From an uncultured delta proteobacterium (GTDB lineage: Bacteria > Desulfobacterota > BSN033 > UBA1163): 64,000 nucleotides of DNA. Positions 1 to 64,000 of the stretch are shown here, one piece after another; position 1 is the first letter of the stretch, and every line of letters starts with the position of its first letter. The position numbers were made by a program, and so were the translations under genes. The stretch is taken from contig CAVPSJ010000005.1 of the NCBI GenBank assembly GCA_963708295.1, positions 32,001 through 96,000 on the forward strand. The letters run 5' to 3'. The notes under the pieces were generated by a model that was given only the letters and a program-made list of their open reading frames with translations, was not told the DNA's origin and searched no databases.

Positions 1-9
1 ATTCTTGCT

Positions 10-651
10 ATGGCTAAGCGGAGCTCGAGAAAAAGAACCAGTCCGTTTCAGTTTCTTGTCGAAGAGGCCGGGCGGCTCGGGGCGATCGAGGCCAAGATCG
101 TCACGCCGGGCATGGTCGTGGTTGAAGATCGGGTGTTGTTAAAATGTAAAACCGGGTGTAACATGTACGCCCAAAAGTTTGTCTGCCCTCCTCACACCCC
201 GACCCCGCAGGAATTCAGAAAAATTCTGAAGGAGTACAAGGCAATCCTTGTCGCGAAATTTCCGGCAGAGGCAGAAGCCGATGAGAACGTGGGAAGAAGC
301 CTCGTCAAAAACCTGTGTGCACCGGACACGCCTGCCGACCTTCGCATCCGGACAAAAGAGTTTTGGGACACGTGGGGCAGGGACAAGAGGAGTATTCTGC
401 TGACCATGCTTGCGTTGGAGAAAGAAGCCTTCAATCAGGGCTACACCTTGGCGGTCGCCCTGACGGCAGGGTCCTGCGCCCTTTGCGAAAAATGCGACAT
501 GGAAGGACCCTGCGCCCACCCTACGATGGCGCGATATCCAGAACATGCCCTCGGAGTGAATGTGAAGAAAACGCTCAGGAATATAGGCATGTCGATCACA
601 TTTCCCTTCGAGAAGCACCCAGAAGGCATCGGCATGTTGTTAATTGATTAG
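10..651 (+). CDS. DUF2284-type predicted metal-binding protein
   Basis: 213 aa; Cys pattern CxxGCxxY...CPP and GSCxLCxxC...CAHPxxAR...ALGVNV is typical of DUF2284. Confidence 0.8.
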   Translation: MAKRSSRKRTSPFQFLVEEAGRLGAIEAKIVTPGMVVVEDRVLLKCKTGCNMYAQKFVCPPHTPTPQEFRKILKEYKAILVAKFPAEAEADENVGRSLVKNLCAPDTPADLRIRTKEFWDTWGRDKRSILLTMLALEKEAFNQGYTLAVALTAGSCALCEKCDMEGPCAHPTMARYPEHALGVNVKKTLRNIGMSITFPFEKHPEGIGMLLID

Positions 652-663
652 AGAGGCGCAATC

Positions 664-1689
664 ATGATATCGAGAATTTTGGTTCCGTGGGCTCTCCCGG
701 AAGCCGGGAGAGAGATTCTCAGAAAATCGAAACTGCGCATCACTTATCTTCATGGACCGGCCGGAGAATTGCCGACGTTGGAGGAACTGGTCCAGGCGGT
801 AAAAGAGGCGGACGTGGTACTTCCAAGGGGAACTCAACCTGTTCCTCGAGAGGTGTTGGTCGCAAATCCAGCTCTGCGTGGGGTTGCCAACCATGGGGTG
901 GGATACGATAGTGTCGATGTGGGGTCGGCAACAGAGCTCGGGATTCCGGTAACGAACACCCCTGAAATCTTGACGGAGACGACAGCCGATCTCGCCTGGG
1001 GATTGCTGATCGCGACAGCGCGGAGGATTCCCCAAACCCACACCTTTACGGTTTCGGGCAGATTTACAGGACCTGTCGGCCACCCTTTCATGGGAATGGA
1101 CATCAGCCCCGGAGGGTCGAATCGCCCCAAGGTGCTTGGGATTATCGGCTTTGGTAGAATCGGGCGTGCGGTGATGAGGAGGAGCAAAGGCTTCAGGATG
1201 AAGGTCATCGCCTATGATCCTCCCTTGAGAGAAGTGGTTGAGAAGACACGGGGCGTCGAATATCGACAGCTTCACGAGCTTCTCAAAGAAAGCGATTTCG
1301 TCACCCTTCACTGTCCCCTGACAAAGGAGACACGCCATCTCATCGGAAAAAGCGAGCTGGAGCTTATGAAACCCACGGCGGTCCTGATCAACGCGTCTCG
1401 AGGCCCCGTGGTGGATGAGATGGCCCTGGTATCGGCGCTTAAGGAGAAGAAGATCTTCGGGGCCGGGCTCGATGTTTACGAAAAGGAACCGCAGCTGGCA
1501 CCGGGCCTTGCCGGGCTGGAGAATGTGGTCCTCCTGCCTCACATTGGAAGCCTGACCCAGGAGACGCGAAACCAGATGGCCATCCTGGCGGCCAAGAACG
1601 CGGTGGCCATGGCGAAAAAAAAGAAACCACGCAATCTTGTGAATCCCGAGGTTCTGAACCGGCCGGAATATCTCCAGAAGGCCTTCTGA
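664..1689 (+). CDS. D-2-hydroxyacid dehydrogenase (glyoxylate reductase/D-glycerate dehydrogenase family)
   Basis: GVGYD, TNTP, GIIGFGRIG Rossmann motif, INASRGPVVDE, GLDVYEKEP, PHIGS. Confidence 0.9.
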   Translation: MISRILVPWALPEAGREILRKSKLRITYLHGPAGELPTLEELVQAVKEADVVLPRGTQPVPREVLVANPALRGVANHGVGYDSVDVGSATELGIPVTNTPEILTETTADLAWGLLIATARRIPQTHTFTVSGRFTGPVGHPFMGMDISPGGSNRPKVLGIIGFGRIGRAVMRRSKGFRMKVIAYDPPLREVVEKTRGVEYRQLHELLKESDFVTLHCPLTKETRHLIGKSELELMKPTAVLINASRGPVVDEMALVSALKEKKIFGAGLDVYEKEPQLAPGLAGLENVVLLPHIGSLTQETRNQMAILAAKNAVAMAKKKKPRNLVNPEVLNRPEYLQKAF

Positions 1690-2067
1690 AATCGTCTATC
1701 GCAGACCTTCTTTTTGCCCGTGACTAAATTGCCTGATGGTTTCTTTTATGAGCCAACCATTCCGCCTAACTTTCTATTCAAGATCCCAGCCGACAATCCT
1801 CAGTTTCGAGTTCACCCTGGAGGCGAAGCCTTGTTGGCGGAGCCCACGACATTTCTGCCGAGGATTCATCTCTTGAAGAGCGATTCCTGAACCTCCCTTT
1901 AAGCTGGAAGACTTCGATTCCGAAATCAATAAAAATCGGAAAAATTTCGTTTTTAGGGAAATAATACGGGACTTTTGTAGAAACCTCTTTCCTCTTTGGC
2001 TCCCGTCAAAGTATTGGAGTTTGCGAAAGATAAGGTGGTTATGAGAGCTTATGATGATAGCCGAGAC

Positions 2068-2084
2068 TCGGCATCAAAAATGCA
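2068..2084 (+). promoter_or_regulatory. putative sigma54 (-24/-12) promoter
   Basis: TCGGCATCAAAAATGCA gives GG-N10-GC about 75 nt upstream of the small ORF at 2158. Confidence 0.45.
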
Positions 2085-2157
2085 ATGAAAAAGCCCTGCT
2101 AAGGGAAAAGCTTAAGGGTGAACTCAGGTCAAAACAGTATTAACCTTCCATTGGCTT

Positions 2158-2355
2158 ATGTTGGTTTACGAGATATACACATTCAATGAGACAAAAGGCT
2201 ATGAGCTCATCGCGGTTCTCCCGGAGAGAAGAAAGAACCCGGCGAGAATAACAAAGAACTCTGTAATGAATTGGGGGAAAATGCTTTCGGGTGATGACGG
2301 GGATGGCAAGAACATATTCTTCAAGCCCGTCAGAATAGACGCGAACGACCATTAA
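2158..2355 (+). CDS. small hypothetical protein (LxERRK...WxK...IF motif), paralog of 3726-3944
   Basis: 65-aa ORF; aligns by eye with the 3726-3944 product. Confidence 0.65.
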   Translation: MLVYEIYTFNETKGYELIAVLPERRKNPARITKNSVMNWGKMLSGDDGDGKNIFFKPVRIDANDH

Positions 2356-2577
2356 ATGACAGGGTCAGAAATACCTCTACTTTCCTTAGCGCTTCCTTCC
2401 TGAAGTCCTCAAACTGAGATTGCTTATCGCCTTGCCAGATTTCAAACAATAATCCTCGAGAAGATAGTTTTCACAACCGTTTTTAAGACCTTTCCCATAC
2501 TTGACTTATTGAGTAGGAATGAACAAATTTTGAGCGGGAGAAAGATATCTATATCTTAAATAAAAGGAGGGATTAGC

Positions 2578-3270
2578 ATGAAGCCACACAAGTCAGTTCG
2601 TCTAATTTTCGGTATCGTCATTCTTTCGGTTGTTTTTACTCTTGCCTCAACTGCAGGACCTGTCATGGCTGCGGACAAGGAGGAGGCCCAGGGCATCGTC
2701 GACAAGGCCAAGGTCACACTGGAGGAGTTCTTGCGTGACAAGAATTACTCGTGGGTCAATGAGAACATCGACAAGGAAAAAGGGGTTCTCATCTATCCTC
2801 AGGTGCTCAAGGCGGGTTTCATTTTGGGTGGCTCTGGCGGGACTGGTGTGTTCCTCGCGAGGAATGCGAAGGGCGAGTGGAGCCAACCTGCATTTTACAC
2901 CATGGGCTCGGTGAGCTTCGGCCTGCAGATCGGGGGGGAGGCCGCAGAGGTGATCGTGCTGTGCATGAATCAGAAGGCGGTCGACGCGCTGATGACGTCA
3001 AAAGTGAAGTTCGGCGGGGATACGTCGATTGCCCTCGGGCCTGTCGGGGCGGGCGCGAAGTCGAATGTGGTGGCCGACTTCGTCTCCTTTGCAAAGTCCA
3101 AGGGACTCTATGCGGGCCTCAATCTCGATGGCTCCGTCGTGGATGTCAGGGAGGGCCTGAATCAGGCTTACTACGGTAAAAGTCTGACGCCCATCCAGAT
3201 TGTTGTTGATAAAAAGGCAACGAATCCTGGCTCTTCTGCTCTCAGAGCAGCACTGAAGAAAGCGAAGTAA
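2578..3270 (+). CDS. Ysc84/SYLF lipid-binding domain protein, secreted
   Basis: Signal peptide; KAGFILGGSGGTG, SFGLQIG, SKGLYAGLNLDG motifs; GGAGG RBS. Confidence 0.9.
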   Translation: MKPHKSVRLIFGIVILSVVFTLASTAGPVMAADKEEAQGIVDKAKVTLEEFLRDKNYSWVNENIDKEKGVLIYPQVLKAGFILGGSGGTGVFLARNAKGEWSQPAFYTMGSVSFGLQIGGEAAEVIVLCMNQKAVDALMTSKVKFGGDTSIALGPVGAGAKSNVVADFVSFAKSKGLYAGLNLDGSVVDVREGLNQAYYGKSLTPIQIVVDKKATNPGSSALRAALKKAK

Positions 3271-3332
3271 CTGAAACTCCGGATCACCTTTCGCGGTGTT
3301 CCGGGGAGAGCTAAGAATATCTCATCGTCTTC

Positions 3333-3361
3333 AAGGGATTGACCATTTGGTTAATCCCCTT
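3333..3361 (+). terminator. hairpin terminator after the SYLF gene
   Basis: AAGGGATTGACC-ATTT-GGTTAATCCCCTT followed by a T-rich stretch. Confidence 0.55.
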
Positions 3362-3407
3362 ATTTTCCCTGGTAACCGAATAGCGTCCGGTTGCGCGGGT
3401 CCTCTCC

Positions 3408-3707
3408 ATGTTTGAGAAGGATATGATCAACGCTCATGCGGCCAAGGAGGGACTGCTCCAGCTCCTTTCGAGCAAGGAAACACCTGAAGAGATAGTAGGT
3501 AAGGGCCGTTTCCGCCTAGTCTCCGATGCCACCGAGCTCGAAACGCTCATCGACCGGATACTTGCCGTGCATCCGTCCGATGTCGAGGACTTCCGGAAGG
3601 GGAATGCGAAGGTGATGAGATTCGTGATGGGGCTTGCCATGAAGGCATCCCAGGGTAAGGCCAACCCGAAGCTTCTGAAAGAGAATCTCACGAAACGATT
3701 GAATTGA
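3408..3707 (+). pseudogene. GatB/YqeY C-terminal domain only (truncated gatB-like remnant)
   Basis: TPEEIV...VSDATELETLIDRIL...VMGLAMKASQGKANPKLL matches the GatB C-terminus; an in-frame stop lies ~10 codons upstream and there is no catalytic domain. Confidence 0.65.
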
Positions 3708-3725
3708 ATACCTTTTTCCCGGGAG

Positions 3726-3944
3726 CTAAGAATCTTTTTCTTCCTTTAGCTCATCCGGGACAACAAAGATCATGTTCTTATTTTTCACCGTTTGGCCAAA
3801 CATCGATTTTGCCCAGCTTAAACCAGATTCGAGTTTGCTTTTTCCCCTCAGATCCTTCCTTCTCTCTACTAAAATGCCCATGGGATCGCCTTTTTTGAGC
3901 TTTTGATTCTTATAAAGAACTTTATACGTTATCTTCTTGCCCAT
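3726..3944 (-). CDS. small hypothetical protein (LxERRK...WxK...IF motif), paralog of 2158-2355
   Basis: ORF 3726-3956; ATG at 3944 preferred; motif shared with the 2158-2355 product. Confidence 0.65.
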   Translation of the reverse strand: MGKKITYKVLYKNQKLKKGDPMGILVERRKDLRGKSKLESGLSWAKSMFGQTVKNKNMIFVVPDELKEEKDS

Positions 3945-3983
3945 GCCGCCCCCCAATTTATATTATTCCACACTTAGATAAAT

Positions 3984-4000
3984 TGCAATCTCAATGCCAA
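3984..4000 (-). promoter_or_regulatory. putative sigma54 (-24/-12) promoter
   Basis: Minus strand TTGGCATTGAGATTGCA closely matches TGGCA-N6-TTGCA, ~40 nt upstream of the 3944 start. Confidence 0.7.
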
Positions 4001-4368
4001 AAGACCCATGTTTTGCAATTAGCCAAATCTTAAAGGTTCTTCAAAATTGTGAAGCTCTGTGGGAAGCGGAAGGGTAGCATTTTTTGCCTTAAGGTGACCA
4101 TGTTTTGTCCCCATACCCCCAACCGTTGACCTGCGCGTCTTCATCCCCCGGTGGGATGACCCATTGGGTATAGCCTGATTCTTATTCCTTTGGGTTAAGG
4201 AATTTTAATCCAAATTTCATCTCAATTTAATCTTTTCATGGGAGAATGGTGGCTTCTAAGATTTGGAAATCTTGGAAGAGAGAAAAAAGCCATAAACAGA
4301 GAAACCCTTTGTGGTTCATGAACGATATTCGATTAAACAAAGGGAACCGAATTGAGAGGGGTTTTTCA

Positions 4369-4506
4369 ATGGGGAGAAAAGCGGGAAAATATATCAATGT
4401 AGAAATCTTCGATTCACATCAAGCGGTTGACTTAACTCAAATGACAAACCTGGTCGTCCTGGTCTTTTCAATTATTCTTTGCTTCCTCTTATTCCTCGCC
4501 AAGTGA
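4369..4506 (+). CDS. possible small membrane protein (45 aa)
   Basis: GAGAGGGG RBS before ATG; C-terminal hydrophobic helix LVVLVFSIILCFLLFL. Confidence 0.35.
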   Translation: MGRKAGKYINVEIFDSHQAVDLTQMTNLVVLVFSIILCFLLFLAK

Positions 4507-4528
4507 CGAACTGCACCGAGCTATTGCA

Positions 4529-5138
4529 TTAAGGATTGTTGGCCTGACCCACATCCAGCCATTCAGCGAGCATGGATGCGTAACCCGGCTCCAGATGCTG
4601 GCTGGAGTAAAGAAATATTGTTCCGACGGAGGTGATTGTCTGGGCGATGTCTTGATACTCTGCCTGCTCCCCCATTTTTTTTAAACACTCAAAAATCTTT
4701 TCCTGGGTGAGGTCAAAGGGCGATTCCATGAAGATATCGAGAGGGACAGGACGGGGATAGAGCGCCGAGTTTTCGCGGATGACCTCCGCCATCATGAGCA
4801 GAAGGTCTTCTTCTCTCCGGGTCAGGAGAGTCGCATACGCTTCGCTCATGGCAAGAGAGGAATAGTACCGCGAAAGGCCGTCCTTGCCCTTCCTTTCCCG
4901 CAGATCCTCGTTTCTATGAAGCGTCTCTTTAAGGATTGAAACCCGCTTCGGTAAAACCGTCTTCTTCTTTTTCAGATTCAAGAAACCCCCGGTTGAGAAG
5001 TTCTGACAGAATCTCTTCCGTCAATACGAAACGGCCTTCCTTGCTCTTTTCACGGATGATGCTGGTTGCGACAAGAATGGCCGTCTCCCGGCTGGAATCC
5101 TTCTGGTTCAAGGATGTTTCTTTAGTTTCAGGGCACAT
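4529..5138 (-). pseudogene. ydhW: YdhW-like oxidoreductase-system protein, split by a +1 frameshift near 4943
   Basis: Overlapping ORFs 4929-5138 and 4529-4981; YYSSLAMSEAYA, IRENSALYPRP and YASMLAEW motifs; lies downstream of the ydhV-like gene; removing one G from GCGGGTT restores EAVSILKE. Confidence 0.7.
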
Positions 5139-5188
5139 ATGGATTGACTCCCCCCCTCTCCTTCCCCTTACCCCGGTTTAAGAATCGC

Positions 5189-7294
5189 TCAGGACAATAG
5201 CCCTTTCTTGCCCAGCTCTTCTGCCACTTTCGCAAGTCCAAGTCTCTGATAGGTTGAGGCGGGAGGGGCGCCGGTCTCCTTGTCCCAGCCCATCTCTTCG
5301 TAATACATGTCCATTGCCTTTTTGATGTCTTCCTTATCCATGTGAATCGTCCCCTTGGTCAAAGGAGGCTTGCCCGAAGCATCCTTGAAGACCCATGCAG
5401 GAATGGCATCATGCTCCTTCCGCATCTCCTTTGCCCCCATGTCACGAATCGTCAGGGCGCGATGGAGGTTAAATATGCGTTCCCCCGCCTGGTCGAGCTC
5501 CTGCCGGCTCTTCTTATCCCCTGTCGCCAGGCTGTAGAGCATCGATTCGAGGGAGTCGTCACCCCGGTAACCACGTTCCTTCAGAGGCGATGCTACCCAG
5601 GGGCCCATCCAGTTGCAGATCGATAAGGAATCATGAAGTTCTTTCCGGATCACGGACCATTTCGCCATTCTTGCTTTGTAGACATTCATGGGTGTGTAGG
5701 CCCCGATTGCATCCACGGCGTCCGGAGATCCCCAGATCTCAGCAGCCAGACGCTTCTGAACATCGATAGGCAGCCCACTCCGAACGAAGTTGCAGTGAGA
5801 GTGGCACTGGCAGTCGCGGTTGTACTGAGTGTTGATGATGACGCCGCATTGACCGGCATCCTCGTTGGCGTGGTGTTTAGGAAACCCGAGGTGCCAGTAG
5901 ACCAATTCTTTGTCTTCTTTCCATTCCGACTCGGGAATTCCCCAGCGCTCCAGCATGTACCCCGTCCCCAATCCCAGGGCAGTGCCGAGCTCTCCTTCTT
6001 TCTTGGCGATTCTTGGCATCAGCTCGAAAAGGAAGGTCGGATCCCCGTTTTCGTATTTGTCCCAGGAGTAGCTCTTGAATTCTTTCTCGTCCAGCTTCTC
6101 CTTGATCTTGCCCGTATAGTAAAGTTTCATGAAATCCCTCTGGATCTGGCCATAGTTGCACCAGAGTCCGAGGTCATCGGCCACATGCATCCCTACCATG
6201 CAGGACTCGATCACTGTTTCCCCCCGGGGACCATCCGGAAAAGTTTTGAAGAAACTGCGACCAAAGAGGAGCCCTGCGCAGGTATTCTGTCCCATTTCAG
6301 AGATGCCATACTTTGAAGACACGGAAGGGACTTTTACGGTGGTGTGGCATCGAATTGGACATCCGCTGCAACCGTTTCCTCTGACCGTGTACTTCCATGC
6401 CTTCTCTCCTAGATAGAAGGCTGCATTGTTGGTCCGGTAGGCAATCCGGTTGAGATCGTGGGGATCGCAAGAGCCCGTATCGATGCCCGGCTGGGAGGCT
6501 CCCCATTGACGGCCCCTTGAAGCGACCCACCGGGATCCGGCATTGAAGTATTCAGCCCAGGGTTGAGGGCTGTTTGGAACAACATGCTGATTATTGGCGC
6601 CCAGAAGTGAGAGGTGGAGCTTGACCAGCTTCTCCCATTCCCCTTTATCTCCAGCAATGGTAACCTTGCCGGTGCCGCGAACACCGATGGCTTTCAGGTT
6701 CTTCGAACCCATCACTCCGCCGACCCCTCCTGCTGAGTGGGAAACAGAATTCATAACGACGGACATGGGAACCCTATTCTCCCCCGCCTGTCCGATGGCT
6801 GCAACGGAAGCCTCCGGCCCCATGATCTGGCTGATCTCGACGGTGGTACGGCGAATGCCCTGCCCCCAGAGAGACCGAGCATCCTTGATCTCGACCTTTC
6901 CATCCTTGATGGAGAGCCACACCGGACGGTCGGCCTTTCCCTCGATGATGATCGCATCGTATCCGGCATACTTGAGTTCCGCCGCAAAATGGCCGCCCAT
7001 GTGTCCGCTGGCTACCAAAGGTTTTGGATAGCAGGTAGGCCACAGGGTTGTAATGGCCGTTCTGCCGTTACAGGGAGCGCCTGTGCCGGCCAGAGGCCCA
7101 ACCGCGTAGATAATCTTATTGGCCGGGTCGAAAGCTTTTGTTCCTGCCGGAACCTCATCCCAGATCACCTTATAACCGATGCCTGTTCCTCCCAGGAAGT
7201 CCTTGTATTTTTCGATTGTATCTTCCGTTGAAATCCGGCCGGACGACAGGTCGACGCGCAGAACTTTTCCAGCCCATCCGCCATGTCTTGCCAT
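5189..7294 (-). CDS. ydhV: aldehyde:ferredoxin oxidoreductase family protein (YdhV-like)
   Basis: GWAGKVLRVDLS, SGHMGGHFAAELKYAGYD, IGQAGEN, GGVMGSKNLKAI, CSGCPIRC, DDLGLWCNYGQ; 701 aa. Confidence 0.88.
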   Translation of the reverse strand: MARHGGWAGKVLRVDLSSGRISTEDTIEKYKDFLGGTGIGYKVIWDEVPAGTKAFDPANKIIYAVGPLAGTGAPCNGRTAITTLWPTCYPKPLVASGHMGGHFAAELKYAGYDAIIIEGKADRPVWLSIKDGKVEIKDARSLWGQGIRRTTVEISQIMGPEASVAAIGQAGENRVPMSVVMNSVSHSAGGVGGVMGSKNLKAIGVRGTGKVTIAGDKGEWEKLVKLHLSLLGANNQHVVPNSPQPWAEYFNAGSRWVASRGRQWGASQPGIDTGSCDPHDLNRIAYRTNNAAFYLGEKAWKYTVRGNGCSGCPIRCHTTVKVPSVSSKYGISEMGQNTCAGLLFGRSFFKTFPDGPRGETVIESCMVGMHVADDLGLWCNYGQIQRDFMKLYYTGKIKEKLDEKEFKSYSWDKYENGDPTFLFELMPRIAKKEGELGTALGLGTGYMLERWGIPESEWKEDKELVYWHLGFPKHHANEDAGQCGVIINTQYNRDCQCHSHCNFVRSGLPIDVQKRLAAEIWGSPDAVDAIGAYTPMNVYKARMAKWSVIRKELHDSLSICNWMGPWVASPLKERGYRGDDSLESMLYSLATGDKKSRQELDQAGERIFNLHRALTIRDMGAKEMRKEHDAIPAWVFKDASGKPPLTKGTIHMDKEDIKKAMDMYYEEMGWDKETGAPPASTYQRLGLAKVAEELGKKGLLS

Positions 7295-7324
7295 GTTCGT
7301 TCATCTCCTTTCTTAATAACGTCT

Positions 7325-7473
7325 GATTACAACGATTACAGAACGATTACACCGAAATAACCCCTCCCTTCCTCCCCTTAATTTAAGGGGAGGCGAGGCG
7401 GGGTTAATCATCTTAGAAAAGCAGCCAATGTAAGGAAGAATCTCTGTAATCATTTTCGAGAATCTCTGTAATC
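7325..7473. repeat. intergenic palindromic element (GATTACA repeats ... TGTAATC repeats) with a nested palindrome CCTCCCCTTAATTTAAGGGGAGG
   Basis: Three GATTACA copies at 7325-7351, inverted TGTAATC at 7445 and 7467; inner palindrome 7371-7393. Confidence 0.7.
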
Positions 7474-7490
7474 AAGAGAGCGAAGCTCTC

Positions 7491-8222
7491 TCACTGCTTG
7501 TGACACTCAATGCAGGCCGAAGCTTTTTCAGGTGAAATGACGGCAGCGGCAGCCGCACGGACCGGAGATCTATCTGTTAGGTCCGTCCAGGCTGCGTAGG
7601 CAAGGGCGTCTGCGGGACAGGCCTCCACGCACTTCGGTTTTCCATTGCAGAGGAAGCATTTGGTGGCCTTGTTCGTATCCGGGTCGAAAGACATCATCTC
7701 CCAGGGGCAGGCCTTCTGACAGATCTGACAGCCGACACATTTCTTTGAATCCACCATTCTGGCTTTTGTCTTGGGCTCCATGACAATAGCATCGTTCGGA
7801 CAGGCAGTGGCACAGGGAACCGGATGGGGACATTGCTTGCAGAGGTCTTGGACGATAAATCCATTGCCCCAGTTTCCCTGACCCCGCTGCCCGGCGTAGA
7901 CGCCTTTAGGGCCAAAGTTAGCATTCCTCGCGACCTTGATCCGGGCCATGGAAGGCGCTGCTTTCCCGTCGTTGAACTCGGTACAGGCGAGTTCGCACCG
8001 CCGGCACCCCACGCACTTCGTAGGGTCTGCAATGACGATCCCCTCGGCCTTATCGATGATCACCAGGGGCATCTTCTTACCGCCTTTCGCCCCCAGGGCG
8101 GAAATTCCAACAACAGTAACTCCGCTGATTAGGAGGAATTCACGCCGCGAAAAAGGATGGTTCACGTTAATAAAATTCAGAACCTTTTTCAAAATCTCAT
8201 GGTTTTCGCCTTGATGACTCAT
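7491..8222 (-). CDS. ydhY: 4Fe-4S ferredoxin-like subunit (YdhY-like) with Tat-like signal
   Basis: SRREFL twin-Arg motif; CVGCRRCELAC, CKQC..PCATACP, CVGCQICQKACP, KCFLC..PKCVEACP; upstream of the AOR gene. Confidence 0.82.
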   Translation of the reverse strand: MSHQGENHEILKKVLNFINVNHPFSRREFLLISGVTVVGISALGAKGGKKMPLVIIDKAEGIVIADPTKCVGCRRCELACTEFNDGKAAPSMARIKVARNANFGPKGVYAGQRGQGNWGNGFIVQDLCKQCPHPVPCATACPNDAIVMEPKTKARMVDSKKCVGCQICQKACPWEMMSFDPDTNKATKCFLCNGKPKCVEACPADALAYAAWTDLTDRSPVRAAAAAVISPEKASACIECHKQ

Positions 8223-8873
8223 TTTCCTTCTCCTCTAAAATGATTGTTTATCTTTAGAAACCGTTATTCCCGCCCATGTCTGCCGACTACTCAGTCCAGT
8301 CCCGCGTTGCGTTGAGCATCAATGTCGTGGTCTTCTTGGGCTTGATTTCTAAACGACGTGTTTTTCGGTCATTACTTCGGATTTGTTACGACCCTCCAAG
8401 GAGCTATTGAACTCCTCGGAGGTTTCGAATCGGCACCTTCTGGATTTCCCATCTCATTTCTGCCTCCAAAAGGTTGAGGTTAAGTCGAGAAGTTGGCCCT
8501 TATAACCGATTTGCATCGATAAGAAAGTACTAATTCCAACTGAAAAAGTCAACAAGAATTGTCGCTGGCCGCTCTCCATTTATTTATAAACTTCACCTTC
8601 CCATCAGGAACCCCTTACTCCTGGAGCGCCCGTGAGGGAGTCCCTTTGCGAGAGTGGGAAGTGACATCTCCTCCCTTTGGCAAAGGGAGGTCGGGAAGGA
8701 TTTTAAGATGTTTTCCAACGAGGGGAAATTTCTCCTTTTTTTGAAGCCTGCCGAGCCCAGACCGAATATGATTATGGACTGACTAATACGTGGCTTGGGA
8801 TATGGACCAACTCAGGAAGGAAAGGAAATGGATGAGATGAAATCTATTGGACGCTCACGGCTCCCATAGTGCC

Positions 8874-9086
8874 TTATCAGCCACCGCATTGGGGCGCATC
8901 CTGGTTTGATGCTTCTGGTCTCCCAATATCTTTGCTGCCGCAATGAGGGCACTTTAGGTTTCTTTCCTCCGTAGGGCCAAACGGCGCCTCCACTTCGAAA
9001 GTGGCCTTGCACTGGCGGCAGGTGAGTTGCCAAGTGACCAATATTTGTCGTTTATTCTCTTGCGGCATTGCTCTTGACTCCGACAC
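8874..9086 (-). CDS. FmdB-like zinc-ribbon protein, probable C-terminal selenocysteine (CGG-U)
   Basis: CRQC...CPHCGS zinc ribbon; ends TGC GGT GGC TGA TAA with a hairpin just downstream. Confidence 0.6.
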
Positions 9087-9209
9087 ACCTTCTCTTTTTG
9101 TTCTGGTATACAGTTGATTTGGGGCAAAATGAATATAAAATCAAAGCATTTCGGTGTCAACCTTTCGACTTTCCAGCCCATCCCTCGACTTGGCTCCGGA
9201 CGGTTTAAC

Positions 9210-11205
9210 TCATCCCATTTTTAATTCCATCTCCTCCAAGCGCTGAACCTTATCTCGGATCTCCGCGGCCCGCTCAAATTCCAAATGGCTGGCTGCCTCC
9301 TTCATCTCCTTCTTCAACTTCTGAATCGTTGCGGGAATCTCTTTAATGGAAACATAGGCCTCTTCGACGTCGGACACAGTCGGAATCGTCAAATAGTCAG
9401 CCTCGTAGATCGAAGCCATAATATTTCGAACCGACTTCTTCACGGACTGCGGCGTAATCCCGTGCTCTTCATTATACGCCTCCTGGATTTTCCTCCGCCG
9501 GTTCGTTTCTAGAATCGCCTGATCCATCGATCGGGTCATTTTATCCGCATAGAGGATGACCTGGCCGTTCACGTTTCGTGCGGCACGGCCGAAAGTCTGG
9601 ATCAGTGATTTTTCGGATCGAAGAAAACCCTCCTTGTCGGCATCCAGAATGGCAACCAATGCCACCTCCGGGATATCAAGACCTTCCCTCAGAAGGTTGA
9701 TTCCGACCAGAACATCAAATTTCCCAAGCCGGAGTTCTCGAATGATCTCCACCCGGTCCAAGGTGTCGATGTCGGAGTGGAGGTACTTGACCCGAATTCC
9801 AAGGTCCGCGAAGTATTCGGTCAAATCTTCTGCCATGCGCTTGGTGAGAGTAGTTACGAGAACCCTCTCCTTCCGCTTCACCCGCTTCTGGATCTCCCCC
9901 AGAAGGTCATCGACTTGATTCTTCGCAGGTTTGACATCCAGGAGAGGATCGCTCAGACCCGTCGGGCGGATGATTTGCTCCACGATCTTTCCATGGCTCT
10001 TCTTCATCTCATATTCACTCGGGGTCGCCGAAACATAAATGACCTGCCGGATGCGGTTCTCAAACTCTTCGAACATCAGCGGCCGGTTGTCCAGCGCGGA
10101 GGGAAGACGAAATCCGTATTCCACCAGTGTTTCCTTCCTGGATCGGTCTCCCCGGTACATCCCGATCAGTTGGGGAAGGGTGACATGGCTTTCATCGATG
10201 AATAAGAGATAGTCGCTCGGATAATAATCCAGAAGCGTGGGAGGAGGTTCTCCAGCTTTTCTTCCGGTGAGATGGCGGGAATAGTTCTCGATTCCCTGGC
10301 AATAACCCAGCTCCCGAAGCATCTCCAAATCGAATTTCGTCCTCTGTTCGAGTCTCTGGGCTTCGAGAAGTTGATTTCGGGACCGAAACCATTCCAGCCT
10401 TTCCTTCAACTCTTCCCGGATGCTCTGAATGGCTTTTTGCATACGGTCCGGAGGAGTGACGTAGTGGCTTCCCGGATAGATCGGAACTTTATCCAAATGC
10501 TCGATGATTTTCCCTTTCAAGGGATCGATTTCAGAGATCTCTTCAACGCAATCTCCAAAGAGCTCGATCCGGATCGCCCGGCTTTCCTCATGAGCCGGGA
10601 AAGACTTCAATCACATCTCCTCGAACCCGGAAAGTCCCGCGGTGAAAATCAATATCGTTTCGCTCATACTGAATCTCGACCAATTTTGAGAGGATCGCTT
10701 CCCTGGAGATGTCCATTCCTTTTTCCAGATAGAGGAGCATTCCATGGTATGCCTCCGGAGATCCCAAACCATAGATGCAGGAGACACTGGCGACAATGAT
10801 GACATCGTTTCTTTCAAGAAGGGAGCGGGTGGCCGAGTGTCGCATCTTGTCAATTTCTTCGTTGATCAGAGTATCCTTCTCGATATAGGTATCGCTGGAG
10901 GGGATATAGGCTTCCGGTTGATAGTAGTCATAGTAACTGACGAAGAATTCAACCGCATTCTCCGGAAAGAGTTCCTTGAACTCCCCGTAAAGCTGGGCAG
11001 CCAGGGTCTTGTTGTGGGAGATGACCAGCGCGGGTTTCTGAACCTTCTCGATGACATTCGCCATGGTGAAGGTCTTTCCGGACCCGGTCACCCCCAAAAG
11101 AACCTGGTGCTTCGCCCCTTCAAGAACATTCTCACATAGTCTTTCAATGGCCTGAGGCTGATCGCCTTTCGGTTGGAACTCAGAGACAAGTTTAAATGAG
11201 TTCAT
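9210..11205 (-). CDS. uvrB: excinuclease ABC subunit B, split by a +1 frameshift near 10598
   Basis: [48 protein letters not shown]; halves 10588-11205 and 9210-10610 join if one base of TTTCCCGGCT is removed (VFPAHEES). Confidence 0.93.
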
Positions 11206-11401
11206 GACTTTATTTTACAATAAAAAGGGAAAGAGGGGAAAGGCTTTAGTTCGGGCGGAGTTCCGAGTTTCAAAAAAAGATACACATAGGCGATATCAGA
11301 TGGCGAATGGTCAAGAAACAAATATGTGATTCGAGCCAGGCTATTGGCTATCACCTATAAACTATAAGCTCTGTTCTTATCCCTTGGTGTTGTTTCCGTT
11401 C

Positions 11402-12943
11402 TTAAGAACTTTTTTCTTTTTTTGCGGGGCTGGCAGGAACTTCATTTTTGTTGTTATTGACATCTTCGGGTTTCAATTTTTTCTGGACGCCGGAGGCGTA
11501 GACGATGATGGCGGATTCGCCATCGACCGGACATTTGTTTTCGCAGATGCCGCAGCCCGTGCATTTTTCTTCTTTGATGATGGGGCGTTTCTTATCGTCA
11601 CCGATGATGGCATGATAGGAACACTGCTCATTACAGACGAGGCAGATTTTTTCCGTGTCCCAGGCAATACACCGTGTCTTGTCGACATGAGCGATCCCCA
11701 TCTGCAGGAGGCGTTTTTCCTCGATCGGAAGAGGCCGGATGGCTTCGGTGGGACATATCCTTCCACAAAAATTACAGAACTCTTCACAGTAACCGATTCG
11801 GGGAACAAGCCTCGGTGTGTAAAGGCCGGCCAGGCCCGCCTCCAGAAGAGTGGATTGTAGGGCATTATTGGGGCAGACCTTCAGGCATTCGCCGCAGCCC
11901 GTACAGACGGAAACAAATTGCTCTTCGGGAAGAGACCCCGGAGGCCGAATCAGCCGGTTATTTCTCATTCCGCTCTCTGACTGGAGGGGATTGGCCTTGA
12001 TCATCAATGCTGAGACAGCACCAAAAGCCAGGGACCCCAGAACATACCTCCTCGAAAGGTTTACACCATGCACCGTTCTCCAACGAGGTAAACCGAAATG
12101 GAAAGAAACAGCTTCCGGGGGACATTCAAGGCATTTGAAACAGGAGACGCAATCCTGCTGCCGGTATTCCTGCGGATTCGCTTCAGGAATTGCACCCACC
12201 GGGCACTCCTTCACACACTTGAGGCAGTGGGTACAATCTTCTGTGACAAACCGTTTCAATATACGAAAACGTGAAACGATTGAAAAGAGGGCCCCCAGCG
12301 GACAGAGGTATCGACACCAGAACCTTTTTCTGGCGACCCCCAGGGTCAGAACGATGACAAAAAACAGAAAGATCAGAAGGTTGACCTTAAATAGAGGCAT
12401 CGGAATGGTCGACGCCATCAAAGAGTTTTGAGGGAGAAAATTCTGAACCTGCGGGACAACGTGATTAAAGACAAAGATGGCAGGAGGATAGAATGCGATG
12501 ACAAGGGTGCGGGTGATGAGGCTGATGGGGTCGAGAATGTACATGACCTGAAAGGCCATCAGACCTGCCACAAGAGAAAAGATGAGAATCCCGTAGCGGA
12601 GCTTTCTGAGGGATTGGTCGTTAACGCTCTTAAACCCCTTCTTTTCTCTGAAAAGAATTCGGTCGAAAAAATCGATGGTGGCGCCCATGGGGCAGAACCA
12701 TCCACAAAAGAAATTGCCAAAAATAAAAACGACGAGGAGCACTCCGAAGGCAGGAAGCATTCTCAGGATGACCTCCTTCTTCGTGAGGATCGTAATGATC
12801 CCGATAAAGGGATCGAGGCGAAGGTAGAGGTCCACCGGGATTTTCAGCTCAAGGGGAAAAGCGGCCTTGATGATGAGATAGAGAAGGAAGAAAAACGAAA
12901 GGGTTTGAATCGTCCTCCTCAGGTAGGGAATCGCTTTTTTCAT
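11402..12943 (-). CDS. membrane-bound polyferredoxin (NapH/MauN-like membrane domain plus MauM/NapG-like 4Fe-4S domain)
   Basis: TM helices; FFCGWFCPMG and FWCRYLCPLG motifs; several CxxCxxCxxxCP; IRPPG. Confidence 0.85.
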   Translation of the reverse strand: MKKAIPYLRRTIQTLSFFFLLYLIIKAAFPLELKIPVDLYLRLDPFIGIITILTKKEVILRMLPAFGVLLVVFIFGNFFCGWFCPMGATIDFFDRILFREKKGFKSVNDQSLRKLRYGILIFSLVAGLMAFQVMYILDPISLITRTLVIAFYPPAIFVFNHVVPQVQNFLPQNSLMASTIPMPLFKVNLLIFLFFVIVLTLGVARKRFWCRYLCPLGALFSIVSRFRILKRFVTEDCTHCLKCVKECPVGAIPEANPQEYRQQDCVSCFKCLECPPEAVSFHFGLPRWRTVHGVNLSRRYVLGSLAFGAVSALMIKANPLQSESGMRNNRLIRPPGSLPEEQFVSVCTGCGECLKVCPNNALQSTLLEAGLAGLYTPRLVPRIGYCEEFCNFCGRICPTEAIRPLPIEEKRLLQMGIAHVDKTRCIAWDTEKICLVCNEQCSYHAIIGDDKKRPIIKEEKCTGCGICENKCPVDGESAIIVYASGVQKKLKPEDVNNNKNEVPASPAKKEKSS

Positions 12944-13890
12944 GCAGCCGTGACCTTCTTCACCCGCACCTTTGAGAGGTTGATCTGGCCCAGGCCTAGA
13001 TCGTAAGCATTCTTAACGAACTGGATCTCCTCCGGCTTGAAAGGTTTTCCGGTCTTGGGATGCTTGAAGAAGGCGGCCGCATAAGCATCGAGCGCTACGA
13101 TATCGGCAGAAGCGATGACTTCTCCGATATCCTCAGTTTTTCCAGGCCCCTTTGGACCGTTCGTTGTGAGAATCCGGATCGCATCCATCACCACCAGGTC
13201 TGGTTTTCGGACCGTATTGACATCCGCGATGCACTGATGAAGTCCGATCTTATGCAATTGCTCCATATCCCATGTGATCCCGATCAGGTTTTTCATTCCA
13301 AGGGTCAGTTCCGTGGCAAAGTGTTGTTTGGGAATGGGGAAATTGATAAAGACATCGGAGTCGAGCACGTCTCTGAGGATTTCAACGGTCTTAAGCTTCT
13401 TGCCCTTCTGAACCTCGACCTGCTTATAGGAGTTCCGGCCATGGCCGGAGAAGATGTCTGCCCCTGCCTTCTGGGCCGTCTCCTTTAACCCCGACCGGGA
13501 AAAACAAAACTGGTAATTATCACAGGTGTGATCCCAGACCGCGACTCGCTTCGCACCCGTGTCATAACACATCTTGATCAAGGCCGAGAGAAGGTCAGGG
13601 TTATTCGTGCAGGCCTGGTCAGGCGTCCTCGCCCAGGCGATGTTGGCCTTGATCACGACCCTTTGCCCTTTCTTGACAAATCGGCCCATCCCGCCCAGAG
13701 GAGCCATGGCAGCCTGAAGAAGCTGGGAGGCACTTCCGTTTTTGGCGATGACCAGATCAGATTCTTCAGCGGCATGGGCAAGGGAACCATAAAATGGAAG
13801 CTTGCTCGATAAAAGAGGGAGTGCTCCCGCGGCAGCGGTTCCCTTGATGAACTGTCTACGAGTGATTTTCTTACTTTGGGAATGATCCAT
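12940..13890 (-). CDS. DUF362 domain protein with Tat signal
   Basis: TRRQFIK; LGGMGRFVKKGQRVVIKANI, PKQH...LTLGMKNLIG, LHQCIAD, DIVALD. Confidence 0.85.
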   Translation of the reverse strand: MDHSQSKKITRRQFIKGTAAAGALPLLSSKLPFYGSLAHAAEESDLVIAKNGSASQLLQAAMAPLGGMGRFVKKGQRVVIKANIAWARTPDQACTNNPDLLSALIKMCYDTGAKRVAVWDHTCDNYQFCFSRSGLKETAQKAGADIFSGHGRNSYKQVEVQKGKKLKTVEILRDVLDSDVFINFPIPKQHFATELTLGMKNLIGITWDMEQLHKIGLHQCIADVNTVRKPDLVVMDAIRILTTNGPKGPGKTEDIGEVIASADIVALDAYAAAFFKHPKTGKPFKPEEIQFVKNAYDLGLGQINLSKVRVKKVTAA

Positions 13891-13910
13891 GATTCCTCCT
13901 TTATCTTAAG

Positions 13911-14060
13911 TTCGAAGCACGAAATTAAAACGAACTATACACTCTAAACACTAAACTCTAAATCCTAAACAAATCCGAAATCTAAAACTCTAAAAGATTA
14001 AGTTAAACGGTTTTGAATTTGGGCTTTCGAACATTTGAGTTTGTTTAGAGTTTAGGGTTT
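13911..14060. repeat. heptamer-repeat palindromic element
   Basis: CTCTAAA/CACTAAA/TCCTAAA-type units on the left arm and TTTAGAG/TTTAGGG on the right arm. Confidence 0.7.
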
Positions 14061-14102
14061 AACCCTCGTCTCTTACGCTACCCGATCTCAAGCTTGGTTA
14101 CG

Positions 14103-15159
14103 CTACGGTGTCATGATCAGCCGTGACACTCCCTTATCCGTCCCAAACCAGATACTGTTTTTATCCTCGGCTGCGCAAAATACCCCGTTGCTCAATAATC
14201 CATCGGAAACCGTCAACGACTCCCACTGTTTCGTCGGAAGGTCATAAATACTCACCCCGTTATCCCGACAGATGAGAACCTTCTCCTTGGTCACGGCGAT
14301 GGAATTAACCCCTCCGCTCTTCAACGAATCCGTAGGCTCCATTTTATTCCAGCGGTCGGATGCAGGATCGTATTGGAAGAGCGTTCCTCCGATACCCCCC
14401 GCCCATATTTTCTGTCCGGCGCTGACGACGGATTTGATCTCGGTCTCGGCTATCCCTTCTCTCTGCGAATAGGTTTTCCAGGTTTTCTTGGCTTTGTCAA
14501 AACGACTGATCCCTCCGTTCGTGCCCGCCCATAGGAAGCCGGATTCGATCAGAAGGGAATTGACAAAATTCCCAGAGAGGCCGTCTTCCGCCGAATAGAA
14601 TCTCTTCCACCCTTCTATCTTTTTATCGAAGAGCGAAAGGCCCTTTTCCGACCCCACCCAGACCCAATCTCCATCCAAAGCCATGGAGTTGACTTTTTTG
14701 GCACGGCCGTCATTGGTCGTGAATTTTTTCCATGGGGGATTTCTCCGGGGATGGTAGTAGGATATCCCTCCGCCTCCAAAACCGTAAAAGTAGGTGCCAA
14801 ACCAGATGCGATCCACATCCGGAAGAATGACGGAGACATGGTTATAAGGGAGAAGATTTTGCCAATTAATGCTGACTCCCTTATCGATTTTGTCCATGGG
14901 CTCTCCCTTGGTCGTATAGGCTCTGCAAGTCTTCTTGGACGGATCGTAAAAGGTAGCCCCCCCGCTATAGGTTCCGAACCACAATTCCTCACCTTGAACG
15001 GCAATCGCAAACACCATTTCACTGGAAAGACCCTCTTTGGGGGTGACCTGTTGGAAGGACAAGGGCCGCCTTAACATACCGGCGTCGGAAGGAAAGGAAA
15101 CAAAGAAGATAAAAAAGACCGGGAAAGACAATTTTATTAAGGACTTAAGAATTCTTTTC
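14103..15159 (-). CDS. secreted beta-propeller protein (two-component regulator propeller/ligand-binding-like repeats)
   Basis: Repeated (D/E)GLxxxxV...WFGT units; signal peptide from MKRILK at 15159 with GAGGAG RBS. Confidence 0.8.
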
Positions 15160-15488
15160 ATCTCTCCTCCTCTAATAGACCCATAATTATGTCGAATCAA
15201 ACGGAGTTTTTCAATAGTCGTTGCCATTTCATCCTCTCCCAGGGGGATCATAGGAGCAAAAATTTCATCCACTTACCTTGACAATCCCCTTTTGGATGAT
15301 TATCTAAAGGGCAGCGCTAAAGGGTTGTCTTTTATCTGTTGACCAGCCAAACTTACAAAGGACCCCTAACTCATTAATTTTAAATAGCTTTACTTCAAGG
15401 AGGTGATGCGAAGTATTCATTAACAATGGAATTATATTTCCAATTTTATTGATTTGAAAACCACTGACCAAGAAAGGAGAAGTCAAAG

Positions 15489-15782
15489 ATGAAGATCAGA
15501 CCGTTACAGGACAGAGTGATTGTCAAACGACTCGAGGAGGAAGAGAAGACAAAAGGCGGGATCATCATTCCTGATACTGCAAAAGAGAAACCGCAGGAAG
15601 GGAAAGTCATAGCGGTTGGGAAGGGAAAGATGACAGAGGAAGGTAAGCTGATCCCTCTCGACGTAAAGGTTGGGGACAAAATTCTCTTCGGAAAGTATTC
15701 GGGCACAGAGATCAAGATTGAAGGGGAAGAGCATCTCATCATGAGAGAAGAAGATATCTTAGGAGTGATTGAAGGAAAATAA
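15489..15782 (+). CDS. groES: co-chaperonin GroES
   Basis: [10 protein letters not shown]...[14 protein letters not shown]...KYSGTE. Confidence 0.98.
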
Positions 15783-15806
15783 CAAATTTCAAAGAAATGG
15801 AGGTAA

Positions 15807-17453
<1,647 letters not shown>

Positions 17454-17478
17454 GATTTTAATCTCTATTGAATTTGAG

Positions 17479-17521
17479 AAGAGGGCTTGGGAGTCTGGAA
17501 CATTTTTCCCAAGCCCTTCTT
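17479..17521 (+). terminator. rho-independent terminator after groEL
   Basis: AGGGCTTGGGA ... TCCCAAGCCCT inverted repeat followed by a T-rich stretch. Confidence 0.7.
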
Positions 17522-17792
17522 ATTTCAACCCTTTCAGAAGGTTCTCCCCCCCTAAGTCATCCTCTTTGAACCCTGTCCCTCAACTATTTCATACCGCTCC
17601 ATTGCCGTCCAAATTTGGTCCAATGGCTCGGATGTCGAATCCTCTGCGCCCTCAGCGGCTCTGCGGTGAGAATCCTATGGTGGAAAAGCATGATCCTGTT
17701 GTAACTATTGGATTCTATTCTCAAAAGTCCCCTTTTACTTGCAATTCAAAAAAAAGGGGTTTAATATTTTGTCCGTAGTGGAAAGAAAACCG

Positions 17793-18701
17793 TTGCAAAT
17801 TGAATTTCGGCATCTGGAAACTTTCTGCCGTGTGGCTGACTTAAAAAGTTTCTCCAAGGCGGCTGACGATCTTTTCCTCACCCAACCCACGGTCAGCGGC
17901 CACATCCTCTCCTTGGAGCAATCGCTATCTCTGCGCCTTTTTGACCGGGCCAGTCGGGAGGTACGGCTCACAAAATCCGGGCAGGTCTTCCAGGAATATG
18001 CTTCAAAAATTTTGTCTCTGCGTCAGGATCTGGTGAATGCATTGAGTGAATTTTCCCTGGGGATCAGGGGAGAACTCTCTTTGGGCAGCAGCACCATTCC
18101 CGGAGAGTACCTCCTCCCCAGACGGATCGGTGATTTCAAAAAAGAACACCCCTCTTTTATCATCTCCCTCAAGATCGCTGATACGAAAGAGGTGATCGAA
18201 TATGTCCTACAGGATCGAGTCGAGATCGGAATCATCGGCGCCAAGGTCAACCATCCTTCCCTCCATTATGAAAAGTATGCAGAAGACGAGATCATCGCCG
18301 TGGCTCCTTCCGATCACCCTCTCACCCGAAAAAAGAAGGTAACCCTCGACGAGCTGCTCGAAGAACCCTGGATCCTTCGGGAGGAAGGCTCTGGAACCCG
18401 GATCGCAGTGGAAAAGGCGTTACGGAGGAAAGGCAAAAGCTTCAGAGAATTCAACGTGGCCATGGAGATGGGGAGCACCTCTTCGGTCAAGGAGGGGGTA
18501 AAGGCCAAATTAGGTCTTGCGTTTATTTCTCAAACAGCCGTCGAGGAAGAAGTCCGTCAAGGCTTCTTTTCGCGAATCGATCTCGATCGCTTTGAACCTA
18601 TCCTCCGACAAATTTATATCGTTTTTCATCGCCGTAGAACGCTTTCCCCGATGGGAATGGAATTCCTTCGATTTCTCAGAAGCAAGAAGGAGAAATCATA
18701 G
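17793..18701 (+). CDS. LysR-family regulator (CysL-like; resembles the selenium-metabolism-associated LysR subfamily)
   Basis: HTH SFSKAADDLFLTQPTVSGHI; GSSTIPGEYLLP; REEGSGTR; start uncertain (17739-17793). Confidence 0.85.
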   Translation: MQIEFRHLETFCRVADLKSFSKAADDLFLTQPTVSGHILSLEQSLSLRLFDRASREVRLTKSGQVFQEYASKILSLRQDLVNALSEFSLGIRGELSLGSSTIPGEYLLPRRIGDFKKEHPSFIISLKIADTKEVIEYVLQDRVEIGIIGAKVNHPSLHYEKYAEDEIIAVAPSDHPLTRKKKVTLDELLEEPWILREEGSGTRIAVEKALRRKGKSFREFNVAMEMGSTSSVKEGVKAKLGLAFISQTAVEEEVRQGFFSRIDLDRFEPILRQIYIVFHRRRTLSPMGMEFLRFLRSKKEKS

Positions 18702-18843
18702 AGGGACGGTTTGGGCAGATGATTTCATCTGCTTCTATCTAAGCGTTGCGAAAACAAAAACTTTGGGAGGGGGTCATTCCGGAAAGCCTTCTTGAAGAAA
18801 TAGTTGACTTAGAAACGATTATTATCTTAAATAATAGTGCGGT

Positions 18844-20181
18844 ATGGAAAAATCCAAAGAATCCGGAATGAATAAGATGAAAAGAGTTCTCCCGCTTTTT
18901 CTTTTTTTAGGTCTCTTCGTTTCCTCCGTTGCTGACGCGAGGGTCTATTTTGATATCAATGCCCCGAGCTTCGTCCAAATTCCCATCGTCCTCGCAAAAT
19001 GGAAACCGGTGGACAAAACCCCCTCTTCCTTTTCGGAAAAGGTGTATGAGATTCTGGCCAACGATCTCACGCTTTCCGGTTTTTTCAAGGTGATCGATGC
19101 CAACCGTCTTCCCCCTTCTCTTCGAGAAAGGGACGGCATCCCCAGCCCGTCCGCTTTGCAAGAGTGGATCCCTGCGGGCGGAGAAATTCTCTTGGCGGGC
19201 GAGGCCCTTTTGGAACCGGACGGTCTCAATTTCAAGATGAAATTTCACCTGTACGATTTAGTGGAGCAGAAACACATTGTTGGGAAGCAGTACGAAGGCA
19301 ATTTACAAACCCTTCGACCCGCAGTGCACCGAATGGCGGACGAGATCCTTCTTCAAATCACGGGGGAGAAGGGGGTTCACAATACCAAGATCGCCTACGT
19401 GCTTCTTCAGGGAACGGGCAAAGAGATTTGTATTGCTGATTTCGACGGCACGAACGTCAAACAGATCACTCAGAATAAGTCCATCAACCTTTCGCCGGCC
19501 TGGGCTCCCGACGGGAAGCAAATCGCCTTCACCTCCTACCTCAGACGAAATCCGGATCTTTACCTAATCGACGTGGATGGGAAGAACTTTCAACTCTTCT
19601 CTCGATATCCTGGGTTGAACGTCTCTCCCTCCTGGTCACCCGACGGGAAAAAGATCGCTCTGATGATGGGAATGGAGGGAAAATCAGATATCTATCTCAT
19701 GGAGTCCAACGGAGGCAACCCCAGGAAGTTGACGAGGGGGCACGGCAATGAGGCTTCGCCCACATGGTCCCCGGATGGTGAGTCGATCGCTTTCGTCTCC
19801 GACCGATCCGGGTCTCCACAAATCTATATCATGGCGCGGGATGGGTCCAACGTGCGCCGACTGACGTTCGAAGGCAGTTACAATACCAATCCTTCCTGGT
19901 CCCCCAAAGGGGACCGGATCGCTTTTTGTTCAAGGGCAGAAGGGCGTTTCGAGATTGTTACGATTGGAATCGATGGATCGGGGCTCCGGAGGCTGACATC
20001 CAATTCCGGAAATAATGAAAACCCCAGTTGGTCGCCGGATGGCCGTTATATTGCCTTCAGTTCCAGCCGGACAAGGGCGTTGAAGATTTTCATCATGAAT
20101 GCAAATGGCTTCAATCAGAGACCGTTAACGACATCGAAGGGAGGTGAATCGAACCCTGCCTGGTCAAGGCGGTTTGAGTAA
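18844..20181 (+). CDS. tolB: Tol-Pal system beta-propeller protein TolB
   Basis: TolB N-domain (DLTLSGFF, VHRMADEI) plus PD40 repeats (PxWSPDG); followed by pal. Confidence 0.93.
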   Translation: MEKSKESGMNKMKRVLPLFLFLGLFVSSVADARVYFDINAPSFVQIPIVLAKWKPVDKTPSSFSEKVYEILANDLTLSGFFKVIDANRLPPSLRERDGIPSPSALQEWIPAGGEILLAGEALLEPDGLNFKMKFHLYDLVEQKHIVGKQYEGNLQTLRPAVHRMADEILLQITGEKGVHNTKIAYVLLQGTGKEICIADFDGTNVKQITQNKSINLSPAWAPDGKQIAFTSYLRRNPDLYLIDVDGKNFQLFSRYPGLNVSPSWSPDGKKIALMMGMEGKSDIYLMESNGGNPRKLTRGHGNEASPTWSPDGESIAFVSDRSGSPQIYIMARDGSNVRRLTFEGSYNTNPSWSPKGDRIAFCSRAEGRFEIVTIGIDGSGLRRLTSNSGNNENPSWSPDGRYIAFSSSRTRALKIFIMNANGFNQRPLTTSKGGESNPAWSRRFE

Positions 20182-20318
20182 GCCCCGTTAGAGATGACAG
20201 GCCTTTGCCCTCTGCTCTATCTGTAAGCAAGTGAAGCCTGTGATAGGACCCCACCCTGCATGACGGAGACTCTAACAGGGAAATGAGTTTTTCAAATCAT
20301 TTATGAAGGGAGGTTGCC

Positions 20319-20888
20319 ATGCGTAAGAAAAGTCTCATGATCACTGTTCTCATCCTCTGCCTCGGGCTCGTCATGATGGGTTGTCCGAAAAAGACGGCCG
20401 TGAAAGAAGAACCCTCCGTCAAGAAGGAAGAAGCAGCCAAGTCTGAAGCAGAGCGTGCCGCAAAGGAAAAAGGAACGACCACCAAAGAACAATTCGAGAA
20501 AAGCCTTGTCGCGGAGAGGACCCCTGGGATCGAAGGACAGGTTTTCGAAAGCTCCCTGCTCAAGGATATTCACTTTAACTTCGACAAATATGACATCCGT
20601 CCTGAAGATGCAGCCCTTCTGAAAGAAAATGCAGCCCTTCTGAAGAAATTCGCTAATGTCAAGGTCCAAATCGAGGGCCATTGTGATGAACGAGGAACCG
20701 TAGAATATAACCTCGCCCTCGGTGAGAGGCGGGCCAACAGGACAAAGGATTATCTCGTCTCATTAGGCATCTCCGCAGCCCGTATTTCCACGATCAGTTA
20801 CGGAAAGGAGAAACCGCTCGATCCCGGCCATGAAGAAGAAGCCTGGGCCAAAAATCGAAGGGCCCATACCATTATCACGGGAAAATAA
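20319..20888 (+). CDS. pal: peptidoglycan-associated lipoprotein
   Basis: Lipobox MMGC; IHFNFDKY, IEGHCDERGT.EYNLALGERRA, SYGKEKP, AWAKNRR. Confidence 0.96.
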   Translation: MRKKSLMITVLILCLGLVMMGCPKKTAVKEEPSVKKEEAAKSEAERAAKEKGTTTKEQFEKSLVAERTPGIEGQVFESSLLKDIHFNFDKYDIRPEDAALLKENAALLKKFANVKVQIEGHCDERGTVEYNLALGERRANRTKDYLVSLGISAARISTISYGKEKPLDPGHEEEAWAKNRRAHTIITGK

Positions 20889-20972
20889 TGAGCCGCAGCA
20901 CTCCTCCGGGAGTTCCAACGGTCGCGAGGAGAGCTTGTTCACCCAAAAAACAACTTTTGCAAAGGTGATGGT

Positions 20973-21833
20973 ATGAAAAGATGGATTGTCTTTTTAATAG
21001 GATTGTTGCTTTTCGGATGTGCCAGCGCCAGGGATGTACGAGTGCTGGATAAAGAGATGGATAAGCTCTATTCCCAGGTTAATACCCTCCGAAAAGAAAA
21101 TGAATTGACCAAGAACGACTTATCTAACCTGAGGACAGAAAACCAAAAGTTGAAGACGGACCTCTCGCTCCGGCTCGAGAATATTCAATCTGAAATGCAA
21201 TCCCTTTCGACAGATATCGAGGAATACAAGGAATTGCTGAAACGACCCTCCAAGGATGTGGACCGTATCAAAGACGATTTGGAAGTCCGCTTGAAAGGTC
21301 TCGAAGAAAGGAGAAAAAATCAGGAGGAAAAAATCAGGGAGTTAGAGGAACGCCTTAAGTCACCCGAGCCTAAAACGTCCGACCCAGGGCTGAAACCAAT
21401 GGAGCCGGAGAAGCCCGCTTCCGCCAAAGAGATCCCCGCCGAGACAAAGGGAAGCTCCGCCGGGATTGGAGACCTCTATAAAGATGCTTATGAGACATTC
21501 TATCGGGGAGATTTGGAAGTAGCCCGAAGAAAATTCGAAACTTTCCTCAAACAATATCCCAACACAGAACTTTCTGACAACGCCCAGTTTTGGATCGGGG
21601 AGACTTACTATCTGAAAAAGGATTATGAGAAAGCGATTCTAGAATACGAGAAGGCGATCGTGAAATATCCGGAAGGGGATAAGATACCCTCGGCGATGTT
21701 CAAACAAGCCCTTTCCTTCTTGGAACTCAAGGATAAGACGAATGCCAGAACGTTGTTCAAGCGGGTGATCGAAAAATATCCTCGCTCCGACCAGGCCGAA
21801 ATGGCCAAAAAGAGGTTGGAAGCGATCAAATAG
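20973..21833 (+). CDS. cpoB: Tol-Pal protein YbgF/CpoB (coiled coil plus TPR)
   Basis: Lipoprotein signal, coiled coil, DNAQFWIGETYY TPR; downstream of pal. Confidence 0.9.
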   Translation: MKRWIVFLIGLLLFGCASARDVRVLDKEMDKLYSQVNTLRKENELTKNDLSNLRTENQKLKTDLSLRLENIQSEMQSLSTDIEEYKELLKRPSKDVDRIKDDLEVRLKGLEERRKNQEEKIRELEERLKSPEPKTSDPGLKPMEPEKPASAKEIPAETKGSSAGIGDLYKDAYETFYRGDLEVARRKFETFLKQYPNTELSDNAQFWIGETYYLKKDYEKAILEYEKAIVKYPEGDKIPSAMFKQALSFLELKDKTNARTLFKRVIEKYPRSDQAEMAKKRLEAIK

Positions 21834-21853
21834 AAACTGGAACCCGCCAATAA

Positions 21854-21892
21854 AAGAAGGCCCATCCCTCCTCAAAGGGGATGGGCCTTCTT
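21854..21892. terminator. bidirectional terminator between convergent cpoB and Rieske genes
   Basis: AAGAAGGCCCATCCC ... GGGATGGGCCTTCTT, a perfect 15-bp inverted repeat. Confidence 0.8.
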
Positions 21893-21932
21893 GCCTCTCG
21901 GTTTCTTCCTAGCGGAAGCAACGGCCCGCCCC

Positions 21933-22244
21933 TTAGACAGTGTAAATGTCCTGATTCTTGTCAATCTTAAGTTCGATTGGAGTAAGGCTGTCCATCTTGT
22001 TAAAAAGGGAGCTGTATTTATACACCGTACCATCATCCACATTAAAAATAGAAAGATGACATTCACACAATAATCTATTAATATCCGCATCCCATACAAT
22101 GGTCCCTCCTTCGTGAGGGCAAACCCTGCTGTACGCAACCAGTTTGTCTTTTTTCGTTCTCACTAAGATACCCTCTTTCCCTTTGAATTGAAAATTGACA
22201 GATTCTCCACGCTTCAGATTCTTCAGGTTTCCGATCTTTTCCAT
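21933..22244 (-). CDS. small Rieske 2Fe-2S domain protein
   Basis: CPHEGG ... CECHLSIF Rieske boxes; AGGAG RBS. Confidence 0.85.
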   Translation of the reverse strand: MEKIGNLKNLKRGESVNFQFKGKEGILVRTKKDKLVAYSRVCPHEGGTIVWDADINRLLCECHLSIFNVDDGTVYKYSSLFNKMDSLTPIELKIDKNQDIYTV

Positions 22245-22402
22245 CTTTCCTCTCCTTACTGATTATTTTTTAAGGGACTTCAGTCCGTTCGAGATCTAAG
22301 ACGCCGAATCATCGTGTTTGCATCGTGTGATCAATTAAGTTGAATATAGAAAAAACGGGATGGGTTGTCAAGATCCTGTAGGAACACTCGCGCCACATAC
22401 AC

Positions 22403-22443
22403 AAAAAAAAGGCTCATGCTGTCGTCTAACAGGATGAGCCTTT
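22403..22443 (-). terminator. rho-independent terminator after rpoC
   Basis: Minus strand AAAGGCTCAT...ATGAGCC followed by T8. Confidence 0.8.
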
Positions 22444-22503
22444 CGTAGTTTCTCGATCGATTCTTACTTGATCCCTTGCCCCTTGAACCTTCAGCTTCTA
22501 TTC

Positions 22504-25500
22504 TCAGGCAGCTGCTTCTGCCGTCGGCTCTCCCTCGCCTTCGGTTGGAGTCTCTTCTCCCGTGTATCCCTCCACCCAAAGCTCCAAGGCTTTGTACTTG
22601 GAGAGACCGGTACCGGCCGGGATCAGGCGTCCCATGATGACATTCTCCTTCAATCCTTTCAGATTGTCCACCTTGCCTGCGACCGCTGCCTGGGTCAGCA
22701 CCTTGGTCGTCTCCTGGAAGGAGGCGGCAGAGATGAAGCTATCCGTGATGAGGGAAGCCTTCGTGATTCCCAGGAAGAGAGGCTCGCCCTCAGCGGGTTT
22801 TCCTCCATCCTCCATGACTCGGGCATTCTCTTCTTCAAAAACAAATTTTTCCACTTGGTCGTCCACCAAAAAGTGAGTGTCCCCTACTTCGCGGATCTTC
22901 ACCCTTTTGAGCATCTGGCGAACGATGACTTCGATATGTTTATCGTTAATCTTGACCCCCTGGAGTTTATATACCTCCTGGATTTCATCCACCAGATACC
23001 GGGCCAGGGCCTTATCCCCCAATACTCTTAAAATATCATGGGGATTGGAAGGGCCATCCATCAAGGCCTCCCCTGCTCGGACAAAATCGCCTTCATGGAC
23101 GCTGACATGTTTTCCCCTGGAAACCATGTATTCTTTGACTTCGCCCACCTCGGGCCGAATGACCACCTTCCTTTTCCCCTTGAGGTCCTTTCCGAATTCA
23201 ACCATTCCGTCAATATCGCTGATCAAGGCATACTCTTTGGGCTTTCTGGCCTCAAAAAGTTCAGCCACCCGAGGAAGACCTCCTGTGATATCTTTCGTCT
23301 TCGTCGTCTCCCGCGGGATCTTCACGATGACATCCCCCGCTTCTACCGCATCCCCTTCGGAGATAAAAATGTTGGCTCCCACCGGAAGAAGATATCGAGC
23401 CTGGGACGCAGAACCCGGAAGATTCAGCGTCCTGCCCTTATCATCCTTGATGGAGATCCTTGGCCGAAGCTCCGCGTCTTTTGATTCCGTGATCACTTTT
23501 CTGGAAAGGCCGGTGAATTCATCCACCTGTTCCTGCATCGTTGCCCCTTCGATGATATCTCCAAACTTCACCCTCCCCGAAACCTCCGTCAAAACAGGGA
23601 TGGCGTAAGGATCCCACTCCGCCAGGATCTCTCCCTCTTTTACCTTCTGTCCATCCTTGACCTTCAGTTTCGCTCCATAAATCACCGAATACCGTCTTCG
23701 TTCCCTCCCATTTTCATCCAAGACGGCAATTTCGCCGTTGCGGTTCATGACGATCAGATTCCCTTCGCGGTTTTTCACGCTCTTGAGGTTGATAAATTTT
23801 ACCCTCCCGTCAATCCGACATTCCAGCGTGGTCTGCTCCGCCCTCCGGCTGGCTGTTCCGCCGATGTGGAAGGTCCTCATCGTCAGCTGGGTTCCCGGCT
23901 CACCAATCGACTGAGCAGCGATAATACCGATCGCCTCGCCCACATTGACCAGCCTTCCGCGGGCCAAATCTCTTCCATAACAAAGGGCACAGACACCTTG
24001 TCTTGATTTGCACGTCAGCACGGATCGAATCTTGACCTTATCAATGCCGATATCCTCGATGCGATCGGCTAACGTCTCGTCAATCTCTTCACTGCCTTTG
24101 GCAATCACCTCATTCGAGAAGGGGTCCCGGATTTCTTCTAAAGCCACGCGGCCCAGAATTCTTTCTTTCATCGACTCGATGATCTCCCCTCCTTCGACGA
24201 GCGACTCGACTTCGATCCCATCCAGAGTGCCGCAGTCATGCTCTCTAATCACGACGTCCTGAGCCACATCGACCAATCGCCGGGTGAGATATCCCGCGTT
24301 GGCTGTCTTCAGGGCCGTATCCGCAAGCCCCTTCCGGGCCCCGTGGGTAGAGATGAAGTACTGCAAAACCGTCAGCCCCTCACGAAAGTTGGCGGTGATG
24401 GGAGTTTCGATGATCTCTCCTGAAGGTTTGGCCATCAGACCCCGCATCCCGGCCAATTGTCGCACCTGTTGGGCGCTGCCTCGAGCCCCGGAGTCGGCCA
24501 TGATGTAAATCGGGTTAAAACTCTCCGTGGTCTGTTTCTCGCCGGAAGGAGCCACCACCTCCTCATTCCCCAGTTCCTTCAACATCACCCCTGCGATGTT
24601 CTCCGTGACCTGAGCCCAGATATCGATGACTTTATTGTATCGCTCCCCGTCGGTAATCAATCCGTCGGTATATTGTTCTTGAACCCTCTCGATCTCCCGC
24701 TCCGCTTCTTGAAGGAGCTTCCCTTTATTGGAAGGAATCAGCATATCGTCCAGGGAGATTGAAATCCCGGCCAAGGTCGCGTAATAATAACCCAAACCCT
24801 TCAACCGATCGGAGAGAAGGACCGTTTTCTTATCTCCTCCATACCGGTAGCAATAGTCGATGAGATTGGCGAGCTCGCTTTTCTTCATTACTTTATTGAT
24901 TAATCGGAACGGGATCTCCTCGGGGAGAACCTCTTTCAGGAGGATCCGCCCGACGGTGGTCTCGATGAGTTCCCCGTCCAATCGGACTTTGATCCGGGCG
25001 TGGAGGTCGATTTCATTCGCATCGTAAGCGATCCGGACCTCCTCTGGACTTGCGAACACTTTCCCTTCCCCTTTGACATAGGGGCGCTCCCGGGTCATGT
25101 AATAAATCCCGAGGACGATGTCCTGCGTCGGAATAATGATCGGCTTCCCGTTGGCGGGGGAGAGGATATTATTGGTGGACATCATCAGAATCCTCGCCTC
25201 CGACTGGGCCTCCACGGAGAGGGGAACATGGACTGCCATCTGGTCCCCGTCGAAATCCGCGTTAAAGGCAGCACAGACCAGCGGGTGAAGTTGGATGGCC
25301 TTGCCCTCGATCAAAACGGGCTCGAAGGCTTGTATTCCTAACCGGTGAAGGGTGGGAGCACGATTGAGAAGCACGGGATGTTCCCGAATGACTTCATCCA
25401 AGACATCCCACACCTCGGGCCTCTCCTTTTCCAACATCTTCTTCGCACTCTTGATCGTCGTCACCAAACCCTTTTCTTCCAAACGGTGATAGATGAAGGG

Positions 25501-26634
25501 CTTAAAGAGTTCGAGGGCCATCTTCTTGGGAAGCCCGCATTGATGTAATTTCAGCTCGGGACCGACGACGATCACGGAACGTCCGGAATAGTCCACTCGC
25601 TTCCCCAAAAGGTTCTGACGGAATCGGCCCTGCTTCCCTCTGAGCATATCGCTCAGCGATTTGAGAGGTTTCTTATTCGCCCCTAAAATCGTCCTCCCCC
25701 TCTTCCCGTTGTCGAACAAGGCATCCACGGCTTCCTGAAGCATCCGTTTCTCGTTTCGGATGATGATCTCCGGCGCATTCAACTCGAGAAGCCGTTTCAG
25801 ACGGTTGTTTCGATTAATCACCCTTCGGTAAAGATCGTTGAGATCGGAGGTGGCAAACCGACCCCCGTCCAAAGGAACCAGAGGACGAAGATCCGGCGGA
25901 ATCACGGGAACCACTTCCAAGATCATCCACTCCGGCTTGTTTCCCGACTCCAAGAAGGACTCAATAATCTTCAATCGCTTGGCCAACCTCTTCTTTTTCG
26001 CTTCTGAGGCCGTCTCCTTCATCTCTGCCCGGAGTTTCTGGGAGAGTTCCTTGACGTTGGTACCTCTCAGCAGCTCTCGAATGGCCTCCGCCCCCTGAGC
26101 CGCCGCAAAATCCTCCCCGTACTTTTCCCTCGCTTCCCGGTATCGATCTTCGGAGAGGATTTCGTTCTTCTTCAAAGGCGTTTTCTTTCCGTCGAGAACA
26201 AGGTAAGCTTCAAAGTAGAGAATGCGTTCCAATTCTCTTAACGTCATATCCGAAAGGATCCCGATCTTACTGGGAATGCTCTTAAGGAACCAGATATGAG
26301 CCACAGGGGTGGCAAGCCGGATATGTCCCATCCTCTCCCTGCGCACCTTGGATTGAATCACCTCCACACCGCACTTTTCGCAGACAATACCTCGATGTTT
26401 CATGCGCTTATATTTACCGCAATTGCATTCATAATCTTTCGTAGGACCGAAGATCTTGGCACAGAAGAGCCCGTCTTTTTCCGGTTTGAAAGTTCGATAG
26501 TTGATGGTCTCCGGCTTCTTCACCTCTCCGTGGGACCACGACTCAATCTTTTCCGGAGAGGCAATGGAGATTCGGATGGCATTGTAGCTAATCGGAGTCT
26601 TCCCCTTCTCAAAGAATGATAGATAATCTTCCAA
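22504..26634 (-). CDS. rpoC: DNA-directed RNA polymerase subunit beta'
   Basis: [12 protein letters not shown] catalytic motif, zinc finger; TTG start at 26634 after AGGAGG. Confidence 0.99.
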
Positions 26635-26739
26635 GGTTCTCCTCCTTTGCCCTGGACTTACATCCAAGGAATGACAGATGTCAAAACCCCGATGGACTTC
26701 ACTTGAACTTTGGAATTTGACATTTGAACTTTTCTCAAT

Positions 26740-29700
26740 TTAAATTTCTTCCCTCTTCTCCTCGACGAGTTCCGTGTCGAGACAGAGGCTCTGTAATTCC
26801 TTCACCAAAACGTTGAATGACTCCGGCAACCCGGGCTCCAGCGTATGTTCCCCTTTGACGATCGCCTCGTAGACCCGCGTCCTTCCCGCGACATCATCCG
26901 ACTTCACGGTCAAGAACTCTTGCAGGGAATGAGCTGCCCCATAGGCCTCTAAGGCCCACACTTCCATCTCTCCCAACCGCTGTCCTCCGAACTGAGCCTT
27001 GCCACCCAACGGCTGTTGCGTCACCAAAGAATATGGACCGATGGACCTTGCATGAATCTTGTCGTCCACGAGGTGGTGCAATTTAAGGATGTACATGTAG
27101 CCGACCGTCACCTTCTGATGGAACGGCTCTCCCGTCCTTCCGTCATAAAGGACGGTTTGCCCGGAGGTCGGGAGTCCCGCTTTCTCCAAAAGGTTCTTAA
27201 TCTCCTCTTCCGAAGCTCCATCGAAAACAGGAACCGAAACGAAAATTCCTTCGCCCAACCGGCGAGCCAAATCCACAATCTCCTCGTCGGTCGCCTGCTC
27301 CAGATAGGTGTTCACCTCTTTCGAGGAATAAATTTCTTTGATCTTTCTTCGGAGCAAACTCGGATTGAAATGTTTCCGCAAAAACTCCTCGATCTTCCAT
27401 CCGAGCCCCTTGGCCGCCCATCCCAGGTGAGTCTCGAGAATCTGGCCTACGTTCATTCGCGACGGGACTCCCAGCGGATTGAGAATGACATCCACCGGCG
27501 TCCCATCCTCTAAGTACGGCATGTCCTCCTCCGGGAGAATCCGGGAGATGATCCCTTTGTTCCCGTGACGTCCTGACATTTTATCTCCTACAGAAAGTTT
27601 CCGTTTCATGGCGATATAAACCTTGACGGTCTTGATCACGCCCGGAGCCAATTCGTCTCCCCTCTTCAGCTTCGCCAATTTATCTGCAAAAACTTCCTTC
27701 ACCACGTTGATCTGGAGCTCTGCGTGATCCAGAAAACGGTGAACGTCCGCAAGAACCCTCTTCCCCTCGACGATATCAATCTCCTTGAGTCGGTCGAACG
27801 GAATGGTCATCAGATGTTCCTCTTTAATCTTATCTTTGGCCTCCAAATAGACCCTGTTTTTCTTGTCATCCGAAACTTTGTGGGCGGCCCGCTTCCCGGC
27901 CAAATATTTCCCGATTTTCCTCCTCGTGCTGTTCTGGATGATCCGGATTTCATCGGCCTGATTCTTTAACAACCTCGCCTTCTCCTGGTCCTCGATCGCC
28001 TTCGTCCTCTCGTCTCTCTCCTGTCCCTTCCGGGAAAAAACCTTAGCGTCAATCACAATTCCCTCAATCCCGTGAGGAACTCTCAACGAGGTATCCCGGA
28101 CGTCTCCAGCCTTTTCGCCAAAGATGGCTCGAAGGAGTTTTTCTTCCGGGGAGAGTTGGGTTTCTCCCTTGGGGGTCACTTTTCCGACGAGAATGTCGCC
28201 GGGGTTCACCTCGGCTCCGATCCGGATGATCCCGCTCTCATCCAAGTCCTTCAAGGCCTCCTCCCCCGCATTGGGAATGTCACAGGTGATCTCCTCTTTT
28301 CCTAACTTGGTGTCCCGGGCCACACACTCCATTTCTTCGATATGGATCGAGGTGTAGGTATCTTCCTTCAGCAGCTTCTCGCTCATGAGGATGGAGTCTT
28401 CAAAATTATATCCCCCCCAGGGCATAAAGCCGACCAGGACATTCCGTCCCAGAGCCAACTCTCCCATATTGGTCGCTGGCCCGTCTGCGATCACCTCACC
28501 CTTCTTGACGTGTTCTCCGGTATAGACGATCGGCCTTTGATTGATGCAGGTATTTTGATTGGACCTTTTGTATTTAATCAACGTATAGATATCGACTCCC
28601 GGGTCATCCGCTTTTTGACCATCCTCGTCAGCACGGATGACGATTCGTGAGGCATCGACATCTTCCACCACGCCATCTCGTTTGGCCACGATCGTCACCC
28701 CGGAATCTCTCGCCACGATCGCTTCCATTCCCGTCCCGATCAACGGGGCATCGGTCTTGAGGAGCGGGACGGCCTGGCGCTGCATATTCGATCCCATGAG
28801 GGCTCGGTTGGCATCATCATTCTCCAAAAAGGGAACGAGGGAGGTGGCCACGCTCACCAGCTGCTTCGGCGACACATCCATGTACCGAATCTCATCGGAT
28901 TTTACCATCATAAACTCGCCCCCTCTTCGGGCGGAGATGAGCGGAGCGGTAAATCTCCCTTCTTTATCCAACGGGGCGTTGGCTTGAGCAATGGCGGGTT
29001 TTTGCCCGTCAACCTCTTCCTCCTCATCCAGGGCAAAGAGATATCGGATATGGTTGGTGACTTTTCCATGGGACACTTCCCGGTAAGGGGTCTCGATAAA
29101 CCCATAGTCATTGACGCGGGCATAGGTGCTGAGAGAGGTGATCAAGCCGATGTTCGGGCCTTCCGGGGTCTCGATCGGGCAGATTCGACCATAATGGGTG
29201 GGGTGGACGTCCCTCACCTCAAACCCTGCCCTTTCTCGGGTGAGCCCGCCGGGGCCCAATGCAGACAGCCGACGCTTGTGCGTAATCTCTGAAAGAGGGT
29301 TCGTCTGGTCCATAAATTGGGAAAGCTGGCTCGAACCAAAGAACTCCTTGATGACGGCTGATAGCGGTTTTGAGTTGATGAGATCATGGGGCATCAGGGT
29401 CTCCACATCTTGAAGACTCATTCGCTCCTTAATCGCCCTTTCGATCCTCACAAGCCCGATGTGGTATTGATTCTCCAGCAGCTCTCCCACGGTCCTGACA
29501 CGGCGGTTTCCCAAATGGTCAATGTCGTCCACCGCCCCCTGACCATCTTTCAGTTTGATCAAGTATTTAACCACCTCAAGGATGTCTTTTCGCCTCAGGG
29601 TGGTCTTCTCATCTTCCAGAATCTTCCGAATCTTCCCCTGAACATCATCCGTGAGGGTCCCATCCTTCATGGAGGGCATCAGCCCGATGGGATGAAGGAT

Positions 29701-31200
29701 CTTGGCGACGCGATGTATCTCCTCGGCCATTTCCGGAGTGGCAATGGCTTCATCAAAATCAAGCCAGCCCTCCAGGATCCGATCGACCAGCTCCCTTCCT
29801 CCCGCATAGGTCGCTCCTGCCGCCAAGGCCTCTTTCTTCCATCTCTCCGTTAAAACCAAGATCTTGGGAGGGTTCCCCTTCAGGCCGATTTTATGGTTCA
29901 GCTTCATCCTCCCCACTTTGGACAGGTCGTAGCGTTCGGCGTTGAAGAAAAGATTGTAGAAAAGGCCGATGGCTGTCTCGATCGTGGGAGGGTCTCCAGG
30001 ACGGAGCCTTTTGTAGATATCAATCAAAGCCTTTTCGGATTCCTTCTCTCGAAGAGATTTGCCGGGTTCGAGAACGGGCAATTTCTCTCTTTCTTCTGCG
30101 GTCAATCCGATCTTATCCATCACCAGTGTATCCCGCAATGAAGAGCTGACATTGATATTGTCGATGAACAGGATTTCGAAGGCCTCGACCTTCCTCTCCT
30201 TCATCGTGTCCAGTAGTTTTTCCGTCACCTCATCATTCGATTCGGCAATCACTTCCCCCGTTTCAGGGGCAACCACATCCTTCGCCAGGTATCGTCCGAT
30301 CAAATCCTCGGTTTCCACCGAAATGGTATTGATCTTCGCAAGCTCCAGCTTATCAAAAGCGTCCTCTGTAATCCGGCGATGCTTCTTCAGGATGAGCTTA
30401 TGCGTTTCCGGATCGAGGATATCGGAGGTGGCTTTCTGCCCCACCAATACCTCTCTTGCAATCTCTTTTTGAAATTTTCCTCTCCGGATCAGGACCTTCT
30501 CCTTACGATAGAAATAGTCCAACAGCTCTTCCCCGGTGTACTTGAGAGCCCGAAGGAGGACAGTGACAGGAATCTTCCGGCGTCGGTCGATTCTGACGTG
30601 GAGAAGATCTTTCTGGTCAAATTCGAAGTCGATCCAAGATCCACGGTATGGAATGATGCGTGCATAGTAGAACACCTTCCCACCGGTTTGGGGTTTGATT
30701 TGATCCTGGTCAAAAAAGACTCCAGGAGAGCGATGAAGTTGACTGACGATGACCCGCTCGGTCCCGTTCACAATGAACGTCCCGTTCTCGGTCATGAGGG
30801 GGATCTCACCAAAATAGACTTCTTGCTCTTTGACAGCCTTGATGCTCCTGGCCTTGGTTTCTTCGTTTATATCCCAGACCACCAGGCGGACCGTCACCTT
30901 GATCGGGGCAGCATAGGTCATCCCTCTGAGCAGGCATTCTTCCACATCGTACTTTGGCTCGGTCAGGCGGTAATTGACGAATTCAAGAGAAGCCGTTTCG
31001 TAAAAATCCTTAATCGGAAAGACGGTTTTGAATACCGCCTGAAGACCCACCGGTTCCCGTCTTTCCACATCCACATTGGCCTGAAGAAACTGCTCGTAGG
31101 ATCTTTTTTGAACCTCGATCAGATTGGAGATCTCCAGGACCTCTTTGATCTTAGAAAAGTTCTTCCGATATCTCCGATAGATAGGGACAACATTGGCCAT
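26740..31200 (-). CDS. rpoB: DNA-directed RNA polymerase subunit beta, with an inserted uL1 domain II-like domain
   Basis: [34 protein letters not shown]; unusually long (~1486 aa). Confidence 0.99.
29611..29880 (-). other. in-frame insertion in RpoB homologous to ribosomal protein uL1 domain II
   Basis: [13 protein letters not shown]...[14 protein letters not shown]...[20 protein letters not shown] versus rpl[14 protein letters not shown]...[14 protein letters not shown]...[20 protein letters not shown]. Confidence 0.92.
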
Positions 31201-31314
31201 AATCAATCCCCTCCCTTAAATAGAAAGTCTCTTCCCGTTCGGACTGCCACCGCTCCTTCGCTTTGTCCTTCTGAGAAGAGACAACAGGGTCCCTCAACAC
31301 CTCTGAATGTTTTG

Positions 31315-31704
31315 TTACTTAACTTCGGCCGTCCCCCCAGCCTCTTCAAGCTTTTTCTTCATCGCTGCGGCGTCGTCTTTCGAAACTCCTTCTTTGACTG
31401 GCTTGGGGACTCCTTCCACAAGGTCTTTGGCTTCCTTCAAACCCAATCCGGTCAGTTCTCTGACCACCTTAATCACTTGGATTTTCTTGTCACCAAAACC
31501 CGTCAGGATGACATCAAATTCTGTCTTTTCTTCAGCGGCAGCGGTTTCCGCTCCCGCACCCGCTCCGGCCATGGGCATCGCTGCCATCGCCATGGGCGCG
31601 GTGGCCTTGACTCCCAATTTTTCTTCCAGGGCCTTCACCAAGTCACGGGCTTCAAGCAAAGTTAAACCACTGATCTCTTCGGCAATCTTCTGGATATCTG
31701 ACAT
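31315..31704 (-). CDS. rplL: 50S ribosomal protein bL12 (L7/L12)
   Basis: [34 protein letters not shown]. Confidence 0.98.
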
Positions 31705-31813
31705 TTCAAAAATCCTCCTATCTTATTAATTAGAGGGTCGAATGTGGAAGGTCGAAAGCAGTTCTCAAAATCATTCATGGACGTTCTGCTTCCTACCTCC
31801 TGCGCTCACCCTT

Positions 31814-32347
31814 CTACTTTCCACTTTCCAGTTCAGCCAACTGATCCGCACGGGCCTGAATGATCCCAACTACCTGCTGGATCCCATTGTGGATCACCGC
31901 AGCAACCTGGGTTGCTGCTCCCTGAATGCCTCCCAGGACTTGACCAAACAGGACCTCGCGAGAAGGCATCGTTGCCAGGGCCTTGACTTCTTCGGGAGAG
32001 GTCACCCTCCCTTGAATCAAGCCGATCTTAATCTTGAGTAAAGGCTGCGTTTTGATGAATTCGGACAAAATCTTTACGAGGAGGACCGGGTCTCCGAAGG
32101 AGATCGCCATCGCGGTGGGACCTTCGAAATAATGATCCAATTTTTCCAAATCCGTTCCTTTCGAAGCCAGCCTCATCAACGTATTCTTGATCACGTGATA
32201 GGAAATCTTTTCCTGTCTCAATCTTTGTCTCAGATGACCCAACTGTTCTACATTGAGACCTCGGTAATTGGTCAGGACAACCGCCTGAAACCCCTTCATC
32301 CGCTCACCGAGATCTGATATCAGCTGTGCTTTCTCTTTCCGATTCAA
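31814..32347 (-). CDS. rplJ: 50S ribosomal protein uL10
   Basis: NYRGLNV..L..LR, KNTL, FEGPTA, LATMPSRE; TTG start; synteny. Confidence 0.96.
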   Translation of the reverse strand: MNRKEKAQLISDLGERMKGFQAVVLTNYRGLNVEQLGHLRQRLRQEKISYHVIKNTLMRLASKGTDLEKLDHYFEGPTAMAISFGDPVLLVKILSEFIKTQPLLKIKIGLIQGRVTSPEEVKALATMPSREVLFGQVLGGIQGAATQVAAVIHNGIQQVVGIIQARADQLAELESGK

Positions 32348-32387
32348 TGATCTTTCCCTCCCCTGATGACGGAGCCCGCTCGCTTTC

Positions 32388-33095
32388 CTAGGACTTCAAA
32401 ACACTTCTGACATCCTGCGGGTCGATCTTAATTCCAGGCCCCATGGTGGTGGATAAAGCGATGCTCCGCATATAAATCCCCTTGCTGGTCGGGGGCTTTA
32501 CACGAAGGATGACTTCCAGGAGCGTCCGGGTATTCTCTAATAATGGGCCGAAACCAAAAGACACCTTTCCAACCGGGACATGGACAATCCCCGCCTTCTC
32601 TACCTTAAACTCCACCTTGCCTGCTTTGATCTCTCGAATGGCCTTTTCCAAGTCGAAAGTCACCGTTCCTACTTTGGGGTTAGGCATCAATCCGCGAGGC
32701 CCTAAAATCTTCCCTAGCTTACTGACCAAACCCATCATGTCCGGTGTGGCGATCGCTTTGTCAAATTCCAGCCATCCTTTTGAAATCTTCTCGATGAGGT
32801 CTTCTCCTCCCACAAAATCGGCAGCTGCATCGAGTGCCTCTTTCTCCTTCTGGCCCTTCGCGAAAACCAATACCCGGACTTTCTTGCCGGTGCCATGAGG
32901 GAGGACAACGGTCCCTCGGACCATTTGATCTGGTTTCTTTGGATCGACCCCGAGACGAATCGCCAGGTCCACTCCTTCGTCAAACTTAGCGCATGCCGTT
33001 TCCACGAGAAGTTTCACTCCCGCCTCCAGATCATACCGCTTGCTTCGATCCACCTTGCCTCTTGCCTCTAAGTATTTTTTTCCTCTCGTTGCCAT
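32388..33095 (-). CDS. rplA: 50S ribosomal protein uL1
   Basis: [41 protein letters not shown]. Confidence 0.99.
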
Positions 33096-33104
33096 AGTCT
33101 TCTC

Positions 33105-33527
33105 TTATACAATCTCCAGACCCATGCTGCGCGCTGTCCCCTCCACCGTCCGGATCGCACCGTCCATGTCTACGGCGTTGAGGTCTTTAAACTTAATCTG
33201 GGCGATCTCCCGAACCTGATCTTTGGTGACCTTGCCCACTTTGTTGCGATTGGGTTCCCCCGAACCTTTCACGATCTTCGCGGCCTTCTTTAAAAGGATC
33301 GAGGCCGGCGGGGTTTTGGTCACGAAATTAAAGGACCGGTCCGAATAGATCGTAATCACGACCGGGATGATCATGCCTTCCTGTCCCTGGGTCCGAGCAT
33401 TAAAGGCTTTACAAAATTCCATGATATTGACACCATGCTGGCCCAACGCCGGCCCCACCGGGGGGGAAGGATTCGCCTGTCCTGCCTGAATTTGAAGCTT
33501 TACCAGTGCTGCTATTTTCTTTGCCAT
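33105..33527 (-). CDS. rplK: 50S ribosomal protein uL11
   Basis: [33 protein letters not shown]. Confidence 0.99.
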
Positions 33528-33548
33528 CGTTTACTCCCCACTAACTGC

Positions 33549-33690
33549 AAAAATCCGAAACTCGAATATCGAAATCCGAAACAAATTCAAAATTCAAATT
33601 TTCAAAATAGCAGCGTTCATCTTGCCGGTGTGAATCTTGTACTTCGATCTTCGCATTTGTTTCGAGCTTCGGATTTCGTGCTTCGAATTT
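33549..33690. repeat. heptamer-repeat palindromic element between nusG and rplK
   Basis: AATCCGAAACTCGAATATCGAAATCCGAAACAAAT ... ATTTGTTTCGAGCTTCGGATTTCGTGCTTCGAATTT; same style as 13911-14060. Confidence 0.75.
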
Positions 33691-34219
33691 AATTTTTTTC
33701 GACTTGGATAAAATCCAGTTCCACCGGAGTCGCTCTTCCAAAGATAGAGACCAAAACCTTCAATTTTCTCTTTTCGGGTCTGACCTCTTCAATGGTCCCG
33801 ATAAAGTTGACAAACGGACCGTCGATGACTCGAACGCTGTCTCCCGTACCGAAAGAAATCTTAGGTTTTGCCTTGGATACGCCGTCTTTCATCTGGGACA
33901 GAATGTCTTCGACCTCCCCCTCCGCGATGGGGATCGGTTTCGTCCCATCGCCCGCAAAACCCGTAATCTTAGGGGTATCCTTCACAATATGCCAGGTCTC
34001 TTCGTTCAACTCCATTTTCACCAGGATATACCCGGGAAAGATTTTCCTTTGAGAGGTTTTTCTTTTCCCCTTAACCAGCTCGACCACGGTCTCCGTGGGA
34101 ACTAAGATGGTCGAAAAGAATTCTCCTTTTCCGAGATTCTTAATTCGCTCTTCTAAATTCTGCTTGGCCCTGTTTTCGAAACCGGAATAAGTGTGGACGA
34201 CATACCATTGTTGCGCCAT
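33689..34219 (-). CDS. nusG: transcription termination/antitermination factor NusG
   Basis: [39 protein letters not shown]. Confidence 0.98.
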
Positions 34220-34262
34220 AATGTTTACCGTATGCACGGGGAGAACATCTTTTCCACCCCTT

Positions 34263-34481
34263 TTAGCTTGCCGCTTTCCTCAATAGCTCCTTGATAAGAT
34301 TAGACAGCGCCGCATCCACAATCCCCAGAAAGATGGCAATGACAAAGACGGCGACGAGCACGACAACCGTGCCGGAAAGGGTATCTTTCCTCGAAGGCCA
34401 GGTCACCTTCTTAAGCTCGGTCTTAGCCTCTCTTAAGAATTGTTTGGCTGTCTCGAATTTCTCTTTAATCGAAAATTCCAT
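34263..34481 (-). CDS. secE: preprotein translocase subunit SecE
   Basis: [11 protein letters not shown] plus one TM helix; between tRNA-Trp and nusG. Confidence 0.95.
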
Positions 34482-34582
34482 TTTATTATCCCGAGGCACC
34501 GGGCGGCCATGCCCCCTAAGAAACTCACCGCTTGCCACGGTCCCCGTGAGACCCATGGCAGGCCGTGCCCCTGACGGGTACA

Positions 34583-34659
34583 TGGCAGGCCAGGAGGGAT
34601 TTGAACCCCCATCACCCGGATTTGGAGTCCGGTGCTCTATCCGTTAGAGCTACTGGCCT
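34583..34659 (-). tRNA. tRNA-Trp (CCA)
   Basis: AGGCCAGTAGCTC...CCGGA-CTCCAAA-TCCGG...GTTCAAATC...CTGCCA cloverleaf with encoded CCA end. Confidence 0.95.
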
Positions 34660-34707
34660 GTATCCGGTGAGTGGAGAGTGCCACTTTCCACCTACCACTT
34701 TCTACAA

Positions 34708-34857
34708 TTACTTCGTCTCTTTATGAGCCGTATGCTTACGACAGAATCGACAATATTTTTTGAATTCCAGCTTATCCGGAGTGGTTCGTTTATTCTTCGT
34801 CGTAGAATAGTTCCTCCGTTTACACTCCGTACAGGACAAAGTCAAAATATTCCTCAT
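34708..34857 (-). CDS. rpmG: 50S ribosomal protein bL33 (Zn-ribbon type), not in the ORF track
   Basis: Hand translation: [49 protein letters not shown]. Confidence 0.96.
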
Positions 34858-34948
34858 TGAATACTCCTAATGCTGAATCCCACCACAGCGACACTTCCCA
34901 GAATTGATAGGCTCAACTTTCAAAATCTCCCGCTCAAGCCGCATTAAG

Positions 34949-36148
34949 CTATTCAAGGACATCGCTGATGACGCCTGCACCAACCGTACGGCCTCCCTCC
35001 CGAATCGCAAACCGCAACTCCTTTTCCATCGCGATCGGCGTGATCAACTCAATCGTCAACGAAACATTGTCCCCGGGCATCACCATCTCCACCCCCTCCG
35101 GCAATGCCGCCACTCCCGTCACATCCGTCGTCCGAAAGTAAAACTGAGGCCGATACCCGTTGAAAAACGGCGTATGCCGACCCCCTTCCTCCTTCGTCAA
35201 GATATACGCCTCCGCCTTAAACTTCCGATGGGGCGTGATCGACCCAGGCTTGGCCACCACCTGTCCCCGCTCCACTTCCTCTCGCTTCGTCCCTCGCAAC
35301 AACACCCCAATGTTATCCCCAGCCTGCCCCTGATCCAGCGTCTTCCGAAACATCTCCACTCCCGTACACACCGTCTTCACCGTCGGCCGAATCCCCACCA
35401 CCTCCACCTCATCTCCCACCTTGACCACCCCTCGCTCCGCTCGCCCCGTCACCACCGTCCCTCGCCCCGAAATCGTAAACACATCCTCCACCGGCAACAA
35501 AAACGGCTTGTCTATCTCCCGAACCGGCTCCGGAATAAACGTGTCCACCGCATCCATCAGCTTCCATATCCCGCTGCACCACTGACAGTCCGGCTTCCCA
35601 CACCCACACTCCAACGCCTTCAGCGCACTGCCCCGAATCACCGGAGAACTCTCCCCAGGAAAATCATACCCCGATAACAACTCCCTCACCTCCAACTCCA
35701 CCAAATCCAATAACTCCGGATCCTCCACCATGTCCACCTTGTTCAAAAACACCACAATATACGGCACCCGAACCTGCTTCGCCAATAACACATGCTCTCG
35801 CGTCTGAGGCATCGGCCCGTCCGCCGCCGATACCACCAAAATCGTCCCGTCCATCTGCGCCGCACCCGTAATCATATTCTTGATATAGTCCGCATGCCCC
35901 GGACAATCAATGTGCGCATAATGACGCTTCGCCGTCTCATATTCCACATGCGCAATCGCGATCGTCAAACCCCGCTCCTTCTCCTCCGGCGCCTTGTCTA
36001 TCTGATCAAACGCCATGTAGGAGGCCCACTTCTTCGTCGCCAATACCTTCGTGATCGCTGAGGTCAACGTCGTCTTCCCATGATCCACATGACCAATCGT
36101 CCCGATGTTCACATGCGGCTTTGTCCTCTCATACTTCGGCTTCGACAT
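34949..36148 (-). CDS. tuf: elongation factor Tu
   Basis: [34 protein letters not shown]. Confidence 0.99.
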
Positions 36149-36200
36149 GGCTCAAACCCTCCTTTAGCTTTCGGAAAAATCGCTCAACCCAGTCTTTTCA

Positions 36201-36276
36201 TGGAGCCCACGATCGGATTTGAACCGATGACCTCTTCCTTACCAAGGAAGTGCTCCACCGACTGAGCTACGTGGGC
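36201..36276 (-). tRNA. tRNA-Thr (GGT)
   Basis: GCCCACGTAGCTCAG...CTTCC-TTGGTAA-GGAAG...GTTCAAATC...GGGCTCCA. Confidence 0.95.
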
Positions 36277-36353
36277 CATAAATAAAGAAATACCCGTCAA
36301 CGGAAAGAGACAGGCTGGCCGAGTGATGAAAAGAAACTACCTCATTATCGTAA

Positions 36354-36429
36354 TGGAGCGGGAAACGGGGTTCGAACCCGCGACCCTCAGCTTGGAAGGC
36401 TGATGCTCTGCCAACTGAGCTATTCCCGC
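36354..36429 (-). tRNA. tRNA-Gly (TCC)
   Basis: GCGGGAATAGCTCAG...TCAGC-CTTCCAA-GCTGA...GTTCGAACC...CCCGCTCCA. Confidence 0.95.
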
Positions 36430-36653
36430 CTTTGAATAACAAACCACCTTCGTCAATGGATACCACTCGATCAAGGAGGTTCCTTTTCGTCTGATTTAAG
36501 TTAATTCGGGCTAAAACTCTCGCTGTTAAAGATCACACTTTCTGTCGGTCATGTTTGACGAAGGGAGACCGTGAATCTCGTTTACAGCGTTTCAGTGATT
36601 CAATTTGAGATTAATAATGGGTTGAATGGCTCAACGATCGCCGCTGGCAAGCC

Positions 36654-36738
36654 TGGTGGAGAGGGGAGGATTCGAACCTCCGAAGGCATCGCCAACAGAT
36701 TTACAGTCTGTCCCCTTTGGCCGCTCGGGAACCTCTCC
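36654..36738 (-). tRNA. tRNA-Tyr (GTA)
   Basis: GGAGAGGTTCCCGAGCGGCCAAAGGGG-ACAGA-CTGTAAA-TCTGT, long variable arm, ...CTCTCCACCA. Confidence 0.95.
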
Positions 36739-36844
36739 GACTCTAAATCTTCTTTTCTTGATTGAACATGTCCTCCTGGTATAAAAAAGACTGGGAAATC
36801 AATGAGTTACAATAGTGGAATAAGGATCATAAAGAACCGAACTT

Positions 36845-36877
36845 ATTATATTTAACAAAATAATCTCTTTTTGTCAA
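36845..36877 (-). promoter_or_regulatory. putative sigma70 promoter of the tRNA-tuf operon
   Basis: Minus strand TTGACA...TGTTAAATATAAT with an AT-rich upstream tract. Confidence 0.5.
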
Positions 36878-36907
36878 GAATTTTTTTTGAAAAAAAGAAA
36901 TAATTTC

Positions 36908-36936
36908 TTGCTCCTAGATCGTCTTACTAATATACT
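36908..36936 (+). promoter_or_regulatory. putative sigma70 promoter of the multiheme cytochrome gene
   Basis: TTGCTC-N17-TATACT. Confidence 0.5.
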
Positions 36937-37123
36937 ATATTTTGAGTTTTCTTACAATTCGAATCGAGGAGCCAAAGCCCGATTTCGGAAAATGTCTGCG
37001 TGTAAAACGAAGAGCCTTGCCTCCTCAAGATGGATTGCCGCGCGATTCTAAAGACGCACGCAATGACATCACGGAGGGGCTTCTTTTTCTGAAACTGGAT
37101 TTGAGCGGAGAGGAGGTATTCCC

Positions 37124-38959
37124 CTGGGAAAAATTAAAGTACTGTTTTTGCTCATTTCAGGCACTCTGTTCTTATCGTTTTTTTACGCAACTTCAACCGC
37201 GTCCCAGGATTCTCTCCACAAGAAGATCATCCTAAGAGGATATGATGGGAACCCCCTTACCCTTGAAAGTAAGATACCTTACAGCCCCAAAAAAACCTGT
37301 GGGAGCTGCCATGATTATGATCAAATCACGAACGGATACCACTTCCAGCAAGGTCGGACGGACGGAGCCGGCAAAATCGCCATCCGTGATGTATTCGACC
37401 CCAAGTATCCCTGGAACTTGTCTTCGGGAATGTATGGGAGGGTGATGGCCGCCTCCATGGACTTAAGCCAATTGGCCAAAAAAGCGAATGCCTCCCCCTC
37501 GGAAATCGACAAATCCTCTTTCGCGTTTGTCCAGGCTTGCGGAGCCTGCCACCCGGGAGGGGGATGGAGCGAATATGATCGCAAAGGTCACCTCTACTAT
37601 GACGAGGAGAGTAAGAGATTTGGCTACGAAGATTCAGGAGAAAACCCTCTGCTGGATGGGGACTATACTCCCTATCCTAATGGGAATACCGATGTCCGGG
37701 CTCCCTGGGATCAAAGTGGGGTCAGCGAGGCAGACTGCTTTTTCTGTCACTTAAAGGGGTACCTGTGGAAGGAGCGCGAGGCAGCCCTCCGGGGAAAGTT
37801 TTTCAAATATGGGCCTACCGTCGGAGCGGGATGGGCAGACATCAAACTGTCCCACGACGAATCAGGAAATTCGAAAGCGGATGAGATCACCGTGGATTAC
37901 GCCAGGAAAGAAGTGGCCGATTTTGAAAACCTCAACGTTCAGATTGCGAGAAGGCCCCCTGATGAAAACTGCTGGTCCTGTCATGCTGCTGCCGACGGAA
38001 AAAGGAGAGGTCGTCAGTGGAATTCAGAGACGGATGTTCATAACGCCAAAGGCCTCCAATGCCTCTCCTGCCATCCGGGCAACAAAAATCATAATTTTGC
38101 CAAAGGGGATACGATCCAGCAGACAGTACGAAGCGACTTGAACCATACCATGTATTCCTGCGAGGACTGTCATTACAAAGGCAAGGGCAAGAATGCCCCC
38201 AAATATAAACATCCCTTCTCCCCCCGACATCTGAAGAGAATTGCCTGCCAGACCTGCCATATCCCTTTTCAGACAACTTCAGCAGATCTCGTTTACGACT
38301 TTTCTTCAAACGGACGAACTCTCATCTATGAGACCTTTAAATTTCTATCGAGTGACCCTTTGGATCCGAAACAGGCTGTCCCCGGCAGGGCTCCGAGTAT
38401 CTGGTATCCTGCCTTGACAAAGTGGAAGGGCAGAATCGTTCCCGTCAAGGGACTGGTGGTTCTCTACTGGGGGGATTTGGATCCAAAAACCAATGTGGTC
38501 AAGCCCATCTCCCTCTGGAAGATACAGGGACTAAAAGAGCTTCCTCCCCTGAGTGACGACAACGGAGACGGGGTGCCTGAAGTGAATTCTCTGGGTGAGA
38601 TCAAGGCCTTCTTGAAGGCATTGCAGGAGAAGGATAAGTTTGAAAATCCTGTGGCCCATCATCCCGTCCTGATGAAGGGAGGGTTTCTTTATCAGCTGGA
38701 TAAGAAAGGAGAGGTGGAAAAGCTGAAACACGCGCAGGCGGAAGTCCTCGATTTTTCCCTCAGCCATAATGTCGCTTCAGGACCGGAGGTCCTAGGCTCC
38801 CGGGGCTGCAAAGAATGCCACTCTAAGAAATCTTCGTTCTTCCTAAGAAAAGTCCTGGTGGATCCTTGGGACGAGAAAGGGAAACCCGTTTATGTTGAAA
38901 ACTGGGAACGTCTCGGGATCGACCAGGAAAAATTAGACCAGCTTTTAATGGATCAATAA
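37124..38959 (+). CDS. periplasmic octaheme c-type cytochrome
   Basis: Eight CxxCH motifs (CGSCH, CGACH, CFFCH, CWSCH, CLSCH, CEDCH, CQTCH, CKECH); signal peptide; probable CTG start at 37124 after AGGAGGT (ORF track start 37148). Confidence 0.88.
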   Translation: MGKIKVLFLLISGTLFLSFFYATSTASQDSLHKKIILRGYDGNPLTLESKIPYSPKKTCGSCHDYDQITNGYHFQQGRTDGAGKIAIRDVFDPKYPWNLSSGMYGRVMAASMDLSQLAKKANASPSEIDKSSFAFVQACGACHPGGGWSEYDRKGHLYYDEESKRFGYEDSGENPLLDGDYTPYPNGNTDVRAPWDQSGVSEADCFFCHLKGYLWKEREAALRGKFFKYGPTVGAGWADIKLSHDESGNSKADEITVDYARKEVADFENLNVQIARRPPDENCWSCHAAADGKRRGRQWNSETDVHNAKGLQCLSCHPGNKNHNFAKGDTIQQTVRSDLNHTMYSCEDCHYKGKGKNAPKYKHPFSPRHLKRIACQTCHIPFQTTSADLVYDFSSNGRTLIYETFKFLSSDPLDPKQAVPGRAPSIWYPALTKWKGRIVPVKGLVVLYWGDLDPKTNVVKPISLWKIQGLKELPPLSDDNGDGVPEVNSLGEIKAFLKALQEKDKFENPVAHHPVLMKGGFLYQLDKKGEVEKLKHAQAEVLDFSLSHNVASGPEVLGSRGCKECHSKKSSFFLRKVLVDPWDEKGKPVYVENWERLGIDQEKLDQLLMDQ

Positions 38960-39062
38960 TTTCTTCGCCAAAAGATTTCATCGGGGATGCTTCCGGAAAT
39001 CGTCCCATCCATCCGTTTATTTCGAATCAACCCATTCGAACCTAGAACCCGTTCTGTGGCAA

Positions 39063-39225
39063 GCCGGAACAGGCGAGCAGGTGAAGAAGCTTTAGGGCGG
39101 AAACCTCCTAACGATTAGCTACAAAGCCGCAACCCGAGAAGAGGGTGCATTCGCGAGAAGATCGATTGCCCATAACGCTAAGAGACCGAATCCTAAAGCT
39201 GAGGAACCTGAGTGTCTGTTCCGGC
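39063..39225 (+). ncRNA. unidentified structured RNA-like element, copy 1
   Basis: 12-bp closing stem with a G-U pair, inner stem AGCTTTAGG/CCTAAAGCT; homologous to 60769-60962. Confidence 0.5.
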
Positions 39226-39279
39226 GGTGCTCCATGCGAAGGGCAGGTTTGTGGATGCCGTCCAAACCGGAATAGAAAG

Positions 39280-40629
39280 TCATTTTTCCGGGAGGGTTCT
39301 TTGAAGCGCATCGGAATGATGCCGAAGGATCATCCCCGCCCGGCTGCGCCAAAACTGGTAGTTATGTCCGGACTTCCCGTTGAAAGGCTGCACCGGAATC
39401 TGGCGGCTCCCTCCTCCCAGCAATTTCTCAAAACGTTTGTTTCCTTCTGTAATCCCGTCAATTCCTTCCTTCGCCCCATAATCATAATAGAGCCCGCCGG
39501 GCAGTTGCCTTATTCCCTTTTTTTGGGCCAGGGTTAAGGGATTGTTGGCCTGGATATGGTTCAAGTCGAGAGAAGAGCCCGAAGGAAATCGATGGGGGTC
39601 AAGGCGTCCGAACACCTCCAAGAATTCAGGCATCACCATCTTCATCATCCACTTGTCCCGAAGAGACTCGATGTCGAGAAGACCGCTCTGGCTGCTGATC
39701 GACTGGAACAGATGGGAGTGCTTCAGCCCAAGTTTCATTGCCCCGAATCCTCCCATCGAAAAACCACCGAGGCCCCTTCGCCGAAGAAGCCTTTCTTTGT
39801 ACTGAGATTGAGACTCAAGATGTTGAACAAGCTCGAGAAAATAGGATTCATGTTTTCCCATGGCCCCCGGCTTCATATAGAAGAAAGGGAGGAGGGAATA
39901 GTTCATGGCTTCTCCCGGATAGAAATCGTCACAGGCCTTTTGATTCTTTGTTTCGGGGAAGAGCCTCCTCCCCTCATTCTCATCGGTATAGAAACCATTG
40001 TCCCCATCCGGAAGAACGATGACCATTTTCTGGAGGGGATGAAAGGGATTGTTTGGACTTTCCCGAGAGTGAAGATTATGGGAAACGATCGATTGCGCAA
40101 TCTCCCTCGGGAGATAATCTCCCTTGGCAAGCCCCCCGTATCTTGAGAGCTCTTCAAACCGTTGCTCCAATGATCTCTCTAAGTCTCGATAAGTCTTATT
40201 CTTTGAATCCATCATGGCATAGGCAATGACAGCGATATCCTCGTGAAGAAGCCAATGATATTCTTCTTCCTTCACCTCGCAAAGGAGCCTCCTTGCTTTT
40301 TCAGGAGAGGTGCGTCTTCCACCACATGCCCGTTCGATGGAAGTTATACCCGTGCAAAAGAAAAAGGACCGGATACCTGGCCGTGGGGCTTTGATAAAAA
40401 TCTTCTGGCAGGATGACGAAAAACCCTTTTTCCTTATTCAAAAGGTTTGAAAAAAAGACCTCATATCGGACCAGATACCGATACGTTTGGGATGGTTTGG
40501 AGAAAAGGAAATAGGAAAGCCCCGGGTCTTCAGAGCAGCAAGGGACTTGAGCGGCGGAGGTTTCTAGCGACCCCGCGAGGATCAATAGTATAAGGAGGAA
40601 AATTATCCAAGACCGTTTTTGGTTCTTCA
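39280..40629 (-). pseudogene. secreted alpha/beta hydrolase (putative esterase family), split by a +1 frameshift near 40310
   Basis: N-part has a signal peptide and YPVLFLLHG; C-part has GFSMGGFGA and GHNYQFW; frames differ by one base. Confidence 0.75.
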
Positions 40630-40721
40630 TCTCAATAAGGGTTAATATAACTTCAAAAAAATACCACGACAATAATCATTAAAGAAGGCTTAAAACGGTT
40701 TGCTTCGACAGATCCAAAGCG

Positions 40722-40782
40722 GTCATTGCGAGGACCCTGCACTTGATGCGGGGGGCGTGGCAATCTCAAGAGATTGCTTCGC
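40722..40782. repeat. REP-like palindromic element GTCATTGCGAGG...GTGGCAATCTC..GAGATTGCTTCG
   Basis: Internal inverted repeat GCAATCTC/GAGATTGC; related arm GATTGCC...CGCAATGAC at ~37033-37067. Confidence 0.6.
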
Positions 40783-40940
40783 TTCCCCCTCCCTCCTCTC
40801 TTTCTTTCTGAAAGAGTGATTGCTCAAGGTCGTGCATCCATACAACCTTTCATCCCGTAATTGATAATTCTTGTTGAAGTTCTTATTCAAAATTAGTAAA
40901 CTAATCGCAAAATTCCATTGAGCACAATAGATCAGCGAAA

Positions 40941-41351
40941 ATGAATGTAAGTGCGAGAGATAAGGCTTTGTCTATTTTTACACTACTCTTTTTGATTTTG
41001 TCAGTGTCCTCGTGCAAAGATCCTAAGTTCGAACTTCCTGGCACATACGTTGCTGATTACGATGTTGCAAGGGAGAAGCTCGTGCTTAATAAAGACGGAA
41101 CGTATATTCAAGAGGTCACACTTAAGTCAAATTTCAAAGTGGATATATCAAGAGGTAGGTGGAGTTATGATAAAGAAACACAGTACGTTAGCTTTAAAGA
41201 TAATTTCATGTATGTAATCAACGGCCACGGGAAACTGAATCCCGATTATGCTCATCCGAAGAATGGAGCCGCTTCAGTTCCATGTGGGTTGTATTTTGGT
41301 CGCATGAGAACAGGAAGCTCCGTACGTGTAGTGTACAAAAAGATTGACTGA
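40941..41351 (+). CDS. hypothetical lipoprotein, AT-rich
   Basis: Lipobox VSSC; LPGTY...L.LNKDGTY...GRW beta-barrel-like pattern. Confidence 0.7.
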   Translation: MNVSARDKALSIFTLLFLILSVSSCKDPKFELPGTYVADYDVAREKLVLNKDGTYIQEVTLKSNFKVDISRGRWSYDKETQYVSFKDNFMYVINGHGKLNPDYAHPKNGAASVPCGLYFGRMRTGSSVRVVYKKID

Positions 41352-41687
41352 AATTTCATTTATTGATTTCAGTAAAGGATCTCGATTCGCGTTCAATGGT
41401 GCTGTAGTAGCACGTGCAAGAAGTTCAAACGGTCAATTACTCTGATTTCAAATGGCTCTAACCTTCGATAATCATGAATATGGCGTTCCCTTATCAAAGA
41501 CTAGGTAGGCGAAAGCCATTTTCAAGAGTTAGCCTGAAAGTGTCTACCAATTCAAGCCCGACCTCAAGTAATACCATCGCAAAATCCCAATAAAATTATT
41601 TGATCATGATCAATAATTGGTTTAAATTAGTACACACACGAAATCAATCCTGTTATTTGACAGAGTGAGGGGTAAAGAGAGGGGTCT

Positions 41688-43076
41688 ATGGAGAAAAATT
41701 GGGAGGCAATGGAGGCGCTCTTCAACCCAAAATCTGTTGCGGTGATCGGGGCCTCCGACAATCCGGGCAAGCTGGGATCTCATGTGATGAGAAGTCTTAC
41801 CGAAGGGAAATATCCCGGCAGAATCTATCCCGTCAACCCGGGGAAGAACGAAATCATGGGAATAAAGACCTATCCTTCCCTTCTTCAGGTTCCCGAATCC
41901 GTGGATCTCTCCGTGATCGTCCTTCCGGCCGAACAGGTGCCCAAAACAGTTATCGAATGCGGAGAAAAGGGAGTGAAAGGAATCGTCCTCATCACGGCGG
42001 GATTTAGAGAAATCGAAGATCAAAAAGGACAGGCTTTGCAGAGTGAGGTGACGAAACTGGCAGATCAGTTCGGCATCAAAATCATCGGCCCGAACACCTT
42101 TGGAATTGTAAACCTCCATCTCCCCCTCAACGCGTCGTTTACTCCGGAATTTTCCCGGGTGGACAAGGGCGGAATTAGCCTGGTCAGCCAGAGCGGAGGG
42201 ATGTCCCACCTGATCGCTTTTCTGTCTCTCCAGAACAAAGTCGGTTTGAGCAAAATCATCGGTTTGGGAAATCGTTGCAATGTCGATTTTTCGGAGACGG
42301 TGGAATACTTGATCCGGGATTCTCAGACGAAGGTGATCGCGCTGTATCTGGAAGGGATCGACCAGCCCAAAAGATTGATGGAGGCGGCCGAGCGAGGAAA
42401 AGGAGAAAAACCTATTCTCGCCTACAAGGTCGGACGTTCTCCCACGAGTGATCAGGCCTCTCAATTCCATACAGGCTCCCTCGCGGGGAAGCACGAGATC
42501 TATGAGGGTGCCTTTAAACAGGCCGGGATTTTAACGGTCGGAAGTTCGGAAGAGCTTCTCGACGCGGCAAAGGCGCTGACCCTGTGCCCATCTCCCGAAG
42601 GCAATCGAGTGGCTGTGCTTTCGGGGCAGGCCGGGCCCGGGATGGCTGCCTGTGATGTCTGTGAGATGGAAAGGTTGATGATTCCTGCATTCTCGGCGGA
42701 AACCCAAAAGAAGGTGGAGGAACTGCTTCCCCCCCTCGCCATCCGGACGAACCCTGTGGATATGGGACCTGCATGGTATGATTCAGCGGCGATCAAAGGA
42801 ATTGTAAATGCCGTTTTGGAAGACAGAAAGATCGATGCCGTCATCCTATGCATCATGTTCGCCTCGGCCAATCGGTCTGCTGCCGGAGTCCTCACCGGTT
42901 TTCTATCGGAAAGGAGACCTCCTAAACCGATCCTGTGCTGCTTTTCCTCCCCGCCGGGAATCTGGGACAATGAAATCAAACAGCTTGAAGCATCGGGCAT
43001 CCCGAACTATCCCACTCCGGAAAGGGCGGCAAAGGCGCTCTCGAACCTTTACAGGTATCACAGAAGGAGAAGCTAA
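41688..43076 (+). CDS. acyl-CoA synthetase (NDP-forming) alpha subunit/CoA-binding protein
   Basis: LFNPKSVAVIGAS, IIGPNTFG, SQSGG, HTGSLAG phospho-His motif, NPVD. Confidence 0.9.
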   Translation: MEKNWEAMEALFNPKSVAVIGASDNPGKLGSHVMRSLTEGKYPGRIYPVNPGKNEIMGIKTYPSLLQVPESVDLSVIVLPAEQVPKTVIECGEKGVKGIVLITAGFREIEDQKGQALQSEVTKLADQFGIKIIGPNTFGIVNLHLPLNASFTPEFSRVDKGGISLVSQSGGMSHLIAFLSLQNKVGLSKIIGLGNRCNVDFSETVEYLIRDSQTKVIALYLEGIDQPKRLMEAAERGKGEKPILAYKVGRSPTSDQASQFHTGSLAGKHEIYEGAFKQAGILTVGSSEELLDAAKALTLCPSPEGNRVAVLSGQAGPGMAACDVCEMERLMIPAFSAETQKKVEELLPPLAIRTNPVDMGPAWYDSAAIKGIVNAVLEDRKIDAVILCIMFASANRSAAGVLTGFLSERRPPKPILCCFSSPPGIWDNEIKQLEASGIPNYPTPERAAKALSNLYRYHRRRS

Positions 43077-43128
43077 GATCTCCCTACTCTTACCGCGGGG
43101 AGATCCACAGGACTTTTCGGAGGCAAAG

Positions 43129-43557
43129 GTGGGCTTTTTCAATTCCCTTTTGATACGAATCACCCTGGCTATCCTCGGAGGAGCTCTTTATGCCTTATTG
43201 ACTTATGCACTCACCCTATTTCTCCGCCTTTCGTCCCCCCTCGCGATCCTGGCTGCATTTCTTGTCTATCTCCTTTACTTGGGCTCAAGGCTTCTTCTCC
43301 TTTTTTCTGGAATCGACTCCCCTTACTATCAACGCGGAAGAGAAGGACCTTCCAAAACACTCCCCGAGAGGAATTCCTTCCAAGATGCAGCTCAATGGGT
43401 CGGCAAATTTTATCACCAGCATGACATCGTTCTTTTCGTTTTTCTGGGGTTTCTCTCTCTTGCGTTCCTGATCTCCATCGTCAGGGATGGGTTAGGAGGG
43501 AACCCTTTGGGAAGGACGATTCAAAATCTCTGGAACACCTTATGGCCTATTCCATGA
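43129..43557 (+). CDS. small hypothetical membrane protein
   Basis: GGAGG RBS with GTG start; three hydrophobic segments. Confidence 0.6.
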   Translation: MGFFNSLLIRITLAILGGALYALLTYALTLFLRLSSPLAILAAFLVYLLYLGSRLLLLFSGIDSPYYQRGREGPSKTLPERNSFQDAAQWVGKFYHQHDIVLFVFLGFLSLAFLISIVRDGLGGNPLGRTIQNLWNTLWPIP

Positions 43558-43715
43558 TTTTCATCTCCCCCTCCCACCCGTCTTACCCTTCGCCATTGCG
43601 GCTGTTTCGCAACACGAAAAATGGTCCTCAGAGGCCCGCATTCTAAAGCTTTGGAACCCGACTGCCTCTCCAGGCGTTTGATTGCGGCACAGTCTCCTTC
43701 GGCGAGGATGACAGG

Positions 43716-44999
43716 TTACAATCTCTGGATGAGGTAAAGAAATGCGGGGAGACGGCTTTCGGTCTTTAGTCTAAGAAACTTTCTCAACAGTTCCCTTCTG
43801 CTTTTCTTTTCCCCCATTCTTCCGTCCACGAGCGGTGACAGGTAGATCGCTCCTTTGGGACTCCCGGGACTCACTCTGTTTCCGGCCAAATCTGAAAGAG
43901 AAGGCAAATGACCCGAGGGAAGATCTTCTCCCATAACGAAGTTCGAAGTCACCTCAATCTTCGCATACCTTCTGTTGATATCCAACATCCTTGCAAAGGC
44001 CTCTCGAATTTTTTCGACGGAAATGGGCTTCCTCAATGCCTCCAGCGTTTTGGGATCATTCGATTCAAACCCGATGTTGATATGGGTAGAAAAAGGGAAG
44101 CGGCTCAGTGACTCAAAGAGTCCTTCTTCAGAGCGGATCATGGAATCCACGCTCCCGAAAAGAAAAAGCCAGGCTCCCCGGAGATGAGACCGCTCAAATT
44201 CAAATATTTCATAGGCACGTTCGGCAGCCGTTTCAACAAGCTCACGTCCTGCGGAAAGAGCGTCGTGCTGCCCCAGGAAAATGGCATTGTAATTGTGGAG
44301 GTCCCGCCCCAAGAACCGTTTCACATCTTGCATCTGTCGTATCACTTCTTTGGCAGTCCGGGGAGCGAAATCCTGACCCGTCTTCACTTTACAAAAACCG
44401 CAGTGATAGAGACATCCATCCGCGACGATGATGGGAATGACTTCATAGTCCACATGCCGGGTATCGGGTGGGAGCACCGTCACGTGTCCCCCGATCAAGC
44501 GATGCAATCGATCGGCTCTCCGCCTCAGGGTCTCCTCATCATTCTTGACAACGCGAGTTAAGAACTCTTTAAGACTCTTTGGCTTGGGTCTCGAGATCCG
44601 TTTGTCTATTTCGATCCGGAGTGCCTGCAGGGACTTCCCGGCCAAGATGACAGGATGATCCGTAAAGGGATCTCCATCCATAATGGAGTTGCTTGGATAA
44701 GAAAGATAAGGGAAATAATACTCACCGAAATAGTCGTAAATGCCCTTATAGTCACCCGCGGAATAATAGACCCAATCATTGCCGAGGGTTCGCTTCAGCC
44801 ACTCTGCCGGATGGGGCCAGGTCCGGGTCAGCCCTTGGATGAACTTAATCTCTCCGTTCAAATTGAACTGGAACAGATATTCCGGGGTTTTCACCTCTGA
44901 AAAAAGGCCATAGCGAAGGGGAAAGCTGACCTTGGAAAACTCCCTCGACCCTTCTTTGTTCAAAGTGATGATGAGATGATCCCGCTGGTAGGATTCCAT
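43716..44999 (-). CDS. radical SAM protein with an N-terminal extension
   Basis: GCLYHCGFC (CxxxCxxC); IGFES motif. Confidence 0.82.
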   Translation of the reverse strand: MESYQRDHLIITLNKEGSREFSKVSFPLRYGLFSEVKTPEYLFQFNLNGEIKFIQGLTRTWPHPAEWLKRTLGNDWVYYSAGDYKGIYDYFGEYYFPYLSYPSNSIMDGDPFTDHPVILAGKSLQALRIEIDKRISRPKPKSLKEFLTRVVKNDEETLRRRADRLHRLIGGHVTVLPPDTRHVDYEVIPIIVADGCLYHCGFCKVKTGQDFAPRTAKEVIRQMQDVKRFLGRDLHNYNAIFLGQHDALSAGRELVETAAERAYEIFEFERSHLRGAWLFLFGSVDSMIRSEEGLFESLSRFPFSTHINIGFESNDPKTLEALRKPISVEKIREAFARMLDINRRYAKIEVTSNFVMGEDLPSGHLPSLSDLAGNRVSPGSPKGAIYLSPLVDGRMGEKKSRRELLRKFLRLKTESRLPAFLYLIQRL

Positions 45000-45236
45000 A
45001 AAATAGAAAGCCGGAGCTTCCCGGTAAGTTACGATTATTCATTTTGTGCCCCTTCACCCCACCTACCCTGCTTTGGCGGGACGGGCACGTTCCGGCCACC
45101 CAACTTTGAGCTAATGTTAAGTCTGGCCTGTTTGTTTTGCAAGCCTTACTTTTGTGGTATGATAAGTTGCTGCAAAGAAACAACGGATGACTTAAAAAGA
45201 GTGGGTGATTGATCCGAGCATGAAAGGAGAAGGCAT

Positions 45237-46004
45237 ATGAAAGACAAAATTAAGGATTTCGTCTTGGGTTTGGGGGTGGATGATGTCGGCATCGCCGCAG
45301 CCAAAGATTATAAAAGCCCAAGGTCGCCGGATTTGCAAGGGATTTTTCCCGGCGCCAAATCGCTGGTTGTTCTCGCTTACCAGGAGCTTTCAAACTGCGA
45401 AAGCGAAAATATGCAGATTGCCACAGGTGGAAGATTGGATACGTTGGAGTTTGCGCGTTCCTCCAATTACAGGGTGGCACGTTTCTTGGAAAAGGAATTC
45501 AAGGCCAAAGCGATGACTGTCCCCCCCTCCTACCCTCTCCACATGAGTTATGAGACCAGGGGAACATTGGGAGACGTCTCGCTCCGCCATGCTGCGATTG
45601 CCGCAGGCTTGGGTAACTTCGGCCGGCATAATCTGGTCATTCATCCAAAAATAGGCTCCAGGGTGGTCTTCACGGCAGTGATCACAAACTTCGATCTAAC
45701 TTCAGATTCGCCTGTCACCGAGAAGCTCTGTACGGATTGCAATATCTGTGTTGAAAATTGCCCTGCCCATGCCTTGGATGAAGAAGGTAAAACAGAGGAT
45801 ATGAAGTGCCTTAAGGTCAGCCAGCCTTACGGTATCGGAAGCGCCATCCGTTTCTGGACTAAATTTGCAGAGAGCCCGACTGAAGAGCAGAAGAAAATGG
45901 CAAAAGATGTCAACTTCTGGCGCTTATACCAGGCCGGCTTCATCGGATTTCAATACTTCTGCTTCAACTGTATGAAGTCCTGTCCGGTTGGCCGGGGAAC
46001 ATAG
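45237..46004 (+). CDS. QueG/epoxyqueuosine-reductase-like 4Fe-4S protein
   Basis: RHAAIAAGLGNFGRHNL, CTDCNICVENCPAHA, CFNCMKSCP. Confidence 0.8.
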   Translation: MKDKIKDFVLGLGVDDVGIAAAKDYKSPRSPDLQGIFPGAKSLVVLAYQELSNCESENMQIATGGRLDTLEFARSSNYRVARFLEKEFKAKAMTVPPSYPLHMSYETRGTLGDVSLRHAAIAAGLGNFGRHNLVIHPKIGSRVVFTAVITNFDLTSDSPVTEKLCTDCNICVENCPAHALDEEGKTEDMKCLKVSQPYGIGSAIRFWTKFAESPTEEQKKMAKDVNFWRLYQAGFIGFQYFCFNCMKSCPVGRGT

Positions 46005-46286
46005 GATACATCTCATTTATTTGAGATCCAATCAGGTTTCGGAGATATTCTCCTTCCGAGGAATCCTCGTTACTTAAACGTATTCTCGTCCCTTTGTTGC
46101 CGCAAACAAATACCGAATAGACGCCCTAAGTAAAACTTCAAGAAGATGGGGCGCTCCCATTTTTTCCCCTTTCGCATCCACAATTTTAGAATTTTCTGGA
46201 ACCAAATTCTCTCGCCGTTGTCATTAAAAATAAAGCCAGCCCCAATCTAGGGGGCGCCACAAAAATTCAAAAAGGAGGGTTTTCCA

Positions 46287-47702
46287 ATGAAAAGGCTAGT
46301 CGTTTTAATCACTTTTGTCTCATTTTTCGGGTTTCTTCGAGGAGGTAACGCTGCACCTCTGACCAGCACACTGAGGGATCAACAGAACGTGGCGATCACC
46401 GTCTACAATTCGAATATTGGCTTGGTCAAGGATACTCGGCTTCTTGAATTTAAACCTGGGGTTCACGAATTGAAGTTTATGGATGTGGCAGCCAAGATCG
46501 ATCCCACAACGGTCCACATCAAATCCCTCATCAACGGGTCGAGTCTCAAGGTCCTGGAGCAGAACTACGAATACGACCTTCTCAGCCCCCAGAAACTCCT
46601 TGAAAAGTTTGTGGGGCAGAAGGTTCAACTTGCCTCGATCAACCCTGAGACGAAAAAAGAGGAGATCATCGAAGCGACCCTCCTCTCTACTCAGGGTGGA
46701 AATATATTCCAGATTGGGGATAAGATTCATATTGGCCATTACGGACGCGTCCTCCTCTCAAGAATTCCTGAAAACCTCATTCCTCAACCGACATTGGTCT
46801 GGACGTTAGACAATAAACTCTCAAAACCTCAGAAGCTGGAAGCCTCTTATCTCACCTCCGGAATAAACTGGAAGGCGGATTATGTCGCGGTTTTAAACAA
46901 ATTGGACACGATGACTGATTTGACGGGCTGGGTGACGATTGACAATCGGAGTGGTGCCACTTATCAAAACGCTCTGCTTAAGTTGGTTGCTGGCGATATC
47001 AACCGGGTTCAAGGTGAAATGAGAATGGATTATGCCAGGCCAATGGCTGCGGCGAAAGAGGTCAGCCAGCAATTCAAAGAAGAGTCTTTCTTCGAATATC
47101 ACCTTTACACCTTAGACCGGAGAACCACGGTTAAAGACAATCAGACAAAGCAGATGACCCTTCTTGACGCCAATCAGGTCCCCATCAAGAAACTTTTCAT
47201 CTTCACGGGATCGCCTCAATACTACTACACTCAAATGAACCAGGGGACAAATAAGCAAAAAATTGGGGTTTTCCTCGAACTGGAAAACACGAAAAAGAAT
47301 AACCTTGGAATGCCTTTACCCAAAGGCACCGTCAGGGTTTACAAAGAGGACAAGGACGGGAGCCTCCAGTTTGTCGGGGAAGACCGAATCGACCATACCC
47401 CCAAGGATGAAAAATTTAAGATGAAGATCGGAGAGGCTTTCGATGTGGTGGGAGAGCGAATTCAGACGGATTACAAACGTCTGGGCTCCAATCTCTTCGA
47501 GGTAGCCTTTGAGGTGAGCTTAAGGAATCACAAGAAAGAAGACATTAAAGTCTTGGTGGAAGAACCGATTCCCGGCGATTGGGAGATGCTTTCGAACAGC
47601 CATCCTTTTGAAAAGCTTCAGGCCCATTTGATCCGTTTCGATGTCCCCGTGGGCAAAGATAAAGAGGTGAAAGTCAAATACAGAATTCGGTTCCGATATT
47701 AG
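46287..47702 (+). CDS. DUF4139 domain secreted protein
   Basis: VAITVYNSNIGLVKD, EQNYEYDL, SYLTSGINWKADY, FEYHLYTL, GMPLPKGTVRVY. Confidence 0.85.
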   Translation: MKRLVVLITFVSFFGFLRGGNAAPLTSTLRDQQNVAITVYNSNIGLVKDTRLLEFKPGVHELKFMDVAAKIDPTTVHIKSLINGSSLKVLEQNYEYDLLSPQKLLEKFVGQKVQLASINPETKKEEIIEATLLSTQGGNIFQIGDKIHIGHYGRVLLSRIPENLIPQPTLVWTLDNKLSKPQKLEASYLTSGINWKADYVAVLNKLDTMTDLTGWVTIDNRSGATYQNALLKLVAGDINRVQGEMRMDYARPMAAAKEVSQQFKEESFFEYHLYTLDRRTTVKDNQTKQMTLLDANQVPIKKLFIFTGSPQYYYTQMNQGTNKQKIGVFLELENTKKNNLGMPLPKGTVRVYKEDKDGSLQFVGEDRIDHTPKDEKFKMKIGEAFDVVGERIQTDYKRLGSNLFEVAFEVSLRNHKKEDIKVLVEEPIPGDWEMLSNSHPFEKLQAHLIRFDVPVGKDKEVKVKYRIRFRY

Positions 47703-47829
47703 TTTCACCCCACCCACACCCCTCCCCCGTTCAGGAGGAGGGGAAAGAGGGTGTTTCACGCGTTGGATAAGAGCAAGAAGAAGATGTTGACAATGGGCCA
47801 CGGTTCATTTATTTGATATCAAGATCGGA

Positions 47830-48798
47830 GTGGACGGGATGATCGGAAAAAAGAAGTTTTTTTTAGGGAGATTCTTAGAAATCCATCTGGGGTATCTTCT
47901 ATTCAGATTCTCTACCTTTTGGGTCAAATGCCTGCCTGTAGAATTTTTGGCATCGTGTGGGGGAAAACTTGGCCTGCTGGCTTTCCACCTCTTCAGAGGG
48001 TGGAGAAGAGTGGCTTTTGCTAATCTGAACCTGGCGCTGGGAAGGGAGAAGGGTAAAGACGAAATTTATTGGATCTGCCGGGAGCTTTTTAGGAATATCG
48101 GTAAGGATATGCTCGAGGTTTACCGCTGCCCGGATTTCAAGGATGGCTATTTTAAGACGCTTGTACGGTTCGAAGGGACTCAGCATTTAAACGATGCGCT
48201 CAATCAAGGGAAAGGCGTGATTGCTCTCAGTGCCCATCTTGGAAACTTCCCTTTGATGGGCGCCCGATTAGCCCATGAGGGTTATCCCTTATCCCTCGTC
48301 GCTCGAGATCCAGAGAATCCGAAGATAGCAAGAGCGATCACTGCTTTAAGGGACGCGGTCGGCATGGAATCCATTCCCGATGAGCCCCGGATGGCCTGCG
48401 TGTCAAGATGTTTCAAAGCCTTAAAAGGAAACCGGGTCCTTTTGCTTCAGATTGACCAGAACGCACCCGTCACAGAGGCCTGGGTCGACTTTTTTGGCTG
48501 CCTCGTTCCTACGTTTAAAGGACCTGTGCTCTTTTCCATGCGTACCGGGGCGCCGATCCTCCCTATATTTATGAAGCGAAACTCGGACAACCTCCATCAG
48601 ATCACCATCCACCCTTCTTTCACTCTAAACATCACTGGAAATGCGGAACAGGATGTCTCCTCCAATACGGCCCGGCTCACCAAAATCATCGAAGGAGCCA
48701 TCCGGCAATATCCCGAACAATGGTTGTGGATCTACCGCAGGTTTAAAAGGGCGAGGGATATTAAAACGGGTGAAAGGTTATTTCACAAACACCCCTGA
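47830..48798 (+). CDS. lipid A biosynthesis lauroyl acyltransferase (LpxL/HtrB family)
   Basis: AHLGNF, DQN...VDFFG, IRQYPEQWLWIYRRFK. Confidence 0.88.
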   Translation: MDGMIGKKKFFLGRFLEIHLGYLLFRFSTFWVKCLPVEFLASCGGKLGLLAFHLFRGWRRVAFANLNLALGREKGKDEIYWICRELFRNIGKDMLEVYRCPDFKDGYFKTLVRFEGTQHLNDALNQGKGVIALSAHLGNFPLMGARLAHEGYPLSLVARDPENPKIARAITALRDAVGMESIPDEPRMACVSRCFKALKGNRVLLLQIDQNAPVTEAWVDFFGCLVPTFKGPVLFSMRTGAPILPIFMKRNSDNLHQITIHPSFTLNITGNAEQDVSSNTARLTKIIEGAIRQYPEQWLWIYRRFKRARDIKTGERLFHKHP

Positions 48799-48838
48799 AA
48801 GGCGACGGAACACAGCGACAGAAGGGAGGATGAAAATC

Positions 48839-49672
48839 CTAGAACCCGCTCATCTCCATCCGGATCATGCTATCTGCAATTTCATCCTTGAAGATATCAA
48901 GAACCCGATTTCTTATGGCAAAAAATTCTTCGCTTTCCGTTATCTCCAATTTCCGTGGTCTCGGAAGATCAACCTCGATCACATCCATCACATGAGCGGG
49001 TCTCTTGCTCAGCACCACCACCCGATCTGCGAGGTAAACCGCCTCGTTGATATCGTGAGAGATGAAGAGAATCGTGGTTTTCGTCTTTCCCCAAATGTCA
49101 AGCAATTTGTCATGCATATAGAGGGTGGTTTGAAAATCAAGGGAGCTGAAGGGTTCATCCATGAGCAAAACATCGGGTTCATAAAGAAGGGCCCGGAGAA
49201 TGCAGAGAAGTTGTTGCTGCCCTCCGCTCAGTTGATAAGGATACGCGTCGTCCTGAACCTTGAAGTCAAGGTTGAAGAGAAATTGCTCGATTCGCTTCTT
49301 TCTCTCTCGCCTCGGAACTTTGTTCAACTCCAAAGGAACGAGCAGGTTGTCAAAACATGTTCTCCAGGGATAGAGCGATTCACGATAGTTCTGAAAGATA
49401 TATCCGATCTTGGCCTCAACGGAGGGTTTTCCCCCTATCGATATCTTCCCATATTCCTGGTCTTCCAAGCCGGCGATGATCCGAAAGATGGTGGTCTTCC
49501 CGCATCCGTTGGGACCCACCAACGTGATAAACTCTCCGGTCTTGCAGGAAAAATTGACGTTGTCGAGAACGCGAAGGTTTCCCTGGAACCCCTTTTCTTT
49601 GACCGAGGTGCTCGAAAAGGTCTTTGTCAGACCTTCCACTCTCAAATAATCTTTAGCTCCTAGTCGTGCCAT
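48839..49672 (-). CDS. NitT/TauT-family ABC transporter ATP-binding protein
   Basis: GPNGCGKTT, YPYQLSGGQQQ, LMDEPFSSLD, HDINEAVYLADR. Confidence 0.92.
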   Translation of the reverse strand: MARLGAKDYLRVEGLTKTFSSTSVKEKGFQGNLRVLDNVNFSCKTGEFITLVGPNGCGKTTIFRIIAGLEDQEYGKISIGGKPSVEAKIGYIFQNYRESLYPWRTCFDNLLVPLELNKVPRRERKKRIEQFLFNLDFKVQDDAYPYQLSGGQQQLLCILRALLYEPDVLLMDEPFSSLDFQTTLYMHDKLLDIWGKTKTTILFISHDINEAVYLADRVVVLSKRPAHVMDVIEVDLPRPRKLEITESEEFFAIRNRVLDIFKDEIADSMIRMEMSGF

Positions 49673-49673
49673 G

Positions 49674-50633
49674 TTATTCCTGATAGAAAAGTTTGCTTGT
49701 ATCCACGTGCTTCTGAAACAGCCCTTCCTTCTTGAGAAGCTCAAAGTAAGGTTGGCCCCACGATTTGTCATATTCTTCAACCTTAACCCAATTTTCCCAG
49801 GGAATTTTCATGGCAAAGGGTTCCGGCAGATTTGCATATTTCACGAGAAACTTCCTTGACTCATTTTCGTTCGAGTAAATAAAATCCACCGCCTTATAAT
49901 AGGCTGCCTTTACCTTCTTCGCCACGAGCGGTTTTTCTTTCATGAATTTTGAATTGAAGGAGAAAGGGGCTCCCGGGATGCCGGTTTTAAGGTTGAGCAA
50001 AAGAAGCGGGCTCTTGACGAGACGCCGGCCTACCCCTCTGGCCTCACCAATCATCCCGAAGGGTTCCGGCGCAAAATAAGCATCGACCTGACCGGCTGCC
50101 AATGCCTGAACAATATTTCCGGGTGGAACTTCAATGAGGGTGATCTCTTTATCAGGATTAAAGGAATTTCTCAAGACTGCTTTTGCCAGGGCAAGGGAAG
50201 CCACCCCAGGAAAGGTGCCCATCCGCTTCCCTTTGAGATCCCCTATTCCGTCGAGAGGAGAATCCTTTGCGACCATCAGGGCCATGGTGTTATCCTGAAG
50301 AACTGCGCGGTTTCCGTACATGATAAAGATTTTAAAGGTGCCGGGCATATTCTGCTCAAGCAACCAATGTCCGATGATAGCGCTTCCCGTCTGGACATCA
50401 ATTCGACCGCTGACCAAGGCATCGGTGATGATCGTCCCCGACTCAAAAAGCGTGGCCGTGGCTTTCAAACCTTGCTCCTGGAAATAACCTTTCTCCAAGG
50501 CGACGAAGGTGGGAAGGGCCACCACGAGACCCAAGTATCCTATCCTGACCTCATCCTCCGCCATGGAAGGGTTCGGGCAAAGAATCGTGACCGAAAACAA
50601 AAACACCAGAACCGTTAGCCATTGCTTTTTCAT
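49674..50633 (-). CDS. NitT/TauT-family (SsuA/THI5-like) ABC substrate-binding protein
   Basis: Signal peptide; VRIGY, FVALEKGYF, DLKGKR, ALAAGQVDA..EPF. Confidence 0.88.
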   Translation of the reverse strand: MKKQWLTVLVFLFSVTILCPNPSMAEDEVRIGYLGLVVALPTFVALEKGYFQEQGLKATATLFESGTIITDALVSGRIDVQTGSAIIGHWLLEQNMPGTFKIFIMYGNRAVLQDNTMALMVAKDSPLDGIGDLKGKRMGTFPGVASLALAKAVLRNSFNPDKEITLIEVPPGNIVQALAAGQVDAYFAPEPFGMIGEARGVGRRLVKSPLLLLNLKTGIPGAPFSFNSKFMKEKPLVAKKVKAAYYKAVDFIYSNENESRKFLVKYANLPEPFAMKIPWENWVKVEEYDKSWGQPYFELLKKEGLFQKHVDTSKLFYQE

Positions 50634-50710
50634 GGTTCCCTCCTGTCTCTACGGTTCAAATCCGCGTTGCATCACTCTTAACTCAACACTTTCAACTCAT
50701 AACTTTAATC

Positions 50711-52999
50711 CTATCTCCCTCCCCAATGGATCACTTTTTCTTCCAATTTAATGAATCCCTTGTTCAATCCATACCCGATGAGACCCGTGATCACGATGGT
50801 AGCATACATCTGCGGAATCTGATAGGTCATGTGGGCATTGTAGATGAGGTGACCCAACCCTTTATCCGTTCCGATGAACATCTCTAAAATGACGATGATG
50901 ATCAGCGTGAGAGAGAGAGCTGTTCGAAGTCCTGCGGTGATAAAGGGAAGCGCATCGGGAAGAATGACTCGGGTAAAAATGTAGAGGTTGCTTGCCTTCA
51001 TCGTCTCAGCCACCATCTGCCTTGTCTTCGAGGAATTCCGGACACCATAAAGCGTGTTAATCGTGATGACCAAACTGCAAGAGAAGATGACAATGGCGAT
51101 TTTGGCAGCATCTCCGATGCCAAAAGCCAGCATGAAGAGAGGAAAAAGCGAGGTCGCCGGGAATCCTCTGAAAAATTCGATCAAAAATTCTAAGGACTTG
51201 TAAGCCTTCTCCCAATATCCAACCATGATCCCGAGAGGAATCCCCAGAAGGATGGCCAGCAGGTATCCGCTGAACATTCTGTAAAGGGTGCTTCCAAGAT
51301 GGGGGTAAACCCCTTGAGAGAAAAGCAATTGTTTCAATTCGAGAAAGACATTCCATGGTGAAGGCAGAAAGAAAGGATTGACCCACTGAAAGGCGGAGAC
51401 CAGGTACCAGACGAGAAGCAAGGCCAACGGGCCGATGAAGGCCTCTCTGTCAGAGATGAAATTCCGCCACTTCTCGTAAGTCGTCTCCGTCTCCCGCAAC
51501 TGCCTTTTGACAATCTTTCCCGTTCTCGACTTGGGGAGGGAGTCTTTGAACTCCAGCTGCCGGGGCATCTTAAAGCTGGCCAATCTTTCCTTACAGAAGC
51601 TCAAGATCTCCCGATGCGTGGCTGTTTCACCATGCTTCAGGACAACATTCGCCCTCAAGATTTGGCCTCTTCTTGAATCCGGAATCCCCACCACGGCCGC
51701 CTCTTGGACCTTAGGATGGTTGACCAGTACGGTTTCAACTTCCGAAGGATAGACATTGAGTCCTCCGCTAATAATCATATCGTCCGCCCGGCCCAGGACA
51801 TAAAGATAGCCGTCCTCATCCAGCCTGGCCAGGTCCCCCGTATAGTACCATCCGTCTTTGATCTTTTTCGCCGTCGCCTTGGGGTCCTTAAAATACCCCT
51901 TCATGATTTGAGGTCCGCGGGCGATGATCTCGCCGATCTGCCCTGCCGGCACCTCCGTGCCCTCCCGGCCGATGATCTTCAAATCCACTCTCGGAACAGC
52001 CTTCCCGGCGCTGGCCATCTTCCGCGGCCCGTCTTCAATGAGCGTCAGGGTGAGCAAGGGAGAGGTCTCCGTGGCTCCGTATCCTTGAATGGGCTGTACG
52101 TGAGGATACCGTTCCCCAAACTCTTTCATCAATTGCTCAGGGACGACCGTGCCCATCATGGCCGCTACCTTCAGGCTCGAACAGTCGTACCGTTCCCAAT
52201 GGGGGACATTCAAGATCAATTGGTAAATCGGGGGAACAGCGGCTGTAATCGTAATCCGATGGTTCTGGAAGGCATCGAGGATCTTCTTGGGCGTCATTTC
52301 ATCGACGATCGACACGGACATCCCCGACTCCACCATCAAATTCATGACCACCGACCCCGTAATATGCGAAATCGGAAGGACGAAACCGAAGGTGTCCTTC
52401 TCGGAACAATGAATGGCATGATGCAGGGATTCGGGAAAGTAGCTCAGATGGTCGTTGGTGAGGACGACCCCCTTTGATCTCCCCGTCGTCCCGGAGGTGT
52501 AGAGATAGATCGATTCATCCTCTTCACTCAGCGGGACTTGAACCCTCTCGGAAGACTCCTTCTCGATGATCTCATCGTAGGAGTGCCAATCTCGAATATC
52601 TTCATCCCCCGCGTTGGTCACGATGACATGCTTCAAGAAGGGGACGGAACCCTTCACTCGATCGATAAACACTTTTTGTCTAACGTTCGTAATAATGGCA
52701 GAAGCTTCAGCCTCCTGAAGAATTGGCTCCATTTCGGCCGGGCTGAGACGAAAATCGAGAACCACTGCAATGGCGCCGATTTTCAAAGTGGCGAAATAAG
52801 ATATGGTGAATTGAGGGCAGTTCTGGAACAGAAGAACGATGCGGTCTCCTTTTTTGATTCCCATCCCAAGGAGCCGATTGGCTACACGGTTGGACAGGGT
52901 ATCGAGGTCGGAGAAGGTGATCCTCTCTTCTTTGAACAGGATGGCGATTTTGTCGGGCCTTTGAATCGCCTGTTTTTCAAGATGGTCTCGGACGATCAT
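50711..52999 (-). CDS. long-chain acyl-CoA ligase (AMP-binding) fused to a NitT/TauT-family ABC permease
   Basis: YTSGTTGRSKG, GYGATE, YYTGD, SRTGKI followed in frame by FFLPSP...HLGSTLYR...ILPDALPFITAGLR..., GLG permease motifs. Confidence 0.88.
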   Translation of the reverse strand: MIVRDHLEKQAIQRPDKIAILFKEERITFSDLDTLSNRVANRLLGMGIKKGDRIVLLFQNCPQFTISYFATLKIGAIAVVLDFRLSPAEMEPILQEAEASAIITNVRQKVFIDRVKGSVPFLKHVIVTNAGDEDIRDWHSYDEIIEKESSERVQVPLSEEDESIYLYTSGTTGRSKGVVLTNDHLSYFPESLHHAIHCSEKDTFGFVLPISHITGSVVMNLMVESGMSVSIVDEMTPKKILDAFQNHRITITAAVPPIYQLILNVPHWERYDCSSLKVAAMMGTVVPEQLMKEFGERYPHVQPIQGYGATETSPLLTLTLIEDGPRKMASAGKAVPRVDLKIIGREGTEVPAGQIGEIIARGPQIMKGYFKDPKATAKKIKDGWYYTGDLARLDEDGYLYVLGRADDMIISGGLNVYPSEVETVLVNHPKVQEAAVVGIPDSRRGQILRANVVLKHGETATHREILSFCKERLASFKMPRQLEFKDSLPKSRTGKIVKRQLRETETTYEKWRNFISDREAFIGPLALLLVWYLVSAFQWVNPFFLPSPWNVFLELKQLLFSQGVYPHLGSTLYRMFSGYLLAILLGIPLGIMVGYWEKAYKSLEFLIEFFRGFPATSLFPLFMLAFGIGDAAKIAIVIFSCSLVITINTLYGVRNSSKTRQMVAETMKASNLYIFTRVILPDALPFITAGLRTALSLTLIIIVILEMFIGTDKGLGHLIYNAHMTYQIPQMYATIVITGLIGYGLNKGFIKLEEKVIHWGGR

Positions 53000-53100
53000 A
53001 GTCAATCACTGTTTTTTCAAATATTTTGATTCAAACTATATTATTGTAACAGAATTAATCCTTGTTGAAGACAAAAAAATACGAATAGGCGAAAAGTTAA

Positions 53101-54414
53101 TCAAACGACCGGCTTCTGTTTTTCTTCCTTTCCTTTCTTTTCGTCGACCGTCCAGAGGATGGCCATTCCTACAACGAAAAAGAAGAGAACGGAAAGAATG
53201 CCCGATTGAACGCTTCCCGTCATCGCGATTAAAATTCCGTAGATCAGCGGCCCGAATACGGAAGCAAATTTCCCTGATACGGCAAAGAAGCCAAAAAACT
53301 CAGCGCTATTGACGTCGGGGGTGAAGGTTCCTTGAAGGGAACGCGAGGCTGCCTGACTTCCACCCATGACCATCCCCGCCAGGGCCCCTAAGATCCAGTA
53401 TTCCGTCTTTGGGTCCCAGAAGATCCCTAGCTTGAATGCCCAGATGACAATCAGGGACCAGATGCCCAAAGAAATCATCACCGTCTTCTTATTCCCGATC
53501 GCATCTGCTAAGAATCCGAACAGAAGAGAACCGAAAAAGGCGATTCCTTGGATCATCAAAAAGAAAAGGATGATCTCACCCGTCTCCATCCCTAAGACTT
53601 CAGCGCCAAAGATCGAGGCCATGACAATGACGGTTTCGATCCCGTCGTTGTAAATCAGGAAAGCCACGAGAAACTTTGTCAATTCTCGAAACGTTTTGAT
53701 CCTGCGGAAGGTACGTTGAATGCGTCGATACCCCTCTTCGAAGTAACCCCTTTCAAAGGATGTATCCGGCTTCTTCGCCCTCTCCCTCAAGAAAAGAAAG
53801 GTGGGAAGTGAAAAGATCAACCACCAGAACGCCACGGAGAGAAAACAATCCTGAACCGTGAAAGTCCCGCTCGGGAATCCGATCCGCTCGGGATATTTTA
53901 GCATGATCAAGTTGATCGCCAAGAGTGCTCCGCCGCCGATATATCCCAGCGCCCATCCTAATCCCGAGATCCGGCCGATGTTTTGATCCGTCGAAATCTC
54001 AGGGAGGAAAGCATTGTAATAGACATTTCCTCCGGCGAACCCAATATTGGCGACGATGAAGAAGATGGCTCCCTTCCAATAGTTGCCCGCATGGACGAAA
54101 TAGAGAAGGCCGGTGAAGAGAATGGCGGTATAACAAAAAAACATCAGAAAGCGCTTCTTGGAAGCGGCGGCATCTGCGACCGCTCCTAGAAATGGAGAAA
54201 GCACGGCCGAGACGGCCATGCTCATGGCCACCGAGAAAGTGAAGAACGAGGCGCCGGGGAGACGAAACCCGAAAAATTCAACTCCCCTCTCTCCTCCGGC
54301 GACAACGGTTGCAAAGTATTGATTGAAGATGACGGCGAGAATGGTGGTCGCAAAGGCGGAGTTGGCGAAATCATACATTGCCCAGCCGAAGATCTCTCGC
54401 TTTTGCACTGGCAT
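53101..54414 (-). CDS. MFS transporter (UMF1/ATG22-like)
   Basis: GWAMYDFANSAF, YYNAFLP, GWALGYIGG, YNDG, AEFFGF; multiple TM helices. Confidence 0.88.
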   Translation of the reverse strand: MPVQKREIFGWAMYDFANSAFATTILAVIFNQYFATVVAGGERGVEFFGFRLPGASFFTFSVAMSMAVSAVLSPFLGAVADAAASKKRFLMFFCYTAILFTGLLYFVHAGNYWKGAIFFIVANIGFAGGNVYYNAFLPEISTDQNIGRISGLGWALGYIGGGALLAINLIMLKYPERIGFPSGTFTVQDCFLSVAFWWLIFSLPTFLFLRERAKKPDTSFERGYFEEGYRRIQRTFRRIKTFRELTKFLVAFLIYNDGIETVIVMASIFGAEVLGMETGEIILFFLMIQGIAFFGSLLFGFLADAIGNKKTVMISLGIWSLIVIWAFKLGIFWDPKTEYWILGALAGMVMGGSQAASRSLQGTFTPDVNSAEFFGFFAVSGKFASVFGPLIYGILIAMTGSVQSGILSVLFFFVVGMAILWTVDEKKGKEEKQKPVV

Positions 54415-54566
54415 ATCGGAGTGATTGATGGCGGGACGCAAAATGAACCCGACACGGGCAAAACGAGACACGGTGAGAAAACAACGAATTTCTCCCCCTC
54501 CTCGAGTCTCCCGCTCCCCGCGTCAGATTCTCTTTAGCTCCGTGTCTCCTTATTTCTTCCTGAGAA

Positions 54567-55523
54567 TTAGACTGTCCGGATCTCCTGCCGCATAAAGACG
54601 AGGTAGCAAACTCCAAAACAGACGAAGGTGATGGCGATGATCGCAATAAGATACCACACGACGATGATCAGGCTTTGCAAAAGGGGAAGGGGATTTTGAA
54701 AACGGCTCAGAGAAAGCCTCTCCAAAGGCCCCACCAAAACGAAGCCTCGGGTGGTCTTCCTCGTTGGATCAAGAATGGTGGTGGTTGCATCATTATAAAG
54801 GGTCGCCGGGGACAAAAGGGAGACCGTTCTTTGAACCTGTTCGTTTTTCACCAGGTCTGCACTCGTGCTGCTTTGGTTGATCGGGGCCACTGCATTGGCC
54901 ACAAAACCAGCCCCCAAGCCCACGAAAAAGGAGAAAAAAATCCAGATGGCCAGAGAAGCCAGGGCAGAGGTGGCCGTACTCCGGAAGACCACCGAAAAGA
55001 GGATCGCTATCCCCAGCCAGAAAGACACGTAGAGAATACTGATGATCACATAGATCGCGAGACGCAGCACTTCTTCTGATCCCGGCACCACCCCGATTAA
55101 TCGAATCCCCAGGCCTGAGATAATGAGGACGATCCCAACTAACACAACGGCGATCGTGGTCACACCTGCCAGATACTTCGCATTGATAATCGAGTCACGA
55201 TAGATGGGCTGTGAGGCGAGTTTGCTCAGCGTCCGCGAGACTCTTTCCCGATTGATCGCATCAAATCCAAGAAAAATCCCGATGAGAGGACCGAAAAAGC
55301 CGATGAACTGGACAAAGGAAAAGAGTTTTCCCGTAGAGGTAAAAAGCCACAAAAAGAGGAGGGTGGGTTTTGCCATTCCTTTGGATTCCTCCTGAATGCC
55401 CATCCCCACCATGGAGGCAATGATCACCCCGACCATCACAATCAACGCGGAAATCAGAAGAAACCGTACACTGCTGAAGTGGTCCTCCAATTCTTTTCTG
55501 AATAAGGTGAAGATCCCGTGCAA
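54567..55523 (-). CDS. ABC-2 type permease
   Basis: FRKELED, LGFDAINRERxxRTL..L..QPIYRD.II.AK; TM helices. Confidence 0.88.
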   Translation of the reverse strand: MHGIFTLFRKELEDHFSSVRFLLISALIVMVGVIIASMVGMGIQEESKGMAKPTLLFLWLFTSTGKLFSFVQFIGFFGPLIGIFLGFDAINRERVSRTLSKLASQPIYRDSIINAKYLAGVTTIAVVLVGIVLIISGLGIRLIGVVPGSEEVLRLAIYVIISILYVSFWLGIAILFSVVFRSTATSALASLAIWIFFSFFVGLGAGFVANAVAPINQSSTSADLVKNEQVQRTVSLLSPATLYNDATTTILDPTRKTTRGFVLVGPLERLSLSRFQNPLPLLQSLIIVVWYLIAIIAITFVCFGVCYLVFMRQEIRTV

Positions 55524-55524
55524 G

Positions 55525-56280
55525 TTAAGCCTCCTTGAAATATTTCATATAGAGCTCTTCGAGGGTATAATGCTCTTTTTCCACGCCCAGCTTCTTCTTG
55601 GCCAATTCTTGAATGGGCCCGATCGCTACCAGATTCCCTTTGATCATGATCCCTACCCGGTCACAAATCCTCTGGACCTGATCCAGAAGGTGGGAGGAAA
55701 GAAAGATGGTAATATTCCTATCCCGGCTCAAGGAGTGGATGAGGTCGAGCATCCGGTTCGTCCCGTCCGGGTCCAGACCAATGGTCGGCTCGTCGAGGAA
55801 AATCAGCCTGGGTTCCTTAATCAGAACCTCCGCGATTCCCAATCTCTGCCTCATCCCTTTCGAGTAGGTGCCCACCCTCTTTTCCTTGGCCTCTTCGAAA
55901 AGGCCAACTTGCTTGAGCACCTCGTCAATCTTCGTGGAAGAGATCTTATCGGGGATACGGTTCAGACGAGCAATGAACCGGAGATTCTGCCGGGCATTCA
56001 TATCATCATAGAAACCCACATTTTCAGCGAGATACCCGACCTTCTCTTTCACACGGAGGGGTTCACGCGTCGGATCGAATCCAATGACCCGGATCTTCCC
56101 CGAGGTCGGCTCCGTCAAGCCCAGGAACATGAGAAGACTCGTGGTCTTCCCCGCACCATTGGGGCCGAGGAATCCAAACACCTCCCCCTCCGGAATCTGA
56201 AGCGTCAGATTGTTCACGGCGATCTGAGTTCCATACTTCTTCGTCAGCCCTTCGGCTTCGATGACGAGATGGTTTTCCAC
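55525..56280 (-). CDS. ABC-2 type ATP-binding protein
   Basis: GPNGAGKTT, YSKGMRQRLG, LDEPT; GTG start. Confidence 0.92.
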   Translation of the reverse strand: MENHLVIEAEGLTKKYGTQIAVNNLTLQIPEGEVFGFLGPNGAGKTTSLLMFLGLTEPTSGKIRVIGFDPTREPLRVKEKVGYLAENVGFYDDMNARQNLRFIARLNRIPDKISSTKIDEVLKQVGLFEEAKEKRVGTYSKGMRQRLGIAEVLIKEPRLIFLDEPTIGLDPDGTNRMLDLIHSLSRDRNITIFLSSHLLDQVQRICDRVGIMIKGNLVAIGPIQELAKKKLGVEKEHYTLEELYMKYFKEA

Positions 56281-56281
56281 T

Positions 56282-57493
56282 TTAACGTCTCCCCAACCAG
56301 ATGAATAAGGCACTCAACCCGGCAATCACGAAGATGATGATGAAGATTCCGATCCAACCCCATGCGGTGGAGGCCTTCACCGTCACTCTCATTTCAATCG
56401 TCTTATCCGATTTTTCCCCGTTGACCATGACCCCTACCGAATAATCTCCGACCAGGGCCTGGGCACCCGGCTTGACCGTGACCTCGACCTGTTTCAAAGC
56501 ACCAGGATCCAAGGAATCGATTTTCTCCGGCTTGAACGTCACATCCCAGTTTTCGGGCTTGAAGGAAGAAAAAGTGACGTTACGGTTGACCGCAGAGCCC
56601 GTGTTTTTTACGAAGAATGAAAAATTGGCCGTTTTCCCTGCAACGGCCTCCAGAGATAGGATTCCTGAAGGCGTTCCGGCATCGAGCTTATAAATACCCG
56701 TCAGGGCCACCGTCAATTTCACTTCCGCCCTTTTCTCTCCTGAGGTCACCCTCACCAGAATGGGGTAATCTCCCGGAGAAGCTTCTTTCGCAGGGGTGAT
56801 TTCCACGGCCACCGACTGGCTCGTTGCTCCCTTGATCCGCAAACTGGAAATCTGCTTCTGTTCATAAGAAGGCTTGAAATTAATCTCCCATTTTTCCGGC
56901 CCGACTGCGGCCAGGTTGAAAGTTCGATCCACCTCGCTCTTATTCATGATATCCAGCGAAAACTCGAACTTGGCATCTGTCTGGCCCCTCAATACAGGAT
57001 AAGAAGTCGTTATCTGAATGTCCTCGAGACCTGCTGTCCGTTCCTGAACCGAGACGTTCAGTTTATTGGAAAAAGTGAATTTTCCGTCCGCCGTCCGGGC
57101 ATCGAACTGAAAGACGTAGTCTCCGGGCCCCACCGTCTTATCGGGTTCCAGGGTCAAAGCGAGGTTCTTTGTCTTTCCGTTGGGAACATAAACCCCTGAG
57201 ACCACGTAACTGCCGCCTTTCAGCGTGGCTTTCCATCCCTTTGGAATCGTGGAAATCCTGACATCGATGCTTTCATCCGTACGGCCTTTATTCTCCAGGA
57301 TCAAATCCATTCGAACGGCCTCTCCTTTGGGCACAATCACCCCGGAGAATTCCGGAAAAACAGCGATGCCCCGTTCCGGCCTGAGGTCCTTTTTCTCCTC
57401 CTGGGCAAGGAGAAGGGATGGAAGGATGAGACAAAAAATGAGAACAACCAAAAAAATGGATAAAGATGCTCGGCCTCGATTTACTCGCACCAT
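56282..57493 (-). CDS. NEW3/NPCBM-associated Ig-like repeat membrane-anchored protein
   Basis: Signal peptide; three Ig-like repeats (PxxW...GDY); C-terminal TM. Confidence 0.8.
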   Translation of the reverse strand: MVRVNRGRASLSIFLVVLIFCLILPSLLLAQEEKKDLRPERGIAVFPEFSGVIVPKGEAVRMDLILENKGRTDESIDVRISTIPKGWKATLKGGSYVVSGVYVPNGKTKNLALTLEPDKTVGPGDYVFQFDARTADGKFTFSNKLNVSVQERTAGLEDIQITTSYPVLRGQTDAKFEFSLDIMNKSEVDRTFNLAAVGPEKWEINFKPSYEQKQISSLRIKGATSQSVAVEITPAKEASPGDYPILVRVTSGEKRAEVKLTVALTGIYKLDAGTPSGILSLEAVAGKTANFSFFVKNTGSAVNRNVTFSSFKPENWDVTFKPEKIDSLDPGALKQVEVTVKPGAQALVGDYSVGVMVNGEKSDKTIEMRVTVKASTAWGWIGIFIIIFVIAGLSALFIWLGRR

Positions 57494-57620
57494 GGGTCTA
57501 CCTCCTAAGAAACACCTGTTAGAGTTTCATCAATCACGTTTTTTTATTTTGACGACGGGATAGGAATTGTTATATGTAATCGCTTGTCGAGGAGTTGTCA
57601 AGATAAATCCACTAAACTTT

Positions 57621-58727
57621 TTATAACATCTTCCTGGCGGATTTCAAACCCGTCCCGGTCAACGTGGAGATCACGGTTTCCCTTCTTCTCGTTTTCCTCA
57701 AGTACTTTTTCAACCCAGCCACCGTCGCCGCTGCGGTGGGCTCGATGAAGTGACCTTTCCGTCCCATTTCCTTCTGGGCCGTTCTGATCTCCTTTTCCGT
57801 TACCGCTAGAATCTCCCCGTCCGTCTCCCGAGCCGCCTCCAGGATCTGCCTTCCCCTGATGGGTTCTGCGATGGCAATCCCCTCCGCAACGGTCTCCTTT
57901 TTTTCAACGGGCCGCGGTTCTGCCCAACCTTTCTTGAACGCCCGATAAAGAGGCGCACAAAAAGCGGACTGGACGCCCACCAGCCTCGGGATCCTCTTGA
58001 TCCTGCCGGCTTCCTTCAACTCTTTGAAACCGATATGAACTCCCAAGAAAAGTGTCCCGTTTCCTACGGGGAGGACGAGCACATCCGGGACCTTCCATCC
58101 CATTTGTTCCCAGACTTCGAAGGCAAAGGTTTTCGTCCCGTGGAGGAAAAACGGATTCCAGCAATGACTGGCATAAGGGATTCCGGAAGCAGCCTTCCAT
58201 GTTACCTCCGCCGTCCTTTCCCTCGACCCTTGCACCTTTCTGAGAGTCGCCCCGTAAGCTTGAATTTGAACCGTCTTTTCCGAAGAGGTATTCTGGGGCA
58301 CATAGATCTCGCATCCGATCCCTGCTTTGGCACAGTAAGCGGCAACGGCGGATCCCGCATTGCCCGACGAGTCCTCGACCACTTTTTGGACTCCCCACTC
58401 TTTCATTTTACTCATGAGCACGGTGGCGCCGCGATCCTTATAAGATCCTGTCGGGAAAAGATAATCGATTTTCACCAAAGCCCGATTCCCGTCGAACGTG
58501 ATCTCCTCTAAAGGAGTAAACCCTTCATTCATGGAGAGGATGGACGTTTCGCGATGGATGGGAATCGTTTCACGATATCGCCATAAGGTAGGCCCTCTTC
58601 TTACGATTCTTTTCATCGGAAATCTGGATTCAAATTCGAGGTCGAGAAAGGAGCCGCAATCGCATCGCCACCTGGAGGGCTGAAGGGAATAGGAACGGTG
58701 GCAATCGGAGCAAAAAAATCTTTCCAT
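57621..58727 (-). CDS. thrC: threonine synthase family PLP enzyme
   Basis: N-terminal Cys motif; EGFTPL, PTGSYKDRG, DSSGNAG, PVGNG, EPTAA. Confidence 0.82.
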   Translation of the reverse strand: MERFFCSDCHRSYSLQPSRWRCDCGSFLDLEFESRFPMKRIVRRGPTLWRYRETIPIHRETSILSMNEGFTPLEEITFDGNRALVKIDYLFPTGSYKDRGATVLMSKMKEWGVQKVVEDSSGNAGSAVAAYCAKAGIGCEIYVPQNTSSEKTVQIQAYGATLRKVQGSRERTAEVTWKAASGIPYASHCWNPFFLHGTKTFAFEVWEQMGWKVPDVLVLPVGNGTLFLGVHIGFKELKEAGRIKRIPRLVGVQSAFCAPLYRAFKKGWAEPRPVEKKETVAEGIAIAEPIRGRQILEAARETDGEILAVTEKEIRTAQKEMGRKGHFIEPTAAATVAGLKKYLRKTRRRETVISTLTGTGLKSARKML

Positions 58728-58740
58728 CCACTAGAACCGC

Positions 58741-58830
58741 AAAGAGCATCGAGCATAGAGTGAAGAAAGAAGAAGAAAAAGAGTTGTTTTTTTCCTTTAC
58801 CCTTTACCCTTTGCTCTATGCCCTATGCGT
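58741..58830. repeat. heptamer-repeat palindromic element
   Basis: AGAGCAT/CGAGCAT-AGAG ... CCTTTAC/CCTTTAC/CCTTTGC/TCTATGC/CCTATGC. Confidence 0.65.
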
Positions 58831-58835
58831 TTTTG

Positions 58836-60647
58836 TTATTTGACGAGAGGAAACATCACCCGAAAGGTCGTTTGACCTTCCCCGGACTCCATCTCCATCC
58901 TTCCGTTCATCTGTTTGACTAATCGGGTTGTAATGTGGAGCCCTCTGCCTCTTCCTTCACCCAGGAGGTATCGATCTCGGTCCTCCTCTCGAATTTCTCC
59001 CGTATTGGTCACCTCCGCCACGGCCCATGAATCTTTTCGATAGGACCGAATAGAAAGATGCCCTCCCTGTTCAGGCATGGCGTTCGAAGCATTATTGAGG
59101 AGATTGTCTAAAACCCTTTCGACGTGCAGCGGGTAACATCGAATCCATAAAGGAGACTCCAACCCGCCTTCGATGAAACAAACATTCTCCCGCCTCAACT
59201 CATTGACCGCCTCCTCATTGATGACGAAGCGTTTCTTCAGCTTTTCTGTCAAATCCACCGTTTCCTCCCTCCCCTCTCCGTGAAGGGTCAGGGCCAATTC
59301 CTGAATGCGGGAGGTCTCTTTCAGAATAATATCCAAGGCCTGGACCACCTTTTCCTTCTTTGAAGAAAACTCTCCGTCCTCCACAATCTTTTGAACCCGT
59401 TTGGCAAATCCTGCCGCTGCGATGGCTGGATTCTTAAAATCGTGAAGAATATCGTCCATTTTCTCGAGCCTGAGCCCTTTCATCAATTCCATGCCGAAGA
59501 ATATGAAAATCTCGATTTCTTCCTCCGTGAATCTTCGGTGGTGGGCCTGCGCATCGAAGACCAGGAAATAGTTGACCACATCGCCCACTTTGAGCGGGAT
59601 ATAAAGAACGGAATGGATTTGCTGGACTTCCAGAAATCGTTTGAGGTCTCGAGGAAGCAGCCGACTTTCCTGCGGGTTGTGGATGAGAATGTAAGAAGGA
59701 AAGATCTTCTCGTGGTCAAATTCGCCGAAGGGACCCGCCTGGTTCACCACGGCATCGATATAAGGTTCCTTTACCGAAAAGGCCTTCCCAATCCCATGGT
59801 GTATCTCCGGATACCCTGCCTCTAAAACGACGTGGTCCCTTCCTTCGCTGACCGAAAAGAGGGAAACCCGTTGGATTCGCACGATGTCCACCAATTCGGG
59901 GACGACCAGATTGAAGACATCCTTCATCTTGATCCCCTCCCGCTTTCCCAGTTTCAGAAAGATCTGCTCCACGATCTTGTCTTTGGTTACATTCAATTTC
60001 TGGAGACCCACGATTCGCTTCCTGGCGATGACATAACTCACCCTTCTCGAGAGCATCTCCGCGATCTTGGCTTCGAGAGGCGTGAATATCTTGTCGATCT
60101 CCCTGTAGTAAATCTGAAAAGATCCTTCCGTATCGACATCTTTCAAAGAGAACCGGGGAATCAAAATGGGGACGGCCAGCATGGAATGGATCCCGTATCT
60201 TTGGACCTTCTCCTTATTCTTATACTTTTCCTCCTTCAAAATATTGGGGACGAAGTAAGCTCGATGGGTTTTCACGACCTCGCCCGCGATGGTATCCTCA
60301 AAGGGAACTGTCTCCTCACGGCCCTCCGTATAGTCGGGATAAGATCCAAAGGAAACCATTTCCTCCCTCCCGGGATCATAAATTCGTAGGCTTGCCGCCT
60401 CTGCTCCGAGATACTCCACGACGTTTTTCGCAACGGCCTCCAGGATCTCCTTCTCCGTTAGAGTGGGGTTGATCTCAAGGATGGTCTCTGTCTGACTGAT
60501 CAGCTGGTCCACGTACCGGTAGATCACTTCTTCTGTGATCAGGTTTACCACCCCGGCCACTTCTTCGAAGGAAAGGGCGCAACCCTTCCCCTTCAGGTCG
60601 GCCGCGATGGACTCCAAAAGTCCCTGATCAATCTTAAAATGGCTCAT
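58836..60647 (-). CDS. cytoplasmic GAF-GAF sensor histidine kinase
   Basis: Two GAF-like domains (SMLAVPI, SVLYIPL), H-box LHDFKNP, N-box LDNLLNNA, GRGRGL; start at 60647 preferred. Confidence 0.85.
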   Translation of the reverse strand: MSHFKIDQGLLESIAADLKGKGCALSFEEVAGVVNLITEEVIYRYVDQLISQTETILEINPTLTEKEILEAVAKNVVEYLGAEAASLRIYDPGREEMVSFGSYPDYTEGREETVPFEDTIAGEVVKTHRAYFVPNILKEEKYKNKEKVQRYGIHSMLAVPILIPRFSLKDVDTEGSFQIYYREIDKIFTPLEAKIAEMLSRRVSYVIARKRIVGLQKLNVTKDKIVEQIFLKLGKREGIKMKDVFNLVVPELVDIVRIQRVSLFSVSEGRDHVVLEAGYPEIHHGIGKAFSVKEPYIDAVVNQAGPFGEFDHEKIFPSYILIHNPQESRLLPRDLKRFLEVQQIHSVLYIPLKVGDVVNYFLVFDAQAHHRRFTEEEIEIFIFFGMELMKGLRLEKMDDILHDFKNPAIAAAGFAKRVQKIVEDGEFSSKKEKVVQALDIILKETSRIQELALTLHGEGREETVDLTEKLKKRFVINEEAVNELRRENVCFIEGGLESPLWIRCYPLHVERVLDNLLNNASNAMPEQGGHLSIRSYRKDSWAVAEVTNTGEIREEDRDRYLLGEGRGRGLHITTRLVKQMNGRMEMESGEGQTTFRVMFPLVK

Positions 60648-60768
60648 CGATACCTTGGGTTTAAAGAAACCTGCGAATAATAGAACCATTATAAACTTTT
60701 CGCAAAAGGTGTCAACATGATTGAAAAAGGCGTTTTTTCCTCCTCTGGACAGGATGACTATCGGCACA

Positions 60769-60962
60769 GAGGGGCGAGTTCTCGAACCTTTAGGATGCGG
60801 CTATGATCGGATGTTGTGGGGGATCTCATCGGCATTAAGCATCAAGACTTTATAAGGGTCTGGGACTCTTTCCAAAGATTGCTTAAAAGGTAGCCGCCCC
60901 ACCTTCGTCCCGCGAGGCGGGGCTTCGCACAGGCTCGCCTAAAGCTTCTTCAACCCGCCCTC
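60769..60962 (-). ncRNA. unidentified structured RNA-like element, copy 2
   Basis: Minus strand TGAAGAAGCTTTAGG...CCGCATCCTAAAG...GAGAAC, closing stem GGGCGGGTT/AACTCGCCC with a G-U pair; homologous to 39063-39225. Confidence 0.5.
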
Positions 60963-61345
60963 GGGATCCTGCCCTCGGTACCCAGACCGATGGGAACGCC
61001 TTTTTTCAGACACCGGGCCAATTTTCACCCGCGATCGGGTGGATCCCTGAAGAGGCTTGATCGCCCCAACCGCTTTAAAGTTTCGCTGCATGGGTTGAAC
61101 GGGGGAGAGTTCGTTTCAACATCATTCCGGGCGTTGATCCAGGTTATCCTCAACGTGGACCTTACAAAGCCTCGGAGGGGACTTACCCTGGTCGCGGGCC
61201 ATCAAAAACCGGGGGTGGGCAAGGATTGAAAGGGGATTGCCGGGCTTGTTCTGGATTGAGGGGATCCTGCCTTGCCAGGATGAAAGGCGGAGAGACTCTA
61301 TTTCAAAAATTAGGATTTTACCTTTGGCGTTGATTTAAACAAAAA

Positions 61346-62662
61346 TCATCTTTCAAACTTCCTGATCAGGATGGCGCTATTAACTCCGCCGAAACCCGCT
61401 GAGATCGAAAGGCCGAGTCTGACCTCCTTTTTTCTCGCCTGGTTGGGAACATAGTCCAGGTCGCATTCCGGGTCTGGAAATTCATAGTTGAGGGTGGGAT
61501 GGATGATTCCTTTCTCGATAGCAAGGAGGACGGAGATGGCCTCAACCCCTCCTGCCGCTCCCATCATATGGCCAGTGATGGATTTGGTTGAACTGATTGG
61601 AATGTGGTAAGCGTGTTTTCCAAAGACAGCCTTGATCATTTTCGTCTCCACCTTATCATTCAGTACGGTGGAGGTGCCATGAGGATTGATGTAATCAATC
61701 TCTTCCGGATGGATGCCGGCCATTTCTAGAGTATCTTTGACTGCCTTACCCAATGCTTTTCCATCGGGATCGGGGTCAGTAAGATGGTAGGCATCGGCTG
61801 TCATCCCCCATCCAATCACCTCCCCGTAGATGTAAGCCCCTCTTTTTTTAGCGTGATCTAATTCCTCAAAGATCAACACTCCAGCCCCCTCCCCCATCAC
61901 AAACCCATCCCTCTGACGGTCAAAAGGCCGGGAGGCTTTGCTTGGGTCGTCATTTCGCGTTGACATCGCCCTTAACACATCAAACCCTCCGAACACGTAA
62001 GGGGTCATACAGGCATCTGCTCCTCCTGTAACCATGACATCTTCTCCGCCACCCTGAATCTGAAGGAAACTATTGATCATGGCGTGGGTGCCGGAGGCAC
62101 AAGCCGTAGAAACAGCATAGGAAGTGCCCCGGAGAGTGAAAAATTCATTGACATGGGAGGTAATGGAACTCAGGTAAATATTGGGGAGGCCAAAAGGAGA
62201 GAGGCTTCTTGGCCCCCTTGATAAAAAGCGTTCATGAAAGTGTTCCAGCAAATCCATCGACTCTACACCAACTCCTAAAATGACACCAATTTGAAAAGGG
62301 TCCAAGTTCTTTAATTCATATTCTCCGGTCGGCTGATGACGATCTGGGTTTCCTTCTTTCTTCTCTTCCATTTCAATCCCCGCATCCATCAGGGCAAGCC
62401 TCGCTGCAGTAATGGCAAACTGTGAGGTTCTACCAAGTCGCTTGGAATGTTTTGTGGGATTGATATATTTCGAAAGCTCAAATCCATCGATGGGAGATCC
62501 AATCTGACTCCGGTAGGGACTCATGTCTCTTTCAGGAAATGAGATCCGACGAAAAGAAGACTTCCCCTTGGTCAAACTCTCCCAGTAAGCCTCTTTTCCA
62601 ATTCCAACGGGAGTGACCGGCCCCACTCCGGTAATCACCACACGTTTCTTATAATTCTTCAC
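61346..62662 (-). CDS. fabF: beta-ketoacyl-ACP synthase II
   Basis: RVVITG, STACASG, GFVMGEGAG, HGTST, SSTKSITGH, GFGGVN; GTG start after GGAGG. Confidence 0.93.
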   Translation of the reverse strand: MKNYKKRVVITGVGPVTPVGIGKEAYWESLTKGKSSFRRISFPERDMSPYRSQIGSPIDGFELSKYINPTKHSKRLGRTSQFAITAARLALMDAGIEMEEKKEGNPDRHQPTGEYELKNLDPFQIGVILGVGVESMDLLEHFHERFLSRGPRSLSPFGLPNIYLSSITSHVNEFFTLRGTSYAVSTACASGTHAMINSFLQIQGGGEDVMVTGGADACMTPYVFGGFDVLRAMSTRNDDPSKASRPFDRQRDGFVMGEGAGVLIFEELDHAKKRGAYIYGEVIGWGMTADAYHLTDPDPDGKALGKAVKDTLEMAGIHPEEIDYINPHGTSTVLNDKVETKMIKAVFGKHAYHIPISSTKSITGHMMGAAGGVEAISVLLAIEKGIIHPTLNYEFPDPECDLDYVPNQARKKEVRLGLSISAGFGGVNSAILIRKFER

Positions 62663-62911
62663 GCTCACCTCCCTACAGGTCGTTTCGTAATTCTTATCGA
62701 TTGTTCTGCCGTTTGTCAAGGCAGAAACTATTTTGCGAACCGTTTCCATTTTTCCTTGCCCGCAATAGCGCTAAATCGCCTCCGAGGCTGAAAAAAGTGC
62801 GCTGAACCTGTGCCAATATTTTTTTCAACAACAGGGTTGACATGTTCCCGGATTAGAAATATAAATTTCTTTGGAGTCGAATCAACCTTCTTAAGCTGTC
62901 GAGGGACAAAA

Positions 62912-63793
62912 ATGAAGGGCTTTTATCATCGAACCTGGATCTTCTTTTGTTTATGTCTTCTCTTTCTTCTTTCTGCTTGCTTTGCAAACAAGAAGCTGAC
63001 CGTAGGCACGACCGCGACATTATTGGAAGAAGTGGCGAGGGCTTCTTCTCAACAATCGGACCTGAGGGTCCTTCGGGAAGGGATGCCTGCCTATCTGATG
63101 TTGATCGATGGGATGATCCAGGCATGGCCGGACAATGACCGGTTACTCATCGCGGGGGCCCAGAGCTATTCCTCTTTTGCTTCCCTCTTTGTGGAGGACC
63201 AAGACAAGGAATATGCCAACTTGCTCTATATGAAAGGAAGACAGTACGCGTTGAGGTCTCTCGAACGGAGAGGGTTTAAGGATCCTCTCCAGACGCCTTT
63301 TGAGGATTTTAGCAGGGGATTGAAGCGCCTCGGGAAAAAGGATGTGCCCATCCTTTTTTGGACGGCAACCTGCTGGGCGAACTGGATCCGTCTTAACCTG
63401 GATTCGATGGAAGCCATCTCCGAACTTCCGAGAGTGGAAGGGATGATGAGGAGGGTCCTGGAACTCGACGAGGGATTCCATTACGGGGGTGCCCATCTCT
63501 TCATGGGAATATGGTATGCCTCCAGACCCAAAATAGCCGGTGGAGATCTCAAGAAAGCTCAAGAACATTTTCTGAAAGCCCTGGATCTTGGGCAAAGAAG
63601 ATTCTTGATGGCGTATGTTTACTACGCGAACTTTTATGCTCGAAAAAGTGAGGATCGGGGGCTCTTCGTCGCCACCCTCCAAAAAGTTTTGGACACTCCG
63701 GCTGACACGCTTCCAGACCTCGTCCTCGTCAACACCATCGCCAAGAAACAGGCAAAGGAATTGCTGAGCCATGTGGAAGAATATTTTGAATAG
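62912..63793 (+). CDS. TRAP transporter TatT component (TPR lipoprotein)
   Basis: Lipobox LSAC; helical TPR-like body, P..GGD..KA..HF..AL; upstream of dctP. Confidence 0.85.
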   Translation: MKGFYHRTWIFFCLCLLFLLSACFANKKLTVGTTATLLEEVARASSQQSDLRVLREGMPAYLMLIDGMIQAWPDNDRLLIAGAQSYSSFASLFVEDQDKEYANLLYMKGRQYALRSLERRGFKDPLQTPFEDFSRGLKRLGKKDVPILFWTATCWANWIRLNLDSMEAISELPRVEGMMRRVLELDEGFHYGGAHLFMGIWYASRPKIAGGDLKKAQEHFLKALDLGQRRFLMAYVYYANFYARKSEDRGLFVATLQKVLDTPADTLPDLVLVNTIAKKQAKELLSHVEEYFE

Positions 63794-63803
63794 GAGAAAA
63801 AAT

Positions 63804-64000
63804 ATGCGCAGAGGATTTGTCATCAGAATTTTCGGACTCAGCTTAGGGATCTTCCTCTTTTTCGTCCAATCCGTTGCAGGGGCAGAAAAGGGTTCCCTGA
63901 TCAAACTGGGCACTCTGGCTCCCGAGGGAAGCGCCTGGATGAAGACCTTCAACGCCATCAACACGGAGGTTATGAAAAAGACGGAGAATAGAGTCCAGTT
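63804..64000 (+). CDS. dctP: TRAP substrate-binding protein DctP (TatP), truncated by the window end
   Basis: Hand translation: signal peptide then IKLGTLAPEGSAWMK; AGGAG RBS. Confidence 0.82.
   Translation, partial: MRRGFVIRIFGLSLGIFLFFVQSVAGAEKGSLIKLGTLAPEGSAWMKTFNAINTEVMKKTENRVQ

Follow-up and report, generated by a model that had tools for sequence, protein, structure and literature searches.

The primary catalogues of inserts in RNA polymerase (RNAP) are reportedly those of Lane and Darst (2010) and Iyer et al. (2004). According to Alvarez-Carreno et al. (2024; PMC11515920), the lineage-specific insertions described in bacterial RNAP fall into a few recurring classes, namely BBM2/BEAN and SBHM/HABAS, located deep in bacterial history, and insertion is inferred to have ceased in late-diverging groups. 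[quoted passage not shown]

The beta lobe is described as a hot spot for such insertions and as a possible platform for lineage-specific factors (PMC7749167; bioRxiv 10.1101/2021.06.06.447298), and the functions of most lineage-specific RNAP inserts are unknown (PMC7749167). In B. subtilis, a TGE hairpin of SI1 binds the Tudor domain of PcrA (PMC8318588). The beta2 domain of Escherichia coli, residues 152-443, carries the insertion beta-i4 (also SI1), which is built of two BBM2 repeats and has an acidic surface and no known partner (PMC2939025).

The window, the stretch of 64,000 nucleotides of DNA that was analysed, encodes a beta subunit in which the lobe includes a copy of domain II of ribosomal protein uL1 (Table 1). 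The initial annotation of the window knew of no RNAP insertion derived from a ribosomal protein, and likewise none was found in a literature search of sources other than the two catalogues and the supplementary tables of PMC11515920.

Table 1. Positions of rpoB, rplA and their relevant segments in the window.
Feature	Position	Strand	Description
rpoB (RNA polymerase beta subunit)	26740-31206	minus	1488-codon ORF; six Rpb2 Pfam domains and Ribosomal_L1
Conserved block, C-terminal side of junction	29500-29610	minus	Resumes at ~415-418 of solved E. coli-like beta chains
uL1-domain-II-derived insert	29611-29880	minus	90 residues, in frame; residues 441-530 of the 1486-aa protein
Conserved beta2 block, N-terminal side of junction	29881-29934	minus	18 residues; corresponds to a solved E. 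coli-like beta chain up to its residue ~411
beta-i4 (SI1)-like lineage insert, same lobe	30184-30507	minus	Common to the window's family and the sister families; placed from the description of E. coli beta-i4 (PMC2939025), not by alignment
VAPETGEVI	30247-30273	minus	Near match to the PcrA/UvrD helicase-interaction motif (Ala for Asp); residue 310, beta-i4-like region
rplA, native full-length uL1	32388-33095	minus	Pfam Ribosomal_L1, 227.6 bits, profile 1-198; canonical 10-residue motif
Native uL1 domain II	32619-32891	minus	2.7-3.0 kb upstream of the insert, same strand, same cluster

Homology of the insert to uL1 domain II

The gene order in this part of the window, tuf-secE-nusG-rplK-rplA-rplJ-rplL-rpoB-rpoC, was confirmed with Pfam. 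The rpoB ORF opens with TTG at 31206, and an ATG two codons inside it is likely to be the true start, because the recorded homologues are of 1486 aa. Translation of the insert reproduces exactly the in-frame 90-aa segment quoted in the initial annotation, between the conserved blocks quoted with it.

When RpoB was searched with the Ribosomal_L1 profile, a check that the initial annotation had recommended, a significant match of 58.8 bits (cut-off 32.2) was obtained, covering positions 28-139 of the 198-position profile; the insert by itself scored 58.2 bits against the same cut-off. In BLASTP, the insert and the uL1 encoded in the window are identical at 41 of 87 positions (47%) with one gap (E 4e-24, uL1 residues 70-156), in agreement with the 41 identities counted earlier by hand. 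Thirty-eight solved uL1 sequences also match the insert with E values up to 1e-8. BLASTP, Pfam and the alignments to solved uL1 chains thus all agree with the earlier view that only domain II was grafted: the match covers only positions 28 (or 43) to 139 of the 198 in the profile. As judged by these alignments, the insert is a domain II module without uL1 domain I, and hence is not a uL1 protein.

Relative to native uL1 domain II, the insert has one residue deleted. Twenty-four positions are fixed and identical in the insert and in uL1, including GW.FD, ATP, K60, GLMP and the G.T of GT.T.D, and the change in the 10-residue uL1 motif noted earlier is present in the translated sequences. At the DNA level, identity between the insert and rplA is 55%, and 38% at third codon positions. 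An AF2 model of the insert alone has a mean pLDDT of 91.5 and a pTM of 0.82, with alternating strands and helices.

Position of the insert in the beta2 lobe

Inside the beta2 domain, the insert adjoins blocks common to all bacterial beta subunits. The net gain of RpoB over the RpoBs of the sister families is ~86 residues; in the alignment, the beta2 stretch takes up 357 codons in both sister families and 444 in the window's family, i.e. exactly 87 fewer in the former, which is the size of the insert. As the flanks abut directly in the sister-family RpoBs, the domain boundaries are as clean as had been claimed.

The insertion point is a variable loop in which Firmicutes bear the unrelated beta-i5/beta-ln5 (SI1) insertion, and both solved-chain and RpoB alignments bear out the earlier statement that Proteobacteria have just a short linker at this site and Bacillus an insertion. 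The SI1 insertion of B. subtilis is similar to the uL1 insert in its insertion point (after the GRMK.N block and ahead of the helix that leads to a 10-residue motif), in being lineage-restricted and in the length added, and its PcrA-binding hairpin motif maps to the same junction. It differs in that its sequence is unrelated, with no Ribosomal_L1 match, and in that it spans a phylum, whereas the uL1 insert spans one family. In other lineages, the same loop contains unrelated inserts of ~25 to 130 residues, and none of the nine non-family segments tested matched Ribosomal_L1. Given this site, the uL1 insert would be solvent-exposed and close to beta-i4.

A regular expression for the helicase-interaction motif, [VIL]-D-x-x-T-G-E-[VIL]-[VILT], found no occurrence in the uL1 insert, the sole near match in RpoB being VAPETGEVI. 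Nor did the insert match the BEAN (CATH 3.90.105.10)/BBM2 class in the Pfam search, in which Ribosomal_L1 was the only family matched. E. coli beta-i4 is also a lineage insert of beta2, but occupies a different site (residues 225-343) and belongs to another fold family. Since the RpoB of the window has a beta-i4-like region as well, the uL1 insert is, on sequence grounds, an addition to that region and not a replacement of it.

Distribution of the insert

A survey of RpoB, suggested in the initial annotation, found the insert throughout one family of uncultured Thermodesulfobacteriota related to sulfate reducers, and missing from the sampled relatives. It was present in all 24 genomes of the first family set, and finally in 52 of 55 genomes (51 of 54 and the window's own) representing 21 genera. 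The conserved rpoB flanks were also unmatched in the remaining three genomes, where the segment is missing from the assembly. A single broken copy was seen (genome G048), in which the whole surrounding stretch is frameshifted, and no loss or decay of the insert was seen among the 52 genomes. The insert was absent from all 13 sister-family genomes (0/8 and 0/5). Of the 401 genomes sampled across the phylum, the 12 that matched all belong to the window's family, and the 389 from 110 other families gave no match. Insert-bearing homologues, drawn from several sources, form over 120 protein clusters and are labelled 'Syntrophaceae bacterium' or 'Desulfobacterota bacterium' at NCBI. The insert is therefore a lineage-specific insertion of the RNAP beta subunit, lineage-wide and missing in relatives.

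An assembly chimera or frame artefact, by which rplA-like sequence became fused to rpoB, might be imagined, since rplA and rpoB lie near each other and the assembly is a draft in 20 contigs. However, at the DNA identity of just 55% there is no repeat able to mislead an assembler, the segment is in frame, and it recurs in separate assemblies of 52 genomes and in the many protein clusters. Furthermore, evidence from four other public runs, all in the form of assembled contigs, covers the junctions: two independent contigs (X7 record 28; X1 record 3) each run across both, and two from RNA libraries (X6 records 20 and 24) each cross one. An artefact is thereby refuted in practice, and the position taken in the initial annotation, that this is no misassembly, holds. 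In the same set of runs, 29982-30074 is left uncovered by X3, and a contig of X1 omits 29331-29510 at a depth of 2; the argument draws on neither observation.

Two other accounts of the segment were rejected. Ancestral presence followed by many losses would call for losses across other phyla as well as in the 110 families sampled. An intein or mobile element fits poorly with a segment that is conserved as protein and for which Ribosomal_L1 is the sole Pfam family matched.

Independent uL1-derived RpoB inserts may exist in other phyla. The broader searches would hide or miss such RpoBs. In the representative library, clustered at 50% identity, the full-length RpoBs of the family sit behind insert-less representatives, and only four fragments (P0141-P0144) surfaced; a genome-contig search with a universal RpoB pattern included one family member among the 80 loci listed; and the ESM Atlas query yielded generic RpoB clusters only.

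Origin of the domain

The domain was probably donated by the rplA of the lineage itself, which lies in this cluster 3 kb upstream. Scored against a profile of the insert, the uL1 domains II of the same class reach 85-99 bits and occupy the top 14 of 91 ranks, while the best uL1 matches from 1.84 billion representatives reach at most 93 bits, values that own-class scores equal or exceed. In an approximately unbiased (AU) test on 55 rows (9 of 19 inserts, 9 of 19 family uL1, 9 from the class, 2 from the phylum and 26 of 61 representatives), grouping the insert and the family uL1 as one clade cost only 3.1 log-likelihood units and was not rejected (p 0.436).

Transfer of the domain from the rplA of another lineage, which would concern its origin only and is independent of any function, appears unlikely. 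It draws on the trees, as none of three gave a settled attachment point for the insert clade among uL1 (the second being a quick search with 14 long-branch or compositionally odd rows removed relative to the first) and midpoint rooting places the clade outside all uL1. Some library uL1 sequences also approach the own-class scores, at 90 bits (P0147) and 93.4 bits (P0145). Against this stand the ranking of the own-class domains, the small cost of the grouping with the family uL1, and a source on the same strand 3 kb away.

Rate of change and altered surface of the insert

The insert is under purifying selection. By the NG86 method, dN/dS over 41 pairs, which share branches and hence are non-independent, is 0.099 for the insert, 0.047 for beta-i4 and 0.031 for the rest of rpoB; it is 0.048 for native uL1 domain II, and native uL1 ranges over 0.05-0.09. 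Mean identity within the family is 79.8% for the insert and 79.9% for the beta-i4-like region, the comparison figure for rpoB being 92.2%. Among 17 insert sequences, 32 of the 90 columns are invariant and 12 more are nearly so. The stem branch of the insert clade has a length of 1.53 substitutions per site, and the end branches 0 to 0.39. The insert is old, and it probably changed fast after insertion and has been constrained since; the earlier suggestion of an old, selected event is supported by the low dN/dS, the family-wide retention and the long stem.

The net charge of the insert is -3 (range -5 to -2), as compared with +3 for native uL1 domain II. There are eight fixed differences between the insert and uL1, including K to E, R to I and A/K to T/E, and at three of the eight the insert has Glu where uL1 has Lys or Asp. 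These, together with the absence of domain I, the different host protein and the single deletion, set the insert apart from the homologous native domain. In Thermus uL1, Arg135 enters the groove of helix 77 of 23S rRNA, and Arg130 touches A2169 and tRNA G19 (PMC3602588). Mapped by offset count on the alignments to solved uL1 chains, the equivalent of Arg135 is Ile65 in 17 of 17 inserts and the equivalent of Arg130 is Lys60 in all.

Possible role of the insert

Taken together, these data show that uL1 domain II was copied in frame into the rpoB of an ancestor of the family. The copy probably then changed fast, with loss of the helix-77 arginine and a shift from a basic to an acidic character, such as the surface of E. 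coli beta-i4 has as well. It would no longer be an RNA-binding piece of the L1 stalk, and would form an extra folded module of the lobe beside beta-i4. The best explanation overall, to which we would give about an even chance, is that the insert was recruited as a surface module, presenting a lineage-specific surface, for docking or for steric effects, to a transcription factor or to some other element of RNAP. Roles of this kind have been proposed for other lobe insertions, and a putative docking of proteins instead of RNA binding is the best reading of the insert. The dN/dS of the insert, two to three times that of beta-i4 and of the rest of rpoB, counts against docking, and would also fit a domain kept only because its misfolding would harm an essential enzyme.

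That last possibility leads to a tolerated passenger, i.e. a uL1 domain in a permissive surface loop with no role of its own, in which selection keeps fold and solubility only and the negative charge merely prevents sticking to nucleic acids beside the DNA channel. This is a possible explanation, though a doubtful one. The loop accepts unrelated inserts in other lineages, with no uL1-like segment among those tested; no other part of rpoB that was measured is less constrained than the insert, by dN/dS or by identity; and for most lineage-specific inserts no function is known. However, a dN/dS of ~0.10 is as low as that of native uL1, a large share of the columns is invariant, not one of the 21 genera shows loss or decay, and a burst of change followed by constraint exceeds what tolerance needs. 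A third option, that the insert retains an L1-stalk-like activity and recognises the tRNA elbow, rRNA-like or nascent RNA, or an E-site or translation factor that touches uL1, is quite improbable. It can point to the 24 fixed shared positions, to its descent from a translation protein whose gene lies in the same cluster, and to Lys60 at the position of Arg130, through which some RNA contact may be kept; if it were true, the RNAP of this family would gain a direct, built-in link to tRNA or the translation machinery. Yet the RNA binding of uL1 resides in domain I (PMC10931766, section 3.1), which the insert lacks. Those functions raised in the initial annotation that need RNA binding or contact with the ribosome are less likely because of this absence, the change of charge from +3 to -3, with Glu gained at fixed positions, and the replacement of Arg135 by an invariant Ile. 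In addition, in expressome structures ribosomes couple at the RNA exit of RNAP, and the beta lobe is located away from it, on the side of the downstream DNA.

As a surface module of the lobe, the uL1 insert stands apart from the described insertions in being a datable, family-level gain with a recognisable donor, a ribosomal core domain encoded 3 kb upstream in the same cluster. In the BEAN case (PMC11515920), both hosts carry the shared domain as an insert, and its acquisition is placed deep in the history of bacteria and archaea, whereas here a ribosomal core domain was copied into RpoB late and in one family. The lobe hot spot thus stayed open to new domains, and the insert offers a clean natural case in which a grafted domain first went through a burst of change and was then constrained. 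Being a signature of the clade, it could also find use in taxonomy as a marker. A partner of the module, if there is one, would point to a lineage-specific layer of transcription control in these syntroph-related anaerobes.

Identification of a uL1-like segment in RpoB

The genes in the window lie in the order tuf-secE-nusG-rplK-rplA-rplJ-rplL-rpoB-rpoC on the minus strand, and each was confirmed by Pfam. The mechanical rpoB ORF begins at a TTG (31206), but as recorded RpoB homologues measure 1486 aa, the ATG two codons downstream is probably the true start. The translated insert is identical to the 90-residue segment quoted in the initial annotation. The ORF opposite rpoB probably represents a shadow ORF cast by that long gene.

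Positions of the features discussed
Feature	Position	Strand	Basis	Remarks
rpoB	26740-31206	-	ORF	
Insert	29611-29880	-	translation	residues 441-530 of the 1486-aa RpoB
VAPETGEVI near-motif	30247-30273	-	motif scan	within the beta-i4-like region
rplA	32388-33095	-		native uL1
Antisense ORF	30379-31665	+		428 codons, without Pfam family match

In a BLASTP comparison, the insert aligned with residues 70-156 of the window's own uL1 (41/87 identical, one gap, E 4e-24). The Pfam profile Ribosomal_L1 matched RpoB significantly (58.8 bits, cut-off 32.2) over positions 28-139 of 198, which by sequence corresponds to the central domain only. A further 38 solved uL1 sequences matched the insert with E up to 1e-8. 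The insert alone was modelled with AF2 from an alignment of 35 inserts and uL1 domains; the model was confident (mean pLDDT 91.5, pTM 0.82), and strand-helix order alternates in the predicted structure. At the level of sequence the insert is homologous to uL1 domain II, and the identity proposed in the initial annotation was borne out by both the BLASTP and the Pfam match.

Isolated uL1-domain-II-like segments were also seen inside unrelated multidomain metagenome proteins as putative grafts. These are P0253 (1017 aa; TIR_2, Ribosomal_L1 at residues 552-646 and four Sel1 repeats), P0148 (463 aa; lipoprotein-like N-terminus, Ribosomal_L1 at 119-227 and FGE-sulfatase), P0293 (1750 aa; RCC1 repeats and Ribosomal_L1) and P0294 (888 aa; Ribosomal_L10, LRR and Ribosomal_L1). 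As only 3 of 105 proteins passed E 1e-5, such putative grafts, possibly chimeras, are rare.

Authenticity and distribution of the insert

In RpoBs of the sister families, the flanks join directly at the insert site with clean edges and no further indel, and the net gain of the family RpoB relative to them is ~86 residues. DNA identity between the insert and domain II of rplA is 55%, hence there is no repeat able to mislead an assembler. Contigs from public runs cross both junctions, namely X7 record 28, from another run (29386-29973, 7 differences, 0 gaps), and X1 record 3 (29375-30200), though X1 is possibly the source sample itself. Records 20 and 24 of X6 are contigs from an RNA library that bridge one junction each, and as contigs they indicate presence, not expression. 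The earlier view that the insert is not a misassembly therefore held, and given the independent spanning contigs, the low DNA identity and the family-wide presence, an assembly artefact was rejected for practical purposes.

Among the nearest 40 genomes, the insert was found in all 24 belonging to the window's family (11 genera), with 82-94% identity in the 23 full-length copies; the remaining copy is truncated by a contig end. In a survey of 68 genomes of the class, matches (E up to 1e-25) came from the window's own genome and from 51 of its 54 family relatives, 21 genera in all, and none from the two sister families (0/8 and 0/5). The remaining three family genomes (69, 79 and 87% complete) lacked matches to the conserved flanks and to uL1 as well, indicating that the region is merely unassembled there. 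In genome G048 (contig C33, ~72-78 kb; loci L124-L127), several stops interrupt rplA and the insert region of rpoB, with 5 TGA and 1 TAA in the insert match and open frames of 74-315 aa in a frameshift-rich stretch, most likely due to assembly indel errors rather than decay.

In an even sample of 401 genomes from the phylum, all 12 matches came from the window's family, and the insert was not found in 389 genomes from 110 other families. The best 120 matches listed from the protein collection (origins JGI, ENA, NCBI and Logan) were all RpoBs with PF00687; the few named were 'Syntrophaceae', 'Desulfobacterota' or 'Thermodesulfobacteriota bacterium' MAGs, and no cultured member was seen among them. 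This distribution is most simply read as one gain at the family's base.

Insertion site

The flanks align with solved E. coli-like beta chains to ~residue 411 and resume at ~415-418. As the beta2 domain is given as E. coli residues 152-443 (PMC2939025), the insert falls inside beta2. In alignment A3 of beta2 segments, a hairpin motif of B. subtilis RpoB, described as binding the Tudor domain of PcrA (PMC8318588), falls exactly at the insert junction, and the site is therefore that of beta-i5/beta-ln5/SI1, which the family insert shares with Firmicutes. In the literature the lobe figures as a hot spot of lineage inserts that may act as a platform for factors specific to a lineage (PMC7749167; bioRxiv 10.1101/2021.06.06.447298).

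The same loop is hypervariable in A3, with ~90-110 extra residues in Bacillus and Clostridium, ~130 in two Geobacter-like MAGs and 25-75 in several Proteobacteria, and Ribosomal_L1 was unmatched in 9/9 non-family segments. Mutually unrelated inserts of ~25 to 130 residues (L014:4501-5196, L015:4501-5193, L016, L017, L019, L020 and L030) occur in several Proteobacteria, Myxococcota-like and Acidobacteriota genomes and gave no Pfam match above cut-off. In L014 and L015, from Geobacter-like and 'delta proteobacterium' MAGs, the ~130-residue insert appears helical as judged by sequence.

The beta-i4-like region is retained in the same RpoB, thus the uL1 module is an addition. VAPETGEVI is one residue off the published PcrA/UvrD helicase-interaction motif (Ala for Asp).

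Among the papers searched on RNAP/RpoB insertions, ribosomal protein L1/uL1 and domain fusion, none described a polymerase insertion originating from a ribosomal protein, the novelty claimed initially. In PMC11515920, the closest paper, most beta inserts are placed in the BEAN class, also present in archaeal uL10, and insertions are inferred to have ceased in late-diverging groups.

Age, selection and origin

Pairwise Nei-Gojobori estimates from 17 full-length family genes (41 non-independent pairs with rest-of-rpoB dS < 1.5) gave dN/dS of 0.099 for the insert, 0.047 for beta-i4 and 0.031 for the rest of rpoB; the values for native uL1 domains II and I were 0.048 and 0.065. Mean amino acid identity was 79.8%, 79.9% and 92.2% for the insert, beta-i4 and the rest of rpoB, respectively, and 32 of 90 columns are invariant in the 17 aligned inserts. 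The insert is under purifying selection, and the duplication is old, as judged by the low DNA identity to rplA (38% at third codon positions). Both parts of the original claim of an old, selected event thus stand.

Trees built from the inserts together with uL1 domain II recovered the former as monophyletic (SH-aLRT 99-100) on a stem of 1.53 substitutions per site, with end branches of 0 to 0.39 within the insert and family-uL1 clades; the trees gave no resolution of where the insert clade attaches among uL1 sequences. Own-class uL1 domains scored 85-99 bits against the insert profile, occupying the top 14 of 91 ranks and equalling or exceeding the best uL1 matches from 1.84 billion representatives. 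A single clade of insert and family uL1 was not rejected by the AU test (p 0.436). The neighbouring rplA is the most economical source, though not a proven one.

Possible role of the insert

In the Thermus 70S ribosome, Arg135 of uL1 domain II is described as sitting in the helix-77 groove contacting RNA, and Arg130 as touching A2169 and tRNA G19 (PMC3602588). In alignments to solved uL1 sequences, these correspond to the invariant Ile65 and to Lys60 of the insert, so that one RNA-contact arginine is lost. RNA binding by uL1 is assigned to domain I, domain II merely stabilising the complex (PMC10931766). The net charge of the inserts is -3 (range -5 to -2) compared with +3 for family uL1 domain II, and there are eight fixed differences from uL1 (A to T, K to E, K to E, D to E, V to I, K to R, R to I and G to D) and a one-residue deletion. 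That the insert retains a contact with RNA, tRNA or the ribosome is an unlikely reading, to which we give little credence.

The strongest alternative to the reading we favour below is that the insert is a passenger, tolerated and kept merely foldable; we regard it as possible but rather doubtful. The acidic charge is shared with E. coli beta-i4, the exposed surface of which is reported as highly acidic (PMC2939025). The reading we favour, at roughly even odds, is that the module would be exposed on the lobe beside beta-i4, where it would not bind RNA but may provide a docking or steric surface specific to this lineage.
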